DNA of 64,000 nt from the human T2T-CHM13v2.0 reference genome, Homo sapiens. Position 1 is the stretch's first letter. The number at the start of each line of letters is the position of its first letter. The position numbers and the translations under genes are program-made. Positions 1 through 64,000 of the stretch are shown here, piece by piece. The DNA lies in NCBI RefSeq assembly GCF_009914755.1, contig NC_060926.1, one strand, 5' to 3'. The notes under the pieces are model-generated. The model ran no database searches. It saw only the letters and a list, made by a program, of their open reading frames with translations, and was not told the origin of the DNA.

Positions 1-14265: not shown

Positions 14266-16868
14266 GGCCAGGTGTGGTGGCTCACCCATGTAATCCCAAC
14301 ACATTGGGAGGCCAAGCCAAGAGGATAGCTTGAGCCCAGGAGTTTAAAACCAGCCTGGACAACTGTATTAGTCCATTTACACACTGCTGATAAAGACATA
14401 CCTGAGACTGGAAAGTAAAAGAGGTTTAATGGACTTACAGTTCCACGTGGCTTGGGAGGCATCACAATCATGGCAGAAAGCAAGGGGGGCAAGTTATAGC
14501 TTACATGGATGGTGGCAGGCAAAGAGAGCACTTGTGCAGAGAAACTCCTGTTTTTAAAACCACCAGATCTCATGAGACCCATTCACTATCATAAGAATAG
14601 CATGGGAAAGACCTGCCCCCTTGATTCAATCATCTCCTGCCGAGTCCTTCTGACAACATGTGGAAATTATGAGAGCTACAAGACAAGATTTGAGTGGGAA
14701 CACAGAGCCAAACCATATCATTCTTCCCCTGGTCCCTCCCAAATCTCATATCTTCACATTTCAAAACCAATCATGCCTTCTGAACAGTCCCCCAAAGTCT
14801 CAATTCATTTCATCATTAACTCAAAAGTCCATAGTGCAAAGTCTCATCCAAGACAAGGCAAGTAAGTCCCTTCCACCTATGAGCCTGTAAAATCAAAAGC
14901 AAGTTAGTTAATTCCTAGATACAATAGGGGTACAGGCATTGGGTAAATACAGCCAATCTAAATGGGAGAAATTGGCCAAAACAAAGGGGCTACAGGCCCC
15001 ATGCAAGTCTGAAACCCAGTGGGACAGTCAAATCTTAAAGCTCCAAAATGATCTCCTTTGACTCCATGTCTCACATCCAGGTCATGCTGATGCAAGAGGC
15101 AGGTTCCCATAGTCTTGGGCAGCCCCACCCCTGTGGCTTTGCAGGGTACAGCCTCCTTCCCAGCTACCTTCACTGGCGGTGTTGAGTGTCTGAGGCTTTT
15201 CCAGGCGCATGGTACAAGCTGTCAGTGGATCTACCATTCTGGAGTCTGGAGGATGATGGCCCTATTCTCACAGCTTTACTAGGTGGTGCCCCAGTAGGGA
15301 CTCTGTGTGGGGGCTCCCACCCAACATTTCCCTTCTGCACTGCCCTAGCAGAGGTTCCACATGAGGACCCCACCCCTACAGCAAACTTCTGCCTGGGCAT
15401 CCGGGCATTTCCATACGTCTTCTGAAATCTAGGTGGAGGTTCCCAAACCTCAATTCTTGAATTTTATGCACTCACAGGCCCAACACCACGTGGAAGCTGC
15501 CAAGTCTTGAGGCTTGCATCCTCTGAAGCCACAGTCTGAGCTCTACATTGGCCCCTTTCAGCCGTGGCTGGAGCAGCTGGGATGCAGGGCACAAAGTCCC
15601 TAGACTGTACACAGCATGGGGACCCTGGACCCAGCCCATGAAACCACTCTTTCCTCCTAGGCCTCCAGACCTGTGATGAGAGGGACTGCCATGAAGACCT
15701 CTCACGTGCCCTGGAGACATTTTCCCCATTGTCTTGGGGATTAACATTTGGCTCCAAATTACTTATGCAAATTTCTGAGGCTGGCTTGGATTTCTCCTCA
15801 GAAAATGGGATTTTTCTTTTCTATTGCCTTGTCAGGCTGCAAGTTTTCTGAACTTTTATGCTCTGCTTCCCTTATAAAACTGAATGCCCTCAACAGCATC
15901 CAAGTCACCTCTTGAATGCTTTGCTGTTTAGACATTTCTTCTGCCAGATACCCTAAATCATCTATTTCAAGTTCAAAGTTCCACAAATCTTTAGGGCAGG
16001 GGCAAAATGCTGCCAGTCTCTCTGCTAAAACATAACAAGAGTCACCTTTGCTCCGGTTCCCAACAAGTTCCTCATTTCCATCTGAGACCACCTCAGCCTG
16101 GACATTATGGTTCGTATCACTGTCAGCATTTTTGTCAAAGCCATTCAACAAATCTCCAGGAAGTTCCAAACTTTCCCACGTTTTCTTGTCTTCTTCTGAG
16201 CCCTCCAAACTGTTCCAACCTCTGCCTGTTACTCAGTTCCAAAGTCGCTTCCATAGTTTTGGGTATCTTTTCAGTAACGCCCCACTCTACTTGTACCAAT
16301 TTACTTTATTAGTCTGTTTTCATACTGCTGATAAAGACATACCCAAGATTGGGAAGAAGTAGTTTAATGGACTTACAGTTCTACATGGCTGGGGAGGCCT
16401 CACAATCATGGAGGAAGGCAAGATGTAGCAAGTCATGTCTTACATGGATGGCAGCAGGCAAAGAGACAGCTTCTGCAGATAAACTCCTGTTTATAAAACC
16501 CTCAGGTCTCATGAGACCCATTCACTATCATAGAACAGCACAGGAAAGACCCAGCCCCATGATTCAATCATCTCCCACCAGGTCCCTCCCACAACACATG
16601 GGAATTATGGAACCTACAAGATGAGATTTGGGTGGGGACACAGAGCCAAACCATATCAACAACATAGCAAGAACCTGTCTCTACAAAAATAATTTTTTAG
16701 AAATTAGACAGGTGTGGTAGTGCATACCTGTAGTCCCTGCTACTCAGAAGGCTAAAGTGAGAGGATTGCTTGAACCCAGGAGGTTCAAGGCTGCAGTGAG
16801 CTATGCTGGAGCCACTGTACGCCAGCCTGGGTAACAAAGAGGGACTGTGTCTCCAAAAATAAAAAATA
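14266..16868 (+). mobile_element. AluJ split by the THE1 insertion (14266-14363 and 16664-16868)
   Basis: Alu sequence resumes after the LTR; Alu TSD agagctcagaga on both sides. Confidence 0.9.
14364..16658 (-). mobile_element. Full-length THE1 MaLR: LTR 14364-14720, internal region, LTR 16305-16658
   Basis: Both LTRs run t(g/t)tattagtc..ccaaaccatatca; decayed MaLR internal ORF; 5-bp TSD acaac at 14359 and 16659. Confidence 0.95.
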
Positions 16869-16884
16869 ACAGAGCTCAGAGAAA

Positions 16885-17805
16885 TGGCTGATTTCAGGAT
16901 TAGGGCAGAGGAAATACAAGATTAACCTGGAACATCTTACTAGGCTAGAAAGTAAGAAGTGCCCCCCAAAATTGTGCAAGCATCAAGTCAAAATGACTCA
17001 GAAGTCAGCTTGAAGGGTACACCACTAGATAAATCTGGAACAATTTGAGCATCAAAGTAAATAATAGTAATAAATTGATTAAAGCATAAATCTATGAGTT
17101 CAGTCATATAAATAAATAAATAAATTGATACTTAGTGGAGAATGAGATATTTACATAGCCTCAAAGTATGTCCTGCAAAATATTTATGAATAAAAAAAGG
17201 GAAATGAGGTTAATTTATAATAGAGGAGCCTAGAAGATACCATTTTAATCAGATAATCAAAGTGAACATCTCAGTAATAAAACAAATTGAAAATGTAGAC
17301 CCTCTGATAGAATGCAATGAGAACACAGCATTGCTTCGGTGAGATTCTTGCCAAAGAAGCATAACCTTATCATAAGATAATATCAGACAAAGCTAAACTG
17401 GGGAACATTATAAAAATTAATGACCTATAATCTTCTAAAGTGTCAGGGTCCTGAAAGTCAAGGAAAGACAGGAATGGTTCCAGATTGAAGACAACTAAAG
17501 AGATGAACTAAATGCAGTACTTGATTTTGGACTGGATTATTTTATTATAAATTACATTGGAACATTTGACAAAACTTGAACATGGTCTAAGGATTAGATC
17601 ATAGCAATGTGCTGATGTTAACTCCCTGATCTTGAGTAACTGTGTTCTGGTTAAATAGGAGAATATCCTTGTCTATAGGAAAATATACACTAAAGTATAG
17701 GGGTAATACAGCATCAGGTCAGCAACTTACTCTCAAACTGTTCAAGTAACAAAAGTTCTTTGTCCTCTTTCTGTAAGTTTTCTGTATGTTTAACATGGCT
17801 TCAAA
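16885..17805 (+). mobile_element. Old L1MC-type 3' UTR
   Basis: ataatcaaagtgaacatc..cctctgatagaatgcaatgagaacacagc.. and gcaacttactctcaaactgttca. Confidence 0.65.
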
Positions 17806-17845
17806 ATGCAAATTGTTCTTCACAAAAATGCAAAACTAAACGTAC

Positions 17846-17973
17846 ATTAAGTTACAGCAGACTCTCACAGATATTTGTCACATAATGCCATTTTCCTTGG
17901 TCACAGGTTTAGCTACAGAACGATATCTTGCCAGTCTTTCACATGAGAAAAACTAGTTATCGAAGACAATTGT
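17846..17973 (-). pseudogene. Pseudo-exon, 128 nt: TIVFDN*FFSCERLARYRSVAKPVTKENGIM*QISVRVCCNL (frame uncertain)
   Basis: Acceptor gtttttatAG, donor AAT|GTACGT. Phase 0 in and phase 2 out fit the flanking blocks. Confidence 0.55.
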
Positions 17974-18080
17974 CTATAAAAACTTTAATAATACCATATT
18001 TATTTTTTTGTTGGGAAGGGGGACAATTTGCAAGACAGAACAAGGATATTCATTTATTAAACAAATTTTATTAAACATAC

Positions 18081-18642
18081 ATTAAGTTTTGTGGTAGGTA
18101 CAAGTTTTCTTTCTGTGGTGGTCACTGTGATGCACTGCTCAGATTCCCCCTTCAGGACTCAAGGTTTTATTCCCCAAGCAGCAAGGAATGCTGTGGACAA
18201 GGCAGCCCTCAGCTGTCAGTTCCTTTCAGGAATTTCCTCAGTTGAAGAGAGATTCCTTGCCTAAGGTGACAGTCCCTTTCTGGGGTGGTCTACATCCAAT
18301 CACTGGTCAATGCAGAGGTATAAAGGCCTAGCCCTGTTGCCCCAATTCAAGGCATCTTTGATAGGTCATCCCTGCTTCAGAACATCCCAGAGGGCTAAGG
18401 GTTTCATTGAGAATCCATCAATCCATCACGGCTCCACTTCTCCCTCTGCCAGTCCCTTCCGTTTCCTTGCCTTTCCTGTCCTAGGTGATGATCCTTGGAG
18501 CATGCCTAATGAACCTCCTGCCTGCTCATCTCTGACTCACAGTCTGCCTCTCCGAAAGCCTACCTGTGCCATCTCGGTAACTGGTTTCTCTCTGGAGTTA
18601 CAAAGGACTATTATTTTTCAACTTTCTGACTATTAAATACGG
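18081..18642 (-). pseudogene. Pseudo-exon split by LTR16A: (A)VFNSQKVEK**SFVTPERNQLPR [LTR] RKLVPTTKLN
   Basis: Acceptor aattatAG at 18644-18643, donor AAT|GTATGT at 18080. Phase 1 in and phase 0 out match neighbours. Confidence 0.55.
18114..18571 (+). mobile_element. LTR16A-like ERVL solo LTR
   Basis: TG..CA ends; cagattcccccttcagga, CCAAT and TATAAA, ..agtctgcctc..acctgtgcca. Confidence 0.8.
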
Positions 18643-18955
18643 CTATAATTTATAACATTAAAATTTTATGAGCTTCTCTTTGCCTGCTCCACTTTCCCTC
18701 TCTTGATCAAACAGCATGAAGTGGAAAGATATAGACGCTGAGAATGGGAACAGAAAAAGCCTAAGAGGAAGCCAGAGTCTGTCTTGGGAAGGCAAGTTAA
18801 GGTGTAGGACAAGTTTGTCTGGTCCACCACCCTTTTCTTTGCTATTTTCTCCCTCTTTCAACCCCTGCCTCCTAGTGATCCCTGTGTTCCATGCATTCAT
18901 ATTGCATGGCTCCTCCCTTCTCAGAAGAGTAACTCATCCCTACTGGAGCTGACTT

Positions 18956-19348
18956 GCCTTACTTAGTCAATTCCAGCTTCTATAACAGACTACAATAAAC
19001 TGGGCAGCTTCAACAATAGATATTTATTCCTCACAGTTCTGGAGCCTGGGAAGTCCAAGATAAAAGTGCTGGCAGATCTAGTGTCTAGAGAGGACACACT
19101 TCCTGGTTTGCAGATGGCCATCTTCTCCACGTATCCTCCTATGGCAGGGAGCAGAGAAAGAAGAGGAAGGGGATGTGGGGAAACAGAAAAAGAGAGAACA
19201 AGCTCTTCTCCTTAAAAAGGCACTAATCCTGCTCCACCCTCAGGACCTAATTACTTCCCAAAGACCCCACCTCCAAATACTATCACTTTGGGGGTTAGGA
19301 TTTCACCATATGAGTTTTTCAGGGGACATAAACATTTAGTTCATAACA
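18956..19348 (-). mobile_element. MLT1A-like MaLR LTR
   Basis: tttattcctcacagttctggagcctgggaagtccaagat..acataaacatttagttcataaca. Confidence 0.85.
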
Positions 19349-19437
19349 GGATGTAATGTATCATTCTCCTTAAAGAGTTTGCAGTAGAAAGAAACTTTTT
19401 TTTTCTTTTTTTAAGGCTTATTCCATTCAAAACATAC

Positions 19438-19616
19438 CCAGAGATTGGTGGAAGGAAGATAATGAATCTGTTGGCATTAGTAAGATAGATGGTTTTGGTA
19501 CTCTCCTGAATCATCCATGTAGGCAGTTGTCTTCTTCATTTACACATCAATTGAAGTTCTCTTATAATAAGTCCTTGGGGGAAATATCTGGGAAAAGCTA
19601 GTATTTGGAACTATTC
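19438..19616 (-). pseudogene. Pseudo-exon, 179 nt: (G)IVPNTSFSQIFPPRTYYKRTSIDV/NEEDNCLHG*FRRVPKPSILLMPTDSLSSFHQSL
   Basis: Acceptor tttttcaaatAG, donor TGG|GTATGT. Removing a 2-bp GT slip gives a 177-nt phase 1-1 exon that joins the next block in frame. Confidence 0.65.
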
Positions 19617-20166
19617 CTATTTGAAAAATTGCTATAAATCCTTTACCCCAGGCATTAGCAGATTAAATCATTTTTTGCAGAAACAGACTGAGATTTAATT
19701 CTTATGACACAAATTAGCTCTGTTTTGTTTGTTAACATCTATTTTTATCAGACCATAGGCAATAGAAATCAACGTTTAAGTTAAGAAAACTGTATCTGTA
19801 GGGATGTCAGATTTAAAATTCTGCCTAATTAGGTAGTCCTGGATATTACTAATTTTTTTTTGCTTTTTCAAGTAATATAAGTGTGATATGCTATCAGTAT
19901 TATGAAACAAACACCCTTTTTCCATTTTTTCCTTCTACTGAGAAAAATATTTTTTAAATGTTACAGCTTAATGCTTCAGGATCTTGTCTAAACAGAAACA
20001 TTAAGCATGTTGATTTGTGTTTTCCTAATTATCTCCTTTCTATTTTTAAAGTTGGCCCTTTATCAGGCATTTTTCAGTCTTTCCACACGTGCCCTTGTTT
20101 TTTGACAAGATGTCAAAGTGATAGCAAATGGTTCCACCATGGTAAGGAGCTTCCTGTGTGCTGTTG

Positions 20167-20254
20167 ATGAGCTGAGATGGCGCACTGCACTGTACCCTGA
20201 ATAACAGAGCAAGACTCCATCTCAAAACAACAAAAAACAAACAAACAAACAAAC
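20167..20254 (+). mobile_element. Alu 3' fragment with (CAAA)n tail
   Basis: tgagctgagatggcgcactgcac..agagcaagactccatctc. Confidence 0.85.
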
Positions 20255-20719
20255 AGAATGCAATTCATTCAGATAAAGAGACTTAGAAACCACAGATCAA
20301 TTTTGGCCTGTACAGGTGACTAAATTGCCTTTCAGAAAGGTTGTACCAGATGATATTCCCATAGCAGTGTATAAGAGTAGCTGTTTTCATGTCTTCGCTA
20401 ACACTGAATTTTATAATTATTCACAATCTTTGGTGAATGACAAAAAAACCCACAATATTTCATTTGTCCCAATTAAAAATTATTTATTGCATTTCCTCAT
20501 TATGTAACTCAGTAATGTTCATTACAGAAAAATAGCAAATCAAAGATTTTAAAAAGTAACCATAACACAAAGGCCAACAGATAATCAGCATTAACACATT
20601 CTTTGTATACATAGACATTCTCTGTTATGACTTTTACTTTTGATGTCATGCTTACATTTGATATATTTTTACCTAGATTTTCTTCTAATGATTATAAAAA
20701 TGTATTTAATTTAATCTAA

Positions 20720-21482
20720 AAATTTTTAATTGAAAATCATACTAACATAAAATTCACCATCTTAACTATTTTTAAGTGTACAGTTCAGTAGTGTTAAGGA
20801 TATTCACACGGTTGTGCAACCAATCTCCACAACCTCTGTCTTACAAAAATGAAACTCTATGTCCATTAAACAAAAATTCCCTATTTCCCTCTCACTCCAG
20901 CCCTCAACCACTACCCTTCTACTTTCTGTTTCTATGAACCTGACTACTCTATATATTTCATATGTAAGTGATATAAGTGGAATCATACAGTGTCTGTCTG
21001 TTTGTGATTGGCTTATTTCACATAGCATAATGTCCTCAAGGTTCATTCTTATTCTAGCATGTGTCATAATGTCCTCAAGGTTCATTCTTATTCTAGCATG
21101 TGTCACAATTCCTTTGTCTTTAATGCTGAATAATATTCCATTGCATGTATATACTACATTTTCTTTATCCATTCATTGATGGACATGGACACTTGGGTTG
21201 TTTCTCCACTTTGGCTATCATGAAATAATCCTGCTGATAACATGAGTGTACAACTATTTCTTCAAGACTTTGCTTGCAATTCTTTTGGATATATACCCAG
21301 AAGTAGAATTGGTGGATCATATGGTAGTTCTATTTTTAATTTTTTGAGGAATCACCATACTGGTTTCCGCAGTAGCTGCACCATTTTGCATTCCTACCAA
21401 CAGGGTTTCAATTTCTCTACATCCTCATCAACACTGTTTTTAATATAGTAGCCATCCATCCTGATGGGTGTGAAGTGATAAT
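20720..21482 (-). mobile_element. L1MA/MB 3' end with an internal 39-bp tandem duplication
   Basis: Antisense L1 3' UTR and ORF2 end; duplicate at 21026-21064 and 21065-21103. Confidence 0.88.
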
Positions 21483-21489
21483 TTAAATG

Positions 21490-21940
21490 TCTTCTCCCTC
21501 TCTTTCTCTCTCTATGCTTGAATCTGCTTCTCTCTGATTTTTAGCTTTATGATTTTGGGTCTGCCATCTGTGTAAGACTGGAAACATGGCCTGTGATGGA
21601 TCCAAACTTAGCCTCATAGCTTAGCAACCAAACAGAAAGGAAGTGCTTCCTCCTGGCCCCAGTTTGGAAAATCTCTGGGAAGGAGACTGATTGGCATAGA
21701 CTAACTCATACATGCATCCCTTGGACCAATCAACAATGGCCAAGTGATTAGCCCTTCTTGAGTCATATGCATATCTCTTCAGGGGCAGGGAGTTATATAA
21801 CTAACAGGATAAAACCTCCAATTCAGAGCAAGGGGAGGATGAACATTTTCCCAAATGTGGGTGGGATAAGTAGGAAAAATATAGCCATTTGGAGAAGCAT
21901 TGTGAACTGGGTAGTCAACGCAATGTATGTCTACTATACA
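21490..21940 (-). mobile_element. Old MLT1-type LTR
   Basis: ggaaggagactgattggc..ccttggaccaatca..gtctactataca. Confidence 0.55.
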
Positions 21941-22271
21941 TTTGAAACCTTGACGGTTAGAGTTTGCTTTCTTCATTTTCTCATTGTCTGATTTTCCTCC
22001 TCTTTTCCCAAGAGATGTGAAAGAGAAGCAGAGTACTCCAATGAATGATTTCCTTTATCCCAAGCAAGGCCTGGTATTTGATGAGAGATGTATTCTAAGA
22101 GAGTTTTTAACTAGAAATTGTGTATTCACCTGCAGCATTTCAAAATTCAGATGTTTGTACTCTTGTTCAAGTATTTTTAAATTCTATTTTCTCTGAGAAG
22201 GTCAAATATTACATACTATCTGTTTCTGTGAACAGAAGAGTACATTTTCTGATTAACAGAGTTTTTTGCAA
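21941..22271 (-). pseudogene. Pseudo-exon 5' part (..AKNSVNQKMYSSVHRNR.. / QIPGLAWDKGNHSLEYSASLSHLLGKEEENQTMRK..), cut by an MLT1-type LTR; may resume at about 20167-19915
   Basis: Strong acceptor tcttattttcctAG; coding-like runs with several stops and frameshifts. Confidence 0.4.
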
Positions 22272-22530
22272 CTAGGAAAATAAGACTGTTTTTAAGTATC
22301 ATGATTTAAAGCCCTCGCAGTAGGAAACCAAATTATATAGTTTATAGTGAAATGAAATGGAGATTCATCCATTGTTATTGCCATATAAAAGTTATATTTA
22401 AATGTAATACCTTAATATATTTTACTTCCTTAAAAAAGAAACAAAATTTAATTTTATGACAAGGAAATTTCTATTATGTTTTTCACTATTAACATAATTT
22501 TAAAAATAATTTGATGTTAACACTTTTCTA

Positions 22531-23067
<537 letters not shown>

Positions 23068-23140
23068 TTAGACTTTCTGAATGTCCCCATTCTGTTCTGG
23101 ATCATTTTGATTGCAGTTTTATTAAGACTTGTACCTCCTT

Positions 23141-23445
23141 GGCCAGATGCAGTGGCTCACACTTAAAAGCCCAGCACTTTGGGAGGCCAAGGCAGGAGGC
23201 AGGAGGACTGCCTGAGGCCAGGAGCTCAAGATCAGCCTGGGCAGCATAGCAAGGCCTTATCTGTATAAAATAATTTAAAAATTAACTGGGCATGATGGCA
23301 AGTGCCTGTAGCCACAGCTACCTGGGAGGCTGAGGCAGAAGAATCGCTTGAGCCCAGGGGTTTAAGGATGCAGTGAGCCATGATCGACTGCAACACTGCT
23401 CTCCAGGCTGTGTGACACAGTGACACCCTCTCTCAAAAAAAAAAA
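23141..23445 (+). mobile_element. AluJ
   Basis: Diverged dimer; TSD ttgtacctc. Confidence 0.9.
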
Positions 23446-23448
23446 TTG

Positions 23449-23612
23449 TGGGAGGGGGGAGGGATAGCATTGGGAGATATACCTAATGCTAGATGACGAG
23501 TTAGTGGGTGCAGTGCACCAGCATGGCACGTGTATACATATGTAACTAACCTGCACATTGTGCACATGTACCCTAAAACTTAGTATAATAATAATAAATA
23601 AATGAAAAAAAG
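23449..23612 (+). mobile_element. Young 5'-truncated L1 (L1PA2-like) in the Alu tail
   Basis: gcattgggagatatacctaatgctagatgacGAGttagtggg; TSD aaaaaaaaattgt. Confidence 0.9.
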
Positions 23613-23882
23613 GAAAAAAAAATTGTACCTCTTCTAAATATTAAGCAAAATTAGCATAATTAGTATGAGATTTTAGATGAACAATTTATTAAACTATAAG
23701 ACAGCACAGTGATATAATAATGCCTTCCTAGATAAAGGAAAAGTAACTAATTAAATAAACAATCAGTATAGTAGTAGATATTTATTATTTAATTATAGAT
23801 TCAATGTAATGGTGATTGAAATTATAAATTTCATAACTGTTATATAATTTACTTAAGATACTATGTTAATCACAGATCAAAC

Positions 23883-24029
23883 CTCTGGTGAAACCTGATG
23901 GAAATGTCTGAAATATTATGTAACAAAAGAGCTATTCATAATAGGGTGAGCCGTGAGCATCTTTTGTTGTTGAAAATATGTTCCTTATGTTGCTTGTTTA
24001 TACTTCTATATTTTAAAAACAAATTTTGG
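23883..24029 (-). pseudogene. Pseudo-exon, 147 nt: QNLFLKYRSINKQHKEHIFNNKRCSRLTLL*IALLLHNISDISIRFHQ
   Basis: Acceptor ttttattctagtAG, donor GAG|GTTTGA. Length divisible by 3, one TGA stop. Confidence 0.55.
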
Positions 24030-24544
24030 CTACTAGAATAAAATACTTCAACAGCTACCACAAAGCAAATAATACACAAATAAAGGATATTGAGAAATGA
24101 CAGATTTGCATTTTTCTTTTTGAAGTTATCAATTCCTCAAGGAACTGTGACTTTTGCGTCTTATTCATCTCTGTATGATCAGGACCTAACACATTGCCCG
24201 GATTATGAAGGTCCTTGGTAAAGGTGTTGAATGAAAGGCAGAAAGAAAAGTACTAAAAAGAAAGGAAGGAAATGGGGAGGAAGGGAAGAAAGTGAAGTGG
24301 GGAAAGAGGGAAGGAGGGAGAGAAGGAAGAAGACTCTAAACTCCTTATGAGTTTCACTTTTGTTGTGAGTCATGTGTGACTGAATAGAGAAGCGCCTCAG
24401 AGTTCCCAAACCCCAGGGGCGAGGGGTGAGGGGAAAGGGGAATTCTAGAGGGCCAGGAGGCCAGAAGGCACCATAATTCTGCTTCTGGGAACTTCTATGT
24501 GCTGAGTCTCCACTGAAGACAACAGTGTAAGTAACTAGTGACAG

Positions 24545-24685
24545 AAAAATAGGAGGAATCTAAAATCTGTCCACAACTTGGTCTTTCTTCAAAATGATTC
24601 CTTCAGAAATGAATTCCCATCAATCTCCAAAGCCAGAATAGTAAGAGAATGGAGGTCATCATTCCCAACTCCTCCCCCTTCTTCA
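24545..24685 (-). pseudogene. Pseudo-exon segment, subdomains IX-XI-like: EEGGGVGNDDLHSLTILALEIDGNSFLKESF/EERPSCGQILDSSYF
   Basis: One extra T separates the two frames. LALEIDGN resembles recalled NRBP MAVLEIQGN; ERPSCGQIL..YF fits the kinase RPxxxxIL motif. Exon ends uncertain. Confidence 0.65.
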
Positions 24686-24714
24686 CTTGTAAATCTAATT
24701 ATTTTATGTTATGT

Positions 24715-25070
24715 TGTTTTATTTTACTTGTATTATGGTACGAACACTTCACACAAAATCTGTTCTCTTAACAAAATTTTAAGTGCATGATAATTCATCT
24801 TGCATAACTGAAATTTTGTACTCATTGAACAGACACTCCCTCCCTCCCTCAGCCACTGGCAACCACTATTCTCTTCTCTGCTTCTACAAGTCAACTATTT
24901 TAGGTGCCTCACATAAAAGAAATTATGCAGCATTTGCCTTTTTGTGACTTGCTTATTTCACTTAGTGTAATATCTTCCAGGCTATCTATGTTGTCATAAA
25001 TGACAGGATTTCCTTCTTTTTTAAGGCTAGTCTTCCATTGTATGTTTTATACCACATTTTCTTTATCTAC
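24715..25070 (-). mobile_element. L1MA/MB 3' end
   Basis: ctggcaaccactattct..gcttatttcacttag..accacattttctttatc. Confidence 0.8.
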
Positions 25071-25081
25071 CTTTCTTTCTT

Positions 25082-25720
25082 GCTGTGTTCTCAAATGGTT
25101 GAAGGGGCAAGGAGTTTCTCTCAGGCTGCTTTTATAAGGGCACTGTATTAGTCCATTCCCCATTCTCACACTGCTATATAGAAATACTTGAAAATGGGTA
25201 ATTTATAAAGAAAAGAGATTTAATTGTCTCACGGTTCTGCAGGCTGTACAGGAAGCACAGTGGCATCAGCTTCTGGGGAGGCCTCAGGGAACTTGCAGTC
25301 ATGGTGAAGGCAAAGTGGGAGCCACAATTCACATGGCCAGTGCAAGAGGAAGAGAGAGAGAAGGGGGAGACGCTACACATTTTCAAACAACCAGATCTCA
25401 CTATAACTCACCTACTCACTATCACAAGAACAGTACTGAGAAAATGGTGCGAAACCATTAATAAGAAACTACCCCCATGATCCGATGACCTCCCACAAGG
25501 CCCCACCTCCAACATTGGGGATTACAGTTAAACATGAGATTTGGTGGGGCCACAGATCCAAACCATACATATCAGGCACTTGTCCCATTCTTGAGCGCTC
25601 CACCTGCATGACCTAATAACCTCTCAAAGATCCCACCCCCCAATGCCATCAATCACCTGATGTTAGGATTTTAACATACAGTATGAATTTTGGGAGGACC
25701 CAAACATTCAGACCATAGCA
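25082..25720 (-). mobile_element. MLT1A-like LTR fragment containing an MST solo LTR (25144-25574)
   Basis: MST tgtattagtcc..cagatccaaaccatacatatca with TSD ggcac at 25139 and 25575. Confidence 0.88.
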
Positions 25721-25932
25721 AAGTATAACTGAAAATTTTAAATGTCTGTATCAGATTCTTAATGATAAATAAAGAATTTTGGTTCATTTATAACCTCTTA
25801 GCACTAATGTTAATACTAAAATACATTGAATTCTACATTCCATTACATCATTATTATGATAACACTACTATGCACATCCTGAATCTGTATACGTGATGGG
25901 AAATATCCTTGCTAAAATGCATACAATGCCTT

Positions 25933-26228
25933 CTTTTGTTTTGTTTTTGTTTTGATATGGAGTCTCGCTCTGTCGCCTAGGCTGGAGTGCAATGGCACGA
26001 TCTCAGCTCGCTGCAACCTCCGCCTCCCAGGTTCAAGAGGTTCTTCTGCCTCTAATGCCCTGCTAGGATTACAGGTGCACACCACCACGCCTGGCTAATT
26101 TTTGTATTTTTAGTAGAGACCGGGTTTCACCATGTTTGTCAGGCTGGTCTCAAACTCCTGACCTCGTGATCCGCCTGCCTCAGCCTCTCAAAGTGCTGGG
26201 ATTATAGGCGTGAGCCACCGCGCCCGGC
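25933..26228 (-). mobile_element. AluS
   Basis: Dimer; TSD gccttctt. Confidence 0.93.
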
Positions 26229-26541
26229 TACGCCTTCTTATTAGTTACCTGACTCATATCATACCCATCCAAATAGATTAAAAAATTTCATAGCACTGTG
26301 TTAGAAAGGACAGGAAAAACCGACACTCTCATCCTTCTAAATATAAACTGGTACAAGCACTTCAAAAGACAATTTAGCAATATTTATCAAAATGTTAAAA
26401 GCATACACCCATGGACTGTTAGCATTTCCACTTCTAGGAATTTAATCTGTAATATACTTGCATATCTATGAAATATGTATATGTTAGAATACACAATATA
26501 TTAGCCAACAATTATAAACAAACTAGCCATTGATAGAGAAC

Positions 26542-26939
26542 TGTGTTGATTAATTTTAAGTCACTGGGCCATGGTGCCCAGATATTTGGTTAAACATTAT
26601 TCTGATGTTTTGGTGAGGGTGTTTTTGGATGAGATTTAATATTTAAATTAGTGAACTCTGAGTAAAGAAGACTGTGCTCCATATCATGGGTGGGCCTCAT
26701 CTAATCAACTGAAGACCTGAATAGAACAAAGACTGACCTTCCCCAAGCAAGAAGGAATTCTGCCAGCAGTTGGCCTTCAGATTTGAACTGCAACATTGGC
26801 TCTTCCCTGGGTCTCCAACCTACTACCCCACCCTGCAGATGTGGGAATTGCCAGCATCTGTAATTCTCTTAAAAGAAAATTTTATATGTATACACATGTC
26901 CTCTTTGTTTTGTTTCTCTGGAGAACCCTGACTAATACA
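26542..26939 (+). mobile_element. MLT2 (ERVL) solo LTR inside an old L1ME fragment
   Basis: gtgcccagatatttggttaaacattattctg..ggagaaccctgactaataca. Confidence 0.85.
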
Positions 26940-27319
26940 AGAAGTGATTAAATAAGTTACGGTGCATCGTTCAATGGAATACTATGCAAACGTTAAAAAG
27001 TAACGTGGTATTTCTACGGGCATTAATATGGAATATTTTCCCAGAAGTGTTCTTCAATTAAGAAAACCTAGTATAGAACATGTGTACAGTGATACTGTTT
27101 GTATAATTTCTACCCATTCATTAGCTTCTTCGCATTGAACAGCTCTGGAAAGGAAACAAAAAAAAACTGGTAATAGTGTATCCTCCAGGGAGAAGAGCTG
27201 GACACCTGGCAGCAGCAAAGAAAAAGAGCTATCTTTTTTACTTTATCCTTTTTTATCTACCATAAAGTGCTTGCATCAACTATTCAAAAAAACCTGATTG
27301 TTTAAAAATACTGTATTCT

Positions 27320-27648
<329 letters not shown>

Positions 27649-28066
27649 TCATTGTCTGTTCCTTATTTTGTGCCTTTTAAAAGGGATGAGTGAGAAAAAA
27701 ATAGTATTTTAGATCATGTTAAAAATAAAATTTTTGAGTGTGAATTATATTAGTATGTTATAGCGTGCAATAATTTTTACATTCTGCATTTGAAACAGTA
27801 TTATAATCATTTTAATGTATCAAACTAGTATGTGTATTAACTACAATATAAATGTATATTACAAATGCATGTTTTCTATGAAATTACATATTTGTAATTT
27901 AAAGGTTGAGGCATTAAAATACAAACAACAGTTACATTATCTACTTTTACAAGCTCCATGTTTATTTCATCTTCCTGAATTATTACCATAAATTTATTTT
28001 AGCTGTTTTATCTTTAAAAATGTTTAATAGAACTTTAAAAAATTATCATCCTAAACCCAGTAATAC

Positions 28067-28260
28067 CTGTTGGAGAAAAGTATCAGGATGAAATTCATCA
28101 AAACATGTTGCCAAATGCTTCCCACACACAAATGATACCTGTCATCTCTCCACTGCCATATTACTATAATTCAGTCAAGTTGGTGGTGGATCATAAAAAT
28201 TCCATTTTCTATCTAACGTAAACAGATATTGAATTTTAATCCAGTGAAGAACAATTCATT
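28067..28260 (-). pseudogene. Pseudo-exon, 194 nt, subdomain VI-VII-like: MNCSS..MEFL/YDPPP..LNYSN../GIICV/GSIWQHV/FDEFHPDTFLQQ
   Basis: Acceptor tttcttcttcAG, donor CAG|GTATTA. With frameshifts it resembles recalled NRBP YLHSCDPP..GLIKIGSV(W/F)HRIF..PDT. Confidence 0.65.
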
Positions 28261-28520
28261 CTGAAGAAGAAATTCTCAATTATCTTTCTGACACCCAAAG
28301 TAACTTGTTTTTAAAAATGCGTAGCCAAAGTACACTTCTAAAGGCAATTGTGAAACTTCTGTATTTGTAAGTCATGAAAATATTGTCAATGCTATATAAT
28401 TATTGCTATTATTAAAGTCATCTTGGCTAAAATGTCAGAAGACCACTTAATTAGACTTTTTAAAAAAGTATTGTTTTAAACCAACCAAGGAGAATAAGAG
28501 TAATTGAAATATATGAGCAC

Positions 28521-28576
28521 CTGTTAATGAGCAAGGTATTTGGGATCCAATAATCTGCAATTACCAAATGATGTGT
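28521..28576 (-). pseudogene. Pseudo-exon, 56 nt, subdomain V-like: THHLVIADYWIPNTLLIN(R)
   Basis: Acceptor tttttaatAG, donor CAG|GTGCTC. Open frame, phase 0 in and phase 2 out, matching both neighbours. Confidence 0.65.
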
Positions 28577-28672
28577 CTATTAAAAAGTTATTGGCCTCAC
28601 ACATTCATTACAGTATACAAGCATTCAGCATTCTTTATGTAACAATGTGTGTCACAAGCCTTTAATGCTCAC

Positions 28673-28735
28673 GTATGCCCAGTTAAATTAATGTACCCTT
28701 CCTAGATGGCTCATCTGGACAATTTTATGTGCCAA
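28673..28735 (-). pseudogene. Pseudo-exon (3' part), kinase subdomain III-IV-like: LAHKIVQMSHLGRVH*FNWAY
   Basis: Donor TAC|GTGAGC, phase 0. Resembles recalled NRBP1 LIQLEHLNIVKFHKYWAD. 5' boundary unresolved; upstream I*NEVIVSQ near 28815-28840 resembles VVWNEVQFSE. Confidence 0.6.
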
Positions 28736-29960
28736 AAGAGAAAGTAAACAACAGGGGAGGAATGGCAGGAAGATGGAACGGGTAACGCAGCCTGTTACGA
28801 TTTATCAGGATTTGAGACACAATTACTTCATTTTAAATATTGCTGGAGGAAATAAAAATCCTAGCACTTTTACTATTCTTGCTAGCTTCTCTTTAAATAT
28901 CTTTGTTTAGTAATCACTATACTATTTCTTTTGCCCCATTTTATGAGAGATTAGCAGTAGCTCCTAATCTTAACCAAAATGCCTAATCCTTCTTTGGTTG
29001 AGTGGACATGTGTTATTTCCCATCCAGTATCCATTTCTCCTTTTCCCTGTAAACAGCCCTTAAATTTAGGGGGGTCAGGGGAGTGGGGGACAGTCCATTC
29101 CAAGCTGTTTAAATGTGATTTGCCTTAATGCTAACTGCGGTGTGAGCCCAACTGGCCCACACTAATCAGTTTGACCCCATCCCATTGAAACACTCTGATT
29201 GGTTTAGGGAGGACAATGTATATGTTCACTTGTTATATAATCATTTTGCAGGTAACAACTTTATCGTATTATCTTATTGTTTGTAATAGTCAATTTTCTT
29301 GGATTTTCCAAATATATAATCATATAATCTTCAAATTATGATAATTATACCCCATCTTACTTTTTTTGTCTCTAATTGAATTTAGCTAGTACCTCTAGGA
29401 TAGTCTTAAATTATCATGTGTTAAACTTCTAGAATATCCTTGACTTGTCCTGACTTTGATGAGGATGCTTCTAGTATTTACCCATTCAGCATAACACTAG
29501 CTTTCGGGTTTAGGTAGCTATGTCTTACCATGTCAAGGACGTTTCCTTTTATTCCTATTATTTTGTTGGGAGGTTAATTTTCTTAAACCAATAGTAACTG
29601 TTGAAAGTTATCAAATACCTTTTTGATAGAAATAGAATATAGAATATATTCTATTAGAATATATTCTAATATAGATATAGAATATAGATAGAATATAGAA
29701 ACTATATTATGATTTTTTCTCCTTATATCCATTATAACAATGAATCACTCTATTTTAAATTATCCTTGCATTTTAAAAATAAACCTTACTTACTTGGACT
29801 TATAATTTTCCTATGCTACTAAATACTACTGCAATTTTTTGTTTGTTTGTTTGTTTTGTTTTGTTTGTTTGCTTTTTTAGAAACGTTGCATCCATAGTCA
29901 TAAATGAGATTGCTTTGTGTGGCTTTTTAAAAGCAAATATTGGGTTATTAAAATAATTTA

Positions 29961-30272
29961 GGCCAGGCGTGGTGGCTCATACCTGTACTCTCAGCACTTT
30001 GAGAGGCCAAGGCAAGAGGACCTCTTGAGGCCAGAGCTTGAGACCAGCCTGGCCAATACAGTGAGGACCCTGTCACTACAAAAAATTTTAAGAAGTTAGC
30101 CACACACAGTGGCACCCACCTGATATGCCAGCTACTCCGGAGGAGAGGCTGAGGTGGGAGGATTTCTTGAGCCCGGGAGTTCAATGTTACAGCGAGCTAT
30201 GATCACCCCACTCCACTCCAACCTATATGACAGATTAGCACCAGTCTCAGGAAGAAAGAGAGAGAGACAGAG
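29961..30272 (+). mobile_element. AluJ
   Basis: Diverged dimer; TSD aataattta. Confidence 0.9.
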
Positions 30273-30335
30273 AATAATTTAGAATGTTTCTTTCTTTTAA
30301 TATACTTCGAAACAGTTTTAAAAGTTTTGGAATTG

Positions 30336-30691
<356 letters not shown>

Positions 30692-31107
30692 CTACTTTAT
30701 TTCTATTGTGGTAACTGGTCCATTTGGATTTTCTGTCTCTTCTGGAGTCACTTTTGGCAAATTATATGTATCTAACTATCATACACCTAAATAATGTATT
30801 GAATAAGGTAATCCTTATTGTTGAAACAAAGACTATAACGTCTCTTCAAAGTCCATTCATCTGTTCATTCCTGTTTTCCGTTTTATTTTCATAGATAATA
30901 GCAGCTCTCTATAACAGGGGTGAGCAGAGTCACTGGATTCTTTGTCTACTTCTACATAAGCAACTATTTCTCCCTTTTCGTTTATCATTCTGTGTATTTG
31001 TACTTTCTCTATTTTTTTGTTGTTGTTGTTAAGGTCACTTTACAGTTTATATTATATTGTTACTGTGTTCCTAAGATATTTGACAAGGATGCCAAAAATA
31101 CACAGTG

Positions 31108-31239
31108 AATTTTTGTATTTTTAGTAGAGACGGGGTTTCACCATGTTGGCAAGGATGATCTCGATCTCTTGACCTCGTGATCCTCCTGCCTCGGCCTCTC
31201 AAAGTTCTGGGATTACAGGCGCGAGCCACTGTGCCCGGT
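31108..31239 (-). mobile_element. Alu left arm only
   Basis: Linker plus left monomer; right arm missing. Confidence 0.9.
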
Positions 31240-32655
31240 CATTTAATAGTATTTTCTTGAGGATTTTAGCATCTATGTTAATCAGGGATATTGGCCTGTA
31301 TCTTGCTTTCCTTGTAGTGTTTGTGTCTGGTTTTGGCATCAGGGTGATGCTAGCCTCATAAAATGAGTTTCAAAGTGTTATCTCTGCTCTTTTTTGGAAG
31401 AGTTTTACAAAAATTGATATTAATTATTTTTGAATGTTTGGTAAAACTCACCAACAATGCTATCTGGTCCTGTGCTTTTCTTTGTTGGGAGGTTTTTGAT
31501 TGTGAGTCAATCTCCTTATTTGTTTTTGGTCTATTCAGGCTTTCCACTTCTTCTTGATTCAGTTTTGGTAGGTTATATGTCTACAGATTTTTTTGTTTCT
31601 TCTAGGTTATCCAGTTTGTTGGCATATGATTGTTCATAATAGTCCCTTATGGTGTTTTTTATTTCTGAGGCATCTATTCTAATGTTTCTTCTTTCATTTC
31701 TGGTTTTATCTATTTGAGTGTTTTTTTTTCTTAGTATAAGTAGAGGTTTGTCAGTTTTGTTTTATCTTTTCAAAAACCAAATTTTAGTTTGCTTTTTCCT
31801 GTTTTTTTTTTCATTTCCTATTTGATTTATTTCTGCCCTAATTTTTATTATTTCCTTCCTTCTCCTGACTTTGGACTTAGTTAATTTTTCTTGTTTTTTG
31901 ATGTAGGCCTTTATCATTATAAACTTCCATCTTAGTACTGCTTTTGCTGCATCACATAAGATGTTTTATATTGTGTTTTATTTTCATTTGTCTTGAGATA
32001 CCTTTTAAATTCCCTTTCAATTTCCTCTTTGACTTAAAGTTCTTCAAGACCATGTTGTTAGTTTCCATATATCTGTGAATTGTCTTGTTTTCCTGCTGTT
32101 ATTCACTTCTAGTTTTATCCCATGTGGTTGGAAAAAATACTTGGAATGATTTAGATTTTCTTAAATGTATTAAGACTTGTTTTGAATCCTAAGATGTGAT
32201 ATATCTTATAGAATGTTCTATGCACGCTTGAGAAGAATGTGTATTCATCTGCTTTTGGATGGAAAGTTCTGTCTGTTAAGAGCATTTGGTCTAGAACGTT
32301 CTTTAAGTCAACTGTTTATTGATTTTCCATCATACATGTAAAAGTATAATACATATAAATTATACATGTAAATGTATAATTTAACATTATAAAATGACCT
32401 TCTTTGTCTCTAGAGACAGTTTTAGACTTAAGGTCTATTTTATTTGATATATGAATAGCTACCCCTTTTCTCTTTTGGTTACCATTTGCGTAACATGTCT
32501 TTTTTCATCCCATCACTTTCAGACTATGTGTGCCTTCAAATCTAAAATGAGTCTTTTGTAGACAAGGTAGCACTGAATCCTGTTGTTTTATCCATTCAGC
32601 GACTCTATGCCTTTTGATTGGTGATTTTAATCCATTTACATTTAAAGTGATTATT

Positions 32656-32979
<324 letters not shown>

Positions 32980-33284
32980 TTATTAAGTGTTTTCTGTCTG
33001 TTTTAAAGTCTTTTTTTCCCTCTCTCTTTTTCTCTTGCTTTTTTTTGTTATTTATTTTTTTTGCAGTGATTTGCTTTGATTCATTTCTCTTTTATATTTC
33101 AGGTACCAATTGTAGGTTTTTCTCTTTGCAATTAGTTCAAGGCTTGCATAAAATATCTTGTAGTTGTAACCACCTACTTTAAGTTGATAACTATTTCAAA
33201 TGCATACAAAAACTAAACTTTTACTTCCCGTACAACACTTTATGTTCTTGTAGTCAGAATTTGCTTTCTTATAAATTTATAAAT

Positions 33285-33581
<297 letters not shown>

Positions 33582-33868
33582 TTGCTTCTTTTTATATTGT
33601 ATACCGTTGACAATTTTTATCTTTTAACTTTTATTAGGGTTAAAAGTAACTTAAACACCACCATTACAGTGCTACATTCTGTATTTGTCTATATATTTAC
33701 CTTTACTTGTGCGACTTATGCTTTCATGTTTTCACTTTGCTGTGTAGCATGTTTTTGTGTCAATTTTAAGAACTCTCTTAAACATTTCTTGTAAGGTCTA
33801 GTGGTGACGAACTACCTTCATTTTTGTTTGTCTGAGAAAGGCTTTACCTCTTTATTTTTAAAAGATAA

Positions 33869-34287
<419 letters not shown>

Positions 34288-35320
34288 TAAATGATCTACA
34301 GGTTCTTTTTTCTGCTTGATTGAGTCTACCGTTTAATTTCTGTATTGCATTTTTCATGCCATTTATTGTATTGATCTGCTCCAGGATTTCTGTTTGGTTC
34401 TTCTTTATTATTTCTATCTCTTTGCTGAACTCATTTTGTTCTTGTGTTATTTTTTGCATTTCATTGAATTGTCTATCCGTACTCTCTTATAGCTCACTGA
34501 GCTTCTTTAAAACAATTATTTTGAATTTTTTGTCAGGAAATTCATAGATCTCCTTCATTTTAGGTTAGTTACTAGAAAATTATTGTGTTCCTTTGATGAT
34601 GTCATGTTTTCTTGAATTTTTGTGTTCCTTATAGCCTTGCAGGGATGTCTGAATATTTGAGGGAGCAGTCACCTCTTCTAGACTTTGTGGACTGGCTTCA
34701 ATGGGAAAAGACATTAATCTACAGATAGGTATGAGAATGCCAGCTCCAGCTACAAGGGGGCTGCAGTGGTAGCTGCTCCTCTTGGAGAGCATAGTGGCAT
34801 GGACTCAGATCAGCTCCATCAGCTGATACCAGTGTTGGCGATAACTGGGGAGAAGGGTGGTCCTTGGTGGCAAAAGCTGCAGGTGTTTGCAGCGGTGGTA
34901 AGGACTGCTGAAGTCTTTGGTGGCAAAGGTTGCCAGAATCCCTCTAGTCTGTTTTTTCCCACTGGGAGGAGGTCACAGCCAAGGGGGTCCATCTTGGTGC
35001 TGAGCTGTGATGAACTGGGGGACAAGATAATGTGAGTAAAATGTTTGCTATGCTTTTTATATGGGCATCCTTGGTTTTGTGCTCCACTGGTTTGCTGCAG
35101 CTTCTTCTTTGTAATCTGGAGCAATCCCAGAGCTATTTTTGTCAGTAGGTGATTGTTTAATTGTTGTTTTTATGGAGGGACAAGCATTAAGACCTCCTAG
35201 TCTGCTTTCTTGTTGATGTCACCTTGATTAAAGTTCCACAATTTTAATAGGGTATGGCTCAGTCATTGTTCCAACAGAGTTTCTCCTGGAATAAATTGGG
35301 TCCCTTCAAGATACGATTTT

Positions 35321-35603
35321 GGCTGGGCATGGTGGCTCACGCCTGTAATCCCAGCACTTTGGGAGGCCCAGGTGGACAGTTCGCTTGAGTCCAGGAGTTT
35401 GATACCAGCCTGGGCAACATGGCAAAACCCCATCTCTATTAAAAATACAAAAATTAGCTGGGTGTGGTGGCACATGCCTGTAGTTCCAGTTACTTGTGAG
35501 AAGGAGGTGGGAGGATCACCTGAGCCGAGGAAAGTCAAGGCTGTGATGAGCTGTGATTGTACCACTGCACTTCAGCCTGGATGACAGAGTGAAACCCTGA
35601 CTC

Positions 35604-35636
<33 letters not shown>

Positions 35637-35637
35637 G
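35321..35637 (+). mobile_element. AluJ
   Basis: Dimer; TSD aagatac(g/a)atttt. Confidence 0.93.
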
Positions 35638-36291
35638 ATACAATTTTAGGATTTTAAGTATTCTTTTATCTTAGGAAACTTTTCTACAACTATATCTTTA
35701 AGTATTATTTCCTTACTTTTGTTTAATTGTTTTCCCCACCCTTCAATTAGGCAATTGATTCTCCTTTGCTTGCCTTTTATATCAATTATTGCTATCTAAT
35801 CCTTTTAAAAATCTCTTCATTTCCATTTCATTTTGCTCACTTCCTCATTTCTACTTAATATATCCCTTTTTGTGATTTCAACGGGGCATATTTACCTACA
35901 TATTCCTTCCCATTTGGCTTTTATTTCTGCAATGGTTACATTTTTTTTCTCTTCCCTTCCATATGCTCTATCAGCTTACATTTCATTTCTTCCTGTTGTG
36001 TTAACATCTGTTCCATAAGCTCTTATATTTTTGCTTTGTGGTTCTTCCTCAATGAGGAGATTCATTCATTCTATGTTTAAGGTCAGTGGTAAAATGTTTG
36101 ATCATAATTGTAAGCTGCTTTATGAAAACATTTTTTCTGTAAGTGTGTTTTATCAACCCTTTGTTTCTTCCTGTTCTTCTTTTTTTTTTGTGTAGCATCT
36201 TTGTGTGAATACTGTGCATATTCCTTTTTGATTACTCATCACTGAAACAGCTGAGTTTCTCCTGTGCCACTACATGCGAGAGGTTCATGTA

Positions 36292-36614
<323 letters not shown>

Positions 36615-37184
36615 TTACTTACTGATTAGTGGAACATTTTTTATAGTCTTGATTTTATGTAATTTTGTTTAGCCTTCAGTTCTCCTCAGCCAAAGTAAAC
36701 AGGCAGAAAATTTTCACAATGCGTTTTTCCCCTGGTTCTGCCATAGAGACAGACTGCTTCCTATAGTATGGCTTGTCTATATGTTTTCTCACTTAAGTTT
36801 TCCTCTGCCACTTCTCAGAACCAAACCAGGTCCAGGCGTGCTTTCGTGGCCAGCATGTATGCCTTGTCCCTACTGTTAGAAACAAGGTATTGAGATTTTG
36901 GAAATAAAAACATACTTTTTACCTTGAAGAAATGTTCTTTGCTATCTTTTTATGAAATTTACATCTGCAAACACTCTTTCTGCTTTTGTTAATGTGAATT
37001 CCTGCATGATCTTCCCTGCTTTGGGGGAACCACATAATTTGTTTTCTGGTTTAAGATTTTAGCTGTTTCCTTAGTTTAACGGGAAACATTTCTTGTGCGT
37101 TTCCTTCTTTTCTTCTTTCTCTCCTTCTTTTGTTTTTATAAGATTTCCAGTGAGAGAAAAGAGAAATGGAAAGTCCGCATTACT

Positions 37185-38650
37185 ATACTGGATATATTTG
37201 GAAGGTAAAAACAGCAGGACTTAATGATTGATTAGATATGAGAAGTGAAATTTTAGACTTGAGCAATTAAGTGGAATGTGGTATCATTTATTGAAATTAG
37301 AAACTCTAGAGGTTTGGTAAGAATAAAATGAGTTTAGTCTTGAACATGTAAAGTTTGAAATGCTGTGAAACATTTAAGTGGAGATGTTAGGTAGGAAGTT
37401 GGAAAACAGTGTCTGTAGATCAGAAAAGAGATTTGCAAGGAGGGATTACATAGAGAAGAGAACCATCTGTGACCCTGGATGAAAGCTCAGAAATACCAAC
37501 ATTTAGAAGTTAATAGACAAAAAAATAACAAACAAGCAAAAAAGAAGTTAATAGAATGAGCACCATGAAGAAATTGAAAGAGATATGTCAGAGTTAGGAA
37601 GAAAAATCATGACAATGTGTCTCCCAGAAATCAAGAAAGAAGAATGAGTGTTTCAAGGAAGAAGTAGTAAACTTGTCAAATGCAGGTAAAAGATCAAGTA
37701 AGATGTAGATAGAAAGTCGTACATTGGATTTAGCCACATGGAAGTCACTAAGACCAACCTGTGGTGTTTAATGAGAGCAGTCTGGCAGATAGTAGGGCAG
37801 AAGCTATTAAATAGATAGAAATGGCCTGTGGAGGGAATAGGAAGGAGAAGGTAGAGAAAATTAGCTATGAAATGGAACAGAGGAGCATGCAGCAGCTGGA
37901 GAGATGAGAAAAGGATCAGGGAGGCTTTTTAGAATGGTTAGCCCTAGAGCATGCTTGTATACTCTTGGAAAGATCCCAGAAAGAGGAAGTGGCTAATCCT
38001 ACAGTAGAGGGAAGGGATGACTCAAGAAGCAAAGTCCTTGAGGTAGCCAGAATACTGGTATCCAGGACACATGTTTTCTATGCCATTGGCCTCTGAGAAG
38101 AGGGGGAATCCATCAGTGGTAATTGGAGGGAAGAAAGAGAAGATAGAATTAGATGCAGGTAGGTTTGTAAATGGGTGAAATGGAAAGCAATAACTTCCTG
38201 TTTGAACTTCTAACTTCCCAACAAGAATGATGCAAGATTGTCAGATAGAGGTTTGAAGTGGTATGGAGTAGCAGATTTGAGGATGGAGAAGAATATATGA
38301 GATGGTATTTTTGGGAGCAAAAAAGAAAGCTACAGGAAAAGTCGTATGATTGCTGTGTTGTATAATGAGTACTTTTGAGAACTAAGATTCTAAAGGTAGA
38401 GTGAAGTCAATGTGTAATTTTCTCCACCAATGTTCAGCTGGTCACATGCAGAGCAAGAGTAGCTAGGGTACTTGAGTTCTTACAGGGTTCAAATATAGCC
38501 AATCAGAAAGAGCAGTTCAGGAATTGAGGAAATTTTATGGGAGAAATTATTATAACAGTGGACCCTGGAATATAAGATGGACAAAAAGGGACATGGAAAG
38601 CAAGAAAGCACTAATGTGTAGTGAGAAACTGGTGGGATGAATGAGATTAG
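37185..38650 (-). mobile_element. L2 fragments
   Basis: Purine-rich L2-like sequence (tgagtttagtcttgaacatgtaaagtttgaaatgctgtg..aagtggagatg). Confidence 0.7.
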
Positions 38651-38848
38651 TAGTTTTTTACCACGTCGGCCTTGTTGGTGAGACATCCTTCTGGCAGTTA
38701 GGGGCACATTTATTCTGTTCTTGTCTTAATCAAATTCTGATTATCTCCCTAGACTTAGACTGGTGTAAACTGAGCTTTGTATTTTCACTTCACTGTAGGC
38801 CTAAAATAGTTTTGCTGAAATCTACCTAGAATCCTTTAATTGAGGCTA

Positions 38849-39193
<345 letters not shown>

Positions 39194-39788
39194 TCAATAT
39201 ATATTATGAAACATGCTATGTCACAGGGGCAGGGGCAGGGAAGAAATCAAAATTGTAGGTGTGTTTAAGAAAAGAAACATTATTACCCTGCTTCTTACAT
39301 TGAATCAAGTTCTAAATGCTTGATCAACCTGCTTCTTGAACGGATTTGTACCTGACTAAGATCCTGTGGCTTACCAAATAAACAGGAGATCAAATGGTTA
39401 ATAGCAACAAAAATATAACTCGTGATCACCTTTCCAAAAAAAAATTGATTTTCTAGACAGAAACATTTGGAAAAAAGAATGAATTAACCAAATCTTACAT
39501 ATCTCTGAACCATATGACTTAGGGGATATAAATTTAAAGTTAACATAAACCAAAATAAATAGAATAATTAGAACCAGGTAGCATAAAACATAGGTCTATT
39601 TGCTTTCTAAGATTTCTTTATATTTTCTATCTGCTTTACTGATAGCTTTAATTTTTATAAATACTTTTTATTTGATTTTTGTTTACCATGCTAGAACACT
39701 GTCTAATAGCATATGCCATTTTCACTATGTATAATTTTATTATGTCATTAAGCAAAATCATATGTAACCAACTATAAACGACATGGAA

Positions 39789-40330
<542 letters not shown>

Positions 40331-40582
40331 TCATAGCCAGATGTGGCTTCTAAGACAGTAATATCTGTTTTGGTCCAGTCTCATGCTCTCTTTTTCCTGG
40401 TTCTGCTGACTGTCTCTTCTGTCTTTTACCTACATTGGCCTGCACTGGAACTCCACTTCATACATCGGGAAATGTATTCTTACTCTCTATTTGTGTACTT
40501 TAAAGTTCACTTTAAGCATAGATTTTTTTTTGTATCCATTAATTATTGAATAGGTGTTGCTTCTTTCCAAAATGTTGAAAAT

Positions 40583-40879
40583 GGCCTGGCAAGATGGCTC
40601 ATGCCTATAATCCCAGCACTTTGGGACGCCGAAGCAGGTGGATCACCTCAGGTCAGGAGTTCAAGACCAGCCTGGCCAACATGGTGAAACCCCGTTTCTA
40701 CTAAAAATACAAAAATTAGCTGGGCGTGGTGGCAGGTGCCTGTAGTCTCAGCTACCCAGGAGGCTGAGGCAGGAGAACTGCTTAAACCCGGGAGGCAGAG
40801 GTTGCAGTGAGACCGTGCCATTGCACTCTAGCCGGGGCAACAAGAGTGAAACTCTGTGACACACACACACACACACACA
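40583..40879 (+). mobile_element. AluS with (CA)n tail
   Basis: TSD aaatgttgaaaat; (CA)n at 40859-40879. Confidence 0.93.
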
Positions 40880-41018
40880 GAAATGTTGAAAATGTCTTAA
40901 CACTTGATACATACTTGAAAAAATAAATAAATAAAAGCTTTCTTTTCTACCCGTGAGCCCTGCAGCTTTTATCTCACTCTTGTCTGAGTCCTTAGTGTTC
41001 TGCTCAAGACTGCGGTAA

Positions 41019-42009
<991 letters not shown>

Positions 42010-42041
42010 TCTGTTCCTTTTTAATAGTAAGAATACCTTCT

Positions 42042-42375
<334 letters not shown>

Positions 42376-42384
42376 CTTCTGGAT

Positions 42385-42932
<548 letters not shown>

Positions 42933-44058
42933 CCTAAACTGTGTTCTATTTTAAAATTAGATCCTGGCTGGGCAAAAAAGAGAGGGTTATTATATTTTGT
43001 TCATAATAAGATTAATTGTCCCCCCTGGCTGCAGTAATTAAGGGAATTTCCCTAAAAACTGTTTTAAACTAACTCTTTAAAACTAACTCTTTGGGCCGCA
43101 CTAATGCTATGCCTATCCAAGCATATTGTTCTGTGGTCAGTATATCCTCATGGGGAATTGATAACAGATGAGTTCATTTCCCTGTATTTGGAGAAGGGAG
43201 AAAGATCTCTTCTGAGTTATTTGGCTGTGGAGAGAGTTGATCACTGAAGTTTACCTATTGTTTATCAATTAACAAAATCTTCACAATTAGCTTTGCAAGA
43301 GGCTATTCCTTCTAATTAAAAACAGGGCCTGTGTGAGAGGTTCCAAAGGAATCTATAAATATGCATCTGCGAACTGGATTCTTATCCGCAGGACTGGATA
43401 AAGTGGATAATTAAATTATTCCTGGGGAGCTAAAATGATGAGATGATGGCCAGAGACCCCCAGCCAAGAGAGAGGCAGGGAATCCTTAGGGCAAGAAAAC
43501 CATGTGAGCTACTTGGGAGACAATAACCTGTGGGTGGTAAAATACAGCTCATTGACTCAGAAGCAGAAACCTTACTCTGGAAATGAAGCTGGCCATGTTT
43601 AAATTATATAAATTTATCTTCAGTTATTGCCATTTACTTTGCTTTTACTGTTTAGTGAAGATATTTTGGAAATGTCAGCACATGTCAGCTCTGCTCAATG
43701 GAATCAAAGAGAAGAGCTTTGTATTTGGGCCAGAACTCCTAGGAGTCAGGTGTGGATGTGTCAAGGGAATCGAAATGACAAAACCCAAGGAAGAGAAGTC
43801 TCACTGAAACAGATCCAAGAACCTTCCCTGTCTTGACTCTTACTTCTGGACCTATTCTTTAATAAAACTTTGGACGGTTTGCTATATTGTTTTACTCATT
43901 CATATACATTTAGTTTTCAGATGTTGAAGGCACACCTTCTTAAAGAGAAATTGGTCTCCATCTGTTTAAATTGCAAATTAGATTTGGGCAGAAATAGAAT
44001 GTATATTTTATGAATTACTTTTCCCAATTTCCTCTCTGTATTCTATGTAGAATAATTT

Positions 44059-44402
<344 letters not shown>

Positions 44403-45078
44403 CTATCACTGTTTATTAATATATCTGCAGGTAAAATTAAAAACAATAATTTTGGGGGGAAGTTCAGATATAAAGAGTGGTTTGAACATTTTTATAGTTC
44501 TGTAATGATGGAGTTTAATGATAAAGTAAAAAGATTGACAGGTTTTATATGTATAAGGCAACTGGTTTAACTAATTTTTCTTCCTGGGAAATGTTGAAGT
44601 TAAACTAGGTAAATCTGAGTGCAGGGCAAACTGTTCTGTGTCAGGTGAGGGGACCATTGCTGTGGGATCTGTGTTTTAAAGGTCTTTTCTGGCCCTCTTC
44701 CAGCCATGAACCTCCTTTTAGGCAAGAGATGCACAGGTGGCATGCCCACCCAGAGCCTTTGTCCCTCTTCTACACTGCACTCTGGATACCTGGGATGCTG
44801 AGGCTAAGGGGCAGCTGTTTGAGGAAAGTGTATACAGAGCTTGGATGTGGGAACTGGATTTTCCCTATGTGTGAGCATCAAGACCCTCCCCCACTGGGAT
44901 GGGCCAGAGCTGGAAGTGGGGAGGGAAGAGGCACAGGCTGGATTCAGGGCTATACCCTCCTGCACTGCCATGTTGTCTGGTTAGAACTACATGGAGTTTA
45001 AAAATTCCGAATTCCTTCCAGGTCATTACAAAGATACAGTTGTCAAGGCAGGACGATAGAATATAGTCAGTAATGCTT

Positions 45079-47800
<2,722 letters not shown>

Positions 47801-48807
47801 TTAATTAAATTAGGTTGCTATGTACTAATCACGCACCATATACTATACAACAATTTGGACAAACAGCTGCCCTCATGAAGCTTATAATCAAATAGAGGGA
47901 ACAAGACAAGTCTAAAACAACTGCTAAGAAAACCTGAATTTAGGAGTGCAGGAAGCTATTACGCGGGGATTAATGCAAACCTGCAAAGGATCAGAAAAAG
48001 TTTCATGAAGATCATGACATTCGTATTTCATCTTCAAGGAAAGATGGACTTTTGGAAGGCAGAGATGACCCAACTAACTTTTGTCCAGAGCCTTCTATAT
48101 ATGAGTTACTTTACACATTACTGTAACCACTCTCACAACAATCTTACTAGGCTTTGGAAGTTTTTTTTTCCAACTCTTCTATAAAGGAACAACCTGGAGC
48201 TTAGACAGAGGTTCAGAAACGTGTTCAAAGTCAAACAACTAGGAAAGGTTTGTACTAGGTTTAGAATCTCCGTCTTTTGGAGAGCTTTTCACTTTCACAG
48301 CATCTGTGTCAATCAAGAAGGTTGGCTTCCTGTTCCCTTAGCTCTTCCATAGGGCAAGGGGACTAATGTAATAGAGGGCGACTAATGTAATAACAAGGAA
48401 ACCTTAAGGATCTAGTCCCACAAAAGGGCCTATGGGCTGAATAAGTATGTTCTGAGTCTGAGTTTACTTACAAAAAAGTCTACTTTTCTAAAATTAGACC
48501 CTGGGATATGAAGCAGTGGATTCTACTTTGCTAATTTTATTCAACAATTTTGGAGAAAAACTTCCTATGAGGTTTGTCATGTGTATACCGAAACATTCCA
48601 CTTTTCCATGTGGACTAATCCTATGTTTGAGTGTGTGTTTTATAAAAGTCCAGTGAACTGAGCACTGCTGTGTTGCTGGGCAGCAAGTGTAATGGTCACT
48701 CTCAGGTATTAGGATCTTTGCCAGTGATCAGCATTCCTGAGAGCTAGGAGGGCCCTGCATTTCCTCCCACAACCTCACCAACGAGTGAATAGTGCAATGA
48801 AAATAAG

Positions 48808-49141
<334 letters not shown>

Positions 49142-49149
49142 AAAATAAG

Positions 49150-50005
49150 ACTTAATCATATCTCATGCAAACACTATCAGCAAGATCCAATCCATCAGAA
49201 ATCCAATCCATCAGAAAATACAGTTGGCTCTACCTTTAAAGTGCATGTTAAATTTTGTCAGTTCTTGCCACCTCTACTCTACCACCTGGTGCTGAGCCAC
49301 CTTTATCACTCACCAGGATGACAGCCACAGCCTCCTCTCTCTTTTCAGCCTTGCCCACCTTGAGACTATTCGCAATGCAACAGCCAAAGTCACTCTCGTA
49401 AACATGAGTCAAACCATTCCCTTCCTCTGCATGGAATCCTATGATTAATCCCCATCTCACTTAGAGTAAAAGTCCAAATGCAAACAATGGCCTATAGGGC
49501 CTTCATAAGCTGGCCTCAATTACTTCACTGTCTTGGTCCATGTGTTCCAGATGCTTTGACCTCCTTGCCCCTCTGGAATACTAGGCATGCTCACTCCACT
49601 TGTTTTGTAGTGGCTGGTCTCCCTGACTGGAAAAGGAACAGCCCCTCCCACCATTCCCTGATATCTGCTTAACTAACTCCCTCATCTCCTTCAAGTCTTT
49701 GCTTAAGTGTCTTCTTCTCTGTGAGGCCAATATTGGCCACTTTGTGTAACATTGCACCCTGGCAACCCTCCTCCAACCCTCTTAACATGCTTAAATTTTT
49801 ACATTTTCCATATCACTTATGAGTTTCTAAAACACTGTGTAATTTACTGATACATCAAGCCTATTGTTTATTGTCTATATTCCCCAGCTAGAATGTAAGT
49901 TCCATGAGGGCATGGTCTTTGTTTTGCTTACTTATAATGTCTCAAGCATCTAGAATAATGCCTAATACATAGCAGGCACTCAAAAAGTATTATTGAATTA
50001 AATAA
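49150..50005 (+). mobile_element. L2 3' end
   Basis: ctagaatgtaagttccatgagggca..acatagcaggcactcaaaaagtattattgaatt. Confidence 0.85.
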
Positions 50006-50444
50006 TTGAAACAGGTACCCAACCCTTTCCCCGTAACAGCTTAACCTGTCCAAGCTCAATGAAATCTCAATTCTCTATCATTTTTGGCACTTTGATAAGC
50101 ACTCTGAATGAAAGGTTCACTCTGAAGTAGATATAACAATATTCTCTGGGCTGGATCAGCAAGTCATCTGGGTGGATGATGAGAGTGTGGGAATAAAGGA
50201 TATAGCACTAAATGGAGTTGAGGACTGAAGGTTGGCCTTCTAAACTTGCTGGATGCTTACCCAGGAGTTCTTGATGGCAATAATCTTGGTAAGAAAAGTT
50301 TCAACAAAATACGTGATTTTTAGGGAGCATTATGTCAATTGGGGAAATAAACGTATGCACATATTCAAAGGTGACACCAAATTTGACCAATGAACAGACT
50401 GCAGGTAAGAGTATACCAAGGCCCCTCAGCCCTCAAAGCACTAG

Positions 50445-50859
<415 letters not shown>

Positions 50860-51495
50860 TGACTTTTGATTTTCTCACTGTGTTCTTTTGGTATTGTAAA
50901 AATAGTAAATGTTAAAAAAAAAAAAAAAGGAAAAAGAAAAAGAAAATCTACTTTACAAAAAGTAAATTACAAAGGACTACTACTCATCTTTATGTTCAAA
51001 TTTATAACAAAATGGGAAACTCAGTTAGGATGCTTCCATAGCCAGGGAAAGGCAATGGTCAGAATTTTCCAGCTGAGGTTTGATCTGCTATTTTCCACAT
51101 TAAAAGTCAAAAAAGTCAAAACAATGTCTCAACAAAAGCAAAAAATAAGCCATCATTCATTTTGATTATATGAGAGTGATTAACCAAAGTAGGTTAATTT
51201 AGTAATAATAAAAACATTTTCAAAGCTGAACTCTCTCAAGTAACAAATACAAGGCAAAACTATGAATATTTTTGCTATTTGAATAAAGCACAGGTAGCGT
51301 TCATCCTTAGAGTCTCTTGGCCTCACATTTTTCCAGGTTTCTTAGCTATTTGCCCTGCCTTAACAGTCCCCAAGTGACTGCTCCCATCCAGGCCTCCTGA
51401 AGCAGATCCAGCCTAAGCTCCTGGCAGACGGGCTTCCATCAGGGAAGCAGGACCATTGTGAATATGTTGAATAAGGAATTTATTATAGAAATTAG

Positions 51496-51808
51496 GGCTG
51501 GGCACAGTGGCTTACACCTGTAATCCCAGTACTTTGGGAGGCTGAGGTAGGCAGATCACCTGAGGTCAGGAGTTTAAGACCAGCCTGGCCAACATGATAA
51601 AACCCCATCTCTACTAAAAATACAAAAAATTAGCTGGGCATGGTGGCAGGCACCTATAATCTGAGCTACTCAGGAAGCTGAGGCGGGAGAATTGCTTGAA
51701 CCCAGGAGGTGGAGGTTGCAGTAAGCCGAGATGACACCACTGCACTCCAGCATGGGCGACAGAGGGAGACTCTGTTTAAAAAAGGAAAAAAAAAAAAAAA
51801 AAAAAAAG
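51496..51808 (+). mobile_element. AluS
   Basis: Full dimer. Confidence 0.95.
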
Positions 51809-51809
51809 A

Positions 51810-52730
51810 CATTACGTCACATTTGTGGGAGGAGTTGGAGAAGTAAAAGTCTAAAAGTCTGAAAAGGGGAGTTAAGGGATCAGAGAACAATCCTGATTTG
51901 GGCAGAGGAGTCCAAGCTTGCAGGGAAATCTGGATATTAGGCTAGGCACATCCAGCTGCTGTAGTGAGAGTACAAAGATGGTTGGTGTAGACATCTACAG
52001 AAGGTTGTTGGCTCTTTATGATTGCTGCCTCTGTGAGTTTCTGTGAAGAGTCTGTTAGCTAGCCTGTGGTCACAGTTACTTGTCAGAAGCGAATACAGAG
52101 CAGGGAAGAATGAGAACAAACAGGAACTCTCCTGCATCTCTTCTCATTGGTTAGAAATGGCATTTGTCTCTCGCCACCTCTAACCAATGACGACTTTCAT
52201 TACATCTTGACAGTTGTCACTGGTTAGAGGTGGCGAGAGACAAATGAAGATGCTGCTTCAGTATTGCCTCCTAAGTCTCAGGTAACTTCAATTTTGTCTG
52301 TCTGGAAGCATATACAAAAGGGGATTTGGGGAAACATAGTTTCCAGCATAACCATGTTGCCTATAGAACAATCTAGTATGATGACCATACCTTGTCTGCA
52401 AAGTATGGGATTTGTTTCTCTAGTCGCTGTCAGACAGGTCAGATGACGACTCATCCTGGAAGCTGGAGGAAATGGGAGGTAGCTTTCAGGTAAATTTCTT
52501 CTTCAGTCTTTTCTTTGATAGACTGTTCTTGGGCACAGTTTTGCATGGCTAAGCAATTGGCTGTGTCTTCTCAGGTTCATGAAGCACAGGCCAGGTTGGT
52601 AACATATCACTATGTATTTGCTTTCTATTCTTTCCTGTCTCATTTCTCCTATTCCTCATTTGTTGCCCTGGGTTTGCATCTTTCAAGGAAGCATTAGCAC
52701 TTCAGCCTTCCTAAAAACTCCAGCTAAAAT
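51810..52730. mobile_element. Old ERVL/MaLR-type LTR fragments (family unresolved), hosting the hairpin
   Basis: LTR-like motifs such as gggaaacatagtttcc and ttctttcctgtctcatttctcctattcctca. Confidence 0.4.
52161..52246. repeat. Inverted repeat: 35-bp arms, 2 mismatches, 16-nt loop
   Basis: catttgtctctcgccacctctaaccaatgacgact (52161-52195) vs agttgtcactggttagaggtggcgagagacaaatg (52212-52246). Confidence 0.95.
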
Positions 52731-53446
52731 AGTACTCATCTAAGAAAATGCAATGAAAACGAAGTGGGACTTGGATGAATTGATGGGGGAAACTGATTCC
52801 TATGAGGCTCAGTTCAGTTGTATGTGATGGAATTATAGCATCGATGGCTTTTAAGAACATCATTATCTTTCTTCACTGGAAAAGTCCATGAACAAGTATT
52901 TTCTGAGACAAAAGGGATGGATTAGGGGAGCTGAGATCCTTTTAGTCAACATATGACTTGTGACTTTAACACTCAGCAAGAATGTACGCTTAATGAAAAC
53001 TTTGCTCTCTGGCACTGGCACTTTTTTGAGCAATAATCCTGCCATAGCTCAAAAAGCAGTGAAAAGCCTGTTATTCATATTTACATATCTATGCCAGTCT
53101 GAGTTTTCAAGATACACTGATGCACCAATAGGGTGGAGAAACTGCCTTGATCTCTAGTTCCGCACAGCCCGCTGTGTTTAATCCACCCATTTCCCCAGAT
53201 GGATGCGTGTAGTACCGTTACCTCTTATTTGACCATTAATCAATGAGATGGGGGGAGACTTTTTTCCCCTGATGTTTAAAGCCATTTTTTAAAACTATTA
53301 AAACACACATAGATACTATGGAATAGAGTGAAAAGCGTGAGAACATTCTTACACTAAAACGTGAGATTTAGGTTGTGGTAGTCCCCTCTCTTTCCCCATA
53401 GTTTATGGTTCTCTGCTATTAGGGGTTCAGAGAAAAAATTAGATAA

Positions 53447-53788
<342 letters not shown>

Positions 53789-54861
53789 TAGGTAAAGATT
53801 CTGTGTGCTGTGTGTACTCTCATTTCCGTTCACACTTTTGTATTTCTTTTTAAATACATGGGTTTTAGCTTTTTTTCTTTTAAGGGAGAAAGCCATTTCA
53901 GTAGAGTTTCTGTTAATGGAACTCAGAAGGAGTAAGTAGAAAGGGTGGCTGTGATGAAGCAGAGGTCAGCATCCCAGCTGCTCCCTTGAGGAGCCTGTCT
54001 TCACAGCAAAGGAATGAAGGACAAACTGCCATTGTCGCAGGGTCCCGCATCTATTATTTTGTGACCAGAGGACATGAGAACATTGCTAGTCTAGATGGAA
54101 AAAGCTAATCCAACAGGTGAGATTGGAGATTCAAGAGAAACTGCATGTGGGAAGGAGTGCATAAAGTCGACTATGTTTCATAGCAAATCATTTTGTCAGC
54201 ACAGGGCACAATGAAATGCCATCACAGTTGCCTCATTAGTAAGCAATATCTTCCATTTTTGAAGGCACCCCAGCATGTTCTGTAATAGCTCCCATTAAGT
54301 CCAGTCGATGTCCTCTGGACTCCCCCTCCGCCTCCCACCCCCAGATGATGATGACACAAATGTCTTGAAATATTGACATGTCCGCAGTCACTCGTTTACA
54401 GAATGTCTGTACAAATATTTACATTACCCCGTCCCTCCCAGCAAATTTGCCTTTAGATTAATCTGCACACCGAACGCAGGCCGGGAGTGGCTTGGAGTGT
54501 GGAAGGGTTTAAGGGTGTGGAAGGGTTGTAGTGAGGCGGGACTGACTGACTTTGATCGGCTTTGCCAGGGGCTTGAAGGAACCGGCTCTTCCTTTCGCAG
54601 AACCCAGGTGTTTCTCTGGGCCCGGGAAGTTTTTGCTCCCGAGCGAGTCAGGGACGGGAGCAGGCACGCACAGTCGCGTAAGTGTATGAAATGACGACCT
54701 CAGAAGGGCGCCCAGGGACATGGGTTTGGCAGCCCCGAGCGGAGGCCGCCAGGCAGCCGTTCCTTTCGGAATTCGGTCTCCCGCAGTGCTCCCGGCTGCG
54801 GCGCTCCTGGGCCGAGCGCTGGAGCCGTTCTGGGCAACCCTCCCGAGCGCGGCCGGCTCAC

Positions 54862-55050
54862 CTCCGCCGGACTGCGCGGGGCGAGGGCTCCGCTACTGCG
54901 CGCAGGCCCGCGGATGGCAACTCGGGGTTTCCACTGCGGGTGATCTCGGGACACCACGGGTTCCCACGGAGGCCGGGCCAGGGGAGAGCCCTGGCTGTGG
55001 GACCCCGCGTGACCAGGGCGCAGGGCGCCGGGTCCTTAGCCCATCTGGCG
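54862..55050 (-). other. Candidate first exon of a divergent antisense transcript (start approximate)
   Basis: Strong minus-strand donor GAG|GTGAGC at 54861 on the left side of the island. Confidence 0.35.
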
Positions 55051-55189
55051 GCGCAGGGAGGGGCGCCCGGTAGGGCGGGTGCGCAGCATGAGCCCCAGCC
55101 GCTTGCCGCTCCACTCCAGCCGGGCGGACGGGCGGGAGCCGGGGGCGGGGAACCCGGAGCGCCGCCCCGCCAGCGCGCCCCGCCCGTGG

Positions 55190-55412
55190 GAGAGGAGGGG
55201 CTGCAGCGCAGCGGACCACTGGAGGCGCAGCACGGTCGCCGCCGCCGCTGTCGGTGCTGGAGATCGCGGCTCGGTGCAGGCGGCGCCCATGCCTCCTCTC
55301 CTCCACTAGCCCGCGCGCCAGTCCGCCTGCCGGGGCCGGCTCTCCGCCTCCTGCCTCCCGTCGCAGCCGCGCAGCCGCCGCAGAGTCCGCGGCGCCACCG
55401 CTCGCCCTCCAG
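55190..55412 (+). other. Probable non-coding first exon of an unidentified plus-strand gene (TSS approximate)
   Basis: Downstream of the GC-box cluster; ends at consensus donor CAG|GTAGGT. No ATG frame convincingly crosses the donor. Confidence 0.65.
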
Positions 55413-57639
55413 GTAGGTGTCCTAGCTGCAAAGGGATTGCTTGGGGCGGGCGCCAAGGTGCCCGCATCGCGGCCCGGGGGCATTGTGCGCCTCCGGCGGG
55501 CCGAGGACCCCGAGGGACGCGTGGGTGGGCAGCCGCAGCTTCGGGTCCCCAGGACATCGCCGTCCCCCTGGAGGCGCCCCCGGCCGATAGCCCGGGCTAC
55601 AGGGAAGTGGGGGCGGCGGTGTCAGCCCATTCTCGCGGCCGGGATGGGAGGGGGCGTCTGTATCGCGGTCCCGGTTTGCCGCCCTCCCTCCCCCTCGTTG
55701 CCAGGGAATTCCGGCCGCCTGCCACTAGCGCTCGCATTCCCTCGCGCGGGCCGGCGCCCCTGCTCCCCGCAGGCTGCCTGGGGATTGAAGCAGGGGCAGG
55801 GAGAAGGACTGATGTAATTGTCAGCGGAAAACCGAACCGGCGCGGGTGAGAGCGCCCGCGCCCGCGAGAGCTAACGCCTACGCCGCACCTTTCAGGGAAT
55901 CGGGGAAGCCGAGAGGAGCGGCTGGGGAAGTTGTGCATTGGGTTTTATTGTGCGCGTGCACTGCGGACTGCCCTCGCGGGGCACCCCTGCCCACCCGCTG
56001 CTGGCGCCCCTGCAGCCCTCCCGGCAGCCTCCGTCCACTCCCCCGGCCAGGGCCAAGTCTGCCTTCCCTGGTTCAGACCGGGACAGCGTTTGCATTGCAG
56101 TCAAGACGTGCTTCCCCTGCATCAAGCCGGGAGCTGCCCGCAGATCGTGTCGCCGGGGATGCTGGGGGAGGAGGGAATGGGAGACCTGAGGAGAAAGCCT
56201 GGAGAAGTAATGACACAAGCGGATTTTCTCCCCAAAGCTTCTGCTGCGTATAGACACATCTGCAAGGCACCTTTTAAGCTGTTTTTGAAAGTTATAACCA
56301 GATACTGATTTTGTGACAATTCTATGATATACCTGAACGGTTGCTTAAACATAGAGACCTAAAGCTAGGGGAAGCATTACATAATGGACATGAAGCAAAT
56401 GACACGAAACTAAGTGAACCCACTGGGTTGCCAGATTATTTCTCTCTTCTGGACACAAAATCCTGTAAGGTTTTTTCTATAGGAACTTTCATTTTTAAAT
56501 TGCTGGGCTAAGTTTAGCCAATTGTCTATTATATTCAGTTGTGATTTTTTTTTTCTAAATAATTTTCTTGGACATCTTTTCTTAAATTTAAAAATTGCAT
56601 ACTAATGGTTACATATCACTAAGCTGATTAGGAAATGTAGTCTTCACAAGGTAAAAATAAGAAATTTCCCATCTTAATACATTAACTTTGTTTTCCTCTT
56701 GTTTTGTTTTTGTTTCTTTTCCTTCTTTCATCCTTCCCCCCGCCCCCAACCCCCGCTTTATTTTTTGGAAACATTTCTACAGTTTTGGGTACTGCAAGCT
56801 CACAACGTTGATATTTCTATCACATGCTACAGCATTGCGGAGACAAAGACTAATAATAAATGAAACAGAAGACCTCGCAGTAACTCTGAGAGTTAGCAGG
56901 GTTCCCAAGGTCGAAGGGAAGCTGCAGTGTAATTCAGCAATAATCACCTACAGAGAATATGCATAGCCCTCATTGGGAAAGGCCCTGATTGGTGGATTTT
57001 ATTATTATTATTCTTTTGCAGTAGGAGTTCATATATTTTTTCCCTAAAAAATAATTTTTCTTAAGGTAAAAATGAAATATTTTGAAATTAAAATTTCAGG
57101 CTTTTAGAAAGCCTAAAAATTCTGGTTTTGCTCATATTTTTGGATGCAATGTTGATAACGCCATTATACATTCAGTGGATGGATTACCTTTGGCGGTACC
57201 TCAGTTTCAGATTACTATGACTTGTCAGGTGACTCTTGGCTTTAGTATGAGGTAGTTCTGCTGGACTTTTATAGGATCACATATGTAAGTTTTCTTATCC
57301 CTAGATTGCTATAACCTTAAGTTAACTTTATTTCAAGGAGAAAAATAAAGTCCTTCCAAGATGAAATCTTTGTGGTTGGAGGTCTTAGTACCACCACAGA
57401 TACCGGATTAGGTAAACTGCATAAGGAGATAAAAATTCTTATGACTTTACTCATGAAACTGTTGGACTAGAGAGAAGATAATATAGTTTTGAAAGGTAAG
57501 GCATACATTCTCAAAAGAAGGATTTTGTTGTTTTGCTGCAAAGGTTAGGTCATAATTATGATACTTTTTAAAAAGTGGTTTTAAATCTTGGGGGAAAAAG
57601 GGTCTCATAGTATCCATTGACTTCTGGAACTTTTTTTTC

Positions 57640-57945
57640 CTCACTCAATATTATATCTCTGGATTCATTCATACTGTATGTAGTTGTAGTTCACTGACTT
57701 TCACTGCAGTAAAATATTCCATTATGTGTCTTATAACGCAGTATGTTTCTCTTTTCTCCTCTCTGACCATTTTTTTTTTTTTTGAGATATTGCAGTGTTG
57801 CTCTGATTATTGTTGTTTCCTGGGCACACGTGCCAGTGTTTCTCTTGGGTTAATACCAAGGAATAAAATTGCTGGTTTGTAGGTTATGTGAATATTCAAC
57901 TTATTAAGTATTGCCAAATTATATTCCCAAATGGTTGTACTAATT
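57640..57945 (-). mobile_element. Old L1ME fragment
   Basis: ttgccaaatt..cccaaatggttgtactaatttaca. Confidence 0.7.
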
Positions 57946-58194
57946 TACATAAACCAGGGAAACAACCAAATACAAACACTAAATAAAAACATGCACTTCT
58001 GTTTTGCATATATGTCTGTTGAAATACATATCTTTTTAGAAAGCAAGAGAATGATGAACGTAAAACTTAGAATGGCAGTTATCTTTTATATGGACTGGAG
58101 GGTAGCATGTGGGGAGGAACACACACATGGATGTTTGTTATTGATAATGACCTAGTCCTTGGGTTTCATGGTGAGTTTCTAGGTGATCATTGTA

Positions 58195-58513
58195 CAGTAA
58201 TTCCCCCGTTATCCAAAGGGAGTATGTTCCAAGTTCCCTAGTAGATGCCTGAAACCTCCGATGGTGCCAAACCCTATGTATATGCTTCTTTTCCATGCAT
58301 AGATACCTATGATAAAATTTAATTTATAAATTAGGTACAGTAAGAGATTAACAATCATAATAAACAGAACAATTATTAACACTATACTGTAATAAAAAGT
58401 TATGTAAATGTGGTTTCTCTCTCTTTCAAATTATCTTATTACACTGTATTTACCTATTCTCAGAACCAGATTGACCATGGGTAATTGAAACTTTGGATGG
58501 GGGTAGATATTGT
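58195..58513. mobile_element. MER44-like Tigger-derived element
   Basis: cagtaattcccccgttatcc..gatgcctgaaacc..acctatgataaaatttaatttataaattagg. Confidence 0.8.
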
Positions 58514-59019
58514 ATTAAAAAAAAAGAAAGAGGATAATGCATGGACCAGTGATGATATTTTAAGGTTCTAAGGAAAAAGAAAATAAGGACAATAGAGTTA
58601 TCACAAGACAATAAGCCTACAAGATATTAGTTGAAAGATGAAGATGCAGTCCCTATGCATAGGCATGAGTTGCCCAGAGTTCATGGAAGAAATTTGCAAA
58701 AAGGTTGAGCAGGAAGTGGTCATGCTGAGAAGAGGAAGGCTGTTGTGGACTTAGAAAATGATATGAACAGAAGTTGAGGGAGCCATGAGAAATTTTCCAA
58801 CAGTGAACCACTCAAAGCATTTATACACTAAGTTTAGGGAACAGATAGGTGGGGACTACCAGGAGAGATCCAAGGCTCCTCGTTAGGAGGCACTGCTGAT
58901 TGAGATGAGAGTTCTCAAGTTTGGAGAAAATGAAAAGGATTAGTTTAAAAACTAAAACTACTGTCCTAAAAAAGAAGAGGAGAGTCAAAGGTATTTGACT
59001 ATAATGAAAAGAAATATGA

Positions 59020-59407
<388 letters not shown>

Positions 59408-60897
59408 GAGAACTGCGGCACAAAGAGGTTAAGTAATCTGCCCAAGGTGTTTTCCTTATCTGTAATGTGGACGTACTATCTGTAATATGGACATACTATT
59501 AGGGCTTAACTCTCCAGTTGTGTCAAATATTCTGTGAACTTCTGGCCCAGAGTAAAAACTCACCACATATTGCCAGCAATGTTAGGGAGTTGTTGTTATA
59601 GAAATAGTACCCCCAAAGGTACAATAGCTAAAATGACCAAGGATAATTTAATTGGATCTCAGTTTTTCAAGTATTAAGCATTCAAATAGAACATTTCTTT
59701 CAAATTCATCTTTGTCTAACTCAGTTGGCCTTGGGTATATTGTTGGTGTTTAGTGACTATTAGATATGACAGTTTGTGCATTTGTTATATTCTGAGAGGA
59801 AATTAAATGCATCATATATCCATTGGATGTTGTGGATTCTTCACTCAGGCTTTGCCATGTTCAGTGCATAAATACTATCTGGCAGATAGTAAAATATGAC
59901 CAAAATTATTAATCCCTATGTGTGATTAAAAGAAACATAAACATAAAACTCAATTTTCTTAAATCAAATGAGAGCTTTCATGTGTCAGTATCCAAAGGCA
60001 GCGTTTTAAATTTTGATTATACTGTGAAATTCTGCTTTAAACAAATAAAAATTCACATTATTTTCCGTCCTCTTCTCTTCCCCCTTAAACCCCTACCATT
60101 ACTCTTTCTACACACTTAATATTTCTGTTAATTTGCTTCTGAGGGAATGCTTGGGTATTTACTGCTAAGTGTTTTTCTGGGTCTTTCTAGAAGGCCGACT
60201 GATTTTATTGCTTAGGTTTGGGGCCAAATCCTATGGTTGCCTGGCTCTCTGAGATATTGAGTCTTCAACCTTTAGCTGCCTGTGAGTGACTGCTCAAATG
60301 TCATGGGGAGCCTCTGCAAGATAACCATTAAGGGTTTTTTTTTTTTTTTTCATTTGTTAAATCCCCAAAACTAATGCTATTAAGGGGCTTTTCATAGAAC
60401 TAGAAAGCTCTATGTATTCATCTTTTTAACTCCCACATCACATAGCCTTGTACATAGTGGACATTCAGTAAGTGTTGATAAATATACAATTTTTGTTAAT
60501 TGATTCGTATAAAATTACACTGTACATTGTTTGCCGTTTGAAATGCTAATTATAGTTCTGTTTGGTTTGTGTTTACATTCTAATCTTTCGGAACACTGGG
60601 AAAAAAATACTTTAAGCTTTTTCCCTTTAAACTTTGAAGGAAAACACATATTTGGATAAGGCAGTGCTGTACTTCTAGTCTCAAAGTGTCCATTATTGGG
60701 TAGCTAACTGACAATTATTTCTCTGTGTAAGAAATATTTTAAAAAAGTTCTTCGAGAATAATGCCTAATTATTCTTTGTGAGCTGGCCAAATTTTGTGAA
60801 ATAATGAGGTTTAGGGATTACATTTTTCAAAGCCAGCAATAAAATATACAAAGATTAAAGCACATTTCTTTAAGTTGGAGGTGCTGGAGCTTTTTAG

Positions 60898-61314
<417 letters not shown>

Positions 61315-61522
61315 TAAAAACTGCCCACAAATCATGATGTAACTTTCTTCCTTTTTCCTCTGCTGGCATAGATGATTACTATTATAAGAAATTAGTAATA
61401 TATTTTTGAGGATGGTGATGGAGTGTTGTACAGGGGTGTTCCTTGATTTTAATATTTTCTATAATTCCTTGACATTTTCTTTCTAAAACAGATTTTCTTT
61501 AGGACTTCCAGAAATGCTTTAG

Positions 61523-61843
<321 letters not shown>

Positions 61844-62129
61844 CAAATAAATATTTTCTAAAACTGTAGACTCTACAAATGTATATTAATATTTCATTTA
61901 GAATTAAGATTAAATTTACCTTTCTGATTTGAAGATTAAGAATCATGGTTACTCTGTCCAAAGAAAATATTGGTGGGCAATGTTGGGAGTTAGCAGTTTG
62001 TAGGCATCTGATTTTCATAGAAGCAACTCAAAGTGACAACTTGAGAGTGAAAAAATGGCCATTTTCCAATGTAGTGATTCTTTTGGGATTACTTTGAGAA
62101 TATTTTGTATCAAGAGACATATTTTCTTA

Positions 62130-62288
62130 TTTATTTATTTATTTATTTGAGATGAGGGTCTCACTATGTTGCCCAGGCAGGAGTGCAGTGGCTATTCACA
62201 GACATGATCATGGTGCACTACAGCCTCCAGCTGCTGGCCTCAGCCCCCTGAGTGCCTGGGATTTTAGTTGTGTGCCACAGCACGCGGC
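62130..62288 (-). mobile_element. FAM monomer with internal deletion and perfect 18-bp TSD
   Basis: gtggctattcacagacatgatcatggtgcactacagcc; aagagacatattttctta at 62112 and 62289. Confidence 0.85.
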
Positions 62289-62384
62289 AAGAGACATATT
62301 TTCTTAGTGGCTCAATATCTAAGACTTAACTAGCAGATTAGTCTTTCCAGCATTACCCAAATCACAGAAAGTATCTTAGAAGTA

Positions 62385-62490
62385 ATTTTGTAGATGAGGA
62401 AACTGAGGCTCTGAGAGGTGAGGTGTCCGAGCCAGTGCCAGACTTGTACTGACCATCACATGCCTAGATACTAAATCATCCTGACCTGGC
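62385..62490 (-). mobile_element. MIR
   Basis: attttgtagatgaggaaactgaggctctgagaggt. Confidence 0.8.
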
Positions 62491-62789
62491 ACATGGTCCA
62501 CATTAGAGTTAATTTGTGAAAACATGTATGTACAGATGTAGAAAAAATACTGACAGGGACCTGTGGCATTTGTTTTCAACCTGAGAAGTGTGCCTGACAG
62601 TGTTCCCATGACCATTCTTACATGTGCTTGTTAACTGCAGTTATAGTGCTTTATCAGATATGATGTCAGCTTTAAGATCAAGTCACATAGTAGGCTCATA
62701 GAACTTTCGGGAATGGCAGAATCCAGATAGACTTTGGGTCAGTTTTTAATCAGCCATTCCAATCTGACACTACAGTGAGTGCTTATAGT

Positions 62790-63940
62790 ATTGGAACCTT
62801 ATAATAATATACTTTATTTTCTCTCTTCCTGACTTTTGTGCTATTGTTGTCATATTTATGTAATAAACCCCACATTATATTGTTACTGCTTTTGTTTGAA
62901 AAGTTATCTTTTAAAGATATGTAAATGATAATTTACAAAATCATATATTTACTATGTATTTACCATTTATGGTGCCTTTCATTCCTTTTTGCAGATGCAT
63001 ATTTCCATCTGGAATCATTTTCTTTCTTCTTAAAAGGACTTTCTTTAACATTTCTTGTTTCCAATGGTGCTAACTTTTTCACTTCTGTGTGTCTGAAAGT
63101 GTCTTTATTTTGCCTTCAATTTTGAAGATATTTTCACTGGGCATAAAATTCTAGGTAGACTGTATTTTTCTTTTTAGTGTTTTGAAGATGTAGCCTCCTG
63201 TTTGCATTGTTTTCAGTGAGAAATCTATTATCCTTATCTTTGTACATACTGTATCTTTTTTCTCTGGCTGCTTTAAGATTTCTTTTTATCTGCCGGGCGC
63301 TGTGGCTGACGCCTGTAATCCCAGCACTTTGGGAGGCTGAGGTGGCAGATCACTCGAGGTCAGGAGTACGAGACCAGCCTGGCCAACATGGTGAAACCCT
63401 GTCTCTACTAAAAATACAAAAATTGGCCGGGCGTGGTGGTGGGCACCTGTAACCTCAGCTATTTGGGAGGCTGAGGCAGGAGAATCACTTGAACCTGGGA
63501 GGCAGAGGTTGCAGTAAGCTGAGGTTGTGCCACTGTTTTCTACCTTGGGTGACAGAGTGAGACTGTCTCAAAAAAAAAAAAAAAAGAAAGAAAGAAAAAG
63601 ATTCTTTTTATCATTGGTGTTGAGTAATTTGATCAGGATGTACCTTGATGTGGTTTTCTTTATGTCTTTTGTGCCACTGAGATTCATTAAGCATCTTTAA
63701 TCTGTGGGATTTTTGTTTTCAAGAAAGTTGGACAAGTTTCTGCTATTATTTCTTCACACATGGTTTTCTGTTTTTTCTTCATTATTCTGTCTTTTGTGGG
63801 GAGTCCATGTACTGTATATTAGGCTGCTTAAAGTTATCTCACAGCTCACTGAGGCTATGTTCATTTTTTAAAGTTCTCTTTTCTCTGTTTCACTTTGGAT
63901 AGTTTCTATTGCTGTGTCTTTACACTTAGTTTCTTTTAAC
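62790..63940 (-). mobile_element. Old L1M fragment containing AluS (+, 63291-63599)
   Basis: gaagatattttcactgggcataaaattctagg; Alu TSD aagatt(t)ctttttatc. Confidence 0.8.
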
Positions 63941-64000
63941 TTTTTTCTTTTTAAATTGAGGTAGAGTCTCACCTCAGTTTATGAGGTAAGACTGTGTTGC

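What the first reader, a model, noticed from the sequence alone, without database searches (positions are those of the whole stretch)
18081..18642. An LTR16A insertion splits a fossil exon and could date the gene loss
Seen: an acceptor-bearing half (18642-18572) and a donor-bearing half (18113-18081) flank a complete TG..CA solo LTR, and their phases match the neighbouring exons. An MLT1-type LTR similarly cuts the block starting at 22271. Established: LTR16 and MLT1 families were active early in placental evolution. Inference: the gene was dead, or was killed, near the base of eutherians, long before the Alus arrived.
Basis: partly seen in the sequence, partly recalled or inferred. Interest (0 to 1): 0.7.

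Follow-up and report, generated by a model that had tools for sequence, protein, structure and literature searches.

The report
Ancient solo LTR, unproven fossil exon
This is an old, ordinary leftover end-piece (solo LTR) of a retrovirus-like element in human DNA between two genes, and the "broken exon" around it is likely a chance look-alike, so on present evidence it dates no gene loss.

Summary
The LTR is real. It spans 18114-18571 (458 bp, TG...CA) and has at least 39 relatives at 67-83% identity. Promoter and poly(A) remnants put it on the + strand. It is about 0.20 substitutions/site old, which fits an early-placental insertion. The LTR16A label was not testable.

The fossil exon is not supported. 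The acceptor at 18642 is weak (38% of AGs score as well). The same anatomy appears at 331 of 1970 random cut points. Phase-matched chains this good arise in 8 of 40 controls. The phase match needs no target-site duplication, or one of 3 or 6 bp. No protein relative was found. These tests have little power on very old decay, so a fossil gene is not excluded.

No MLT1 cuts the 22271 block: a strong donor closes it at 22130. Even a real split exon would give only a minimum age.

New nearby: 18010-17846 is a decayed copy of part of an ERCC4/XPF exon plus the start of its intron.

The parts
18114..18571 (+).
   Evidence: 39 other genomic matches at 67-83%; ends agree with sister copies; no protein family in its frames
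18319..18324 (+). TATA-like box of the LTR
   Evidence: TATAAA here and at the aligned place in 5 of 9 sister copies
18508..18513 (+). Decayed poly(A)-signal-like hexamer of the LTR
   Evidence: AATGAA here; AATAAA in 1 and AGTAAA in 4 of 9 sister copies, 3 differ, 1 unaligned
18572..18642 (-).
   Evidence: Acceptor in top 38% only; single copy; 1, 3 and 2 stops in 23 codons by frame
18081..18113 (-).
   Evidence: Donor in top 7%; no genomic match over this part
17846..18010 (-). Decayed copy of the 3' part of the ERCC4/XPF exon coding residues 130-194, plus the start of the next intron
   Evidence: 73%, E 4e-14 to one chr16 site; that exon is XPF 130-194; 31 mismatches in 163 sites, 6 indels, spread evenly over codon positions
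22130..22271 (-). Exon-like block with good AG and strong GT; 3 stops in every frame; not cut by an LTR
   Evidence: single copy; no Pfam family
18960..19345 (.). Multi-copy LTR-like repeat (MLT1A-like by recall) lying between candidate blocks, not inside one
   Evidence: Relatives in L020 (E 6e-31) and at window 25716-25149

Best explanation
A 458-bp solo LTR sits on the + strand at 18114-18571, likely left when an ERVL-type provirus inserted into non-coding DNA in an early placental ancestor and later looped out by recombination between its two LTRs; the AG and GT on either side are likely chance splice look-alikes. Shown: the element, its ends, copy number, orientation and divergence. Inferred: the provirus-then-recombination history (established mechanism for solo LTRs) and the absence of an exon. 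The neighbourhood looks like old neutral DNA that collected insertions, including a short ERCC4 fragment about 70 bp away of similar age.
For: LTR. Flank anatomy at 331 of 1970 random cut points. Exon-like scores over 11 repeat-poor segments: minus strand 11 hits, sum 101.9; plus strand 8, 85.6; 30 Markov controls 9.7+-1.8, 88.8+-18.1. Best phase-consistent chain 48.8, plus strand 42.8, and 8 of 40 controls as high; that chain does not use acceptor 18642. My seven-piece chain has 15 stops in 272 codons (5.5%) against 7.2% background, and a second frame has 14; simulated decay without indels gives 2.0%. No homologue, PDB, or 41 stretches scanned with Pfam (three weak hits, all under cut-off).
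Against: The tests are weak for old fossils: real exons decayed in silico score 12.0 vs 9.1 antisense at 0.18 substitutions/site but only 10.0 vs 9.1 at 0.25, and the eight window candidates average 9.6 vs 9.8. Several hand-picked blocks score above random local DNA on codon use (for example 23096-22993 +6.9 bits, 19573-19438 +3.7, against a best-of-three background of -7+-5). Two have strong donors (after 22130 and 13213). The candidates are single-copy, as real exons would be. Protein searches used short, possibly wrong-frame pieces, I ran no positive control showing that they can find a vertebrate orthologue, and no other vertebrate genome was available.
Confidence: 0.68

Rival explanations
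1. One reading: the flanks are one exon (about 99 nt) of a minus-strand multi-exon gene, head to head with OSBPL6, that was dead when the LTR landed or was killed by it, before or near the placental radiation.
For: AG and GT present. With 5 nt removed, one frame runs from the 19573 block through the split block (1 stop) into the open-looking frame of 13347-13213 (read). Intermediate codon scores. Single-copy candidates. Genes lost before eutherians number in the hundreds per reference species (PMC5577775, passages).
Against: No signal above controls; no homologue; weakest acceptor of those scored; OSBPL6, RBM45 and PDE11A are absent from the supplements of two gene-loss surveys, though these list many genes by ID only.
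Confidence: 0.17
2. The LTR's flanks are the decayed upstream part of the ERCC4 duplicate (end of the intron before the copied exon), so the LTR split a duplicated intron, not an exon.
For: One local alignment with the LTR removed runs from 18631 to 17803 against the chr16 site; anchored extension was reached by 4 of 120 local-DNA and 8 of 120 shuffled controls.
Against: The extension scores the same with the LTR left in (21 vs 22), 55 of 120 controls reach it when the left flank is swapped, and 12 of 150 reach the right-flank score. The preceding ERCC4 exon does not match the flanks (869-911 of 1000 nulls score as high).
Confidence: 0.1
3. A fossil gene exists here, but the LTR lies in one of its introns and does not date the loss.
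For: The better-looking blocks (22271-22130, 13347-13213, 37015-36923) are not the split one.
Against: Same lack of homologue and of signal over controls.
Confidence: 0.05

Closest known systems
LTR16A (LTR of ERV3-16A3, ERV3/HERVL group in Repbase; PMC5753468 passages)
   Same: About 460 bp, TG...CA, internal TATA and poly(A) remnants, many diverged copies, no internal coding part; listed with 6,966 human copies and eutherian distribution (PMC4419796 Table 1)
   Different: Subfamily not testable without a repeat library; no target-site duplication can be read; nothing sets this copy apart
Unitary pseudogenes / genes with lost coding potential in eutherians (Hezroni et al., PMC5577775; passages and supplement searches)
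   Same: Would be a syntenic remnant between conserved genes, interrupted by repeats
   Different: Those are defined by an intact orthologue in an outgroup; none is identified here
Unprocessed gene-fragment duplicates (here of ERCC4/XPF)
   Same: Exon plus intron sequence copied to another chromosome and decaying neutrally
   Different: Only about 165-200 bp; the neighbouring ERCC4 exons have no match in the window or the 10 kb left of it; not in the supplied gene table

Membership tests
Solo LTR (ERVL/ERV3 type) | TG...CA termini shared with other copies | tested here: met
Solo LTR (ERVL/ERV3 type) | Dispersed multi-copy family | tested here: met
   39 other matches, a lower bound
Solo LTR (ERVL/ERV3 type) | TATA box, then poly(A) signal on one strand | tested here: met
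   + strand 18319 and 18508, shared with sister copies
Solo LTR (ERVL/ERV3 type) | Target-site duplication (5 bp for ERVL, recalled) | tested here: inconclusive
   1 of 5 match here; 3 of 5 in three of nine sister copies, so decay is usual
LTR16A subfamily | Best match to the LTR16A library model | not testable with these tools
   No Dfam or Repbase library; the label agrees with my recall only
Unitary pseudogene exon | Homology to an intact gene in another species | tested here: inconclusive
   No hit; low sensitivity, no vertebrate genomes held
Unitary pseudogene exon | Splice, codon and phase signal above background | tested here: not met
   low power beyond about 0.25 substitutions/site
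Unitary pseudogene exon | Halves contiguous and coding in outgroups; shared disablements in placentals | not testable with these tools
   Only the human genome is held
MLT1 (MaLR) LTR interrupting the 22271 block | Multi-copy LTR inside the block, with the block resuming after it | tested here: not met
   Block closes at 22130; 21470-22500 gave no other copy
Caspase-8/10-like (DED + C14), death-domain or RGS gene | PF00656, PF01335, PF00531 or PF00615 match in the window | tested here: not met
ERCC4-derived unprocessed fragment | Similarity runs across the exon end into the intron, with no codon-position bias | tested here: met

The most novel reading that the evidence does not exclude
An unannotated multi-exon gene, head to head with OSBPL6, was lost in the placental stem, and this LTR sits inside one of its exons as a shared marker that the gene was already dispensable before the placental orders split.
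Probability: 0.17. Interest if true: 0.55.

Novelty: new member of a known kind. Interest (0 to 1): 0.17.

Why it matters
As it stands it matters little: one old LTR among thousands, plus a small unlisted ERCC4 fragment that could confuse short-sequence mapping or serve as a neutral marker. If an outgroup gene were found, it would add an unknown gene to those lost at the origin of placentals, with an insertion that bounds the loss from below and is easy to score across orders.

Tried and rejected
Caspase-10-like fossil: prompted by the teleost CASP10 neighbourhood of agps, pde11a, cyt c, osbpl6 and prkra (PMC13067673 passages). No family hit in the window, local tblastn and profiles empty (60, 61), frameshift-aware scores 27-32 against shuffle means of 29-31 (68). 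Death domain (50) and RGS domain (73, 76): no match. The three hits of the full HMMER search (25) are internally repetitive proteins whose weak repeats add up (27-29). Antibody and WT1 PDB hits are weak (best E 0.018 and 0.2). LTR flanks as the preceding ERCC4 exon: an eye-catching peptide likeness, but below null (98). No Rfam family in 12000-30000 (104). One search was run in the wrong frame and says nothing. The Atlas gave no result, so feature-based look-alikes are untested; the block 13347-13213 was compared as protein only with Pfam and local profiles. Literature: RBM45+OSBPL6+pseudogene 0 papers (8), RBM45+OSBPL6 5 listings, none on a lost gene by title or abstract start (30), RBM45+synteny 0 (53), RBM45+platypus 2 (105; passages of 10.1101/2024.02.29.582754 hold no synteny, 107), ERCC4+pseudogene 20 of 60 listed, none on this fragment by title or abstract start (100). 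Supplements of bioRxiv papers could not be seen, and the PMC5577775 list of lost genes gives IDs without positions.

Full report
Setting. The window is human chr2 between RBM45 and OSBPL6; the supplied gene table lists nothing near 18081-18642.

The LTR is real. On the - strand it reads TG at 18571 and CA at 18114, 458 bp. A genome search scored 40 of 41 candidates and returned 39 other places at 67-83% identity. Similarity to the nine copies fetched stays within 18567-18115, and their ends line up with these ends. A TATA-like box at 18319 is shared by 5 of 9 copies. A poly(A)-like hexamer at 18508 reads AATAAA in 1 and AGTAAA in 4 of 9. The element is therefore sense on +, opposite to the proposed gene. 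Pairwise K2P distances to the nine copies are 0.33-0.52, mean 0.40, or about 0.20 per copy. This is rough: these were the best matches and may mix subfamilies. By my recall of human neutral branch lengths it fits an insertion around the placental radiation. PMC4419796 Table 1 lists LTR16A with 6,966 copies and a minimal distribution of 'Eutherians' (passages); PMC5753468 files it under ERV3 (passages). The subfamily name agrees with my recall but could not be tested. No target-site duplication survives (1 of 5 bases; 3 of 4; 3 of 6), and three sister copies keep only 3 of 5.

The split exon is not more than chance. With simple splice matrices of my own, the acceptor at 18642 scores about zero and 38% of 4444 minus-strand AGs do as well; the donor after 18081 is in the top 7%. 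At 398 of 1970 random cut points in repeat-poor DNA an AG and GT this good lie in the same arrangement, and at 331 one frame is as open. A seven-piece chain does run in one frame, but with 15 stops in 272 codons (5.5%); the other frames have 14 and 20, and local background is 442 of 6143 (7.2%). Simulated decay of real coding DNA without indels leaves 2.0%. The chain also needs the halves to total 104 nt (or 101 or 98), which ignores the 5-bp duplication expected of an ERVL insertion (recalled); removing it gives 99 nt and other phases. Over 11 repeat-poor segments the minus strand gives 11 exon-like hits (sum 101.9), the plus strand 8 (85.6) and 30 Markov controls 9.7+-1.8 (88.8+-18.1). The best phase-consistent chain scores 48.8, against 42.8 on the plus strand; 8 of 40 controls reach it, and it does not use acceptor 18642.

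Against my own reading. The power check shows that these tests separate sense from antisense at 0.18 substitutions/site (12.0 vs 9.1) but barely at 0.25 (10.0 vs 9.1); the eight candidates average 9.6 vs 9.8. Some hand-picked blocks have codon scores between background and decayed exons, two have strong donors, and those tested are single-copy. With 5 nt removed, a frame with one stop links the split block to its neighbours. An old fossil gene is therefore unproven, not excluded.

No relative was found. A full HMMER search with 28270-27980 gave three hits, all repetitive proteins. Word-based searches gave 0, 156 and 6 candidates, none at E<=10. PDB searches gave only weak hits. Pfam scans of 41 translated stretches gave three hits, all under cut-off. 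Caspase/DED, death-domain and RGS ideas were tested and failed. These searches used short pieces of uncertain frame and had no positive control, so they are weak evidence.

The MLT1 claim. The block from 22271 has a good acceptor (top 5.5%) and ends at a strong donor after 22130 (top 0.7%). The piece that looks MLT1-like to me (about 21830-21490, recall) lies some 300 bp further on, and no search found a relative of it. A clear multi-copy LTR-like repeat at 18960-19345 lies between candidate blocks. Neither cuts an exon.

What does lie next to the LTR. Window 18010-17872 matches one other site, G000:C16:13963871-13964019, at 73%, E 4e-14. That site is the exon coding XPF (ERCC4) residues 130-194. 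The match runs past the exon end into the intron, including a 16-base exact run. In 163 aligned sites there are 31 mismatches and 6 indels; by codon position 7/38, 8/40 and 9/36, intron 7/49; K2P 0.23. Nothing else in 11.5 kb of the ERCC4 region matches apart from common repeats. I infer a short unprocessed duplicate, neutral from the start and roughly as old as the LTR; a DNA-level copy and a retrocopy of an unspliced RNA cannot be told apart. Whether it extends upstream across the LTR is open: the extension is marginal (4 of 120 and 8 of 120 controls reach it) and no better with the LTR removed, and the preceding exon does not match.

Mechanism and dating. Most likely a provirus inserted into non-coding DNA and was reduced to one LTR by recombination (inferred from the established mechanism). 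Even if the flanks were one exon, the insertion would show only that the exon was dispensable by then. The gene could have died much earlier, and a 99-nt exon could be skipped in frame. A family-level label of 'Eutherians' does not separate the stem from early branches.

Verdict. LTR confirmed; fossil exon unsupported (0.17); MLT1 cut not confirmed; a small ERCC4 fragment is the one addition. Searches that found no printed description of a lost gene here.

Noticed in passing
The intron part is less diverged (7/49) than the coding part (24/114), which is unexplained.
   Followed up: yes
window 18080-18024 and 17815-17784: Two 10-bp perfect inverted-repeat pairs bracket the ERCC4 fragment. Found post hoc; the outer right arm overlaps what looks like an L1 end, so it may be chance.
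   Followed up: partly
window 580-430 and L011 7500-7350: Two diverged copies of an exon-looking stretch about 3 kb apart, seen by eye: probably an old repeat or local duplicate that could be mistaken for fossil exons.
   Followed up: no
window 31080-30690 (- strand): Reads like a very old L1 ORF2 remnant (recall); its A-rich, open-looking frames mimic exons.
   Followed up: no
window 22180-21780 (- strand): One frame runs about 130 codons with a single stop through the donor after 22130; no Pfam or caspase match.
   Followed up: partly
window 28260-28139 and 28066-27988 (- strand): Two exon-like blocks separated by a 72-nt GT...AG gap; no homologue found.
   Followed up: partly
window 13347-13213 (- strand): Among the best exon-like blocks by splice plus codon score; single copy; no Pfam family.
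   Followed up: partly
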